Positions 1-64,000 of a stretch of DNA of 64,000 nt are shown piece after piece. The number at the start of each line of letters is the position of its first letter. Within the stretch, counting starts at the first letter, position 1. Made by a program: the position numbers and the translations under genes. The stretch comes from Thecamonas trahens ATCC 50062 (Eukaryota; Protista; Apusomonadida): assembly GCF_000142905.1 (NCBI RefSeq), contig NW_013657641.1, forward strand, positions 275,810-339,809. Reading direction: 5' to 3'. Under the pieces are notes generated by a model. That model saw nothing but the letters and a program-made list of their open reading frames with translations. It had not been told where the DNA came from and made no database searches.

Positions 1-42
1 GAGAGAGAGAAGGAAGGTGAAAATCGAGGGTACTGGGGGAGG

Positions 43-927
43 ATGTCGCACACGCTGATGGCCGAGTTGGGGATGGATGAGACGGAACTGATGCGGAGAG
101 AGTTGGCGGCCAAGACAGCATACTGCGCCGGACTGGAGCACAAGTTGGCGGCCGCGCTGGTGGTGTGTGAGGAGAAGGCAGGTAAGGACAAGGTCAAGTC
201 ACTGCTGGCAGCCGAGCTGAAGGACTCTGTGGCGCGCATGGCCGCCTTTGAAGAGGCTCTCGAGGGCATGAGGGCAGAGTACGAGGCGCTGTATGTGGCC
301 AAGGGCGCCGAGGCCGCCCGGAGGATGCTGGCCGAGGCGCGCGTGGCCGAGCTGGAGGCCCAGCTGGCGGCACTCCGGCTGACGTTGTCGCCTGATCCGC
401 TGCGAACCATGCGTGCCACTGGTCCGGAGACGCTCTCCGACTCGGACGGAGTGACGCCGACCTCGCCGTCGTTCCCGCGCCCGTCGGAAGCGCCTGTGGC
501 TAGTCCTGACCCGCCGCCGCGCGCGAATGCGCAGCCAGAGCCGGACTCTGTCCTGCTCTCAGACTCGATTACCATCTCGGACGTCACCCTGTCATCGTCG
601 GACGATGCCGAGCTGGTGGCAATCGCCCAGCAGAGAGCCGAGTCCCTGACGCCGTCAATCTCGCTCTCAGTCTCGCTCTCGTCAGAGTCGGATGCTGAGC
701 CTGGGCCGGTGCAAGTGCCAGAGCCGCGCCCGAGCAAGTCACAGCGTCGTCAGCGGCGCAAGCGTCCGCTGCCTGTAGCCCCGGTTGCGGCATCTGCTCC
801 GGCTGTGGAGAGCCAGGAGCGCCCGGCGCCATCGCGCAGACGACGCAAGAAGAAGCGAGCATCCGAGGCCGAGGTGCCCGCTAAGCAGCGAGACCGCCGG
901 CGGAAGAAGAAGCGAACGCGATCGTAG
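43..927 (+). CDS. Hypothetical protein: N-terminal coiled coil, Ser/Pro-rich middle, basic C-terminal tail
   Basis: 294-aa ATG ORF; E/A/L-rich N-terminus; RRRRKKKR NLS-like clusters. Confidence 0.6.
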   Translation: MSHTLMAELGMDETELMRRELAAKTAYCAGLEHKLAAALVVCEEKAGKDKVKSLLAAELKDSVARMAAFEEALEGMRAEYEALYVAKGAEAARRMLAEARVAELEAQLAALRLTLSPDPLRTMRATGPETLSDSDGVTPTSPSFPRPSEAPVASPDPPPRANAQPEPDSVLLSDSITISDVTLSSSDDAELVAIAQQRAESLTPSISLSVSLSSESDAEPGPVQVPEPRPSKSQRRQRRKRPLPVAPVAASAPAVESQERPAPSRRRRKKKRASEAEVPAKQRDRRRKKKRTRS

Positions 928-981
928 ATGAACATGCCGCAAGAGCAGATGTAGTCTTTATGGCGGTGAGCGGCGATCCTG

Positions 982-1368
982 CTAGAGCAGGCCCGAGGTT
1001 CCAGGCTTGTGGCCAGCGTAGCCCGGGACTGCGTGGAGGATGTCCGGGAGGTGTGGATCGCGGGCGGCGGGCTCCTTGCCCTGCGGGCGATGACCTGTAT
1101 AGCCTGGCATTGGAAGGCCCCTGTTGGCGAATGTGTAGCGGGCCTTCTCGCGAGCCCTAAAGTTGTTCTTGGTCGCCGCCCGGTTCTCCCGCAGCTTGCC
1201 CGACCCGGCGCCTTCCAGATGCTGCCGGGTGAGCAAGACCTCGTCTGCCACAGTCCGCAGCACCTCGACCGTTCTCGTCGACATGTCGATGCCGACCGTG
1301 CTCAGATCGACATCAACCCCTGCATCCCCCACCGGATCGACCTTCCAAGCTACCCCCGCCGTCGCCAC
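982..1368 (-). CDS. Small protein with two PGY[TA]GHxP motifs (FAM166/CIMIP-like ciliary microtubule inner protein candidate); start uncertain
   Basis: PMPGYTGHRP and VPGYAGHKP; GC3-biased codons; in-frame stop at 1387-1389 implies an upstream exon, an indel or an internal ATG start. Confidence 0.45.
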   Translation of the reverse strand: MATAGVAWKVDPVGDAGVDVDLSTVGIDMSTRTVEVLRTVADEVLLTRQHLEGAGSGKLRENRAATKNNFRAREKARYTFANRGLPMPGYTGHRPQGKEPAARDPHLPDILHAVPGYAGHKPGTSGLL

Positions 1369-2028
1369 AGCCGCCAGTCGAGTCCGTTACCCATCGCCGA
1401 GCCAGCCACCCACCACCGCCAACCACCGCCCGTCGCCGCACCCACCGAGCGCAAACCAGCCACAACCACAGTCGCCACACGTGTGAGTATGCGCACCACA
1501 TCCGCATGTGAACTTCTCTACCGTATGCTACAGCAGCGCATGTGGCCCGCAGCCTGCCGCAGCTGACTCGAGTCAGCCAACGGACTCTCACCGAGCACCC
1601 ACACACCCCAGCCACCCAGCTAACCATCACATGCGGAATATCAGCCTCAGCACCGACGCCCACTACCTCCGTACCTAGTGTGCTCATGGGTGTAAAGCTC
1701 TGGGCAATACGGCGTGATGGCAAGAGATCCTCCGAGCCCGTGGACATGGTCGTCGTTTGTTGGGTCGAGTGTGCCTCGCTGAGCCCTCGCCGTACTCGCC
1801 AAGGAGCCGGCTACCACATATCGCCCACTGCATCGACTTTATCCGATGATGTCTTGCACTCGGTCGGCATCATGGCTGTGGCTAATTGCGACCATCGTGG
1901 CCCAGCCTGTACGCTACATGGCGCGGTATCGCTACATCAGCCGTTGTCAATCGAGGTCACTAGGGAAGGAAGATTGGGGGGCGGGGGAGGGGGATCGACA
2001 GCAGCTGCGGCATACCTTTCTCGCATCC

Positions 2029-3563
2029 ATGCAACGCCGGGGAGGTGGTCGAGGCTGGATGCCTGGCCCTGTGACGGTGGTAGTGGTGGCCGGCGTGCTC
2101 GTGCTCGCCACGCTGCTGACTCAGCTTGGCTTCGGTGAACGGCGGTCGGGGCTGGCAGGGCAACGGGCTGCTCTGCGGCCCGATGCACGCCCAACTACCT
2201 TTCCGCCGCCCTCGCCTGGGTCGCACCCATTGCCTGGTGGCGGACGTCGTGACATCGAAGTCTTTCGCTCGTTTGCGCTCCTGCCGGGCACCGCGCCGCT
2301 CCCGATCAGCCACGTCGCGCAAGCGCAGTACGACGCGGCGGCGGCGGTGGTGGTGGACGGCACGGCGGAGCCTGTGGTGGTGGCGAGTCCGTGGCCACCG
2401 TTTTCTTCTGATTGGGCCGAGACGGCGATGCCACTGGACGGATACCGCGGCGATTGCCTGCAAATGCGCCGGACGGTGCGCAATCCGCTGTGCCTGCGAT
2501 CGGCGGCCGGCTGTGCGGCGAGTGACCGGCTGCTGGCCAGGGCCGGCGAGATCGAGATCTACTGGCACGAGCGGGCTGCAGCCGCAATCGGGAATGGGGT
2601 CGAGGTCTCGCCGTTGGTCCTAGCTCGGTGCAACGCACTCGAGCTGGCCTCGAGCTTTGTCGCCGAGGATGTGGAAGAGGCGTGCCTCGATGCAGAGCCT
2701 CTGCCAAGAGAGACGTCGCCGGCCAAGGCGGTGTGCGAGGCGGAACGGCGGCGGCTACGTGAGATCATGATGCCCGACGTGCTGTCGCACTGGCCTCGGA
2801 TTTCGCCGCACGATGTGTGGCGCGTGCTCGGCAAGGAGCGGATGCTGGTGCTGGGCGGCGACTCGATCGCCAGCCAGCTCGACTCGCACCTCCGCTGTGC
2901 CATGATGGAGGAGGGTGCTGGGTCGATTAAGATCTCGCGGCCTGGGCAGGACGGCGGCGAGCAACTCGATCTCTTTGCCACCGTTGGGCCCAACGGCGCT
3001 GTCGTGGCCAAGACCATCCACTACCGGTACTCCCCGGCGCTGGTCGACGCGCTGCTCGAGATAGCAGACGTCATTGTCCTCAACGTTGGTCTCCACATCC
3101 GGATCAATGGGCCAGAGGACGAGATGATGTATGCGAACGAACTACGGGCGCTGTTCGGCCATGTCCGCGAGTGGGCCAAGGAGGCCGGACACGTGTTTGT
3201 GGCGCAGCAGACGTCAGCGCAGCACTTTCCACCACCACCGGAACAGGTATGTTTGAAGACGCACGGCTTGTTGCTGGCGCGCCTTGCAGCTGCAGTCCCA
3301 TTGTCAACGGGACGCGCAAGCAGATCCGCAACGAGATCCTCAACGCGGTCGCGCGCGAGCTCGACCCCGACTCGGCATGGCTCCACATCCTTCCGCTCTA
3401 CGAGCTGACCAAAGAGTCGCACCATGCGCATCTCGGCATGATCGAGCATCGCGATCCGGCGGTTGGCACCAGCTGCGACTGCACCCACTGGTGCTACGCG
3501 CCTGCTCTGACCGAGGCCTGGCTCGGCGCACTGTACCCGATTCTCTCTGCCGAGTTTAGCTGA
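2029..3563 (+). CDS. PC-esterase/TBL-like SGNH-fold O-acyltransferase/esterase, type II membrane protein; frameshift at about 3229
   Basis: N-terminal TM (VTVVVVAGVLVLATLL), GGDSIASQL, VLNVGLH, SAQHF; C-terminal DCTHWC in ORF 3171..3563. Confidence 0.75.
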
Positions 3564-3823
3564 GATGGCCAGAAGTCTTACACACTCGCACTTTCTTCCG
3601 AGCAGTTGGTAAATGACTGTTTGGTGCCAATCCATCAGCTGAGGGTTATCACAATGGTGGCCCTGGTCGTGAGCTGCGATGTCCTTCCAATAGAAGCCAT
3701 GGAGCCTGTCGGGCTTCGGTCGACAGGCGGCGTTGGCAGGCTGAACCGGACAGCGGCAGCAGCAGTCACATCTGACTCTTGCCGTGAGCGAGAGGTAGCA
3801 CGACAAACAGGAGAGAGCCGGAA

Positions 3824-4645
3824 ATGACTGCTGCATCTGCAGCTGGCTACGCCGAGCGTGTGCTGGCTGTCCTCGGCGTGGCGTACTCGCGGGTGCTCCT
3901 GGCTCGGTTCAATGGCTCGCGAGGACACGGAAGCGATGATGCGGAGTCGGACGTGGATGTGTACATTGTGTACGCACCTTCGACAGAGGAAGTGCTTGTG
4001 GCTGGGCTGGAGGCATCAGTGGCGCCGCCGGATACGCTGACGACGTCGATCGAGGCTGGCGCCGGGCCAGGCATCGAGAAGACCACCGATGTGGCTCTGT
4101 ACGAGGTTGGCAAGTTCCTCGCGCTCCTTCGAGCTGGCTCGCCGTTGGCGGTAGAGACGGTCTTTGCGCCGAGCGAGGACGTATATGTGGATCCACTTCT
4201 GGCGCCGGTGCTGGAGATGCGGGATGAGGTACTGACGCGAAAGGCGTTCCGCTCGCTGCTCGGGCACACCTCGTCCGAGTTCAAGCAGATTGAGCTGGCC
4301 GAGGCGCGCGGCGTAGGGTGGAGCAAGCTGCTGTACCATGCGCAGCGGCTGATGCTCGAGGTCGAGGCAGTGTACAGCGGGGGGCGACCGCAGGTCAAGT
4401 TTAGCGGAGAGACGCTGGCGGCGCTGATGGCGACCAAGCAAGGTAAGCTCGGCGGCGCCGGCGAGGCGGCGCTCCTGGAGAAGCTGCGGTCGCGCCATCA
4501 GCAGCTGCAGCGCGACGACCCTACGCCGGCGCATCTGCCTCAGGCGCTGCCTGTCAAGTACGCGCCATTCAACGAGCTGCTGCTAGCAATTCGTGAGGCG
4601 CTGTGGGTTGTGCCGCCGCCGGCAGCTACGAGAGCGAGCGAATGA
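3824..4645 (+). CDS. RlaP/YcgL-like Pol-beta superfamily nucleotidyltransferase
   Basis: GSRGHGSDDAESDVDV (GS...SDxD), DVALYEVGKFLALLRAGSP.AVE, KLLYHAQRL. Confidence 0.75.
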   Translation: MTAASAAGYAERVLAVLGVAYSRVLLARFNGSRGHGSDDAESDVDVYIVYAPSTEEVLVAGLEASVAPPDTLTTSIEAGAGPGIEKTTDVALYEVGKFLALLRAGSPLAVETVFAPSEDVYVDPLLAPVLEMRDEVLTRKAFRSLLGHTSSEFKQIELAEARGVGWSKLLYHAQRLMLEVEAVYSGGRPQVKFSGETLAALMATKQGKLGGAGEAALLEKLRSRHQQLQRDDPTPAHLPQALPVKYAPFNELLLAIREALWVVPPPAATRASE

Positions 4646-5738
4646 CGTTGAGTGGCGAGGTCCGGGTCGACATGTCGCCCATGATGGAGCGTAGGGCGGC
4701 GACCCAGCGGTCGCGGTCAGCTTTGTCGGCGGCCTCGAGAAGGTACTGCTTGTGGACAGCAATGAGGATAAGCTGGGTCGGCTTCTTCCCCTCGCGGACG
4801 CCGAGCATGGACGTAGTGAGGACCGAGCCGACTTGCGGCTTGCCGACGGCCGGGCGGTAGACAAGGACTTTTGAGGTGAGGGTAAAGTACCGCTTCTTCC
4901 AGCGCTTGAACGGACCGCCACGCTTGCGTAGCATGCCTTCGCACATGACGATCTTGTTGACGTCGCTGCCGGGCTTAGACCCGCTGCTCAGCGCGGCGGA
5001 TTGGAAAGCCTTGAGGCGGGCGGTGTCGCCAGCGCAGAATGACGAGCGGCGGCGGTCGCGGGTGGTCGGAGGGGCAGCCGGCGCGTGCGAGCCGTGGTAC
5101 TCGTGCTGCGACGGAGGCGGGAGGCAGGTCGCCCGCCCGCCCGGGGCCAACGTCGACGCCCGCTGTGAAAACGAGAGCCGCTGCGACGAGCGCGACGAGC
5201 CAGCGCCGCCGCTGGAGACGAGGCCGATGGTGCTGCCGGCACCGCCAGGGCCAGGCCCAGCCTGGGTGGAAGCCCCCTCGTTGGACGAGTCGCTCTCGGC
5301 ACCGGCGACGGCAGGTGCGGTCGGGAGGCGGGTGCCTGGCGGGAGCGAGAGGACCGACATGACGGGTGAGGATGCGGCCGACGACGGCTCTTGTGCGGCG
5401 TGAAACTGCGAGGAGTCCGGCCGGAGCGAGTCCGTGTCGTCAGAGTCGGTCTCGGACTCGGACCGCCTGCCCATCCAGTTACGATCGTGAAGGAGAGCCG
5501 CAATGGCGGCGTCGCGGTCCGAAACTTCGAGCGACGACGACCGGCGCATGCGTGTGGTGACATAGACCGGCGAGCTGGGAAGGTACAGATTGGCCGCCAT
5601 GAGGCCACCACCAGAAACATAGCCATTGACACCAAGGAGTGAGCCAGAGGTATCGTCTGGAGTCCCAACCAGTGGCGTAGCTGGCCACTCTACGGCCGAG
5701 AGCACGTCTGTTTCCGACGACATGGAAGCGCCCTGCAT
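4626..5738 (-). CDS. PH-domain protein (C-terminal PH, disordered N-terminus)
   Basis: EGMLRKRGGPFKRWKKRYFTL...YLLEAADKADRDRWVAALR. Confidence 0.8.
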   Translation of the reverse strand: MQGASMSSETDVLSAVEWPATPLVGTPDDTSGSLLGVNGYVSGGGLMAANLYLPSSPVYVTTRMRRSSSLEVSDRDAAIAALLHDRNWMGRRSESETDSDDTDSLRPDSSQFHAAQEPSSAASSPVMSVLSLPPGTRLPTAPAVAGAESDSSNEGASTQAGPGPGGAGSTIGLVSSGGAGSSRSSQRLSFSQRASTLAPGGRATCLPPPSQHEYHGSHAPAAPPTTRDRRRSSFCAGDTARLKAFQSAALSSGSKPGSDVNKIVMCEGMLRKRGGPFKRWKKRYFTLTSKVLVYRPAVGKPQVGSVLTTSMLGVREGKKPTQLILIAVHKQYLLEAADKADRDRWVAALRSIMGDMSTRTSPLNVIRSLS

Positions 5739-6656
5739 GACGGAGAGTCGAACTGCAGAGCTGACGCCTTCCACAGGCTCCAGAGCTTGTCTTGCCACAG
5801 TCACCAGGCCTCTATCTGCCACAAAGCCCAAAGCAACCGACTACGCTTAGCCCTTTGCCCCTATGAGGAGGGTGAGCAGAGGTGCAGCAGGTAGTACCGC
5901 TCGTGGAAGGTACGCGGGAAGGTGGGGGGGGGGGGGGCGGAGCGAGAGAGATGTTGGTGAGCGGTTAAAGCCTTTTTCCTTGTCCTTTTTGGGCCAAATG
6001 CTGTTTCGCTGCCCACGTGCACGCGTGCAGGGATTTGCGGCTTAGCTTGGAGCTTGCGTGGAGGGGGAGGTGGGGAGAGGTGGGGGGGATGGGGAGGATA
6101 GGAGGCGGGGGGAATGGAGGGGGAGGGGGGCTGGGAGGGGAGGGGAGGACAAGGGTGATGCCGTGATGCGGGGGGAGAGAGCCAGAGATGTGTGCCGAGA
6201 TGGTGAGGTGGAGGAGAGGCGGAGGAGCTGGAGAGCTCTCGCTAATGGCACGTGCTGTCGCTGGCTGCAGTACAGTGGCGGGGGGAGGGGAGGGGGGGGA
6301 GAGATGGTACGTCTCTTCCTGCTCTACCTTGCATCAGCCTTGCATCCGCGGATGCGAGTCGTCGTTGTGCGAGCAGGTCATGGGAGGGAGAGGCGCGAAA
6401 AGGCACAATGGATCGCGACCGTGAGGGGTTGGCCAAGATGTGGCATGCTGGGATCTTGTCACTGGCGGTGTAGAGGGAGCTAGACGGAGAAGGGAGGGGG
6501 GGAGAGATGGGAGGGACGGGGAGGGAGGGCGGGCGAGTGCGACTCGATCGACAGCGACAGCTCGGCAACAGCGACAGCCAATGCCACAAGGTGACGGGCA
6601 GTGAGGGGGAGCGTGGTTGTGGCAACACACGTCGTGGTTGCCTCTCCTCCCCAACC

Positions 6657-8146
6657 ATGTCGTCGTATGCAGACTGCCACTTCTTTGTGACGAGCAAGTG
6701 CACAAAGGTATGAGTGAGTGTGTGCTGGTGTGTGCGGGGGGGGGGGGGGAGGGGGAGGGCTGAGGCAGGGCGAGGTGGGCCAAGGAACAGGGACAAGGTC
6801 GCAAACTGACGGAAGGAGTTGGAGGGCGGTAACAGCAACCATGCCGGTTCAGGCACTGTGCTGCGGCGAGAAAGACTACGACAGTGTGCAGAGACTGGAA
6901 GGAAGACCAGTCGTGTACCAACATGCGGTGCCGGTTCCGGCATCCGTCGCGACCGATGGCGCCGTCGTCATCGAGGTACAGCTCGAGCTACCAGGCTTCG
7001 TCGGAGCGACCTGCTGGTATGGAGATGGGCGGAGGTGAAGGGGATCCTGGGGAGACGCCGTGTGTGTACGAGATGCAGGACTCGGGATGCATGCGCGGTG
7101 TGCTCTGCCCGTTTGTGCACGGGGCGGCGGCCCGGGCACTGAGGGCGCAGCAGAAGCGGACGCAGCCTGGGTACGCGCCACGGACCGGGGGTGGCGGGAG
7201 CGGCAGGAGCAGCGTGGCGGTGTGCATGTATGAGAACTCGCCGGGCGGGTGCCGCAACGGCGATGCGTGCACGTTCAGGCATGTGGGTCGGAAGCCGGCG
7301 GCTGCGCCGGCGCCGATGGAGGAGGCACGGCCGCGGATGAATGGGACCGACGCGCGCGAGCTGCTCAAGCGCAAACGGCCGTCGCTTGCGGCGCGACTCG
7401 GCCCGTTGCCGACGGCTCCGACGTCGTCAGGCGATGACGGGAGCGCAGCTGACGATGACGCGCCGCCGGCCAAGAAAACCAAGCCGCTGTCGGGCTCGAG
7501 CTCGGTCATGTCGCGGCTGGGGCCCCGGCTTGGCACTGCGCCCGCACCGGCCGGCGGAGCCAATGCTTCGACCGCCGCCGCGCCCAAGACAAAGGCCGCT
7601 GAGGCCGCCAAGGCCGGGTCAGCGGCCGGTAACGATGCCGACGCCGCAAAGGCTGCGGCTAAGGCCAGGTCGCAGGCCGCAGCTGCTGTCAAGGCCAAGG
7701 CTGATGCGATTGCCCGCGCCAAGGCTGTTGCAGCAGCCAAGGCCAAGGCTGCCGCCCGTGCCGAGGCCAAGGAGGAAGCCAAGACTACTGCCGCTGCTGC
7801 CGCCAAGGCGGAGGCGGAGGCGGCCGCCAAGGCCAAAGCGGAGGCGGAGGCGGCCGCCAAGGCCAAAGCGGAGGCGGAGGCAGCCGCCAAGGCCAAAGCG
7901 GAGGCGGAGGCAGCCGCCAAGGCCAAAGCGGAGGCGGAGGCAGCCGCCAAGGCCAAAGCGGAGGCGGAGGCGGCCGCCAAGGCCAAAGCGGAGGCGGAGG
8001 CAGCCGCCAAGGCGAAGGCCAAGGCAGACGTGGCCGCCAAGGCCAAGGCAGACGCGGCCGCCAAGGCCGGGGCTGATGCTGAGCCTGTGGACGATGTGCT
8101 CGCCATGCTCGATCAGGCGCTCAACGACTCGGACGACGACCTGTGA
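6657..8146 (+). CDS. CCCH zinc-finger protein (ZC3H11-like N-terminus) with Ala/Lys/Glu repeat tail; intron 6708-6835
   Basis: Splicing gives CHFFVTSKCTKQPCRFRH..CRDWKEDQSCTNMRCRFRH plus two further C3H fingers; GTATGA donor, ACTGAC branch-like site, CAG acceptor. Confidence 0.75.
7802..8015 (+). repeat. 30-bp coding tandem repeat (AKAKAEAEAA)n, about 7 copies
   Basis: Unit gccaaggccaaagcggaggcggaggcRgcc. Confidence 0.9.
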
Positions 8147-8291
8147 CCGCCGGCCGAGGTCCAAAGCCAATTGAACGATTGCTACTATTCCCATCCAACC
8201 CGACCGACCAACCTTGTCGACTGCGGCCGATCCCGATCGTGATCTCGAGGCGGTGGCAAGGTCACACTGCACTCTCTGAGCCGGTAGACTT

Positions 8292-11200
8292 ATGTCGTCG
8301 ACGTCGTCGCCGGCACCGCTGTCGCCGACTACAGAGGGCGAGAGCTCGTCGCGGAAGCGGCGTGCGTCGGGAGCAGAGCTGGAGGACTACGCGGCGTCGC
8401 TGTCGCCAGAGGAGGCGGTGGCCGCGGCCGCCCTCCCTGGTTTTTCGCCGTCGTCGCTCAAGAAGGCGCGGCCTGCGCGCGGCGTGCAAGGCTCCATCCA
8501 CCACATGGAGCTGACCAACTTCAAGTCGTACAAGGGCACGCAGATTGTGGGGCCTTTCAAGAACTTCCAGGCCGTCGTCGGCCCAAACGGTGCAGGTACG
8601 TGTCCGTCGGCTGCCGGCCGACCACCAGAAGAAGGCCGTGCGGCCAAAAAAGGTCGCAGAACGGGGCCCGTTGCCGGTGCCCTTGCAGCTTTTGAGGGGG
8701 CAGAGCTCCTGCTCGCGGCACGTTTGATGCCACCTCTATGACCCGCATGGTGGTGGGGGGATGTGGGGTGAGCGGGGTGAGCGGAGGGATGCTTCGGGAG
8801 GGTTCAGGTGGGTAGGGGGTGGGGGTGGGAGGCGGCGGGTGCCGGTTGATGGCTGGTAGATTCATGACGACTCACATTTGGGCGACTGGCCTTGCGGCGA
8901 GGTGCAGGCAAGTCGAACCTTATGGATGCGATTTCGTTTGTGCTTGGGGTGCGTACGCAGCAGCTGCGGTCAGCGCAGCTCCGGGATCTCATTCACCGGC
9001 CTGAAGGCGCATCTGAGCCGACGCATGGGGCGAGCGTGGCACTGGTGTTTGAGCCTGTGGGCGGCGAGACGCTCCGGTTCGAGCGGGTCATTTCTGCACG
9101 CGGCTCGTCGTCGTACAAGCTCAACGGCAAGACTGTGCCGTGGGCCAAGTACAACAAGACGCTTGAGGGACTGGGCATTCTTGTGGAGGCGCGCAACTTT
9201 CTTGTGTTCCAGGGCGACGTGGAGGCGATTGCGTCCAAGACGCCGATGGAGCTCTCGCTGCTGATGGAGCACGTCTCGGGCTCGATCGAGTTCAAGGATG
9301 AGTACGAGGCGCTGAAGCGGAGCAAAGAGAAGGCGGAGGAGAACACCATCTACAACTTTACCGCAAGAAGACGCTCAAGGCCGAGAAGAAGCAGTACAAG
9401 CAGCAGAAGGACGAGGCCGAGGCGTGGCTGGCGCTGACGCAGGAGCGCAAGGCGATCAGCCAGGAGCAGGCGCTCTTTCAGCTCTTCCACATTGCCAACG
9501 AGCTTGAGCTGCTCTCGGTGACACTCGCGGCGCAAAAGGAGGAACAGGCATCGGTTGGCTCGCGGAAGGAGCACATGGCGAGCACGGTGGCTCAGCAGAA
9601 GAAGGAGCTGGCCAAGGCGCACCGGGTGGTGCTCTCGCTACAGAAGAAGATGCTTGGCATCCAGAGCTCCAAGTCCAAGGCCAAGCCGGGCCTCATCAAG
9701 GCCAAGACGCAGATCGAGCACGTGACGCGCAAGCTGGCTGAGAAGCGCGACGCGCTGACACGCAAGGAAGGCGAGGCCGAAAAGCAGGCGACTGAGCTCG
9801 CGTCGCTCAATGCCATGCTTGCCGAGGTCGACGCTCTGGCGAGCGCGTTTGAGGCCTCGCTGCCCGAGGCGCTGCGGGTGGCCGGGGCGGGGCTCGGCGG
9901 AGAGGCCGCCGAGGTCGAGGCCACCGACGAGCTCTCGTCGTCGCTCCTCAACGCGTCGTCGCGGCTCGACGAGGTGCTGACGCGGGAGCAGCTGACCGAG
10001 TACCACGACCTCAAGGCGGCTGCGGCTGCCGAGACCGGAACGCTGACGCAGGAGCTCGCGTCTGCGCGGCGCAAGGTTGACGACGAACGATCGCGGCTTG
10101 TGGTGAACCAGAACAAGGCCGACGAGATCCGTGCCCGGATCTCACTCCTCCGCGAGCAGATGGGCACGCTCGAAGCTCGGCTGAGCCAGGGCGAGGCGTA
10201 CGTGGCCAAGACGAGCGCAGAGCGCGAGCGCAAGGCGAGCGCGCACGCGACAATGGCGTCGCGGGTGGCCAACACGGCGGTGCGGATGGAGGAGGTGACT
10301 GCGCTGCTGCAGGAGACGCAAGCTGAGCTGCAGGAGGTGACTGCGGCGCAGCGCAAGTCGAGCCACGAGGCCAAGCTCGCCGAGGCGCTGGCGGCGATGA
10401 AGCGGCTGTTCCCGGGTGTGCACGGCAAGGTGGTGCACCTCTGCGCGACGCAGCCCAAGTACCAGCTTGCGCTGACGGTGGCCATGGGCCGGTACGTCGA
10501 CGCCGTGGTTGTGGACACGCAGGCGACGGCCATCGAGTGCATCGAGTACATGCGCGAGAACCGGATCGGGACGGCGACCTTCCTTCCACTCAACTCGCTC
10601 AAGGTCAAGGCCATCGACGAGCGGTTCCGGTCGCTGGGTGGGACGGCGACGCTCGCGGTCGACGTCATCGAGTACGACGAGACCTTTGCGCCGGCCTTTG
10701 AGTTTATTCTGGGCAACACGGTGCTGTGCCAAGGCCTGTCCGAGGCGCGGACGCTGGCGTTTGCGACGCGCGGTGTGCTGACGGGCGTGCGCAAAAAGGT
10801 GGTGACGTGGGATGGGACCAAGATCACCAAGTCGGGCCTCATCACCGGCGGCTCTGCCGGCGACGAGGCGTCGACGGCGGCACTGTGGACCGAGAAGCGG
10901 GTCGAGCACTGCATGAAGAAGCGGACCGAGTACGAGAAGGAGCTGGCGGCGCTGGCGCAGGAGCGGCGGCTCAAGACGCAGGCCGAGCGACTGCTCGAGG
11001 GTCTCAACGCTATCGACGCGCGGCTGAGCTCGGCAAAGGCGGATGTGGCCAAGACCAGCGACTCGCTTGCCGACGCGCAAACCGAGGCAACGGCGCTCGA
11101 GGCCAAGCTCGAAGGTCTCACCCCAGCCATCGAAGCGCTGGCTGCCGCCGTGGCCAGCGGCGAGGCCCGGGTCGCCGAGCTCGAGGCGCAGATCGCGGCC

Positions 11201-12585
11201 GTGGAGGACGAGATGTTTGGCGCGTTCTCGCGGGCGGTGGGCGTGGCCTCGATCCGCGAGCTGGAGCAGTCTGCAGTGGCCGAGGCCCAGCGGGCGGCCA
11301 AAAAGCGGCTGCAGTTTTCCAAGCAGCGCGCCAAGCTGCTCAACCAGATCTCGTACACGTCTGCGGCAGACCACGGGCCCGAGGTGGCGGCGCTGAAGGC
11401 GTCCATCGAGGCCGACGAGGCGCGCCTGGTCGAGCTGCAGGATGCGGCAAGTGCTGCCTCGGCCAAGATGGACGCGCTCCTCGCCGACGAGGCTGAGCTC
11501 ACCAGCAAGCTGGCCGCTGCGCGCGAGGCCGAGGAGGGCATCGCGCGCCAGGTCAAAAACCTCAAGGCCGACGAGGTGCGGCTGGGCAAGGAAGCCGTGG
11601 CGCTCGCGACGGCCATCGCGTCGTCCGAGGGCGCGGCCGAGGCGCTCGTCGCTAAGCGACAGGCCATTTTCCAGCGGTGCACAGTGGACGAGATCCCAGT
11701 CCCGCTCCGCGCCGGCGGCTTCCTCACCGATGCGGCGGTGCTTGCCGGTGGCGATGCGGTCGAGGTGGACTTTTCAGGCCTCGCCCGCGCGCTCAAGGCT
11801 GTCGACCGCGCCACTGACCGCATGCCGGCAGACAAGTACGCCAAGTACGACGCCGCGTTTGAAGAGCGCCTCCGCCAAATCTCCAAGGACATCGAGACCA
11901 TGGCGCCGAACCTCAAGGCCATCGAGCGGCTCGACGAGCTCGCGGCCAAGTTCAAGGAGACGTCGGCCGAGTTTGACCACGCCCGCTCAGAATCCAAGGT
12001 TGCCAACGAGCGCTTTGCACGCATCCAGAAGCTGCGGACCGACCGCTACCGCGACGCGTACGACCACATCGCGCGGGTCATCGACGAGATCTACAAGGAG
12101 CTCACAAAGTCGGAACTCAACTACGCGGGTGGCACCGCGTTCCTCTCGCTCGAGTCGCCCGAAGAGCCGTACCTCCGCGGCGTCAAGTTCAACGCCATGC
12201 CGCCCAACAAGCGGTTCCGCAACATGGAGGACCTGTCCGGCGGTGAGAAGACCGTCGCCGCCCTCGCCCTCCTCTTTGCCATCCACTCGTACCGGCCGTC
12301 GCCGTTCTTTGTCATGGACGAGGTCGATGCCGCCCTCGACTCCAAGAACGTCAAGCGCGTCGCCGAGTACATCCGCACCCGCTCCTCAGACTTTCAGTGT
12401 ATCGTCATCTCGCTCAAGGACACGTTTTTGACAAGGCTGACGCCCTCGTCGGCGTCTACCGCGAGCGCGCTGACGAGCCCGACGGCGCTGCCTCGTCGTC
12501 GCCGTCACCCGAGCCCGAGGCCGAGCCGCCTGCCCTCCCCACCTTTTCGCGCACTCTCACCCTTGATCTCCGCGACTATGCATAG
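8292..12585 (+). CDS. SMC1: Cohesin subunit SMC1; intron 8596-8907; apparent 1-nt deletions at about 9360 and 12428
   Basis: NFKSY, Walker A GPNGAGKSN across the intron, ARNFLVFQGDVE, hinge, MPPNKRFRNMEDLSGGEKTVAALALLFAIHSYRPSPFFVMDEVDAALD, ISLK. Confidence 0.95.
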
Positions 12586-12900
12586 CTTTCTCTGCACCCA
12601 GTTGTTTTAAATGATGTTGATCAATCGCTGGACATGCACACGCACACACACCTCGCTCTACAGGTTCTCCCTCTCTCCCTCTCCACGAACGGCCACGCAC
12701 AGTGCGACTCGGCCGACTCCCTGCCAACTCGGGGCGAATGGCAAACTCACTGCCCGCGCCCGCGCCACGCCACTCACCGCGCCACGCCACGCCACTCACC
12801 ACGCCACTCCCCCCACCGCCCACCCCCCCCCCCCCCCACCCCACCACCACCAACCACCACCACCAACCACCACCACCAACCACACACCCTTGTAATCACC

Positions 12901-14970
12901 ATGGTGCACCGAGTGTGGATAGAGCGGTATGTGCTCCTCGCAGTTGCAGCTGTGGCTGTGGCAGTCATTGCCGGCGGCGCCCTGACCACCACCCAATGCG
13001 CCCGCCATTTGCTGTGGTCGGCCACGGCGCCGACCTCCTCGCACTCGAAGCCAACCGGGGCGAGCCGTTCCAGTCCAGGGTCTGGGTATGGCTCTGCGGG
13101 CACTGCCGGTGCAGTTGGAAGCCATGGCGCACCCCTCCCGCCATCGGCAGAACACGGATCGTGGTGGTCGTGGTCACCGTCGCCCTCTCACTCATCTCCG
13201 GCGTCGTCGTCATCATCGTCGTCCTCGTCGTCGTCCGCCCACTCGTACTCGACACTCAACAAGTACACCGGGTACGCTGAGTGCTACCTGGTCTCGCTAT
13301 ATCAGGCCTCGCTACGGGCACTGTGGATCTCGCTGGTGGCGCCTGTTCGGGCCATGGCGTGGTGTCCCTCGCCGCAGGCCGAGGCCGGGGCGCTTGATGC
13401 CAGCGGAGATCCTTTGCCTCTGTCGCCGTTTTGCGAGTCGTCGCTGCTGGTGATGCGGGTGACCAGCAGCGTACTCGAGGTTGTGCTCCTCTCACCAGCG
13501 TCGTACGTCCACAAGCTGTACTTGGCGCTTAACGGGGCGGCATTTGCGGCGTACAAGGCGGTGCTGCTGGCGACGCTGCCGGGCGAGGTGGCGGCGGCGA
13601 TGATGCCGGCGGCGGTCGGTGCCGCCGGCCAGGCGCAGGCCGGTGGAAATCCGTGGGATGCATCGCCGGGCAGGAGCAGCGGGGGCTTTGACGACGCTTC
13701 CGCCCCGGGCGCAGCACAGCCTGGTGCGCTGTATGTGCTCGGCTCGCTGAGCTCGCTTGTGATGGGCGGGCTGTACGGCGGCGCCATGCTTGCGGGAGTG
13801 TGGGACGTAGTGCAGTACGCCAACGTGGCGTGGCTGGCGGTGGCGTGCCTCGGCGGCACGGTGCGGACGGTGGCATCGGGCGTGCTTGCGATGTCCAAGG
13901 CTGTGAGCGAGCGGACTCCGCTGGCGGCGGTGGTGGCGCTCGCATGGCTCCCGATGGTGGTGGCTGCCGGCAACGCTGCGCTCTTCCTCGTCCTCCTCAC
14001 CTTGCCTGCACTGTCGCTCGGGCTGATGGCGCAAGTGCCTGCTGTTGTTGTCGGCATCCTTGTCGGGCCGAGTCTCTGGGCTGGCCAGCTGAGCACCTCG
14101 CTCATGTGGGCTGTCTCGACGCTCGGGATGTGGCTGGTGGCACGACTCGTCAAGGAGGCGCACCTTGGGACAGCGCGGCTGTTCTTTATGGTCTACTTTG
14201 ACTCGACGCTGGTGGCGGACGAGTCTGTCCTTGTCCACGCGCTTGCCCTTGTGGCCTTCCGGGTCCTTCTCACGCCCATCGACCGGGCCGGGCTCCGGGG
14301 CGTGGCCGCCATCCTCGAGTGGCAGTCGCTCCTCGACCTCCTCGACGACTACACATACTACTCGACACCGCGCGAGTCGCGCAAGCCAGTGGCGAACGGC
14401 ATCGGGACCGCGACCGTGACTATGCCGCCGTCGTCGGCCCGCAAACAGCGCGCGGCGCTGGTGGCATCCAACAAGTGGAGTAGCGGGAACAAGGCCAGGC
14501 GTGCACCGCAGCGCCATCTCCCGCCGCCGCCGCCGCCGCCGATCCTTTCGCCGATTGCGCCACGGGCGCCTACCCCCCGGGGGTTCTCGACCTCGGTCGA
14601 GGCCGCCGACCCGCTCGACGACGAGCGGGTCACCTCGTTTGTGGCATACGCCGACTCGGACGACGACGAGACGACCCTCGACCGCCGCCTCGACGCCGAG
14701 CTTGTCAAGCGGCTCGGTCTGCCGCCGCCGGCCCGACCGCTATCGTCGCGGCCAGGCACGGATCGCCGGCGTCCCTCGCGCTCGGTCTCGGTCCTCGGCT
14801 CGGTCGCGCGCTCGGTCGCGCGCTCGGTTTCGGTCGCGCTCGCGCGGGTCGACGATGTCGTCCGCGCCGTCGACGAGTCGCGCCCGAACCTGCGGTCGCC
14901 GCCGCCGGTCTCGGCGCGGCCGGCTGTCCTGCGGCGGTCGTTGCGGCTCTCTGCCAAGAAGGGCGCGTGA
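12901..14970 (+). CDS. Hypothetical multi-pass membrane protein with disordered C-terminus
   Basis: Long ORF with an N-terminal hydrophobic segment and several further hydrophobic stretches; no family recognised. Confidence 0.6.
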   Translation: MVHRVWIERYVLLAVAAVAVAVIAGGALTTTQCARHLLWSATAPTSSHSKPTGASRSSPGSGYGSAGTAGAVGSHGAPLPPSAEHGSWWSWSPSPSHSSPASSSSSSSSSSSAHSYSTLNKYTGYAECYLVSLYQASLRALWISLVAPVRAMAWCPSPQAEAGALDASGDPLPLSPFCESSLLVMRVTSSVLEVVLLSPASYVHKLYLALNGAAFAAYKAVLLATLPGEVAAAMMPAAVGAAGQAQAGGNPWDASPGRSSGGFDDASAPGAAQPGALYVLGSLSSLVMGGLYGGAMLAGVWDVVQYANVAWLAVACLGGTVRTVASGVLAMSKAVSERTPLAAVVALAWLPMVVAAGNAALFLVLLTLPALSLGLMAQVPAVVVGILVGPSLWAGQLSTSLMWAVSTLGMWLVARLVKEAHLGTARLFFMVYFDSTLVADESVLVHALALVAFRVLLTPIDRAGLRGVAAILEWQSLLDLLDDYTYYSTPRESRKPVANGIGTATVTMPPSSARKQRAALVASNKWSSGNKARRAPQRHLPPPPPPPILSPIAPRAPTPRGFSTSVEAADPLDDERVTSFVAYADSDDDETTLDRRLDAELVKRLGLPPPARPLSSRPGTDRRRPSRSVSVLGSVARSVARSVSVALARVDDVVRAVDESRPNLRSPPPVSARPAVLRRSLRLSAKKGA

Positions 14971-15034
14971 GAAGTTGTTAAATGCAAGACAGCCTCTGGC
15001 ATCGGAGAGAGTGTTATGATCGTGGGGAGGGAGG

Positions 15035-17436
15035 CTACGAGGCCGAGCCGGCCGCAGCGAGCTTGGCCTGAAGCTTGGCCACCATGTCCTTATACTCGGA
15101 GAGCTCCGGTGACTCGGTGTGGACCGAGGCGAGCTGGAGCTTGACGGAGCGGACGCGAGCAGCAAAGGTGAGCGAGCAGATTGTCTCGGGCGCGTTGTAC
15201 GAGCCCGGGGCAACCTGGACAAACATGAGGGTCTTTGAGTCGCCACCGAGCGAGTCGGCGAGGAGAAAAGTGAGCTTGGAGTTGCGGTAGGGGATGTGGG
15301 CCTTGTTCTTGGCGGTGAGCGACTGGATGACGTCGCCGAGGGCCGAGAGTGAGCGGTTGATGTTCTGGGCCTCCTTGAGGCGCTCGGCGGTGACGCCCGA
15401 CTTTGCGACGCGCTCTGAGCCGGCCAGGTCGACGAGCGAGAGCTTGCCGACGGTGGCGATGCGCGAGATCTTGTTCTGGCAGCGGGCGACGATGCGAAGG
15501 ATGGCGTGCGAGCGTGACGAGTGCTCGTTCATGTCTGTGGCAAAGGTGGAGCGGTTGGCGGCGCCGCGCTGGATGACAGCAAGCACGTCGTCGAGCGAGG
15601 AGCATGTCTCCTCGACGAGGCCGGGCACGTCGATGCCCTGGGCGCCCATGCGGATGTCGAGGCGTGCCTGGATCGAGTGGACGCCCTCGGCCGGCGGCTC
15701 GGCGAGCAGGTCGTAGATGTTCTCGTTGTAGATTTCCATGTTAGAGACGGTGATCGAGATGTCGTAGTCCTCGGAGCGCTCGTCGGCGATGCGGAAGAGC
15801 TCCTGCAGGGTCCGCTTGTTGATGCCAGGGTTCTCTGGCGGACCCTCCATGGTGTACGTCTTGCCGGAGCCGGTCTGTCCGTAGGCAAAGATGCACACGT
15901 TGTAGCCGTCGAGGACCGAGGTGACCAGCGGCTTGGTGTCCTGGAACACCTCGTCCTGCTTAGTGCCCGGCCCGTAGACGCGGTCAAACTTGAAGATCTT
16001 GCGGATCTCCTCGCCGCGCGAGGTGTCGACCACAGCAATCTCCTCGTTGTTCATCGCGGTCGCCGCCATGATCTGCCCGGCGCCCAGCTCGGCCTCGGAC
16101 AGCGGACGGGTCCGACAGTACACGCGGATGTTGCCGCGCATCTCCTGCAGCTTGTTGTACAGCTTCTTGTTCTTTTGCATGGCGACGCGGTACTTGGCCA
16201 CCGCAGCCTCGGTCCGCTCAGACTCTTCCTCCACCTTGTCGCGGACCATGTCGGCAAACTGCTGGATGTCCGGCCCGATTGTCTTGCGCTGCCGGTACGC
16301 CTCGTCCTTGAGCGCTGCAAAGTCGGACCGCAGGCTCACAAACTTGCGGTGCAGCGCACGGACGCCGTTGGCAAAGTCGGCTGTCCCGACGCCGCAAGCG
16401 TCCGCTTGAGCTTCTTCAGCATCGCCTCCTTCTGCTCGGCATCGGTGGCAGAGAGCGCCTCCAGCTCGTCGATGCGCTGCTGCAGCGCCTTGCGCTCCTC
16501 CTCGCGCTTGCTCTCCTCGGCATGCATCTGCTTCTCCATCCATTCCTTGAGCTTCAGCTCCTTGGCGGCAAACTCAGACTGCATCTTCTCCAGCTCGGCC
16601 GCCGGCACCGAGCCGCCAGCACCGTCGGCTCCATCGGCCTCGTCACCCTCGTCGCCCTCGTCGCCGGCCTCGCTCTTGCCGGTCACCGCCGCCAGCTTCT
16701 GCTTGTACTTGGCCTCCCGCTTCTGAAGCTTTGCAACTTGGGCCTGCAGCGCCTGCACCTCAGCCCCATCCCCGCCCGCTCCACTGGCCGAGCCCACCGG
16801 CGGGCCGTTGAGCAGCTCCTCGCGAGCGTCGAGCAGCTCCTTGTGGGTCTTCCGCACAGCCGCCAGCTCCTTCTCCAGCCGCTCGAACGAGTCCCTCACC
16901 GTCTGTTCCAGCACCTTGTTCTCTATCTCCCCCAGTCCCCACCGCCACCGTCACACCCACCAGTCCGTCCGTTCCCCCCCCCCACCCCGGATTTCCCATG
17001 CCCATGTCCAACCCAGCCAACCAGTGAGTCGCACCGTCCGCCTGCTGTGAGCGGACTATTTTTTTGCTCTCCAACCAACGATCATGACCACGTCTGAACG
17101 ATGACATGCTCTCAGCCAACGATCATTGCCATTGTTGAGGACATATGCTTGTGATGGAGAACGCCATCATTCCATGGGCAGCCATCTCAAGCTCATGCCA
17201 TCGTAATCGTTGCCATTCGCCGGCCGATGCTCTCATCATCGTCCACCGCTCGCCGGCCGAACCTCCCGCCCACCACTGAGGCACCGGCCACACACACACA
17301 CCTCCTCCGCACGTATGCGTGCTGTCGAGGGCGGGAAAGGGGGTGAGTGGGGTGGGACAAAGGCTGACGTACCTTTGAGTACAATCTTCAGCTTCTTACG
17401 GAGCTTCAGATTCTCCTGCTCCTTGGCTGAAGACAT
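15035..17436 (-). CDS. Kinesin-14 (C-terminal motor, KIFC3-like); intron 16923-17372; frameshift at about 16398
   Basis: Neck LYNKLQEMRGNIRVYCR, GQTGSGKT, NEHSSRSH, DLAGSER, HIPYRNSKLT; coiled-coil N-terminus. Confidence 0.9.
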
Positions 17437-18196
17437 GGTGGTCTCCGCTGAGGGAGAGGGTCAGGTGGTGTCTTTGGACGCCCGCCCGCCCGACTCGCCC
17501 GCCACACTCGCCGGCTCGACCGACATGCCCCGCTGACCATCCATCCGACTGGACACATTGATCGATCCAAGCCGGGTTCTGGACATCGATGATTTGGGTT
17601 TAGATGGGCGGTGCGGGAGAGGGTAGGAGGGGGGGGGGGCAACGGGGTGATGAAGGGCGGAGAAGTGGTCGTGTGGTCGGACTTGGGGTGCGGTTGAGTG
17701 GGGTGACTGTGGGGACGGGTGGACTGCGTATAAAAGCATGAAAAGGTGAGCATGTGTACCACAGAGGTAGCTGTTGTGTGTTGCGCGCGGCAGTGTGCGT
17801 GCAATCGACAACGATGGCCTGTATCGTGGTTTGTCTCGCCATGCCCACAGCATCAAGTCTCCCTTGCAATTGCGGTGACATAGTAAACATTACGCAAAGA
17901 TCTGACGGATCATGTTTTTTCTCAGTCACCCATGACAAGAACATACACCGTCACACCTGATACGACACGTTACACCTTTAGCAGCTACACAGCACCTTGA
18001 CAACTATCTCAGATAGTACATATCCAACTTTGAGCGCGTCCATGATCTTAAAGCAGCCAATAGAGCCCCAAATCATCAAACTGGGCGCGGATGTGTACCT
18101 CGTCGCGGCAAATCAACTCAAATGGCGCGCAACGGCAGCGGTGGCGGAGGCGAAGCAGACAGGGGAGACCAAGTGCTCTCTCTATATCTTTCTGTG

Positions 18197-18814
18197 ATGC
18201 TCAAGTTGCTGGGATTGGGGCATCGGCACTCGCATGGCGCGGGTCGCAGGCTCTCTGCGCGGGACCAGTCGCGGAGGCGAGGTGCTGCGGCGCTGGCTGT
18301 GTTGTGTGGGGTGGCGAGTCTGACCTTTGTGTTCTTTCTTCCGGACGAGGCGTCGCCTGTCCGACGGGCGCTGTTTGCGCCACATGATCCGTGCCTCTCG
18401 GTGGTGTACACAAGCGCAGCGGCGATGGCCAAGGGCGTGCTGGGCCAAGCCCGAGGGCTTGTGGCCGAGCTTGTAGTCTTTGACAAGGATGGCCAGTGCT
18501 CGGTGGAGGCTATTCAGGCGGCGGCAAGTCCGCGGCTGGTCCTCGCTGCCGACGCACCGTTCTGCGCCAAGCAGAGCGCGTGGCTTCTGCCATCGCAACA
18601 GAGCGCGAGCGGGCTGCGGGTCCTAGTCGATGAGCAGCCGCTGGAGAAGCACGCGGCAGTGGCCGAGCTAGGCGTGGACGGCAGCGGCGGCAGCGGTCGG
18701 CAGGGAGAGCCTGCGTATGCGGTGGCACGGGTGTGCCCGACAAGCAACGGCGGGCATTGGCGGCTTGTAGAGCGAGTCTTCCACGTCTTTGAGGCAGAAG
18801 CCAACAGCAAGTAG
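18197..18814 (+). CDS. Hypothetical single-pass membrane protein
   Basis: TM segment AALAVLCGVASLTFVFFL; stop 25 nt from the convergent kinase stop. Confidence 0.45.
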   Translation: MLKLLGLGHRHSHGAGRRLSARDQSRRRGAAALAVLCGVASLTFVFFLPDEASPVRRALFAPHDPCLSVVYTSAAAMAKGVLGQARGLVAELVVFDKDGQCSVEAIQAAASPRLVLAADAPFCAKQSAWLLPSQQSASGLRVLVDEQPLEKHAAVAELGVDGSGGSGRQGEPAYAVARVCPTSNGGHWRLVERVFHVFEAEANSK

Positions 18815-18839
18815 CCAGCAGCAAGGAGCGGGACTTGTC

Positions 18840-20993
18840 CTATCCGCGCTTGGCCGAGCGGCGCTCCTTGGACGAGCCGCGGGCGGAGCCGGCTGGTGAG
18901 TTGCGGCGGGTCTTCTTGGACGACGCAGTCGTCGCACGCATGTACGACGGCACGCTCTTGGCCGAGGAGGTGAGGGTCGAGCTCACCGACCGCGGCGAGG
19001 CGCGCATGAGGTGACTCCCGCTCGGTGGTCCCGAGGTGGTAGTAGCAGCGTCGGCGGCGGAGGTGTTGAGCATCGGCATCGACGAGTGGCCCTCGCCCGA
19101 GAGCGAGCGCTTTCGGCTGGACGGCGCAGCGACGATCGATCTCGGCGAGAGCTTGCGGGTGCGCTCGCCCTGGGAAGCGGCAATGCGCGAGATAGACAAG
19201 GGAACGACGTTGTGGACGACCGATGGCGCCAAGCTGACGTCCTGGTCCGAAGCCAGCGAGCCGGAGTCTGCGCCAGCAGAGTCGATGGCGGCATCGTCTG
19301 ATACTTGATCGTTGTCGTCTGCAGGGATGCCGGCTGGTGAGTCAGGCGGTAGCTCTGAGCCTGTAGCGGAGCGGCCGATGCCGCGCCAGAGATAGGCGGT
19401 GGCCAGAACGACATGCATGGCCTTGCGGAGGCGTGCGCGGGCCTTGAAGGATAGAAGCATCTCAAACATGGTAGGCTGGATGACGGCGTCGGCATCGGCT
19501 TGGCCGGTCAGCCACGGATGGGTCAGGGCCTCGGCGGCCGAGTAGCGCTCGATGGGGTTGACAGCCAAGAGCCGGGCGAGCAGGTCTGCGCCGAGGTCCG
19601 AGAGTGGGACGTGCGGCGGGAGTGAGTACTCGCCGCCAGCAATGAGGGCAAAGAGAGCCTCGGTCGACTTTGAGCGGAATGGCAGCTTGCCGACGAGCAG
19701 AACGTACATGATGATGCCGAGTGACCAGACGTCGCACTTTTCCGAGTAGACCTGGCGGTCGTTGATGACCTCGGGCGCCATGTACGCCGGCGTTCCGCAC
19801 TTGTCGTCCATGACGTGGTCCGAGTCCATGCGGTAGGAGAGGCCAAAGTCGGAGACCTTGATCTTGGACAAGTCGTCCTTGACCAGCAGGATGTTGGCAG
19901 GCTTGAGGTCGCGATGCGCAATGCGCTGCGAGTGCATGTAGCCGATGGCCTCGAGCAGCTGCTTCATCACCACGCGGGTCTCGGCTTCCGAGAGTGGGTG
20001 CGCCGAGGAGACCCGGTCACGGAGCTCAAACTCACACAGCTCCATGACAATATACATGTGCATGTCTGTCTGCATCACCCGCTTGAGCTGGACTACCGAC
20101 TTGTGGTGCAGCCGCTTCATGATGCCTACCTCGTAGAGCAGACCCTTAAACGACGACTCGTCGGTCTTCTTCAGCTCCACGGTCTTGATAGCGTACTCCT
20201 CGCCCGACACCACATCTCTGCAGCGATAGACTGTGCCGTACGCTCCCTGGCCCAGCACGTCCAGGATCTCGTAGTAGTCCTCGACCTCGCGGACAAGCTC
20301 GCCCATGCTGTCGCCATCGATGGCAAGCGAGATTCGCCGCCGCCGCTCCAGCGCGCTCGACGTCGATCCCCTGCGCTCGTTGGCCGAGCCCTTGCTTCTT
20401 GCGCCACCCTTTGTGCTGCGCATTCTAAGCGGCGACAGCGTAGACGCTGAGCCTGACGCAGGCGGAGCTAGCCGGGCAGAGGGGCGGCCTTCCCGTCCGC
20501 TCCCGCCCGCCGACCGCAGGCCAGAGGAGTTCTTCGCCGACGTACGCCTGCCGACAGGCCGGGCGCCACCACTTGCAGAGCCACCATGGCGTGAGCGAGA
20601 GTCCCCCGAGCCAGACAGCTCGCCTCCTCCTGTTGCATTCTTCCCAGCCGAGCCTCTTGACGCCCGTGAGCTGCCTGGCGTTGTTCCTCTCGACGAGGCC
20701 GACCCGCTGGCACCACCACCAACCGGTTGGCGACTCTGAGCTCTCCCTGGGAGACCCGGACCAGCCGAGGCAGACAGACCACGACCAGAACGAGAGCCTG
20801 TCTCACTCTCGCCTATTGTACCATTGCCTTCGGAGCCTCCTTGTCCTCCTCGCTTGCTGCTGCCTCGCCTCATCACCCACGCCCACCACGACCCTCGGTG
20901 AGTGCGATGTGCTCCAAACAACCGTCCGCCCATCGAACGTTGCCAATGGACGTTGTCATGCCACCTGCCGCACGGATCGGCTTGGCCCACCAT
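18840..20993 (-). CDS. CAMK-group Ser/Thr kinase (STK33-like); start uncertain
   Basis: GQGAYG, YAIK, HRDLKPANIL, DFG, GTPAYMAPE, DVWSLG; CaM-binding-like FKARARLRKAM. Confidence 0.9.
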   Translation of the reverse strand: MVGQADPCGRWHDNVHWQRSMGGRLFGAHRTHRGSWWAWVMRRGSSKRGGQGGSEGNGTIGESETGSRSGRGLSASAGPGLPGRAQSRQPVGGGASGSASSRGTTPGSSRASRGSAGKNATGGGELSGSGDSRSRHGGSASGGARPVGRRTSAKNSSGLRSAGGSGREGRPSARLAPPASGSASTLSPLRMRSTKGGARSKGSANERRGSTSSALERRRRISLAIDGDSMGELVREVEDYYEILDVLGQGAYGTVYRCRDVVSGEEYAIKTVELKKTDESSFKGLLYEVGIMKRLHHKSVVQLKRVMQTDMHMYIVMELCEFELRDRVSSAHPLSEAETRVVMKQLLEAIGYMHSQRIAHRDLKPANILLVKDDLSKIKVSDFGLSYRMDSDHVMDDKCGTPAYMAPEVINDRQVYSEKCDVWSLGIIMYVLLVGKLPFRSKSTEALFALIAGGEYSLPPHVPLSDLGADLLARLLAVNPIERYSAAEALTHPWLTGQADADAVIQPTMFEMLLSFKARARLRKAMHVVLATAYLWRGIGRSATGSELPPDSPAGIPADDNDQVSDDAAIDSAGADSGSLASDQDVSLAPSVVHNVVPLSISRIAASQGERTRKLSPRSIVAAPSSRKRSLSGEGHSSMPMLNTSAADAATTTSGPPSGSHLMRASPRSVSSTLTSSAKSVPSYMRATTASSKKTRRNSPAGSARGSSKERRSAKRG

Positions 20994-21374
20994 ATCAGGC
21001 CACCCATCGATTCGCTCACACTGCGCATCTTACAGCTGCTACTCATTGGACGAGCAGCAGGTATGGCGGGCCGACAGCAGCTGTGTGTGTGTGTGGGGGG
21101 GGGGGGGGGGGGCGGATGCTTGTTGGTGAACGTGTGTTTGATCGAGAGTGATAGTGGTGCTGGGTGCGCAAGGTGGCGCCAGCAGCGGTGGCGGGTGCGA
21201 GCTGGCGGTGCGTTGCGAGCGGGGGTGGGAGCACACCTGTCGTTAGTAGCGGGCAAGAAGGCACCCAGGGACAAGACCAGGCAGGACCACTTGCTTGGTG
21301 CTGGTTTAAAGGGCAGGAGAAGCAGCACGAGCCAGAGTCAGAGCGCGAGCCTGAGCGAGAGCCGGAGCCTGGGC

Positions 21375-21379
21375 GAGAG

Positions 21380-21422
<43 letters not shown>

Positions 21423-21428
21423 CAGAGT
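21375..21428 (+). repeat. (GAGCCA)n hexamer microsatellite between the divergent kinase and RJL genes
   Basis: About 8 perfect gagcca units plus degenerate flanking units. Confidence 0.9.
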
Positions 21429-21481
21429 GAGCGCGAGGGCGAGCGGGAGCAATTGAGCCAGACAGAGCACGTATACACAAC

Positions 21482-22194
21482 ATGGCATCATCATCGAGGC
21501 AACTGCGCGAGCCGATGCGGATCAAGATTTTGTCCATGGGATCGGGCGGTGTCGGCAAGTCGTGCCTCATCAAGCGGTACTGCGAGGGACGGGTATGTAG
21601 GGAGTGGGAGCGTAATGGTGAGGGGGCGGGTGGGCGGCGAGGGGGGGGGGGATGAGGAATGGGTGCGCATGGCAGAACAGCTCACGATGGAGAGAAATCG
21701 CCATGTCTGTGGGACGGATGTGTATGGATATTGGGGGGGGGGGGGGGAGGCGGACGGGCGGACAGTTTGTGGGCAAGTACATCTCGACCATCGGGGTGGA
21801 CTACGGCGTGAAGACGGTGCCGTACGATAACTACGATCTCAAGGTCAACTTCTGGGATCTTTCCGGCCATCCTGAGTTCTTTGACGTCCGCAACGAGTTC
21901 TACAGAGATACACAGGGCGCTATGCTGGTCTTTGACGTCTCGTCTCGCTCGTCGTTTGCTGATCTTGAGGCGTGGATCCGCGAGGCCGAGCAGTACGGCG
22001 CCGGTGACGCTCAGATCATTGTCGTCGGAAACAAGGTTGATCTGGACCGGACCGTCTCGGCCAAGGAAGGCAAGGCATGGGCCCGTGCTCATGGCTACGA
22101 GTACTTTGAGGCCTCGGCCAAGTCCGGCGAGGGCGTCGACGACATCTTTGAGCACCTCTTCGAGTCCATCGCCTCAGCCAACCAGCTGACCTGA
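21482..22194 (+). CDS. RJL-family (Rjl/DNAJC27-like, no J domain) small GTPase; intron 21593-21765
   Basis: RIKILSMGSGGVGKSCLIKRYCEGR|FVGKYISTIGVDYG, WDLSGHPEFFDVRNEFYRDTQG (His at the Gln position, typical of RJL), NKVD, EASAK. Confidence 0.9.
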
Positions 22195-22326
22195 TTGCCG
22201 TCATGGCGGAGCAAGTGAACGAACGATCCATGCCTTTCCCCTCAGTAGCTGTACATTGATCTGTGTCGTTGGCACAAGCGGAGTCCTGTCTGCGCCACAC
22301 GTGTCTCGTGACTGGTCCGGCTTCCA

Positions 22327-23321
22327 TGGCGTCCGAGCCTGACAGCTCTGTCATCGAGATCGCCACCGGGATTCGGCGCGTGGTCGTCTACGCCATGTCT
22401 GACCTCCATGTCGACGAGTCACCCAACTCGGTGGTCCTGGATCGGCTGGTCGACGAGCTGGAGGGCGACAGCGGCAGCGGGAGCAGTAGCGCGAGCGGCG
22501 AGCCGGAGGCCGAGAGCGCGTTCCGATTGGCCGTCGTGGCGGGTGACGTGGCGCGGCGGCACGAGGACGTCGGTGCGGCTCTGCTTGCGCTCGTGGCTGT
22601 CTTTGACGCTGTTGTCTATGTCCCAGGCAACAACGAGCTCCGGCTCAGCTCGTCGGCTCGTGGCTCGGGCATGCTCTCCACCGAGGCGTTTGAGCAGGCG
22701 CGGGCGGCGGCTGCTCGGGCCGGCGCCATTGTCGACACGGCGATTGTGGGCGATGTCCTCGTTGTTCCGCTCGCAGGATGGCACTCGGCGCACTTTGATG
22801 GCGGCAAGCACTTTACCGGCGATGTGGCGTACCAGCGGCGATTCCTCGACTTTCGCGCCACCCGATGGCCGAGCTCGTGGCCGTCGGCCAGCCTCGACGG
22901 CGCGCCCGACGCGGCGGCAGAGTACTTTGCCCAGTTCAATGCTGGCAACATGGCGGCGGCCAAAGCGGTGCTTCAGAGGAGGGACAAGCGGATTTCTGCG
23001 CTGATCACGGCCTCGCACTTTTTGCCTCGCCTCGACGTGCTGCCTTGGCGGGCGCGGACGTTCATGTCGTCGGACGTGGTCAAGGTCATCGGCGACGACC
23101 GCATCGAAGACCAGATCCGCGAGCTACACACGGAGCTCGACGGCGAGCATGGTACTGCCCACGTCCACGTTTCGGGCCACGTTCACATCAATCACAACAA
23201 GGTCTGTGAAGGCGTGCGCTACGTTCAGAACGCGCTTGGGCACCGCCGCGAGCGGGCGCGCAGCTGCTGGACGTGGCTCTCGTCGGACGATGACTACGCA
23301 CCGCTGGCGATCTTTCCCTAG
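22327..23321 (+). CDS. Calcineurin-like metallophosphoesterase
   Basis: SDLHVD, AGDVA, PGNNE, SHF, SGHVH. Confidence 0.85.
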
Positions 23322-24328
23322 CAGCTTTGCACCGGTGACGGGGCAAGGCCCGCCAGCCAGCGGCGGGCGTTGGCGCTGGTGATGGCGATGACTTCAGCGA
23401 GAGTAGCGTCCCAGGCGACAGCGAGCGCGGCAACGAGCGGCGTGTAGTCAGCAGCCTGCTCGTTGGCCTCGTACTCTTCCAAGTCCGACTCGAGCAGGAC
23501 TTGCTCGCGCGGAATAAGGGCAATTGCTGCGTCAGTGAGCTTGGCGCTTCGCGGGCTTGAGTAGTTGATGGCCGGCGAGAGGCCAAAGAACAGGACGTCC
23601 GCGAGCGGGCCGCGGATGGCCAGCAGTGAGGTGATTAGCCCGGCTTTGAGCGAGACCGAATGCAGGGCGACGCCCGACGGAACAAGCCCGCGGCGGCTCG
23701 CGCTTGCCAGAAACTCAAACAGGTAGCCACCGGCCTGGACACAGTGGATGGAGACCGGGAGGCCGCGTGCAGCCGCGAGATCAAACTGGGCCTCAAACAG
23801 CGGCTTCTGGGCGATGTTAAAGGCCAGCCGATTCCGCCCGTTCCGCGACATCTCGGCGTATCCGTCGGGCACCTCGCCATCGGCCTCGGCTTGCGGATGC
23901 CAGCCGCGGAACTTGTCGACTCCGATCTCGCCCACAATGACTGTGTGCCCGGCCGCCGCCGCAGCGTCGAGCCGGTCGCCGAGGCGGGCGATGTAGCTCG
24001 CGACGGCGGCCGAGACAGTGGCATCGGTCGGCAGATCGTCGACTCTCAGCGACGGCAGCTCGACAACCGAGGTGGCATACCACGGATGTGTCCCGTAGCC
24101 ACCGATGCGCCACGGCGAGGCCGATGCCGACGCCGCTGCCGAGTCTGGGCCCGACTCGAGCCACTCCGCGAGCATGTCCCAGTCGTCGCTCTCGGCGACC
24201 GCCATGCTCACAGCGCCGGCGCCGACCATTTGGGACTGACCGGATCCCGTGTGGAGGTGGCAGTGGGTGTCTAGCACCTCTGTGCATGCAGCCGGCGAGA
24301 GCGGCGAGAGCGGCGAGAGCGAGGCCAT
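23318..24328 (-). CDS. TatD-family nuclease
   Basis: DTHCH, GTHPWY, GEIGVDK, SIHCVQA, LHS, LLESD. Confidence 0.9.
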   Translation of the reverse strand: MASLSPLSPLSPAACTEVLDTHCHLHTGSGQSQMVGAGAVSMAVAESDDWDMLAEWLESGPDSAAASASASPWRIGGYGTHPWYATSVVELPSLRVDDLPTDATVSAAVASYIARLGDRLDAAAAAGHTVIVGEIGVDKFRGWHPQAEADGEVPDGYAEMSRNGRNRLAFNIAQKPLFEAQFDLAAARGLPVSIHCVQAGGYLFEFLASASRRGLVPSGVALHSVSLKAGLITSLLAIRGPLADVLFFGLSPAINYSSPRSAKLTDAAIALIPREQVLLESDLEEYEANEQAADYTPLVAALAVAWDATLAEVIAITSANARRWLAGLAPSPVQSC

Positions 24329-24458
24329 GTGTGGAGAGGGGTGTGTGTGTGGCTCGGTTGGTGCGGGCACGCACCCACTCATAACACACGCGGACACGCT
24401 CTCCGTGAACACCCACGCAAGTGCTTGTGTTTGTCTTGTTCTTTAAGGTCGCTTGGAC

Positions 24459-25539
24459 TTACTTCATCTTGCGGACGTAGAAGTCGAGCTCCTCACCCTC
24501 GAGGACGTAACCGTCGGCGCGGCCGCACTGGCCAGGGCGCGAGGTGAGCTTGGCGTAGAGGCGGCCAGTGTTGAACTGGCGCTTGATGGCCTCCTCGAGC
24601 GGCTCGAGGTCAGCAGCGCGCTTGACGTGCTTGGACTGGCGCTTGACGGCCTCGGGGTTCTTGCCAAGGGCAATGCCGTAGTACGACTTGTAGTACTGGC
24701 GGAACGGGTGGCGTCAATCTGGACAATGGCCGACTTGACCAGGGTCTTGGTACGCAGGAGCTCGTTCGACGTGGCGTTGTACACGACATCGATGATGCGG
24801 CACTTGCGGGTCACAGCTGGTAGCACAGGCAGGCAGGATGTAGATGGTGAGTGGGAGGAGAGGGGAGAGGGAAGTGGGCAGTGGGAGGGGAGGGGGGGGG
24901 GGGGGCGACAATTCGACAATCTCCGGACGGATCACACCGACACAGAAGAGAGAGGGAGGGCGGGAGGAACAAGGAGGGGGGATGGGGAACGAGGCAGTGC
25001 TTACCCTCCGAGGGCCACGAGAAGTTGCCGCAGTCCAGGCGGAGGGCACGGAACTTGTAGTTGCCGCCGCGGACGCGGTACGGGTGGATGCGCTTCTCAG
25101 CGCCCGAAGACACAAGCTTGGTGTTGGCGGCCTGGCGGCCCATCTCGTACTTGCGCTTCTTGCGCCAGCCAGCGCGCTTGCCACCAGTCGCGCGGCGCTT
25201 GTGCCGCGAGTCACGAGAGATACCCTATCCGCACACATGCCGCATACACAACACCTTGTTCTGTGAGTCGCTCGCTGCTCTTAGCCTGCTTGTGGCTTGT
25301 GTTCCGCTCCCAGACTCGGTCCGCCATCACACAAAATAATTGCCCACCGCGAGGCGACGACGGCCAGCCCCCCTAGGTAGCCAGAGGCCATACCCACAGG
25401 CATAGCCATGCACACAGGCCACAACGAGGACGCACACCTTGCGCTCTATGCCTATCTATGTCTGTGGCATCCTCCTCATGCTCTACCTGGTAGACGCCCT
25501 TCCTGACTGCGCCAATGTGCCCAAAATACTCCGTACCAT
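24459..25539 (-). CDS. RPS8: 40S ribosomal protein eS8; introns 25225-25536 and 24817-25004; 1-nt deletion at about 24707
   Basis: M|[15 protein letters not shown]...[15 protein letters not shown]...[19 protein letters not shown]. Confidence 0.95.
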
Positions 25540-25957
25540 GGTCGATGTGTGTGAAGAGAGAAACGGTGCCACTCCATTCTCACTTTGCCTGCTTTGCCAT
25601 TCACGCGAGCTCAACTCGCTCGCTGCCACCGAACCGAACCGAATTGGACGAATCGACCCAATCGACTTGAATCCATGATTGACACTCTCGTTGCGTAGCA
25701 ACCGATGCTGAGAGGGGGAGGGGGAGGGGGGACTCGCTGTGGTTGCTGGGATGGTGCGCTGGCTTGAGGGGGTGCAGGTGAGAGAGTAGATGGGATGGGG
25801 ATGGGGTGGGAGCTGATTATCGCTTGCACTCTCGATCGCCGCGTTCCATCCATAGCTCGACGTCATCAATGGAAGGTCGGCTTGGCTCGTGAGGGGCAAT
25901 AGACTTGTCTCGGGAGCCTTGCTGCGGGGCGCGGACAGACGGCGGAGGAGCAAGAGG

Positions 25958-28140
25958 ATGGAGACACTGGCTGCGCTGGCAGAGATCGAGGCGGTGTCGC
26001 CGATGGCGCGGATCGAGGCGTTGGCCGAGGCGCACCATCTGCGGGTGTGGCGGGCGGCTGATGAGAGCATGGTCTCGCTCAAGTACACCAGCGAGACCAA
26101 GCTGACGAGTACAATGGCGCGCGAGTGCCGTGGGCTGGTGCTGGAGCGCGATGATGGGCAGAGTGCGAGCGGCTGGAGGGTTGCTGCCCGGCCGATGGAC
26201 AAGTTCTCAACGCCGGCGAGCCGGATGGCGCGGCCGAGGCGGCGGCCTTTGACTGGCCGTCGGCTCGGGCGTACACCAAGGCCGATGGCACGTGCATGCT
26301 GCTCTACTACCGAGCATCGATGGAGGCGTGGCAGGTGGCGACACTCGGGTGCGGCGATGGCAGCAATGCGGTGACGCGGAGTGTGGCGGACAAGACTTGC
26401 GGCAAGGCAAGCGGGGCAGTCGAGACAGCGATGCCGGCGTCGGTGAGCACGGCCGGCACCTTTGCCGACCTGTTCTGGGCTGTCTTCCACGACGTCGAGG
26501 GCTATGCACTGCCGGACGACCGGTCGGTGACGTACGTGTTCGAGCTCACTTCGCCGCGGAACCGCGTGGTTGTTGTCCACGATACAGCGGCGCTGGAGCT
26601 GGTGGCGATGCGGGAGACGGCGAGCGGCGATGAACTGCGGCTGGATGCTCCGCAAGGTTCTGGTTTCCGGCCTGTAGCGGAGAGATGGAGGGGGAGAGCA
26701 GGCGACAGTGCGGCATCTGCGCTGGCAACGCTCCGGTCCGAGTTTGTAGGCGTGAGCCCGCTGCGGTTCGAGGGCTACGTGGTGGTCGACGCGGCGTGGC
26801 GGCGGCTCAAGGTCAAGCATCCCGGTTATGTGGCCATCCATCACCTGGACAACCGATTTGATGTCCGCAACGTGACCAACGTCATCCGATCGGGTGAGTC
26901 GAGGGAGTTCCTCACGTACTTTCCTGACTATGCACCGCTCTTTGACGACATTGCGGCACGGTTTGAGCGCCTCGCGGCACAGCTTGCGGCCGAGGCCGAG
27001 GCGCTGGCAAACGTGGGCGCGGGCAAGGCGGCTTCGCGGATGCGGGCCACATCGGTGCTGCCTGAAGCGCTGGCGCTCGTGGCCAGCGGGGCGACAAAGG
27101 TCCGCGGCGCTCTGGCGCAGATTGAGCTCAAGGCGCTGCTCGGCGCGCTGCGGCTGAAGGACGTCAAGGCCAAGTCAGGCAAGCGCAGGGCGGCTCGAAA
27201 GCGGGCGCGCAAGGCGGCTGCGGCCGCAGGAGCTGCGACGCCATGTGGCGGTGGAAGCGACGAGGGTGCAGGCTTGGGCGATGGCTGGATGGCGGCGGCA
27301 AGCCGGTGGCGCCACGGCTCGCCCGACTCGACCGACGTCGACGTGGTTTATGTGGTGCCAGCAGGGGTGGCGCTTCCGAGCTCGAGCGAGCTGATCGAGT
27401 TTGTGAGGAGAGGCAAGGAAGCCGGCGAAGATCGCAACGTGGTGCAGCTCGATGCGAGCGGGCAGGTAGCGTTTACGCTCAAGGGTGAGGCTGACGAGGT
27501 CAACAACGCGCTGGTAGCAACTGTAGGGCTGCATGCCAGCAACGCCGGGCGCACATGCCCGATTGCGGGCGTCCGGCGGCGGCGGGTGCTGCAAAAGGCG
27601 CTCAATGTGAGCTCTGCACTGGCGGGTATTGTGGCACACGCGACGAGCGACGAGGAGTTGCGGGGCGCGTGTAAGAAGGTGCTCCGCAATCGCGATGGGC
27701 GGGCGCGGTTTGCCGGCCTGGCGCGGGTGCTGGGCGGAGCGAGAGCGGAGCATGTGTGTGCCACCATTGACGTCGACGCGCGCAAGGCCGTGGCGATGCA
27801 GCTTGGCCTCGCGGTCCTGCTCTCCCGCGGCATCGAGGTGTACACCAAGGGCGAGGTGGCGGCGGCGCTGCCGGGCCTCGCGCCGCTGCTGGGGCGGGCG
27901 GCGGAGCCTGGGGCGGACGCTGTGGGCGCGCTGGGCGATGCCATCGACGAGTGGGCGAGCGGCATGGCCGGACTGCAGTGGAAGAAGGTCAAGGGCGGAT
28001 GGATCGAGGTACGGGAAGGGCGAGCCGAAGGCGGAGGCATGGCTGTGGGTGCGGTGGCCGCCGAGGTGCGCGAGGCCGGCAAAGGTGGACTGCGGGTGCG
28101 CAGCAAGGAGTGGCGTGTGGCGTATGAGGGCATGAGGTAA
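25958..28140 (+). CDS. T4 Rnl1-like ATP-dependent RNA ligase fused to a C-terminal GS..DxD nucleotidyltransferase-like domain; 1-nt deletion at about 26207
   Basis: RECRGLVL, restored KFFN.GE, motif I TKADGT, FELTSPRNRVVV, EGYVV, RLKVKHPGY; C-terminal HGSPDSTDVDVVY, KGEADEVNN, YTKGEV. Confidence 0.85.
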
Positions 28141-28493
28141 AGATGCACGACAGAAGGAGGGGCGGTGGTGTGTGAGAGATGGTGGGCGCCTTGGCGAGGA
28201 CCTGGATGTTGTTCAACGGCGCAAAGAGCGCCTTACCGACGTCCGCAAGCACGCGCGCCGCCGCACCCGACGCGCGCGAGTCGCGCCGCGACTCCTTGAG
28301 AGCAAAGTATGGGTTGTTCGCGTCAGGGCACTTATTCAAGTACGACGCCGCGTACGAGTACGACTGCGGCGCGTTCAGCGAGGGGCCCGAGCTCCCGCGC
28401 GCCGCCGGGTCTCTGCGGCAGACACAAAGAGCGCGACGACGTGAATCACCTTGCACGTGGCAAGCACCGAGTTGCCCGAAAGAATGAACGAGC

Positions 28494-29020
28494 CCCTGCC
28501 CTCTCATCGTCAAGGAGTACAACAACCATATGGGCGGCGTCGATCTCAACTCGCGCCTGCGCGCCTCGCTCTCCACTGCGCCGCCGAGGACGCGCAAGTG
28601 GTGGCACGCCATCTTGTACTGGATGCTGGACGCCGCGCTCATCAACGCGTACGCCCTCTACGCCTATCATCGACGCCCTCGCCGCCAGCGCCGACGCCGT
28701 CGGCTCCACGCCGTCGCGCAAGCGGAAGCGTCCCTCTGCAGCGGCTGCTTGTCATCACCACTCTCCCCAGCAAGCCGCTCTGCGACGCGACTGCCTCGCC
28801 TGCCGGAAGGTTCATGGTAAGCGATCGCGACCGCGGACCTCTTGCGCCGCGTGCGGCGCCCATCTCTGCATCGCCGACTGTTTTCTGTTGTGGCCCACTC
28901 GTGGCCGCAGCAGACATTAACACATTGAACTACTATTCTACCGCAATTGATGGACGTTGCGACGTCTGTGGAGCGCAGCTTGTGCGACGGACAAATTTGT
29001 CCATTCCGTACCGTAAAGGT
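28494..29020 (+). mobile_element. piggyBac-family transposon 3' remnant: transposase C-terminus, Cys-rich domain and candidate terminal repeat
   Basis: PLIVKEYNNHMGGVD...RTRKWWHAILYWMLDAALINAY; frameshifted CLAC...CAACGAHLCIADCF; abuts TTAA at 29021-29024. Confidence 0.85.
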
Positions 29021-29969
29021 TTAAGCGTCGGCGTTGACGTTGAGGCCCATCGGGACGATGGGGCCGTCGTCCTCGTCCTTGGGCTCGAGGATGGTGATGA
29101 CATCGGGCTGCGGGACCTTGACGCCACCAAGCTTGCCCTCGGGGTCCCAAGGGAGCATGATGGTGACCTTGATGCCGAGAACGCCCTGGCGGAGGAGGAC
29201 GTGGCGGGTGGCCTTGTCGAGGTAGGCCTTGGCGGGGTGACCGGTCTTGATCATGTAGCCGTCAACGAACTTCATGGCCTTGGCACGGGCAGCACGGAGC
29301 TTGCCAGTGACGATGACCTCGCAGCCCTTGGCGCCAGCCTCCATGATGAAGCGGACGACACCGTAGCAAGCGCGGCGGACGGGGAGGCCACCGGCGAGCT
29401 TGTAGCGGAGCGACTCGGCCTGGGCAATGGCGCAGAGACCACGGTTCTGGACCTTCTGGGCGTACAGCTCGATGCCGCCGTCGGGGAAGTTGAACCGCTG
29501 CTGGACAACAGCCGTCAGCTCGCGAATGCGGCGGCCGCGCTCGCCAAGCACGTTCTGGGTCTGGGTGGCCTTGATGATGATCTCGGTCCGCGAGGGGGTG
29601 ACCCGGACGTTGACACCGGCGTAGCCGTCGTCGGCAAGCTCGGCAGTCAGCATGTCGTTGAGCTCGGCGTAGAACACGCCATCGGCGACAAACTGGTGAC
29701 CGTAGTTGCTCACTGTGAGTTGCTTGCCCATCATGACGGTCAGCAGACAGACAAAAGCTGACAAATCGTCCTTTTGCTGGCCATGCCATCCCTCCCTCCC
29801 CCCCACTCCGTCCACCACCACAGACAGCAGGGGCAGTACGCCAGGCCCACACCAGCAAGGTGTACTGTCCACCACCTCCGCCTATACACATGCTGTGGCT
29901 CGGCACCGTATGCTACACCCCACCCTCACCCGCTGGTCGTACCTTGCGCTTCTTAGACACGGCAGCCAT
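29021..29969 (-). CDS. RPS3: 40S ribosomal protein uS3; intron 29693-29942
   Basis: MAAVSKKRK|[11 protein letters not shown]...[15 protein letters not shown]...[12 protein letters not shown]. Confidence 0.97.
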
Positions 29970-30181
29970 GATTGAATGTGAAAGAGGTGTGGTGAAAAGC
30001 GAGCAGCGGTAAATCCCCAACACTTTTGCCACCCTTGCCCCCCCCGCTCCCCGGCTGGCGAACGATCGGAAACGGAACGAATTGGTCAGGGGGAGGGGGT
30101 GTGGGGTGGGGTGGTGGGGGGGGGGCGGGAGGGGTGGTGGGGGGTGGTGGGGGTGGTGGGGGTAGCTCACTTTGTACCGCA

Positions 30182-30187
30182 ATGAAG

Positions 30188-30233
<46 letters not shown>

Positions 30234-30479
30234 TAGTGTGGTGGTGGTNNNNNNNNNNNNNNNNNNNNNNNNNNNNNNNNNNNNNNNNNNNNNNNNNNNN
30301 NNNNNNNNNNNNNNNNNNNNNNNNNNNNNNNNNNNNNNNNNNNNNNNNNNNNNNNNNNNNNNNNNNNNNNNNNNNNNNNNNNNNNNNNNNNNNNNNNNNN
30401 NNNNNNNNNNNNNNNNNNNTTCCCCCTTTCCCTTCCTCCCTCCTTCTTCCTCCCCTCCCTCCCTCCCTCCCTTCTCCCC

Positions 30480-30518
<39 letters not shown>

Positions 30519-31131
30519 ACCTCACCCCTCCTCCCCCGCCCCTCCCTCCCGCCAGTTCATCTTCTGCGGAGGGCTGGATGCGCCCGACTGGATTCTGGCA
30601 GAGATCACAGTGCTTTCCAAGCTGACGCTGATGCAGATGAAGCGGCTGGTGACCCAGGTGATCCGGTCGATCAAGGACGAGGAGCTCAACTACCAGAGCA
30701 TGGCCAAGATTGCAGAGGCTGCAGGCTTCACCGCCTCGGATCTCAAGGCCGCCTTTGCTGGCGTCGACTTTATCATCCGCTCGGCGTCAAAGTACGACTG
30801 CGAGCCGGAGACGCTCGGCGCCGAGCTGCAGCAGCTGGGTATTCCAGTGGAGATTGGCGGGACGCTTGTCAAGTCGTACGCCAAGGCACTGGACTCGATC
30901 CGCGACCATCTGGCGGCGACGTCGCTGCATCTGGCTCGCCTCGACGACTTTCAGTGGCGGGTCGACTACCTGTTGACGGGCTCAACCATGCGCGATCTCA
31001 ACGTGCCCTCGGTCTCGATGTCGCTGACGTCGACGAGCGGCGAGAAGGTCGCCTTTGAGCTCACCGCCCAAAAGTTCAACGTGCTGTACGACGAGCTCAA
31101 GACGGCGCGGGCACTGATGGAGAGGGTGTGA
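30182..31131 (+). CDS. COMMD4: COMM-domain protein 4; intron 30188-30555 (contains an N-gap)
   Basis: MK|FIFCGGLDAPDWILAEI..., ELQQLG, WRVDY. Confidence 0.88.
30189..30232 (+). repeat. (TG)n microsatellite in the COMMD4 intron
   Basis: About 20 TG units. Confidence 0.95.
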
Positions 31132-31372
31132 GGAGGGCTGTAAAGCAAGGTACGGAGGAAGCTACGCGCTCTCGTCGCGAACTACGAGAGCGTTCGAGGC
31201 AGCGTAGCTCGGCTGTTGCTGCTGGGGCTGCGGCTGCTGCGGCTGCTGCTGGGTCGGGGGCGGCGCTTGGGTCTGCCGCTGGGCAGCAACAGCCATTGGA
31301 ACGGCCGGCGAAGGGGTGGCCGAGACTTGCATGGGTGCGAGGCCCGGCGAGGGGTGGGCCGAGGGGTGGTCT

Positions 31373-33892
31373 CTAGCAAGGGTGGTCTGCGGCGGGCCGG
31401 CCGGCTGCATCGGGACGGCCGGCGACGGAGTGGCCGCCACGTTCATGGGCGCAGGTAGCGGAGGGCGCGACGCGGGGACCGACGGCGAGTAGGGCACGGG
31501 GGCGGCGGCGGCATGTCGCCAGCGCATGGCGCCGGGAGCGTCGGCAGCGTGGCGTAGNNNNNNNNNNNNNNNNNNNNNNNNNNNNNNNNNNNNNNNNNNN
31601 NNNNNNNNNNNNNNNNNNNNNNNNNNNNNNNNNNNNNNNNNNNNNNNNNNNNNNNNNNNNNNNNNNNNNNNNNNNNNNNNNNNNNNNNNNNNNNNNNNNN
31701 NNNNNNNNNNNNNNNNNNNNNNNNNNNNNNNNNNNNNNNNNNNNNNNNNNNNNNNNNNNNNNNNNNNNNNNNNNNNNNNNNNNNNNNNNNNNNNNNNNNN
31801 NNNNNNNNNNNNNNNNNNNNNNNNNNNNNNNNNNNNNNNNNNNNNNNNNNNNNNNNNNNNNNNNNNNNNNNNNNNNNNNNNNNNNNNNNNNNNNNNNNNN
31901 NNNNNNNNNNNNNNNNNNNNNNNNNNNNNNNNNNNNNNNNNNNNNNNNNNNNNNNNNNNNNNNNNNNNNNNNNNNNNNNNNNNNNNNNNNNNNNNNNNNN
32001 NNNNNNNNNNNNNNNNNNNNNNNNNNNNNNNNNNNNNNNNNNNNNNNNNNNNNNNNNNNNNNNNNNNNNNNNNNNNNNNNNNNNNNNNNNNNNNNNNNNN
32101 NNNNNNTGGACGGCGCGGAGCTTGGGGTCGGGAGCGGCTCGCGGAGCGGGCGCACCGCCCGGGCCTTCCACACCCCCTTCCCGTTCTTCTTGACCTTGAG
32201 CAGCTGTGGCTGCTGGGTAAAGTGGCGAAAGGCCTCGGCTTTGGGCTCGCCGCGGGCGGTAAACTCGGCCTCGTATGATTCAAACGCAGCGCTGATCTTG
32301 GCCATCATAGCGTCGAGCTCGTCGCGGCGTTCGCGAAGGAGGAGGCGGCGCTCCCGCTCCTCGCGACGGCGCTCCTCCTCTTCTGCGCGGCGGCGCTCCT
32401 CCTCGGCCTCGGCTAGCGCCTGCTCTTGCTGAGCAATGAGGCGCGCCTGAGCGCGCTCCTCGCGACGGCGGACACGCTCTTCCTTCTCGCGGGCGGCAGC
32501 CTCGGCCTCGGACTCGGCCGCGTGTGCGTCGAGGCGCGACGACCGCCGCGCGCGGGTCCCACGCCGCGCCGCCTCCTCGGCCTCGCGCTCGGCGAGCTCG
32601 CGGGCAAGGCGGAGCGAGGCCTCGCGCTCGGCAGCGCGCTCGCGGCCCTTCTTCATCAGGCGCGACGACATCTTGCGCGGGACCAGCGAGCCGGCGTGGA
32701 CTCGCGAGATGCGTGCCTCCTCGGCAGCCTCGGCCTTGAGGTTCGGTAGGATGCGCTTCTTGATGGCCTTGACAAGCTCCTTCTGGTCGAGGTCGCGCGA
32801 TCTGCCCAGCTCCTTCAGCACCGCCTTCCAGTCGTCCTCGCTCGACGCAATGTTCTCCCACAAGTCCGGCTCGTCGTCCGGGGTCTCCGTCTCGCGGTAG
32901 AGGCGCAGCCCGCCAAAGTAGTAGTACTGCCGGTCATCAGCGTCGTAGCCGAGGAGCTCGACCCGCAGGTCGTTGCCATGCATGGCGTGTGCCGCCTCTG
33001 TGACTGGCTTGGAGTACTCGAGCTGCCAGAGGCAGAGCGTGTGGAGCATGCACACCCGGTCCTCCAACGTGATGTCCGAATACGACAGATATGGCACAGA
33101 GCCGTCTTCGTCGGCCTCGAGGTACTCGGCCTCCTCGGCGGCAGCGGCAGCGGCAGCCTCCTCCTCGTCATCCGAAGACGAGCCCATCTCACCGGCGGCG
33201 CGCTTGGCCTCTCTCTCGGCCTTTTGCCGGCGGGCGTGGGCGCGGGCAATCTGGCCGTGCGAGTATGCCGGCGGGCGGAACGGGTTCGAGTCGTCCCAGT
33301 CGTACTCGGCCTCGTAGGTGTCAAAGACCTCTGCGAGGTAGTCGACGTAGGTGAACTCGTCAATGACACGCGACTTTGGCAGCATGGCGCGGAGGAGAGC
33401 AACATGAATATCAGCCAACAGTTGATTGCCAGGCACAACCAAGGCCATCTCTAGATTGGTGACTGTAAACCTGGGACCATCCAGAGCATCAGCAAAGACA
33501 TTACAGAACTGTACAATCGACGGTATCTCCCACATGGTTCTCAGCTCGAGAATTTGCGAGACTACCACCACCAGCACACCCATACCCACACAACAACGAC
33601 GACCACCAGCCATTGCCCCACCAATCACAATGTGAGTCATTCATGTGTACCATGTGGGGGAGGGGGTAGGGGGTAGGGGGTAGGGGGGTGGGGGTGGGGG
33701 GGGGAGGGGAGGGAGGGGAGGGGAGGGGAGGGGCAGGATACTACCATGGGCTAGCCGGCATGGTGGAGGCCGTGGGTGGGTGGGGTTACGGGTGTGGGAG
33801 GGAAGGGGAGAGGGAGGGGAGGGGGGAGGGGAGGAAATGGGGAGTTGGCCTTGCCTACCTTGGTCTGGCGGCAGTAGGCTGAGGTCGCCCAT
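31373..33892 (-). CDS. DDT/WHIM-domain chromatin-remodelling accessory protein (RSF1/CECR2-like); probable intron about 33572-33858; 3' end obscured by a gap
   Basis: LRTMWEIPSIVQFC..F, DIHVALLR, RVCMLHTLCLWQL, LGYDADDRQYYYF..RLYRE. Confidence 0.75.
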
Positions 33893-34028
33893 GGTGGTCG
33901 TCGCCGGGGAGGAGAGGGGTGGCCGGAGCCGGAGGATCGGGCGAGAGGAGGGGGGGGGGGCAGGGCAGGGCAGGGCAGGGCAGGGCTGGAGGGTTTGAGA
34001 TGGATGCCGGGCATGGGGTCTCTCGCAC

Positions 34029-35247
34029 TCACTCGAGCTGCGGCCACCAGGTGGCGGGCACCGGGAGCTGCTTGGTCGAGGTTGGCGAGATGAGGAGGTC
34101 AGCCGAGGTGCGGAGGAAGGCGCGCCAGGTGGGTGACATGTAGTGGTCGGTGACGGCGTCGTCGGACTCCCACACCTCCCAGAACATGACCGTTGACGGA
34201 TCGCCGCACTGCTGCTTCATGTAGAGATGCAGGCAGCCGTCAGCGGCGCGCGAGTCCTTGAGGTAGGTCGAGGCGGCGGCGACAAAGGCGTCGACGCAGT
34301 CGTCGTCGACGTCAAAGACGCGCATGACAACAAGGACGGCCTCGTCGTCGTCGTCGGCAGAGCCCTCCTCCACCGGCACAAACTCAACCTTGGACACGTA
34401 GTTGTCGACGTACTTGCGGAGGCGGTCGATCTGAGCGGTAAGCTCATCGAGCTGTGCCGGCGGCACGCTGGCGGCGGACGCTCCCGCCGCGCCAGGGAAC
34501 CCATCGTCGCGCTCCAGCGCCGGCGACGCCGGCGGGAGCTCGGTCCGATAGGTAAACTGCGAGCCTTGAATGGCGACGCGGACCTCGGGTGTCGGCTGTG
34601 AAGAGATGATGTTGGGCAGCGCCGTGGCCGAGTCGCGCCGCGCACGGTCCTCCAGCGCGTCGACCGCGCGCTCCAGCGGCTGCGACATGGCGTTGAGCTG
34701 GCGGTACGCCTCGCGGAGAAGGAATCGAGTGCGGAACTGATGGAATGCGTCGGCGTTGGCATACTCGGCGGCCGACGCCGAGAGCGCAGAGCCGACCGAT
34801 CGCGTCACCGCATCCAGGGCGTCAAAGAGGCTGACGTACGTCTCGACTCCACCGGAGAACCACTCGCACAGCTCGCGATGATCAATGTTGGCAGACCCGT
34901 CTTCATCGATGCGCTCAAACAGCTCGTCCAGCTGGGCCTTGGTCAGAATGCCGTCGTCAAAATACGCGTGGAATTCCTCCAGCGAGATCTGTGGATTGCA
35001 GAGGCAGGCCAAGCCATGCCTCCCCCCCAAAAGTGAGTCTTTGGCTTGAGTTCTGGAAAAAAAGGCACATTGCTCGCCGTTGCCCAACACACGCCAGGTG
35101 CCAACCCCCCCCCCCTGCCCCTCGTCCTCGCACTCCTTCTTCCATGGCTCTGTGAGAACGTACCCGGTCGTCGTCGTTCTTGTCTGCCCTCCGGAAGATG
35201 TCCAAGAGGAGGTCCATGCCCGGAGCAGTGGCGTCGTTGTCAGCCAT
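34029..35247 (-). CDS. NECAB-like protein (EF-hand pair, NECAB region, C-terminal ABM domain); intron 34989-35163
   Basis: DIFRRADKNDDDR|ISLEEFHAYFDDGIL...IDEDGSANIDHRELCEWF, QFRTRFLLRE, FWEVWES...HY.SP. Confidence 0.85.
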
Positions 35248-35878
35248 GGTATGTCTGTGTGTGGGAGGGTGTGGGGGAGAGTGCGGTGGCGGTGGCGAAA
35301 ACCTGGCTGGAGGGGGGGGGAGGGGGCAGGGGGGCAGGAGGCAGGGGGGTTGGGGGTTGGGGGGGGGGGGGGGAGTGGCTTGTCGATCGATCCTGGGGAG
35401 TGGAGCGTGTGATGGCGAGTGTGATGGCGAGTGTGATGTGTGTGGAGGGGAAGGGGGCAGGGGGGGGTCTGGTGGTGAGGTAGTTCCTTGTATGCGATNN
35501 NNNNNNNNNNNNNNNNNNNNNNNNNNNNNNNNNNNNNNNNNNNNNNNNNNNNNNNNNNNNNNNNNNNNNNNNNNNNNNNNNNNNNNNNNNNNNNNNNNGG
35601 GGAGAGGGGGGGGGGGAGGGGAATGGGCCCGATCTGGGCACCCTGTGCTCATCATCCCCCCTCCCCCTCCCCTCCCCTCCCTTTCCCCCCTCCCTCCCCT
35701 CCGCCCCCCTCTTCTCTCCTCGCATCCGATCGGCGCTCTCTCCTCATCGGTAGCGGCCAAGTGGGTCAGAGTTGGGCGAGCAAGCCGGCGAGACGAGGGG
35801 AGGCAGGTGGCATCGCGGCAAGAGCGGGGAGGCTGGAGGCGAGGGAAGGCACGACTTGACTCGACGTGAGGGAGAAGA

Positions 35879-37507
35879 ATGGCACGTGTGCGTATGTGGG
35901 ATGTGGTATGGGTGGGTATGGTGGTGGTGGTGTGCATGGGCGGGCTGAAGCTCGCACTGGTGCCGAGCTACGCCTCGACCGACTACTACGTCCACCGCGC
36001 ATGGCTCGCCCTCACCCATACCACGCCCATGGCCGAGTGGTACACCGATGCCACCTCGCAGTGGACACTCGACTATCCGCCGTTCTTTGCCTGGTTCGAG
36101 TACCTCCTCTCGCTTGCCATGCCGTACATCGAGCCGTCGCTGGTCGTCAAGATCGACGACGCCGGCGCCGCAGAGCTCGACGCGGCCTCACCCCGGGCCA
36201 AGATCGTCCATCGCGCCACAGTCATGGTCGCCGATCTGGTGCTGGCGCTAGGCGCGGTGTATGCGGTGTATGGCTTTTGGTACCCGTATCCGCCGCGGTC
36301 GTTTGCAAAGGTCGAGACCGTCGACGACTCGGGCACTGCCGGCGGCATCCGCGGCGGCGGCGGGGTGGCGGCCGGCGGAAGCTCGATCTGGTCGTCGCCG
36401 CAGGCTATCTCCCTCGTTCTCATTCTGGGCTCACCGGCGCTGCTCCTGCTGGACCATGTTCACTTTCAGTACAACGGCATGCTCACTGGCTTGCTCCTCC
36501 TCTCGATCGGCGGCGTGACGTCGCGGTCAGGCTACGCGCTGACGGCGGCGGCGTACGCGGCGCTGCTCGGCTTCAAGCATCTCTATCTTGTTCTGGGGCT
36601 TGTCTACACCGTTTTTCTCTTCAAAGCCGTTGTAGTGCAGCCGAGGGCGTCGCTCGGCTCTATCTCCCTCGCGCGGTTTGCGATCCTTGCTGGCATTGTT
36701 GTGGCTGTCCTCGGTGCTGCCTTTGCTCCATTTGTGGCTGCCGGATCGGGGTGGGCCATGCTTGAGCGGCTGTTCCCGTTCAAGCGAGGCCTTGTGCACG
36801 CGTACTGGGCACCGAACGTGTGGGCGCTCTACTGCGGCGCTGAGGTCGCGCTCTCATCCGGCTCGGCAACGCGGCTCACATCGGGCCTTGTGGGCGAGGG
36901 TGCGTTCTCGGTCCTGCCGAGCATAAGCCCCGGCACGACGGCATTGCTCACGGTGCTGGCCATGCTGCCGTCGGTGGCCAAGGTCTGGCTGACGACGCCT
37001 GCGGGCGCGCTCGTCGCCGCCCCCCGCGGCGATGCAGCGCGCTTCCTCCGGTACCTGCAGCGGCCGGCGATTGTTTTTATCCACGGCCTCGTCGAGGTCT
37101 CGCTTGCCTCATTCCTCTTTGGCTGGCACGTCCACGAGAAGGCGCTCATTGTACCGCTCATTCCCCTCGCAGTCCTCGCGCCGACCTCGCCGCGCTACGC
37201 CGGTATGTTCACCTTCCTCCAGGCCGTCGCGCACGTCGCGCTCTTCCCGCTCTTCCCGCCGGGCGTGCTCACCCCGCTCAAGATCGGTGTCAGCGTCTGC
37301 TACACACTCTACATCTACGCCATGCTCTCGCCCGCTCTGCCGAAGCTGTACGTGGCGTATCTCGTCGGCCTTGTTCCCATGCTAGGCTTTGCCTACCTCG
37401 TCGCTCCGCTCGCCCTCCCCTCGCTCGTCTTTCTCCCGACCATGGCCATCTCGCTCTACTGCGCCGTCGGTGTCGTCATGGCCTACCTCTGGATCCTGCT
37501 GTACTAG
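35879..37507 (+). CDS. ALG8: Dolichyl-P-Glc alpha-1,3-glucosyltransferase ALG8
   Basis: STDYYVHRAWLALTH, SQWTLDYPPFFAWFE, DHVHFQYNG, RLFPFKRGLVHAYWAPN, GWHVHEKA. Confidence 0.92.
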   Translation: MARVRMWDVVWVGMVVVVCMGGLKLALVPSYASTDYYVHRAWLALTHTTPMAEWYTDATSQWTLDYPPFFAWFEYLLSLAMPYIEPSLVVKIDDAGAAELDAASPRAKIVHRATVMVADLVLALGAVYAVYGFWYPYPPRSFAKVETVDDSGTAGGIRGGGGVAAGGSSIWSSPQAISLVLILGSPALLLLDHVHFQYNGMLTGLLLLSIGGVTSRSGYALTAAAYAALLGFKHLYLVLGLVYTVFLFKAVVVQPRASLGSISLARFAILAGIVVAVLGAAFAPFVAAGSGWAMLERLFPFKRGLVHAYWAPNVWALYCGAEVALSSGSATRLTSGLVGEGAFSVLPSISPGTTALLTVLAMLPSVAKVWLTTPAGALVAAPRGDAARFLRYLQRPAIVFIHGLVEVSLASFLFGWHVHEKALIVPLIPLAVLAPTSPRYAGMFTFLQAVAHVALFPLFPPGVLTPLKIGVSVCYTLYIYAMLSPALPKLYVAYLVGLVPMLGFAYLVAPLALPSLVFLPTMAISLYCAVGVVMAYLWILLY

Positions 37508-37655
37508 CTTGGCCAGCCCGTGATCGTTGATCATCAATCAGGTGTGTTGATAGCGGGCAGGTGGGAGGGGGGCATGAGGGAGAGGGGAAGGGGGGGGGGG
37601 GCACCACCTCGGCGCCTCTGCCGCCATACCTCTCTCTCTCGACCGGGACAGCACC

Positions 37656-39253
37656 ATGTTGAAGGCTGTGAGACGGATTGGGAAGAAGAGCTTCAAGTTC
37701 AAGTACACTGTCACCGTCCACAGCTGCCAGGTTGTCCACACAGCCAAGATGTAGGTTGTGGGCATGGGTGTGGGTGTGGGGTTGGGTGTGGCGGGAGGGG
37801 GGGGGGGGGGAGGGGGAGGGGCAGGCACTCACTCTGGGTGCGGGTGCGGGTGCGGGTATGGGTGCGGGCGCGGGTGCATGGGCAGGGCGCCGATGCCGCT
37901 GATGGTGGCGTGGACACGGGGTCCGCGCAAGGCCTTTACCCATGCCGGGTTCGTCAAGGCGGGAGTGATCGGGTGGGAGAGCGAGCTGTCGATGGTGGCC
38001 ACGCTGTATCAAGAGTCGGACGGCTCGGGCTTTGAGAAGAAGATGTACAAGTTTGCGCTGAAGGAGGATCAGGGGAAGAAGGGCGGGAAGAAGACGCTGG
38101 CGGCAGTCGAGCTGGATCTGGCCGAGTTTGCGTCATTGGATGCGTCGGCGGTGCGGCAGGCGTTTGATCTCAAGCCGGCGTCGTCAATGGTCCGCTCGGC
38201 CGAGCTCGAGCTGACCATTGCTTGCGCCTTTGTCCGAGAGTCTGCCGACGACGACGCACTGACGCATTTGCGGCCATGTCGTGGCGGACGGCGGACGAGC
38301 TGGCGATGCTCTCGTCGGAGATGGGATCGGTCGACCACGACGGCGCCGGCGAGTCGCGCCGCGAGTCGCGCTATCGCGAAGAGCTCCTCCGCGAGACCGA
38401 GGCATATGGCGCCGATGGCGCCCGAGTCGCCGAGCTGGAGACGCAACTCGAGCTGGCGCAGGCCTCAGCAGACGCCGCCGCGCAGTCGTGGACCGACGAG
38501 CGCGCGGTCTACGAGGCGACCATTGCCAAGCTCAAGAGCCAGGTTGCGCGCGAGAAGGCCAAGGCAGCTAGCATCAAGGACGAGCTGGCCGAGGCGCGGG
38601 CGAGCGCAGGAGCAGCAGGCGGGAGCGGCGGCGGGAGCGACGACGGCAAGTACCGCGCGCTTGCCAAGCAACTCGAGGGCGAGGTTCGCGAGCTGGAGGA
38701 GGACATAACGGCCATCGAGGACGAGAACGAGGTGCTGATGACCAAGTGCCGCCAGCTGGTGGCCGACAAAAAGGCTGCTGAGGCAGAGGCTGCGGCACTA
38801 CGCAAGGAGCTCGTGGCGAGCAAGCAACAGCGCAGTGCGAGCAGCGCAGCCGAAGCCACCGCCGCCAGCAGCGCAGCCGAGCTCGAGGCGGCACGGCAGG
38901 AGGCGGCAGCAGCACGAGTCCAGGTTCGCGAGCTAGAGGCACAGAATGCAGCGCTGGAGCGGCGGCTGCGCGCCATGCCGCAGCTCGCGCGCACCACGTC
39001 GGCGTCGGGCCACATCCGCGACATCGAGATCGAGCGCGAGGCGCTGGGCGTGGAGCTCGAGACCACCAAAGCTGCGCTCCGTGAGCTGGAGGGTGAGCTG
39101 ATCGGCGCCAAGATGGCGTCGGCCGAAGCCGCCTTTGAGCTCGAGACGTTGCGCGGCGAGAAGCGCGGCCTTGCCAAGCAGCTGGCCAAGGCCAAGCTCG
39201 CCTACAACGCGCTCTCGGAGCGGATGACCGAGATGGAAGTCAAGTCGCTGTAG
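37656..39253 (+). CDS. NT-type C2 (EEIG1/EHBP1-like) domain plus coiled-coil protein; intron 37751-37885; 1-nt deletion at about 38268
   Basis: RRIGKKSFKFKYTV, VAWTRG, ATLY, FEKKMYKF, LDLAEFAS; long coiled coil. Confidence 0.8.
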
Positions 39254-39393
39254 AAAGGGCGTGTGCGATGAGGAATACAGACATTGATGGCCGTGTGTGT
39301 GTGGGGGGGGGCTGGGTCAGGTCGAGACGGTTCGGTCGGTCGGCTGACGACAACTCGGGCGACGGGCGGGCGCACCTGTCTCTGCGCTGGCGC

Positions 39394-40417
39394 GATGGGG
39401 GCATGGCGGTGGGTGGTTTGGGCCGGAGCAGGAGCGAGTGCAGGGTATGGGCTGACGCGGTGGAGCGGAGACGGGGTGGGGAGAGGGCTGAGCTGGGTGG
39501 AGCTGGCGGTGGTGGCTGCGTGGGCGGTATGGCTCGTGCACAAGTGCGCGGTGCTGGCGACGAGGTTCGAGGTGGAGAGTGGATGCGAACGGCTGGCCGA
39601 CGGCGGGGAGCCGATCGAGCTTCTGGACGGCTTCACCACACACTCGCGGAGCCTGACTGCCAAGCACAAGTTTACGTATCCGGTGTGGATGGTGCTGGCG
39701 GAGATGACCGAGGATGACGACGACGACGATGGCGACGGCGAACTCTCGCCGTGGATGCGGCGGCTGGCGCGCGACGGCTCGAGGCTCGGCGGGTGGTTTG
39801 GGGTGCGGACCGGCGTGGATGACGAGGTGTGGGGCGCAGGGACAGTGGGCCAGCCGGTGGCGAGGCGGGTGCGTGCAGTGGTGGCGGCGCATGCGCCCGA
39901 GGCAGCGCCGGTGGCGCGGGTCTTCATGCTCTCGAGCGCACAGGCTGCGGGCATGCTTTTCAACCCGATCACGGTCTTCTACTGCTACGATGGCGACGAC
40001 AAGCTCGCGTGGCTGGTTGCCGAGGTGACCAACACGCCGTGGGGTGAGCGGGTGGTGTACGTGCTCCCGAGCGACGGCGAGAAGCGTGTCCGCAAGGCCA
40101 TGCACGTCTCGCCGTTCAACACCATGGGCTACGACTACGAGTTCCAGTTCAACGATCCGCGGAGTGGCGACGGCAGCGCTCTCTCGCTGACGATCACGCT
40201 GAGGAGCGACGATGACGATGCGGCGGCCATGTACGCGTGCCTTGTGCTTCGTCCGGTGGCGGCGAGCTCGCGGCGGGCGTTTCTGGCGCACAAGGCGCTG
40301 ACAGCGCTGCCGCCTGCGGTGGTCACCTGGCTCCGGATCCACTTTGAGGCTGCGGTGTTGTTTGGGTGGCGGCGAGTCCCGTTTGTCAACCATCCCAAGT
40401 ACAGCGGAGGAGAGTAG
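39394..40417 (+). CDS. DUF1365-family protein with N-terminal membrane segment; start uncertain
   Basis: HKFTYPV, FNPITVFYCY, AEVTNTPWGER, KAMHVSPF, RIHFEA. Confidence 0.85.
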
Positions 40418-40439
40418 CTGTGGTTTGCGAGGTGGGTGT

Positions 40440-42153
40440 TCATTGCTCGGCCGAGACGCGGCGCGCGGGCTTGTCGGAGCGTGTTGGCGAGGAGCTTGTG
40501 GCCTTTGGCTGCGGCACAAAGGCCTCGTTGTAGTCGAGGGCGGTGCGCATGTCCTGGTGGTCGATGGACTTGATACCGTGCGGGGCGAGGAGGTTGAGGA
40601 GGTAGGCGCGGACCTCTTCGACGACGTCGAGGCGCGAGGCGTCCATGGACCAGATGGCGACTGAGTTGCCCTTGCGGGCGCGCATCTGGAGGGTGATGCC
40701 CGAGATAAAGTCGAGGTGAACAAACGAGTCGTCGACGGCGGCGATGGTGACGTCCTGCCAGACCGACTTGATGAGGCCGCGGTTCTTGCCGCATTTGATG
40801 AGCCAGCGGCCGCCGTTGACGTTGCGCGGGTCCTCCCACAGCGGCTTGATGCCGGCCTTGAACATGCGGAGGTTGCAGTATGCCGGCATGTCGCGGATGG
40901 GGCGCATCGACTTGGAGTAGCGGTCAAAGCCGGTGGCGGTGGCGAACGAGCCAACGACGCGGAGCGACTCGTCAAACTCCTCGGTGGAGACGCCCTTCCA
41001 CGGACACTCGTCAAACCAAAAGACCCACTTGTACGGGAGCAGGTCCGAGGTCTCGGGCGACTCGGACGAGCCCGAGAGCGAGCGGACTAGGCTCGAGTCG
41101 GGCGACTTGGAGTCTGTGGCGACTGACTCTGCGAGCGACGAGACAAACTCGGAGGTCTCCTGCAAGGTCATGGTAAAGCCTGCGCGCCGCTTGCGGCCGG
41201 GCGCGGCGTGGGCCGGCTCCTGCGACTTTGCGCGCTCGGGCCGGTCTGCCGAGTTGGTCACCGCCACAGCGGTGGCAACCACTTCGGGGTCGAGGTCCAT
41301 GAACGGGATGAACGAAGACGAGCGGGCACGGCGCGAGCGGCGGCGCGAGATCTTGGCCGTCCCGCGGTTCGACTGCTCGTGCGACGACGACGGCGGCGGG
41401 GCACCGCCACTGTTGCGGCCACCGCCGTTGCGGCCACCGCCGTTGCGGCCGCCGCCGTTGCGACCACCGCCGTTGCGACTACCACCGTTGCGGCCACCGC
41501 CGTTGCGGCCGCCGCCGTTGTGACGCTGAGCCCGGCCGCGCTCGGCGTCGGATGACCACGAGGTGCGCCCGTTGCGCTTGCGCCAGTTGTTGCGCCGGCC
41601 GCCGGACTTTCCGCCGTTTCCGCCGCTGTTCCCGTTGTTCCGCGACTTGCCGCCTGTGGAACCTGACGAGCCGGAGCGAGTGCCCGATAGCGAGCGTGTG
41701 TCTGATGGCGAGCGCGACCAGCGGTCGGGTGAGTCTTGGACGGGTGGCTCATGTCCGGCGTCGCCCGGGGGACGGAGATAGTCTCTGTCAACCGGCAGCT
41801 GCTCCCCGGCCGACCACGACGAACCCTTGCCGTTGCGCCACGTGTTTGTGCAGCGGTCAGAGGGATTGGCGGGAGCAGGCGCCTTGCCCGCGCTTGCCCG
41901 CGGCCCACGCGCTCCACCGCCACCCGCGCGGCGAGCCCTGTCGGCCTCGCCAGGCACTTCTTCCGAGACAAAGCGCCTCCGCGGGCGCGGTGGCCTCTGA
42001 GTGGTGGCCTGTGACGAGGATGCGCTTGCCAGCGAGTCTGTAGTCGGGCCGTCAGCCGTGCCCTTGCCCTTATCCTTGTCCTTGCCCTCGGCCGCCTCGC
42101 CCTCCTTCTGCACCACACTCGCCCAAGAGGCCGAGGCCTTTGCAGCAGACGAC
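40440..42153 (-). CDS. Divergent eIF4E-family protein with long disordered N-terminal extension
   Basis: WVFWFD, FKAGIKPLWEDPRNVNGGRW, VAIW. Confidence 0.85.
41411..41520 (-). repeat. 15-bp coding tandem repeat (NGGGR)n, about 7 copies
   Basis: Plus-strand unit gttgcggccaccgcc. Confidence 0.9.
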
Positions 42154-43262
42154 ATAGCCCGACGGGTACACACACTCCAGACCTGTACCCCGTTCCCCGA
42201 GTGTTTCCTCGTACCCCACCGTGAGTTGCTGAAGCGAGGTATGGGCATATGGGCAATCGGGTGTGTACGGGTGTGTGTGGCTGTGTGTGGCTGTGCTGGC
42301 GGGGAATTATTCACCGCCAAAAGCATGTGGAAGGTCAGGGGGGGGGGGGGGCTACCTAGTGTAGGGAGGAGGGGAAGGGGGGAAGGGGGTGTGTGGGTTG
42401 TATGTGTGGGTGGAGAGGGGNNNNNNNNNNNNNNNNNNNNNNNNNNNNNNNNNNNNNNNNNNNNNNNNNNNNNNNNNNNNNNNNNNNNNNNNNNNNNNNN
42501 NNNNNNNNNNNNNNNNNNNNNNNNNNNNNNNNNNNNNNNNNNNNNNNNNNNNNNNNNNNNNNNNNNNNNNNNNNNNNNNNNNNNNNNNNNNNNNNNNNNN
42601 NNNNNNNNNNNNNNNNNNNNNNNNNNNNNNNNNNNNNNNNNNNNNNNNNNNNNNNNNNNNNNNNNNNNNNNNNNNNNNNNNNNNNNNNNNNNNNNNNNNN
42701 NNNNNNNNNNNNNNNNNNNNNNNNNNNNNNNNNNNNNNNNNNNNNNNNNNNNNNNNNNNNNNNNNNNNNNNNNNNNNNNNNNNNNNNNNNNNNNNNNNNN
42801 NNNNNNNNNNNNNNNNNNNNNNNNNNNNNNNNNNNNNNNNNNNNNNNNNNNNNNNNNNNNNNNNNNNNNNNNNNNNNNNNNNNNNNNNNNNNNNNNNNNN
42901 NNNNNNNNNNNNNNNNNNNNNNNNNNNNNNNNNNNNNNNNNNNNNNNNNNNNNNNNNNNNNNNNNNNNNNNNNNNNNNNNNNNNNNNNNNNNNNNNNNNN
43001 NNNNNNNNNNNNNNNNNNNNNNNNNNNNNNNNNNNNGTGTGTGTGTATGTATGGAAGGGGGGGTTCATCGCGAGTGATCATGTTGTGCTTGTGATCGGTG
43101 AGGCGAGGACGATTGATCATGTTCGCGCGCGCAAAGTAGTCGGCTGAAGTGGAGAGGGGGAGGGGGCGGGGCCGGGGAGGGGGGGGGGGAGGGGTAGTGA
43201 CCACACTCGACTGCAGACACCTGCATAGGCTGCCAAGGCAAAGAGACGGGGGACGACAGAGG

Positions 43263-43739
43263 ATGGTGGAGGAACTCAACATTGATGACCTCAACAGGGT
43301 GCGCATCCTTGGCAACGACGAGTTTGCCGACTCGGCCAAGCTGCGGCAGACGGCCAACGAGTTTGTGGAGAGTACGTGGAAGCGGAAGGGCGGGGAAAGG
43401 CGGAGTGCGGGGAGGGAGGGAGGGAGAGGGAGGAGGAGGAGGACTCATGGTGGCGGTGGTGTAGAGATGACGGCGTTCCATGAGCAGGTGAGAGTGTTCG
43501 AAGAGCAGGTGGAGGGCCGGGCGGCGGTGGTGGAGGAAGGCAAGCTGGCAGTGATCGGGCAGAGGAACCTGATCCAGGGGGAGGAGGAGGCCATCAAGGC
43601 AAAGAAGGCACAGCTCGCAGCCCGCATCGCTGAGAAGCAGGCTGCGCTGGATCGGCATGTGGCGCATGGCGCGTCGTTGATGGCGGTCATTCGCGAGCAG
43701 GAGGCGCTGCTGGAGAAGCTCTCCAACAACGAGGCGTAG
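43263..43739 (+). CDS. IFT20: Intraflagellar transport protein 20; 93-nt in-frame intron 43372-43464
   Basis: IDDLNRVRIL...EFVE|K...KLAVIGQRNL...IAEKQAALDR...EQEALL. Confidence 0.8.
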   Translation: MVEELNIDDLNRVRILGNDEFADSAKLRQTANEFVESTWKRKGGERRSAGREGGRGRRRRTHGGGGVEMTAFHEQVRVFEEQVEGRAAVVEEGKLAVIGQRNLIQGEEEAIKAKKAQLAARIAEKQAALDRHVAHGASLMAVIREQEALLEKLSNNEA

Positions 43740-43835
43740 TGGTGACGGAGCCGTGGTGTGATAGGTACGAGCCATGCGTGATACAAACCATATTCATTAC
43801 ATAGCTGTGTCGTGCAGGAGGGGGCGGGGGGCGGG

Positions 43836-45070
43836 TCAAAGATCGTTGTGGACAAACTCGAGGTTGGCGTCGCGCTTGGCGTCGCGATCGGCGCCGCGCT
43901 TGACGTGGCGGTTCTGGTGGCGGCCGAGTTGGGCGAGCGGGTCATGCGCTTCTCGACGGCGGAGAGCGAAGAGTTGTCGATAGAGATAGAGGGGAAGATG
44001 TCGGTGAGGAGCGGGTTGTGGGAAAAGTGAGCGGCGAGGCCCGAGAGGAGGGCGGCCTTGACGGCGTCGTAGGCGGCGAGGGCGGCCCACGAGGTGAAGG
44101 TGAAGCGAGCCTTGCCGATGGTGATGGCGAGGTCAGGCGAGGTGCCGTCCTCGACCGAGGCCAGGACGTCGCGGAAAATGGAGCGCTGCGACTTGCGAGT
44201 CTCACGGGCGACGTACTTGGACGACTCTGAGGCGAGGTCGCCGAGCTTGTCCAGCAGCTCGTCGCGGGCGCGGTTGTCGACCTCATCGTCGATGTCAAAG
44301 CCGGCGGCGGCGGGCGCAGAGCCGAGCTCAAACATCGAGGCGATGAGCTTGCCAGCGGCGACGCGGACGGCAAAGTCGGGCGAGTCGAGGCTGTCGGTGG
44401 CGAGGGTGAGCAGGGTGTGGAAGTGGTCCTGGAAAAACGCGACAACCGGGACGACCGGCAGCAGCAGTGAGATGGCCTGCATGGCGGCGGCCGAGGCGCG
44501 CGGGCCGGCGCGCGAGCCAGAGTCGGCCACCTTGGCGAGCTCGACAATGTAGGCGGAGGCGAGGCCCGGCTCCTCGACGCAGACAAAGATACCCATGGCG
44601 CGGGCGGCGAGGCCGAGGGCGGCGAGCTCGTCCGAGCGCGACGACTCGTAGTCGCGAAGGACGGGCAGCGCATCGTCGTAGAGCGACTGCGAAATGCCGA
44701 CCGAGACAAAGATGGCAGCAAGGATGCGGGCGCCCATCATCTTCTCGGCGAGCGTGCCCTTGCGGACCATGCCCTTGATCATGCCGACGACGGTCTCGAC
44801 CGAACCCTCCAGCAGCTCGTCCGAGAAGCGGCCGGCGACGATGGAGAGGACAGTCTCGAGGCCCGCGGCGCGGGTCGCCTTGGCCCGCTCGCCAAGGTTG
44901 TCCACCGCTGTCTCCCACTTCTCCCTGAGGCTCTCCTCGTTGAGCTCGTCGACAACCACAAGCGCCGGCGGGGCCGTCTCGATGGATCCAGCCTCTGATC
45001 CGGCCTCTGACGCTGTCGCCTCGTCACCAGATCTCTTCCCTCCTCTCGCTTGCTTGCCACGCTGGCGTGA
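43836..45070 (-). CDS. IFRD (interferon-related developmental regulator) family protein; 5' exon unresolved; 1-nt deletion at about 43915
   Basis: RVAAGKLIASMFE, RKSQRSIFRDVL, HFSHNPLLTDIF, basic tail. Confidence 0.8.
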
Positions 45071-46280
45071 CTCTGCCCATCAGCCCATTCCAACCAGTGT
45101 GCGTGAGTCTCTCGTCTCTCGTCCTCCTCCGCCTGCCACAGCCAATGTTCCCATTGGACGGAAGCCAATAGAAGCCAGGCGAGCCACCTGCCGAGCCCAT
45201 GGCCATGGCACAAGCCCTTGGGACATACCCACAGAACATGGTACACGTAGGAGAAGGAATGGGAGGGGAAGGGGAGGGGGTGGATGGGATCCAATGGCTA
45301 GCCCCCCCCCCCCCCCCCCCCCCTCCCTCCCGTCCGTCGTCGTCGGGGGGGGAGAGCCCCCCTTCCCGGGCCCTTTGAACCGGCCCCAGCGGGATCGGGG
45401 CATAACATGGCCAAGGCCATATCCCTCAATTGGTCCGGCCCAAAAAAAAACGACCTTCCTCCCAAAAATGCGGTGGGTGAGTTTGTTGGGGCTGGAGATA
45501 AGGAGGTTCGTTTTGTTTGAAAATTTGACGCCTGCCCGGGTGATGATTATTTGGGTTTTTTTGTTTTTTTTTGACTTANNNNNNNNNNNNNNNNNNNNNN
45601 NNNNNNNNNNNNNNNNNNNNNNNNNNNNNNNNNNNNNNNNNNNNNNNNNNNNNNNNNNNNNNNNNNNNNNNNNNNNNNNNNNNNNNNNNNNNNNNNNNNN
45701 NNNNNNNNNNNNNNNNNNNNNNNNNNNNNNNNNNNNNNNNNNNNNNNNNNNNNNNNNNNNNNNNNNNNNNNNNNNNNNNNNNNNNNNNNNNNNNNNNNNN
45801 NNNNNNNNNNNNNNNNNNNNNNNNNNNNNNNNNNNNNNNNNNNNNNNNNNNNNNNNNNNNNNNNNNNNNNNNNNNNNNNNNNNNNNNNNNNNNNNNNNNN
45901 NNNNNNNNNNNNNNNNNNNNNNNNNNNNNNNNNNNNNNNNNNNNNNNNNNNNNNNNNNNNNNNNNNNNNNNNNNNNNNNNNNNNNNNNNNNNNNNNNNNN
46001 NNNNNNNNNNNNNNNNNNNNNNNNNNNNNNNNNNNNNNNNNNNNNNNNNNNNNNNNNNNNNNNNNNNNNNNNNNNNNNNNNNNNNNNNNNNNNNNNNNNN
46101 NNNNNNNNNNNNNNNNNNNNNNNNNNNNNNNNNNNNNNNNNNNNNNNNNNNNNNNNNNNNNNNNNNNNNNNNNNNNNNNNNNNNNNNNNNNNNNNNNNNN
46201 NNNNNNNNNNNNNNNNNNNNNNNNNNNNNNNNNNNNNNNNNNNNNNNNNNNNNNNNNNNNNNNNNNNNNNNNNNNNNNNN

Positions 46281-47185
46281 ACGATGCTGATCCATTCGGC
46301 GCGGCCGATGCGGACGCGGATGCAGATGGGGACGATGCGGACGCAGACGATGCTGATCCATTCGGCAAGGCGGACGCGGATGCGGACGCTGACGCCGATG
46401 ACGCGGATCCGTTTGGTGCGGTGGACGCTGATGCTGATGGGGACGATGCGGATCCGTTTGGTGCGGCGGACGCGGATGCGGATGCAGATGGGGACGATGC
46501 GGACGCAGACGATGCTGATCCATTCGGTGCGGCCGATGCGGACGCGGATGCAGATGGGGTCGATGCGGACGCAGACGATGCTGATCCATTCGGCGCGGTG
46601 GATGCGGACGCGGATGCAGATGGGGACGATGCGGACGCGGACGATGCTGATCCATTCGGCGCGGCGGACGCGGATGCGGACGCTGACGCCGACGACGCGG
46701 ATCCGTTTGGTGCGGTGGACGCGGATGCTGATGGGGACGATGCGGATCCGTTTGGTGCGGCTGATGCGGACGCGGATGCAGATGGGGACGATGCGGACGC
46801 AGACGATGCTGATCCATTCGGCGCGGCGGACGCGGATGCGGACGCTGACGCCGACGACGCGGATCCGTTTGGTGCGGTGGACGCGGATGCTGATGGGGAC
46901 GATGCGGATCCGTTTGGTGTGGTGGACGCGGATGCTGATGGGGACGATGCGGATCCGTTTGGTGCGGCAGACGCGGACGCGGATGCAGATGGGGACGATG
47001 CGGACGCAGACGATGCTGATCCATTCGGTGCGGCGGACGCGGATGCGGACGCGGATGCAGATGGGGACGATGCGGACGCAGACGATGCTGATCCATTCGG
47101 TGCGGCCGATGCGGACGCGGATGCAGATGGGGACGATGCGGACGCAGACGATGCTGCTCCATTCGGCGCGGCGAACGCGGATGCA
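46281..47185 (+). repeat. Variable-unit (about 45-72 bp) coding repeat DDADPFGA[A/V](DA)n
   Basis: 15 DPF copies plus one APF visible after the gap. Confidence 0.95.
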
Positions 47186-47890
47186 GATGTGACGGCGAAG
47201 GCTAATGGCGCTAATCCGGCTTATGCGACAGAGGACGAGACCACCGTCACCGACGCAGAGATCGTGGACGCTATCGAGAACATGGACATGATTGCCCTCG
47301 TCCGGGCCGCCCGCATTGCGCCGCTCAGGGTTCTCACCGCCCGCGTTACGGCACCCAACGGCGACGCTATTTCGGCCTTCCACTTCTTTGTTGCGCATCG
47401 CAAGGCCGACTACCTCGGCGAGCTGCTCGGCTGCCTCGCCGACGCCGCCAAGGGCGCGTCCAAGGACGACGCGGCGGCCTTCCGTGCCGCAGCCTCGACG
47501 CTCTCGGCGCGCGGTTACGCGCCTATCCACTTTGCCGCCATCATGGGCTACCTCGAGGCTGTGCGCCTCCTCGTCGACGCCCACCCCGCCGCGGCGCTGG
47601 TCTACGACGCCCGCTCGCGCTCAGCCCTCCACTGGGCCGCCCGCTACAACCGCCTCGCCGTCACTGAGTACCTCCTCGACACCGCGTACCTCGATGTTGA
47701 GCTCGGCGACAGCGGCGGCCGCTGCCCCGCCATGTACGCCGCCGGCGCCGGCGCCGTCGACGTCCTCGCCCTCCTCTTTGACCGCGGCGCTGATCCGGCA
47801 GCTGTCGACTCGCGCGGCAACTCGGTTGCCGACTATGCCACCAACTACGACCAGGCCGAGGCCGCCAAGCTCATCGACGAGTGGGCGTAG
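46281..47890 (+). CDS. Ankyrin-repeat protein with acidic DPF-repeat region; 5' end in a gap
   Basis: GYAPIHFAAIMGYLEAVRLLV, RSALHWAARYN, GRCPAMYAA..G..DV..LL..GAD. Confidence 0.85.
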
Positions 47891-47952
47891 CTCCCAGTAG
47901 ACTCGTTTACAGTGTAGTCTATGGTTGTTGCTGCAGCAGCAGCCTGCCCGTC

Positions 47953-48642
47953 TCACCCCGATGTCGGCAGCGTGAGGTCGAGCGACTCGAGGATGGCCTC
48001 AAAGTTGAACGAGTCCGGCTGGTGGTTAAAGGTGTGGACGAACGGAGTGTACTTGTCGTCTTGCAGGTAGAAGATCGAGGTCTGGTTGCCCAGATACTGC
48101 GCCTCCTCCACCGAGATGGCCATCGTGTCGACGCCGCCGCGCATCAGCACAAGATCCTTGCTCTCCGCCAGGTCGTAGTAGTACCGCGTCGCCATCACCG
48201 GCGCCGCCTGCCCGCCGTACTGCTGGTAGGTGTGCAGAAAGGTGTACCACACGTCCAGCGCTTGCGTCTCCTCCACCCGACGGCCCTCGAGCAGGACCGT
48301 GACAAAGCCCTGATCGCGCGGAATCGGCACGACAAACCGCGGGCTCTCCACCACGCGGCTCGCCAGCTTGGCGCCGACCTCGCCGCCGACCGTAGCGCAG
48401 ACGACCCCGTCCTTGTCGAGGTGGTGGGCCCGCCACCCCTCGACAAGATCCTCGCGCGGCACTTCGCTGACCTTGTCCAGGTCCAGAATGCCCTCCAGCG
48501 TTTCCGGCAGCACCATGCTCGCCGCCGATGCCGCCTTGCGTGCGGCCTCGTCGGCCGCCGCCTCCGAGTACGACGCCACCCGGACCGCGCCGCCCATGCT
48601 TCGCACCGCCGCGAGTGGAAGCCGTGCCAGTGCCCGGAACAT
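47953..48642 (-). CDS. ATP11: Mitochondrial F1-ATPase assembly factor ATP11/ATPAF1
   Basis: Presequence-like MFRALARLPLAAVRS; PRFVVPIPR, YYDLAESKDLVLMRG, FNHQPDSFNF. Confidence 0.85.
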   Translation of the reverse strand: MFRALARLPLAAVRSMGGAVRVASYSEAAADEAARKAASAASMVLPETLEGILDLDKVSEVPREDLVEGWRAHHLDKDGVVCATVGGEVGAKLASRVVESPRFVVPIPRDQGFVTVLLEGRRVEETQALDVWYTFLHTYQQYGGQAAPVMATRYYYDLAESKDLVLMRGGVDTMAISVEEAQYLGNQTSIFYLQDDKYTPFVHTFNHQPDSFNFEAILESLDLTLPTSG

Positions 48643-48966
48643 CTCGGCGGTCTTCTCCTCGCCCGTGTCTCCTCTGTCGTCGTTGTGTCGCCATAGGCAC
48701 GAGTGAGTCGCTGGCGATAAAGTGCTCGCAGAGCGCAAACACAAAATCCCACACACACCGTAGCCTGCCGAGGCCACCACAGGCAAGGGGGGGCGGGGGG
48801 GGGTGAGGGGAAGGAAAAGATCTACCTGTGTTCCCTTATGCGGATACGCTATCGTTCAGCGAGCCGACTACACATACACAGGATGGGGTGGAAGGGGGAG
48901 AGGGGGAGGGGGAGGGGGGGGGAGGCGTACCGAGAGAGGTTTGTGGGTATTCATACAATTGTTTGT

Positions 48967-49220
48967 ACGAACGAACGGTTACGACTGAGCGAACGATTGT
49001 GACTACGAACGAACGAACGATTATGGCAACGAACGAACGAACGATTGTGACTACGAACGAACGAACGATTGTGACTACGAACGAACGAACGATTACGACA
49101 ACGTATGAGCGAACGGTTACGACAACGAACGAACAAACGATAACGACAACGAACGAATAAACGATTACGACAACGAACGAATAAACGGTTACGACAACGT
49201 ATGAGCGAACGAATGAACGG
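48967..49220. repeat. About 24-bp-period minisatellite built on (ACGA)n
   Basis: Units such as acgaacgaacgaacgattgtgact, about 10 degenerate copies, intergenic. Confidence 0.9.
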
Positions 49221-49471
49221 AGAAGTGAACGATGGTCCGCACACACATTGAACAGCCCTCGACAGCCGCCATGACAGCCATCACCACACACGCACTTCGC
49301 ATCCTCCTCCTCCATCCCCTCAACCAAGCACGGCATCGTGACTCGACACGATAAAGTGGCTGTCTCCACACCGCTTGCGCCCATCGCCGATTCCGCCCGC
49401 ATCACGACACTAGCATTGCTGTGGCCGGCGGCAGCGGGTCGGACTCGGGCACCGCTCTCGTGCCACCGGTC

Positions 49472-51364
49472 ATGGACGGCGGGTCGCGGGCAGGAGGCGG
49501 GAACAGGCGCAGCGGAGAGTCTGGCAGAGTGCGGACGGTTCCGTCACGACAGGCGACGCTGTTTGGCGAGGAGGAGGTCCGCCCCTCGGTCATGGGCCAC
49601 ATGACCGTATTTGTGGGCGAGCTGGCCGACCTCAAGCTGCCGGCGGCGGTGGCCAGCATGCAAGGCGCAGACGGAGACGGCGGCGAGGAAGGCGGCGGGC
49701 GCGGCGATGGCGAGTGCGCAGACAACGAGCCGAGCCCGGCAAGCTTGTTGAGCGGCGGCGATGGCACGTCGGTGGCGACCACGACCATGTCCGGCACTGA
49801 TGCTGCCACGGTCAGCTCGTCGACGCACAGACTCGCAGCGGCGGCTGGCCGCATCCCGACCTCGGGATACGTCCGGGTCGGCGTGCGGAATCTGATCAAG
49901 CGGACACGAGTTGTCCGCCTCAACGCCGATGGCTCGCCGTCGGCGTGGAACCAGGTGAAACACATGCCGGTTGCGGTCCCGCGCTCGGCTGCGCACCCGT
50001 TCGGCCTCGTCTCGCTCGTGCTGTACGGGCAGATCGGCTGTGCGGGGCAGGCGACGTCTGGCGAGGACGATATCGAGCTCGGCTCGGTCCTCTTCAAGCT
50101 CCACGACGTCATTCGCGTCCAGCGCGTCGTCGGCTGGTTCCCGCTCCGCGCCGCACACTTTGAGATTGGCTCCATCTACCTCGAGCTCACCTTTTCGTAC
50201 GGCCTCTACGGCTACGGCTACTCGCCGCAGGTCAAGGTGCCCAACGGCGTGGCCGGCGAGGACGCAGTCAGTACCTCCCTGCTGCCACGCATCGAACCGC
50301 CAGCCCGCCGCTCCGAGGGCACCGGTCGCGCCACCATGGTCCCATCGGCGCAGCCGGCGCCACCGCTGCTGCCGGTGCCACAACCGGCAGCCATCGGCTA
50401 CGCTCCCGAGATGGCGGCGGATGTCCAGGCGCTAGCTGACGCTCGCGGCGCCGCCCCGCGCTTCCCACTCGTCGCCGCCGCCATGTCGCGTCTGCCGCAC
50501 CTGATGTCGGCGCTCGACTCGGCCGGTTCGCGCCAAGAGCGGCTCGGCCTCCTCCACGCCATGATCACCTCGTCGGCCGTCCAGCCCGAAGGCACCGCCG
50601 CCGAAACCTCCGCCGAGCGCACCTCCGCCTCGGCTCGCCGCCACCACTCTGCCGAGCAGACTGCGGCCTTTGCAGACTACTTTAAGCCGCTCGTCCACCG
50701 CAGAAGCGGAGCGCTGGGTGATGATGCGTCGACGTCGCTCGCTGCGCGAAACAGTGACGCCCGCAACACATCCAGAGCACAGTCGTTCCACGTCCCGTCG
50801 GCCGGCGACACCGACGATGTCACCGGTCTCCGGCGCACCTGGATGGCGACCGGCGCCGGCGCGTCGCCGTTCACCTCGTCTGAGGCCGTCCTCTCCAGCT
50901 CGGCCATCGACGAGGCTACGCGCAGCCACGACCTGCGCGTTGGTGTTCCACCCATTGTCATCCCGCCGTCGACCGAGCCCGCCATCCGCCGCGTCTCCGA
51001 CTCCCCACGCGACGCTGCCGGCGACGTCGTCGCAGCTAGCATCGTCAAGAACGGGGCCGAGCCGCACCACGGCCTTGTCTTCTCCAACGATCTCCTCCCG
51101 CGGAACCGGTCCGTGGTCACGGCCGCATTGCACTCGGCCGTGGCCTCGGCCTCGGACATGGATTCACCGCGGGGACACACACCGCGGGTGGCCGCGGCCA
51201 CGGGCATGACCGCCCGCCAGCGTGCTCACTCCTCTCGTCAGCTGATGCAGATGGCCTCTGGCCGCTACGCGATGCAGCGCCGCTCCTCTGTCTCCATCAT
51301 GGCCGAGCGCGAGGTGCTCCAGCCCGAAGCCTCGAACGACGCCATGCAGGTGGCAGAGCCGTAA
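49472..51364 (+). CDS. C2-domain protein, C2CD6/ALS2CR11-like
   Basis: Beta-rich C2-like region ending ELTFSYGLYGYGYSPQVK, then SLLPRIEPP. Confidence 0.55.
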   Translation: MDGGSRAGGGNRRSGESGRVRTVPSRQATLFGEEEVRPSVMGHMTVFVGELADLKLPAAVASMQGADGDGGEEGGGRGDGECADNEPSPASLLSGGDGTSVATTTMSGTDAATVSSSTHRLAAAAGRIPTSGYVRVGVRNLIKRTRVVRLNADGSPSAWNQVKHMPVAVPRSAAHPFGLVSLVLYGQIGCAGQATSGEDDIELGSVLFKLHDVIRVQRVVGWFPLRAAHFEIGSIYLELTFSYGLYGYGYSPQVKVPNGVAGEDAVSTSLLPRIEPPARRSEGTGRATMVPSAQPAPPLLPVPQPAAIGYAPEMAADVQALADARGAAPRFPLVAAAMSRLPHLMSALDSAGSRQERLGLLHAMITSSAVQPEGTAAETSAERTSASARRHHSAEQTAAFADYFKPLVHRRSGALGDDASTSLAARNSDARNTSRAQSFHVPSAGDTDDVTGLRRTWMATGAGASPFTSSEAVLSSSAIDEATRSHDLRVGVPPIVIPPSTEPAIRRVSDSPRDAAGDVVAASIVKNGAEPHHGLVFSNDLLPRNRSVVTAALHSAVASASDMDSPRGHTPRVAAATGMTARQRAHSSRQLMQMASGRYAMQRRSSVSIMAEREVLQPEASNDAMQVAEP

Positions 51365-51369
51365 AGTGT

Positions 51370-54300
51370 TTACGGGGAGACTGGCTTGACCGCTGTGCCG
51401 CGGCGCGATGCCCGCCGCGACAGACGCGGCAGGTTCCGGGAGCGCGGCTTCGGGCTCGACGTGAGATCCGTCGACGGCTCGTCGCCCGACTCGCCGGTCA
51501 GGTTTCGCTGGACCGTCGACGACGACCGGGCCCGCGCGATGCGACTCTGCGAGCGACCCGAAGACGCTGTGCGCGAGAGCGAGCTGCGCCGGCGGTTCGC
51601 TGCGTCGGTGGTTGTCACGCGGGTCAGCGCCCGCGGCGAAAGCGTCCGCTGCCGGCGCGACGCCACAGTGCTTGATGCGGCCCGGACGCGGCTGACGCCT
51701 TGCGGCGAGGCGCCAGAGCGTGACACATCCCGCACCTTCTGGCTCACTCGGATGTTTGGCATTGACGTGTTGAGCGACGAGTCGAGGCAGCTCGACGTGG
51801 CCGCGCGGACGAGAACTGCCGGGCTCTGCGGCATCGCCAACTCGTCGTCTATGTCGAGCGTTGACGACAGCGAGTCGTCGATGTCGCAGATGACCATTTC
51901 GCTGCCCTCGACGGTGGCCGGCTCACTCTTGTCGAGCCGCACCAGACCGCGCAGCTCGTAGTCGGCAAACGCGGCGCTGCGGCCCTCGAGTCCTGGCACC
52001 TCGACCTGAGCGAGCACGTAGCTGGTCGCGTCGTCGTCATCGACGTCATCGCCACGGTATGTGCCCAGCGGGCGGAGCGTGCCCAGCGGGCGGAGCGTGT
52101 AGTCGAGTTCGGCAGCCGCTTCGGCGACCTTGGCGTCGACCGCAGTCGCCGACGCGCTGCGCGTCGATCATCATCGGCCCGAGGTACGAGAACCGCTGGG
52201 TGCGGGCCTCAAAGACGCGGGTGGGGATGCACGAGTGGATGCCCATGCGGACACGGAGGCCGCGAAAGACTCCGTCGCCGCGAAAGACTCCGTCGACGGT
52301 CGGGACCTTGGTATCGGCTAGAATCGGCGCTGGCCACGGCAGCTCCTGAAGCGCCGTCTGGATGGCGACGGCGGCGGTGACGGCATCGCCGCTGTTGGAG
52401 AACGCTACCACAAACGAGTCGCCTTCTGTCCGGATCACATACCCGTTGTGTACCTCGAGTATCTCGCGGAAAGTGGCGTTGTGGGCGTCGATGGCGTCGA
52501 CCATGATCTCTGGATACGCCTCCCACAGGTACGTCGAGCTCTGGACGTCGGTGATGAGGACGGCGACGCGGCCCGACGGCGCAGTTGCAGCCGCCTCTTC
52601 GGCCTTTTCCTCGAGGTAGATCTTGGAGAACCGCTTGCGGTAGCGCCAGTAGAAGACAGCGAGCACGAGGAGCAAAAGAATAACGCAGGTAGCAGATGAC
52701 GCCACGACAATCGGTACAATGTAGGCGGCCGACACAGCAGAGACGCGCCCGGAACACACGCCGTCGCCGCCGCACACTCCACAGTCGTCGGTGACCAGGC
52801 CCGAGTTGGAGATCGAGTCGCAGCCGGCGCAGCTGGTCCCGTTACCGCGACACACACCGCAAACATCAACGAGATGGCCACCGCCAAAGCAGACGCCACA
52901 CTCGTCGACGGCAGCACCGCCGCCATTGCAGACACCGCACGCATCGAGCATGGCGTCGTTGCCAAAGCACACACCGCAGCTATCGAGATCGCGGCCGCCG
53001 CCAAAGCACACACCGCACTGGTCAACAAAGGTCGCCGACGTCAGGCCGGTCACTCCGCCGACACAGAAGCCGCACTCGTTGACCGCAGCATTGCCGCCGC
53101 ACTGTCCTGCGCAGTCATAGATGGCATTCCCACCGGGCACGCCATCACACGAGAGCCGGCACGTCACGCCGGTTCCGTTGCACACGCCACAAGCATCGAC
53201 GAGCGCACCGAGGCCATCGCAGCCGCCGCAGGTCGAACCGTCACCGCCGCACACGCCACAATCATCGGCAATCAGACCACCCGGGCAGCCCTCGCAGTTG
53301 CCGAAGCACACATTGCATCCGTCGCGATGAATCGACGGTGTGACGCCGGTGGTACCGCCAACACACACACCGCAGTCATCGACAAAGGCAGTGCCGTTGC
53401 ACACGCCCGCGCAGTCAAAGACTACAGGCACGGTGGCGTTGGCATCACATGAGCCGTAGCACACGCCGACGGCCGAGCCACCGCACACGCCACAAGCATC
53501 AAAGTTGGCACCGCCGAGCGGGATCGGGAGCCCGTCACAGCCGAGGCACGATGTCGAGTCGCCGCCGCACACGCCGCAGACGTCGCGGACCTTGCCCGAG
53601 TTGGGCACTCTGTCGCAGCCGGCACACGTCGCGTTGTTGCCCCACGCCACGCCGCATGCATCGAGGCACGCGTTGGTACCAAAGCAGACACCGCATGCAT
53701 CGATGCTGCTATCGTCTCCGAAGCAAACGCCGCAAATGTCCTGGTCCGAGTCCGGAACATGCCCGGTCCCCGGACCCGAGCACACGCCGCAGCTATCAAG
53801 GAACGCCGGCTCATCGCACGGTGGCGGTGGCGGCGGTGGCGGCGGCGGCGAGGCTGGCGGTGGCGGCGATGGAGGAGGCGAGGGTGGCGGCGGCGGCGAT
53901 GGCGGCGGCGGCGATGGCGGAGGAGGAGGTGCCGGCGCTGGAGGAGGCGAGGGCGGCGGCGGGGGCGAAGGCGGCGGCGGGGGTGAAGGCGGAGGGGGAG
54001 GCGAAGGCGGAGGGGGAGGCGAAGGCGGCGGCGGGGGCGAAGGCGGCGGCGGCGGCGATGGCGGAATTACGACACACGCCCCAGGAAGCGAGGAAGCAGG
54101 CATGTAGCCAGTTGCACAAGAGTCGCAGCGGGTTGTGTTGATAGAGCAAGATCCACAAGATGGATCGCACTGCTGGCACGATTCGTAGGTAAAGCTAGAC
54201 TCGGTTGTGGTGACCAGGCCGTAGCCATCGGAACAGGCATCGCACTGACCGGATGATGCCTGGCATTGGGCGCCAGGATCGTCCGGCGAGTAGCAGTTGG

Positions 54301-56577
54301 TCGCAATGTCACAAGCGGCACCAGTCCAGCCACTGTAGCATGAAGAGCACGGCGAGTTGCCTCCGGTTGACGGACGCGCGCATGCGGCGATGCCGTGGAA
54401 GCACGAATCGCGGACACCACATCCATTGGCCAGGCCAGAGGTGGACCCGGTGTCATCGCAGTAGACGTTGACCAAGCATGCCTTGGAGTAGTTATCGCAG
54501 ACGACCGAGTCGACGGCCGACACGTGCCCGTTGACGACATGGAGGGCGGCAGAAGCCGCCGCGGAGCCATAGTTGCCGTCGATGGAGACCCAGTCGAAGC
54601 GGACAGGAGTCGGCGAGGTGGTGTTGACCATCACGCCAGCACCCGACGGCGCGTGGTTGTTGTTGATGGTGCACGAGGTGATGTTGGCTTCAGTGTCGCC
54701 GCCAACAAAAATGCCACCCCCGGAGAGCGTTGCCATGTTGTCGTCGGCGCCCGTGCTATCAAGAAAAGCGGTGCCGCCTCCAAGATAAAAGCCAGCGCCA
54801 CGCTGAGCGGTGTTGAAGTCCGACGACGACTCGACCATGTAAATCGAGCCATGCGAGTAGACACCGCCGCCGCGATCGGTGGCCGTGTTGGACTCGATGA
54901 GGAACGAGTCGGCCGAGACGGAGCCGGCGTTGACGTAGAGAGCACCGCCGATGGTGGCGACGCAGTCCTTGATCGAGCCCGAGTCAAACGAGATGGCGCC
55001 GTCGACAAAGACGGCGGCGCCACGCGTGGCGGAAGATGAGCGGATGTTTGAGGCATCGCAGGAAAACTCCGAGTTGTCACCGACAAAGATGCTTCCACCC
55101 GCGTCGATGGCGATGTTCGAGCTGATCCAAACGTCGTAGAGAGTGGCGGTGACGCTTACGTCTGGGTCGTGGTACAAACCGCCGCCGTTCAAGGCGGTGT
55201 TGCCGGTGAGGTGGCCATCATACATGTCGAGCGGACCGGTGGCATAGATGCCGCCACCGGCAGACGCCAAACTCGAAGAAAGGACCCGGTTGTCGCGGAC
55301 CTTGGTGAAGCGCATGTTGAGCGTCCCATCTGAAAAGATGCCACCACCTTTGTACACAGCTGTGTTCGCATCCACCAAAGTGTTGTCGCGCAAGTCGGCA
55401 ACTGCGTCCGTGCCCACATATATGCCGCCACCATGCCATTGGCCTTGGTTGTTCGAGACTTCTGTGGTACCGTTGGTGACAACAGACGCGGCAGCTCGAA
55501 TGTAGATGCCGCCGCCATAAGAAGCCGAATTGAGCGTGACAGAGGTCGATGTGAGAACCAGGGTGGCTGTTGTGGTGGCGTAGACTGCGCCACCAAAGAT
55601 TGCAGTGTTGTCGGAGATTGTCGAGCTGATGAGGGTAACAAGAGCGTGCGGGCCCGATGCGTGGATGACGCCTCCGCGGTCGCCGGAGTTGCCAGAGATC
55701 TGCGTCGAGCCCGAGACGACAAGCTGCGAGTCGGTGAGATGGATGATGCCCGGCGCATCGGTGCCGAGACCAGTGTTGCCGGTGGCGACGACGTTGTCGA
55801 GAGTGATGAGCGTCGGATAGTTGGGTGCAGAGGCGGCGTAGATGGCACCGGCGAGGCTGGCGGAGCAGTCGGCGATGGTAGTGTCAATGATGTTGACTGT
55901 CGGAAGCGGCACGTTGCCGGAGGGACTCTCCAGCCCATTGTGCTTGATGAGCAAGCCGGTGAGGTTGCGGAATGTGGAGGAGGTGATGGTGAGATAGATG
56001 GCATCATCGATGATTCCCGACGAGAAGAACAAAGGAGACGTGTCTGAGTTGTAGGAATCGACAAAGACAAAGTCGTCAAAGTCAAGAGTGAGGGCGAAGC
56101 CCGAGGTAAGGGTCTCGATAAAGGAAAGGCGCCGGGGCCATGGAGGCCGGCAATGTGCATGGCCTCAAAGCGGACCGGGACCGCAGCATACGGCTCGATA
56201 ACAAATCGAGGCATCGAGCTGGTGATCGGAGTGGAGCAAATGAAGCTTGTGCCAGTATCTGGCGACGAACCGGCGCCGCGGAGCGTAAAGGCCGCCGACG
56301 GCTCGAGCACGACAGTTGTTCCGTCACAAAACTCGTACACGCCCGGGTTGAGGCAGAGGACGTAGTCGGAGGCCGAGTTGATACCGGTTGTAATAGCAGG
56401 CGCAACTACCGCACCAAGCGAGCCGGGCCCGACTGTGGCCGAGCATGCCGGAGATGCCGCTGATGTAAGCGGCGAGGCGACAAGGACGAGGGCCAATCCG
56501 AGCGCGAACGTGACAGCAATGCGGCGAAACTGGCCGTGGCGTGTGCCAGCCGATGGTGGAATGGACGCCATCGTCAT
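51370..56577 (-). CDS. Large single-pass receptor-type class III nucleotide cyclase-like protein; frame disruptions at about 56125 and 52140
   Basis: Signal peptide; GG[AG]IY beta-helix repeats; EGF/furin-like Cys region; SPPPP linker; DxCGVC repeats; TM; TDVQSSTYLWE, TEGDSF, GLRVRMGIH. Confidence 0.85.
53820..54062 (-). repeat. Extensin-like (SPPPPP)n coding repeat
   Basis: Repeated ggcggc/gaaggc units encoding PPPPPS. Confidence 0.9.
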
Positions 56578-58364
56578 TTAGTGAGCGAATGAAAATTGGC
56601 CACGGCGGACGAGGCAGCGGTGGTGGCGTGGGAGAGGACGCCGGAGGGGAGCAGGAGGGGAAAGGAGAGGGGAAATCGAGGAGGGGGAGTGGTGGTCGTA
56701 TGTGTGTGAATGCGTGCGTGTGTGGGGGGGAATGGGGAGGTGCGGTGGGTGAGTGAAATGCCGTGTGCCATGGCAGAGCCCGGGTGCGGGTGCTTGCTGA
56801 CTGCGTTGTATACTCGTGGCGGTGGTGGAGCAAACGCAATTGGGTCAATGTGGTGGAGATGGGGAGTTGAAGTTGTGTCGGAATCAGAGAGGATAGCCTC
56901 ACGAGATGCTGCGAGTTCGATACGGCCCTGCCGATGTCGAGGAGCATGGTGGCTGCTGTCGAACATGATTGGCAAGAGCAATGAGCGACGAGCGATGAGC
57001 ACCGTGCTCAGCACGGACTCACGGCCCTTGCGAGTGGCCATCTACGGGGGGCTCAGCGTTCAACTTTGTGGCGTGGCGCAGTGCAGCTCATGTGTTCATT
57101 AAGCTGATGGTGGCCCTCACGTGTTCGTTGCTGCGGCCAATACCATCCTACGATGCGACAGTCTGGCTACTCCCGCGGTCGCTGTCTGTCGCCCAAGCGC
57201 AATCGCGCGCTGGCGGCCGTGGGCCACCTGCCACTCGCTCGCTCGACTGAGTGCTGGAGCTCCGTGTCGAGTCAGGCCAACCGCCGTCGTCGTTGCCGTG
57301 AGACGTCTCGACAAGCGTCGCGGCGCATGCGGTCATCGCCACTCGCACAGTACCACGGAGAGAGCTTTGCGGTGCAGGACTAGCTGCGTGCTTGGAAGGC
57401 GGCGATGGCGTTGTCGACATGCTGGAGGATTTCGGNNNNNNNNNNNNNNNNNNNNNNNNNNNNNNNNNNNNNNNNNNNNNNNNNNNNNNNNNNNNNNNNN
57501 NNNNNNNNNNNNNNNNNNNNNNNNNNNNNNNNNNNNNNNNNNNNNNNNNNNNNNNNNNNNNNNNNNNNNNNNNNNNNNNNNNNNNNNNNNNNNNNNNNNN
57601 NNNNNNNNNNNNNNNNNNNNNNNNNNNNNNNNNNNNNNNNNNNNNNNNNNNNNNNNNNNNNNNNNNNNNNNNNNNNNNNNNNNNNNNNNNNNNNNNNNNN
57701 NNNNNNNNNNNNNNNNNNNNNNNNNNNNNNNNNNNNNNNNNNNNNNNNNNNNNNNNNNNNNNNNNNNNNNNNNNNNNNNNNNNNNNNNNNNNNNNNNNNN
57801 NNNNNNNNNNNNNNNNNNNNNNNNNNNNNNNNNNNNNNNNNNNNNNNNNNNNNNNNNNNNNNNNNNNNNNNNNNNNNNNNNNNNNNNNNNNNNNNNNNNN
57901 NNNNNNNNNNNNNNNNNNNNNNNNNNNNNNNNNNNNNNNNNNNNNNNNNNNNNNNNNNNNNNNNNNNNNNNNNNNNNNNNNNNNNNNNNNNNNNNNNNNN
58001 NNNNNNNNNNNNNNNNNNNNNNNNNNNNNNNNNNNNNNNNNNNNNNNNNNNNNNNNNNNNNNNNNNNNNNNNNNNNNNNNNNNNNNNNNNNNNNNNNNNN
58101 NNNNNNNNNNNNNNNNNNNNNNNNNNNNNNNNNNNNNNNNNNNNNNNNNNNNNNNNNNNNNNNNNNNNNNNNNNNNNNNNNNNNNNNNNNNNNNNNNNNN
58201 NNNNNNNNNNNNNNNNNNNNNNNNNNNNNNNNNNNNNNNNNNNNNNNNNNNNNNNNNNNNNNNNNNNNNNNNNNNNNNNNNNNNNNNNNNNNNNNNNNNN
58301 NNNNNNNNNNNNNNNNNNNNNNNNNNNNNNNNNNNNNNNNNNNNNNNNNNNNNNNNNNNNNNNN

Positions 58365-59427
58365 AGTACGCGAGGGCCAGCGCGCCCAACACGACGCGCA
58401 CGTACTCGGCCGCCGGCGTCACCACGCGCGTGCCCAGCCCCAGCTGCCACGGCCCGTCGTCCCACGCCGAGTCGGGGAGGTCGAACGCCACGTTGACGCG
58501 GAAGAGGTCGGTCACGACGCCGACCATCGGACGCCACGGAGCCTCCTCGGAGCGTGATGCCTCCCGCGACGCCGCATACGCCGCAACCTCGAGGAGGAGC
58601 TGGTCCTTGGCGCTCCCGCCCCCGCCCGCCAGCCGGTCGAACGGCCGCTTGAGCTCGGCGAGAAACCAGAGACCAAGCTCGACCTCGACTGCGACGTCGG
58701 CGTCGGCGCTCGTTGCGCCGAGCCCCACAAAGACGTCCGTCTTGCCCGTGTAGCTCCGCTGCGTGCGGTCCGTGACCGGCACCGTCACCGAGACCTCGGC
58801 GCCGCGCCCGTCAAAGACCTGCCACGCGTCGGCCACCGCGCCCGCCGCTTGCCCGAGCCACCACTGCGCGACGTAGAAGACCACCGAGTCCTCCGAGACT
58901 GCCGCCGACGAGCTGCTTGCCCCCGCCGCCTCGGCTACCGCCCGCTGACGCGCTCGTTCGACGACAAGGAACGAGCGGGCGAGCTCGAGGTCGGCCACAA
59001 GCGCGTCGGCAACGCCGGCCCCGAGCGCGCCGACCACTGCTCTGCCGAGGAGGCTCATCACGTCGCTCCGCACGAGTTTGACGACAACATCGTCCTCCGG
59101 GTGCCGCCGGAACGCCGAGAACCGGAGCCCGCGCTGGCTCGAGCTCGAGTGCGAGCTGAACTCGACCGACTCGTTCGCGCTGCGCTCGCTCGGAGCATAC
59201 TCGGCGAGTGCGGCAGCGACGGCGGCGTCGAGCTCGTCGGGCGCGGCCGGCCACACGTCGCGGACGTACGCGGCCATGAACGCGCGGAGGTCGGGCACGG
59301 TGCCGAGGCGCCCGTCCGCCACACACAGGACCGACTCTGCAGCCGCGGCGCGCGCATCCGACGCGGCAGCACGCGCCAACGCATCCTCCAACTCTCGACG
59401 CAAGCGTGCGTTCTCTTCCTCGGCCAT
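58365..59427 (-). CDS. PD-(D/E)xK restriction-endonuclease-like protein (Crinkler CR-REase-like); 3' end in a gap
   Basis: YTGKTDV...AELKRP...KDQLLLEV...GVVTDL. Confidence 0.6.
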
Positions 59428-59639
59428 AGTGGCGTGGGGAGCGAGTTGAGTGTCGAACATGTGCCACGTGGGCCAGCGGTGCGTTGGCGCGCGCCTGATC
59501 AAAGTTTTGTTCGGCGCGGGTGGGCGGGGGCGGCGGCCGACGGCGCCATCGGGCTCGTCCCCAGTGACTCCCCACGTCACCACAGCCACAGCCAACGTCT
59601 TGTCTTTACGGTGCGAGTAGCCCCGTACGCCGGACTGCC

Positions 59640-60798
59640 ATGTCCGAGTCGTCAACTCTGCCCTCCGGCAGCGGCAGCGCGTCGTCGTCCGACTCCGACT
59701 CGCCATCACCCGCCGCCGAGTCCCACCCGCCACTCGCGGCCGGCTCGGGTTCGGCAGCAGGCTCGAGCCGGCCGCCGACGGCGTTGGTAGAGTCAGGGAC
59801 GGCAGGCCGCGTCACGCTCGAGCGGGTGACGGGCGCGCAGGTGGAGGCCGTGAGCAACTCGATCGCCCAGGGCGGCAACCTGCTGTACAAGAGCAAGATG
59901 GCGCCGATCGCGTCGATCTTCACCGAGTTTGACGTAAAGTACGGGAGCGAGTTTGCGAGCGACGACGCGGCGGTGGCGCGGGTGAGCCGCGAGAGCCTGC
60001 CGCTCGTCTTTGATCTGCTGCCGCCGGAACGGGCGACGGCGATGACGGTGGACGAGCTGGAGGACGCGGCGCTCGAGGTGTGGGCGCGGCTCGAGACGCC
60101 GACGCAGCGGCTGGCGTTCCTCTGGTACCCGCACGCCGACGCGCCGCAGCGGTACAAGGGCGCCGACGTCGAGCCGCCGGGCAAGAAGCCGCTCGCCGTG
60201 TGGGAGGTTCCCGACGGCGAGGAGGGGGGGGACGCGCCTCTTACTCTTCGGGACGACAGACAAGATCAAGCGGGGGACGGCTGAGCCCGTGGTCCGGCTC
60301 GTGCCCGTGCCGGAGATCTACGAGCTGACGGGCGCCGAGGTGGTGGACATCTGCAACGCGGCGTCGTGGTCGCAGGCCGAGTTGAAGGCCGTCGGCGGCT
60401 GGCTGCGGCACGCGATGCGGTGCGGCGACGGCGCCCTGCGCCTCAACATGCTGCGGCGCGTGCAGACGACGCTGCTGCTCGTCGAGCTCGCGCGCGCGCC
60501 GCCGCGCTCGCTCTTGGGCCTCCACACGCACCGGCGCGGGGTGCTCGCGCAGGCGAACGTGGCGCTCGAGCACGAGGTCGACTCGCACACGGTGTTCAAC
60601 TACATGCTGCGGTGCAGCGACGTGGTCGACGTGGTGGGCGGGGTGGAGGGCGAGGCTGAGGGCGGCAGGGCGCGAGTGGTGGACCACGTGGTGAGCGACA
60701 CGACGCAGAGCCTCGCCGTCCAGCTCCAGCAGCTGCTGCGGATCTCGGACGCGCAGCCGGAGGAGCTGATAGCGGCGCTGTTGGAGCAACAGCAGTAG
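59640..60798 (+). CDS. Hypothetical protein; probably one gene split at the G8 run 60224-60231
   Basis: ORFs 59640..60284 and 60289..60798 join into one open frame if one G is removed; strong GC3 bias. Confidence 0.5.
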
Positions 60799-60803
60799 CG
60801 CCG

Positions 60804-62474
60804 CTACGCATCGTGCTCCCGCTCGTAGACGAGGAGGTACACGCCGCCGAGGTCGGCCTGCGGCTGAGCGTGGGCCGTCACGAGCTCGTCGTCGAGGAGC
60901 AGCCACGAGTCGGGCGCGAGCCGGACGTGCGCGACGTAGTGCCCGTTGCCCGTCGACTCGCCGCGGTGCTCGATGATCGAGCGGAGGACGTACGACCGGG
61001 GCGTGGCCGCCGCGTCCGCCGCGCAGAGGTTGCGCGGGATCTCCAGCTCCTCGGCGAGCGGGAGGCGCTTGGACACTTTCGTCGGCGCCTGCCGCGCGCG
61101 GTGGAAGACAAAGCGCTTGCACTGGAGGACGAGGACGGGCGGGAGGGCGCCGAACGAGGGCGTCCGGCGCAGAGTGTGCGTGGTCCCGCTCGCAGCGTCG
61201 ACGTACTCGACGTACTCGGTCTCCATCGCCGCCACCAGCGCGTCGGTCAGCGTCCGCGCCGCGTCGAGGTCGAGCATGAGCACAAGGAACGGCTGGCGCG
61301 TGACCGACGGCGGGCCGGTCGGCCCGGCGAGCTGCGACACGAGCGTGCCGGCAAAAAGCTCGGCGGCCACGGGCGCGGCGTCGAGCCGGCGGAGCTCGTC
61401 GTCGAGCGACGAGAGAAGGAACGTCCACCACTCGTGCGCGTCGTGCTGCCGCGTAGTCTGCGTGCCGTCGGCGTCGCCGAGCGCAGCGGCCACAAACGCG
61501 TCGATGAGGCCGTAAATGTAGACCGGCTCGAACGCGGCGCCCACGCCGGCGGCACCCACGCCAGCGGCCACCCGTTGGGCCGTCTCGATGTCGCGGACGA
61601 GCGAGGCGAACGCGTCGAGCGTCGGCGTCTCCGCTGGAGAGAGGGCGGGCGTGGTTGTGGAGAGGCGGGCGAGGGCCGAGTACACGCGCGGCGGCCCGAG
61701 GAGGGCTTGGAGGACGGCGTGGACGTAGCACGCGTTGCTGCCGTTGATCATGCCGCGCCAGAGCGGCGCAGGCGTCGGTGTCGGTGGCGGGACCACTGGC
61801 GCTAGCGTGTCAGCCACCGCAGCCGCCCACACGTTCTCAGCCGCGTGCGGCGGCGCAATCGCAGGCGATGCCGCCGCCGTCCATGCACTTGGTTGAGACT
61901 TTGTGGGTGCGGGCGGGGTCTTCGCGTCTGTTGCGGCCTCATCGCGTGGCCGGGCCGCACTTTCAACGCGCGCCTCATCGGTGAGCATCGCTGGCGAGGC
62001 TGCCGTCTCGGGGACAGCAGCCTGCGCGCTCGCCGTTTCGACTCTCTGCTGCGGTACTGGGACGTCGTCTGGAATCGCCGCGTCCACGGATGGAGGCGCG
62101 GCCGCGCCGTCCGGCTTGGTTGCGGTCGTCGCCTGTGCTGGCGCCGCGCCGGCCGGCGGCTCCCGCCCGTCGACGGCCGCGCACGCAGGAGCAAAGGCAG
62201 CAGCGCCCGCAACTGCGCCCGTCGCATCCGCACGCTTTGTCGCCCCGCCCACGAACCGCGGGCGGGCGGCGACGAGGCCCGCCGCGGCAACGAGCGACGC
62301 GGCCTGGAGGCGCGCCGCCGTCGCCGCGTCGAGGAACGGCGCCTGTGCGAGGCCGGGGCCGCACGGTTCAGCCGTACCCGCTCCCGTTCCGTCTCGGCTC
62401 GCACCCCCTGTCTGCGCCCCGGCGTGTGTCGCCATACGCGGGGACGGGGCCCGAGTGGAGGGTTGCGGACTCAA
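60804..62474 (-). CDS. Ubiquitin-specific protease (peptidase C19); start uncertain
   Basis: Cys box GMINGSNACYVHAVLQAL, QHDAHEW, LVLQCKRF, His box HRGESTGNGHYVAHV, LLDDELV, YLLVY. Confidence 0.9.
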   Translation of the reverse strand: MSPQPSTRAPSPRMATHAGAQTGGASRDGTGAGTAEPCGPGLAQAPFLDAATAARLQAASLVAAAGLVAARPRFVGGATKRADATGAVAGAAAFAPACAAVDGREPPAGAAPAQATTATKPDGAAAPPSVDAAIPDDVPVPQQRVETASAQAAVPETAASPAMLTDEARVESAARPRDEAATDAKTPPAPTKSQPSAWTAAASPAIAPPHAAENVWAAAVADTLAPVVPPPTPTPAPLWRGMINGSNACYVHAVLQALLGPPRVYSALARLSTTTPALSPAETPTLDAFASLVRDIETAQRVAAGVGAAGVGAAFEPVYIYGLIDAFVAAALGDADGTQTTRQHDAHEWWTFLLSSLDDELRRLDAAPVAAELFAGTLVSQLAGPTGPPSVTRQPFLVLMLDLDAARTLTDALVAAMETEYVEYVDAASGTTHTLRRTPSFGALPPVLVLQCKRFVFHRARQAPTKVSKRLPLAEELEIPRNLCAADAAATPRSYVLRSIIEHRGESTGNGHYVAHVRLAPDSWLLLDDELVTAHAQPQADLGGVYLLVYEREHDA

Positions 62475-63956
62475 TGTTGGAGTTGCGGTGCAGGCTGGCG
62501 ATAGCTATCGTCAGTGGGTGGGAGCTACGTGGTGATGAAGGTGGGCTGGTCGGGCGAGCGGGCGACGGCTTGCGGCTGGTGGTCGGCGAGGAGGGGACAG
62601 CTGAGGGGGCTGGGTCGGGGCTGGGTGGCTTGACATTGCTGTTGGTTGGACAATGGGTAGTATGACTTGTAATGGTTGAGGAGTGTGGGTGTCGGGGTCG
62701 GGGATGAGGATGGGGGTGAGATAGAGTGGGGAGAGGAGGAGGAGGAGGAGGAAGAGGAAGCGGAGTGCGCGATGGGATGGTGGTGAGCATGGCCAAGGCA
62801 AGGTGGTGGTGGTTGTGGCTAGGATGATAGTGATGGTGGTGAAGTAGGGGGTGAGGGTGGTGGCAGGGATGGGGGTCATGGTAGTGGAGTAGGGGGTGGG
62901 GGTGGTGGTTTGTGGTGATGGGGCGTAATGAGTATGGTAGGGGGGGATGAGGGGGGTCGTGACGTGGGTGGTGTGGCGGGCGCAAGGATGATGGGTATGG
63001 CGATTGGGCTTGAGCATTGATAAAGGTGGGTATGATGGGGCTGATGGGTGTGTGTGGGGTGTGGGCGATAGGAGCGGCGGGTACTTGGCCGGCAGAGGGA
63101 AGGCGGCGGACGTCAATTTAGTTGAAAGTTGAATTAATTGAAGAAAAGCCGGAACGGGTATCAAACGAGGCAATGACGTCCACAACAACAACCAAAGATC
63201 AAACATGGCTTGCACAGCACACCTGCAGATCAACCATGACCACCACACAACAGGGTAAACAAAAATACATTGCATGCAAAACTATTGACCACGACAAACG
63301 ACAACAAAGTTGAGAATCGATAGTGTAGTGATCAAGGCCCGATGGTTGATGTGGAAGTCAAGTCGAAGAAAACAGGAGAATCAAGAAGAGTTGAAGCATG
63401 ACGAATGATGATACAAAGCAACAACAAGAGCGAAAGGAATAATGAATGGGAATGCATGTCGATTATGGTCAACCATCAAAAGCAAAAGCAACCAAAGCAG
63501 AACATAAAGGCAGACAATAGCAACATCAAAGCATGTGGAACCATGAACGGCAAAGAACAAAGACCATGATAGCCAACAAGAAAAGAAACGGAAGGAATCG
63601 AATGATCAATTGACAATGATCAACAACGATCAATTGAATGTCAAACAATCGAACGAGTGACGAGTGGCGAATCATGAAAATGTTGAATGACATTCATGTC
63701 ACCCACCAACCCACACATGCCACTCGGTCGAACGAGTGACACCGGCAAGTGTCAATGGGGGATGGAGATTGTCGATCAGCATCAAAGACTCAATTCACGC
63801 CCGTGCACAGCCATTCGCATGGCAGGGTGGAGAATGAGTATGATGGGGTGGGCGGGAATGTGGATGTGGGTCATGGGTGGGATGGGTAGGCGTGGCTAGG
63901 GGGCAGTGAGTGGCAAGTGGAGTGGGTGGTGGTCGGTGGGGAGGAATGGGGTGGGG

Positions 63957-63999
63957 CTAGGGTTGATGAGGCATCAGCTAGGGTTGACGAGGCATCAGC
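63957..63999 (+). repeat. 21-bp direct repeat (ctagggttgaYgaggcatcag) x2 at the window edge
   Basis: Two adjacent copies with one mismatch. Confidence 0.7.
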
Positions 64000-64000
64000 G

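Follow-up and report, generated by a model that had tools for sequence, protein, structure and literature searches.

The question raised by this locus is whether a gene of the protist Thecamonas trahens encodes, in one polypeptide, an RNA ligase of the T4 Rnl1 type together with a second domain carrying GS and DxD motifs, and what this second domain might contribute to RNA repair. The gene lies in a 64,000-nucleotide stretch of the ATCC 50062 assembly (contig NW_013657641.1, positions 275,810 to 339,809), referred to herein as the window, and its features are as follows.

25958..28140, + strand: Rnl1 ligase–GS/DxD fusion gene, 727 aa after one-base correction; public model AMSG_08277
25958..26206, + strand: N-terminal part of the ligase, with RECRGL and the start of KFFN (phrog_562 positions 32-77, E 6.8e-6; alignment)
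26206..26207, + strand: assembly error, one T missing (extra T in three of three covering runs)
26209..27159, + strand: Rnl1 adenylyltransferase core and C-terminal helical domain (phrog_562 positions 79-299, E 6.9e-17)
27160..27294, + strand: basic, Gly/Ala-rich linker (alignment of the three same-order fusions)
27295..27585, + strand: alpha/beta catalytic lobe of the unnamed domain (conservation in 254 sequences; model pLDDT 86.5; fold search)
27586..27987, + strand: helical lobe of the unnamed domain, with KxxAxQLG at 27784-27807 and ExYTK at 27835-27849, and without several family-conserved residues
27988..28140, + strand: C-terminal tail, of low model confidence (pLDDT <50 for residues 246-285)

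Reading frame and setting of the gene

As assembled, the gene is split over two open reading frames, which the preliminary description had joined by restoring one T at about 26207. Eight of 24 sequencing runs were compared with the window, as contigs of depth 3-6, and in each of the three runs that cover position 26206 (X1, X3 and X5) the contig has one added T after it, with the window's frameshifted form found in none of these three. The contigs span 25776-27443 for X1, 25886-26338 for X5 (99+% alike) and 26178-26779 for X3, the last having 29 letters to the left of the site, which is under the required flank of 31. Due to the presence of the extra T in every covering run, the frameshift can be attributed to an assembly error, and the gene forms a single frame. 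A different extra T, behind 26916 and near the end of a contig from run X6, is absent from the other compared runs, several of which cover that site, and is probably an error. In the corrected sequence the start ATG at 25958 and the stop codon at 28138-28140 delimit 728 codons, stop included, and thus the 727 aa protein originally proposed. The X1 contig begins ahead of the start codon and continues without a break across the ligase and linker as far as the second domain; the linker is also crossed by an X4 contig (27063-27689), so that the fusion is not a mis-join.

The top database match is AMSG_08277 of T. trahens itself, which shows 98% identity over the query, although this public model contains 701 aa and two predicted introns. 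The first of these, at 32 nt (26130-26161), is not divisible by three; a real frameshift or a real first intron was rejected, since the intron works only with the missing base and would excise the conserved RGL..KF segment. The second (26657-26701, 45 nt) is in frame and would remove a stretch that aligns with T4 Rnl1, making its reality doubtful. The gene would therefore appear to be intronless on grounds of conservation, the RNA contigs not reaching the ligase half. RNA run X10 yields three short pieces from the C-terminal half (27412-27698, 27906-28087), and these are not counted as evidence of expression. AMSG_08277 deserves correction, since part of the ligase active site is lost with its false intron.

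The window is nuclear DNA of a eukaryote: the fusion gene is flanked by genes for ribosomal proteins S8e and S3, in a neighbourhood with genes for TatD, a protein kinase, SMC, kinesin, ALG6/8 and eIF4E. GC3 values for the fusion gene (0.78-0.83) are on a par with those of TatD (0.79) and the kinase (0.76), which indicates that the gene is no fresh insertion. Two and three genes upstream lie the TatD nuclease (23321-24412, -) and a calcineurin-like phosphoesterase (22263-23321, +). TatD also recurs in 18 of the 57 bacterial loci considered below; the Thecamonas protein is only 22% identical to the operon TatD, and its presence near the fusion gene was treated as coincidence. The C-terminal fragment of a piggyBac-type transposase (PF13843, E 4.5e-7) occupies 28488-28820 (+), 350 bases downstream of the fusion gene, and the low-complexity stretch upstream of it (25718-25788) displays several small indels between the window and runs X1-X3.

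The two halves of the protein

Rnl1 enzymes join a 5′-phosphate to a 3′-OH and depend on end-healing partners; the fusion polypeptide contains neither a kinase nor a phosphatase domain. RECRGL is encoded at 26120-26137 and the motif I Lys of KADGT at 26278-26280, with FELTSPRNRVVV, EGYVV and RLKVK all in the 26155-28140 frame. In the usual motif numbering (Ia, III, IV and V), the extra T restores KFFN of motif Ia (RG..KFFN), and motifs III, IV and V are present, with their Glu residues at 26542 (III) and 26770 (IV) and Lys residues at 26809 and 26815 (V). Alignment of the Thecamonas protein with 58 relatives (59 sequences) reveals 12 invariant columns, which include the Lys, Asp and Gly of motif I, the Glu of motifs III and IV and the Lys pair of motif V. 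A profile of 51 PF09511-bearing homologues matches the two pieces of the ligase with E-values of 3.6e-8 and 6e-65, the latter over positions 79-359. Scanned in two pieces, the ligase stays under the curated cut-offs (14.3 against 28.3 bits for PF09511, and 18-23 against 242 for TIGR02308); the orthologues P0275 and L097 exceed that of PF09511. Judged from its sequence, the N-terminal half is a T4 Rnl1-type RNA ligase with intact catalytic motifs, and the assignment, motifs and coordinates first given for it are upheld by the phrog_562 match, the homologue profile and the invariant motif residues.

Beyond a linker of 51 aa with 12 K/R, the catalytic lobe of the second domain has its GS at 27316-27321, DxD at 27334-27342, KGxxDExNN at 27481-27507 and TxxLH at 27520-27534; within HGSPDSTDVD the Gly lies at 27316 and the two Asp at 27334 and 27340. 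Conservation was assessed in 254 of 377 domains, near-duplicates and short pieces having been removed. GS and DxD are 98-99% conserved among these 254 sequences, in line with the GS..DxD domain initially described, and in both models GS follows the first strand with DxD on the next. Residues that are 96-100% conserved and kept here are G12, S13, S16, D18, D20, N52, G68, D71, E72, N74, N75, T80, H84, R100, K105, R127, K168, E185, K189 and R205, whilst Y81, Q86, R108, R111, F172 and Q176, at 87-98% conservation, are lost in the Thecamonas copy. The presumed third catalytic acid, placed by pattern and predicted strands, is Asn in 246 of 255 sequences (here N52, codon at 27436). Two residues before N52 the Thecamonas protein has an Asp, found in 9% of the family, and D71/E72 are invariant family-wide.

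The domain model (pLDDT 78.6) comprises an alpha/beta lobe and a helical lobe. Of 48,161 chains searched, the best three are the Pol-beta nucleotidyltransferases AAD(9), HalB and ANT(3,9), with Z 7.1-7.2, rmsd 4.7, 180-184 aligned residues and 7-12% identity; the next row has Z 4.9. With the catalytic lobe alone, ANT and MNT enzymes come first (Z 4.9-5.2, rmsd 3.0-3.2, 79-94 aligned), and HEPN-like bundles match the helical lobe at Z 4.2-4.6. Hailong HalB, AAD(9)/ANT and MNT antitoxins are thus the best structural matches of the domain over both lobes, although at 7-12% identity and with a gene context different from that of the unnamed family. Foldseek gave no PDB match at E≤0.001 for either the whole domain or the lobe; with the lobe as query, tRNA splicing endonucleases come out on top (E 7e-3, roughly 60-70 columns, residues 2-63 of 97), which the fold search aligns with Z 4.8, rmsd 2.5 and 58 residues. 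In the ESM Atlas a stand-alone member matches Pfam-less clusters auto-named nucleotidyltransferase (0.95-0.97) and NTP_transf_2/Polbeta clusters (0.92-0.93), with no usable match there for the Thecamonas domain itself, and PDB sequence searches with two profiles returned nothing useful. RlaP, discussed below, is absent from the fold matches, but a sequence search finds no RlaP chain in the PDB copy used. These scores are middling, in a range that the search tool describes as common, and would show at most a shared fold. The C-terminal domain is accordingly no more than predicted to be a Pol-beta-like nucleotidyltransferase: the Pol-beta fold first suggested has the three top chains in its favour, and against it the modest Z-scores, the lack of a Foldseek PDB match at E≤0.001 and the Asn in place of the third acid.

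Relatives, gene neighbourhoods and history of the fusion

Homologue searches returned two sequences at first, one of which led to 202, and a 56-sequence profile then reached 909 clusters at E≤0.001 among 1.84 billion representatives, with 150 of these listed. A Pfam scan of 56 members lists 25 families, with PF10127 of RlaP absent from the list and none of the 25 matching more than two members; for 105 members, NCBIfam and PHROGs give single stray matches only and PADLOC none. Among phages, 19 of 50,697 records contain a stand-alone copy; examples are Bacillus phage G gp208, Salicola SCTP-2 gp171 and those of Lak phages. Structure predictions for proteins of Klosneuvirus, Terrestrivirus and Indivirus also match the domain, with E-values of 2e-6 to 7e-5. 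Among eukaryotes, members have been recorded in Balamuthia, Pellita and Arcella, in two cases through transcriptome assemblies.

The neighbourhoods of stand-alone homologues, a comparison that the preliminary description had suggested, associate the domain with RNA ligases: Rnl1 lies within about 6 kb (12-kb locus) in 39 of 57 bacterial loci, and within 1.5 kb in 37. Other partners in the 57 loci are kinase-phosphoesterase (36), Hen1 (18), Pnkp-type ligase (17), RlaP (10) and TROVE (4), the neighbour profiles having been built from the same loci and their representatives named by Pfam. The Rnl1 count is inflated by kinship, as the link is present in 24/24 Flavobacterium and 5/5 Kordia loci and in 10/28 of the others; the linked loci nonetheless represent 11 of 23 taxon labels, across Bacteroidota, Bacillota and Pseudomonadota. 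Elsewhere it is seen in 2 of 20 viral and 15 of 80 metagenome loci (8/38 of those with adequate flanks), and Rnl1 is present anywhere in the genome for 6/10 phages, against 0/14 control genomes. The contention that a nucleotidyltransferase here stands in for a Pnkp-type module applies to the Thecamonas polypeptide, but in bacteria the domain is an addition to kinase/phosphatase modules.

With regard to fusions, 32 longer representatives of the 150 listed were scanned. Seven have Rnl1 behind the domain, which is the reverse of the order in Thecamonas, two have a Pnkp-type HAD phosphatase behind it and six an NT5C-type HAD in front; five more metagenome proteins are NTase-HAD fusions. The ligase-first order is found in P0275 (897 aa) and L097 (801 aa, one open frame), so that the search for the same fusion, likewise proposed beforehand, succeeded. 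The three same-order proteins are 35-38% identical and form one clade in both halves, with support of 91 in the ligase tree (48 rows) and 95 in the NTase tree (45 rows), and all of them keep GS, DxD, N52, KG, DE, NN, H84, K168, E185 and K189. The linkers of P0275 and L097 are also K/R-rich, at 104 and 160 aa. Taken together, the shared clade, the K/R-rich linkers and the level of identity indicate that the ligase–NTase fusion is old and has been maintained. The gene upstream of L097 is split over three frames and resembles a spliced mitochondrial CX9C protein, on which grounds L097 is probably eukaryotic. The fusion gene is now a resident nuclear gene, common to at least two other organisms; the phage, giant-virus or bacterial style attributed to it is apt insofar as relatives exist in bacteria, jumbo phages and giant viruses, but does not describe its present status.

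Trees were midpoint-rooted. In that of 254 rows the Thecamonas domain groups, on a long branch, with reverse-order and HAD fusions in a clade of 35 (support 92), although this clade was not retained in a smaller tree. An alignment suggests that in several members of eukaryote type an eroded ligase persists at the C-terminus, and that the present ligase may have been added in front later; the C-terminal tail of the Thecamonas protein is possibly the eroded start of such a former ligase. A layout of HAD and NTase followed by an apparent degenerate Rnl1 without KxDG is seen in P0187, P0194, P0203, P0212, P0218, P0223, P0265, P0266, P0327 and L093:4239-6008, at least one of these being from an amoebozoan transcriptome.

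Proposed function and alternative readings

The closest functional parallel is RlaP, reportedly defined by Burroughs and Aravind in 2016. According to PMC12776372, RlaP adds 1-2 NMP to an RNA 3′-OH, prefers Mn, and improves the charging of a one-nucleotide-short tRNA after T4 Rnl1 repair; its motifs are GS, DhD and hDh, with three Asp (supplement Fig. S3). The unnamed family resembles it in having GS and DxD, a catalytic and a helical lobe and a stand-alone length of about 240-260 aa, in having RNA ligase and end-healing genes as neighbours and frequently being encoded in tandem pairs, and in its range over bacteria, jumbo phages and some eukaryotes. Unlike RlaP, however, it has a GS-DxD spacing of 4 residues rather than 10, Asn for the third Asp, KGxxDExNN, TYxLHxQ, KxxAFQxGQ and ExYTK motifs of its own, and, in Thecamonas, a fusion to the ligase; moreover, it occurs alongside RlaP in operons (10 of 57 loci) and genomes, with RlaP also present in 4/5 phage and 4/5 bacterial genomes tested. 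Comparison by hhalign of 105 members with 9 RlaP sequences gives a probability of 2.4% over 15 columns, covering the DxD strand only. Membership of RlaP (PF10127) was rejected, given that profile, GS loop length and third acid all differ, and by analogy the domain likely works like RlaP yet is not RlaP.

Other known systems share parts of this arrangement. Phage T4 repairs tRNA with Rnl1 and Pnkp, whilst here the ligase is fused to an NTase-like domain in a eukaryotic nuclear gene. Trl1, the fungal and plant tRNA ligase, likewise combines an N-terminal Rnl1-like ligase with further domains in one eukaryotic protein, but these are kinase and cyclic phosphodiesterase domains, where the Thecamonas protein has the unnamed GS/DxD domain. 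Flavobacterium operons of the family recall Pnkp-Rnl-Hen1 in also having Hen1_N, PNKP_ligase and kinase, although that system, as described in the accessible text of PMC4411300, consists of three proteins, with no nucleotidyltransferase in addition. Ligases of this type are not new to protists, Naegleria having seven Rnl1 proteins (PMC4408790). The literature search produced no account of the family or of the fusion, and RlaP as the sole nucleotide-restoring partner of repair ligases; section 3.4.9 of a jumbo-phage survey (PMC7824862) names RlaP, a CCA-adding enzyme and Thg1 only, and its supplement, or Burroughs and Aravind 2016, may list the family. What is new is therefore the family and the fusion, and to this extent the architecture can be called uncharacterised, as was originally said, but an NTase working with an RNA ligase is already known from RlaP (PMC12776372).

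That the fusion protein serves RNA repair in some form is likely, and the broken substrate would probably be a tRNA. Ligation cannot rescue a tRNA that is missing a nucleotide. By analogy with RlaP, and with roughly even prospects of being right, we propose that the C-terminal domain extends a healed RNA 3′-OH by one or a few nucleotides, for the ligase then to seal. A ribonuclease would cut an RNA loop, with a nucleotide removed or damaged, and kinase and phosphoesterase from other genes would yield 5′-P and 3′-OH ends. The C-terminal domain would then bind metal and NTP via GS/DxD and move an NMP onto the 3′-OH, with the invariant D71/E72 possibly replacing the missing third acid; finally, the ligase would adenylylate its own Lys, activate the 5′-P and join the ends, the basic linker possibly keeping the RNA in place from one site to the other. 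The domain is placed at this step because its fusion partners elsewhere are makers and consumers of a 3′-OH. Counting against the proposal are the middling fold, the Asn, the lost residues and a ligase link that is not universal, as well as the coexistence of RlaP in the same genomes, since an identical job would be redundant. The role at RNA ends put forward in the preliminary description gains a strong RNA-repair context, but nothing supports an 'activation' of ends, which Rnl1 performs itself.

That same coexistence with RlaP would suit a less probable reading, in which the domain is an active NTase of an RNA-damage response with another acceptor, either AMPylating a protein, such as a ribonuclease toxin in the manner of MNT antitoxins, or making an oligonucleotide de novo like Hailong HalB. 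The nearest structural matches include HalB and MNT antitoxins, the helical lobe is HEPN-like (Z 4.2-4.6) and many phage copies have no ligase nearby; in addition, HalB primes on its own Tyr (PMC13434031) and the family has two conserved Tyr. One of these, Y81, is however missing from each of the three same-order fusions, the annotated recurring neighbour clusters include neither a HEPN toxin nor a membrane effector, and the recurring fusion partners (ligase and 3′-phosphatases) act on RNA ends. Losses of this kind, namely Y81, Q86, R108, R111, F172 and Q176 in the Thecamonas copy, with R111 (243/255 in the family) gone from all three same-order fusions, could together with the long branch indicate that in this eukaryotic lineage the domain is a non-catalytic, RNA-binding or targeting module for the ligase. 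This is nevertheless unlikely, as core residues retained at 35-38% identity point to selection on the catalytic core.

Alternatively, the domain could trim or clean RNA ends as a metal-dependent nuclease or phosphoesterase, for which the tRNA splicing endonucleases as best Foldseek lobe matches (E 7e-3), the non-canonical third acid and the short GS loop might be cited. As those matches span residues 2-63 of 97, whilst alignments with NTases take in the whole lobe and extend into the helical one, and as the operons already contain HD or HAD phosphoesterases, we regard this as unlikely. Finally, the frameshift in the window sequence and RNA contigs that do not cover the ligase half would accord with a decaying pseudogene or two separate genes; with the extra T in all three covering runs, contigs across the linker, 643 codons free of stops, undamaged motifs, neighbour-like GC3 and two orthologous fusions, this has very little chance of being correct.

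Returning to nucleotide addition ahead of sealing, it can be suggested, tentatively, that the Thecamonas protein is the eukaryotic one-polypeptide form of a second RNA-repair NTase, whose family ranges from bacteria and protists to jumbo phages and giant viruses. With its short GS loop and an Asn in place of the third Asp, the remodelled site of this NTase might perform a step beyond that of RlaP, for example base-selective or single-nucleotide restoration at a ribotoxin cut. If this were true, protists would own an add-and-seal enzyme against nucleotide-excising ribotoxins. A second, sequence-unrelated family of at least 909 clusters that shares operons with RlaP implies an RNA-repair step or specificity as yet unrecognised, the fusion offers one protein in which both steps are separable by two point mutations, and bacterial or phage-style RNA repair is extended to apusomonads and amoebozoans.

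The operons and genomes that hold the stand-alone copies display some further features. Flavobacterium repair operons are mostly headed by proteins of 746 aa (L053:3422-5659, a cluster of 21 loci) and 204 aa (L053:1932-2546), neither of which has a Pfam match, and adjoin a WYL regulator. In Bacteroidota operons a second, tandem paralogue of the domain is common (L052:5229-5993, L055:5968-6735, L079:7129-7917 and similar), which keeps GS and DxD and, in the two checked, has N52 and the DExNN motif changed (T52, KS..DS.NN); such tandem paralogues recall paired RlaP genes. In Bacillus phage G (L008), a poly(A)/CCA-type polymerase (2511-3404) lies about 4.6 kb upstream of the domain copy, and an RlaP match about 8 kb downstream of it (16527 onward).
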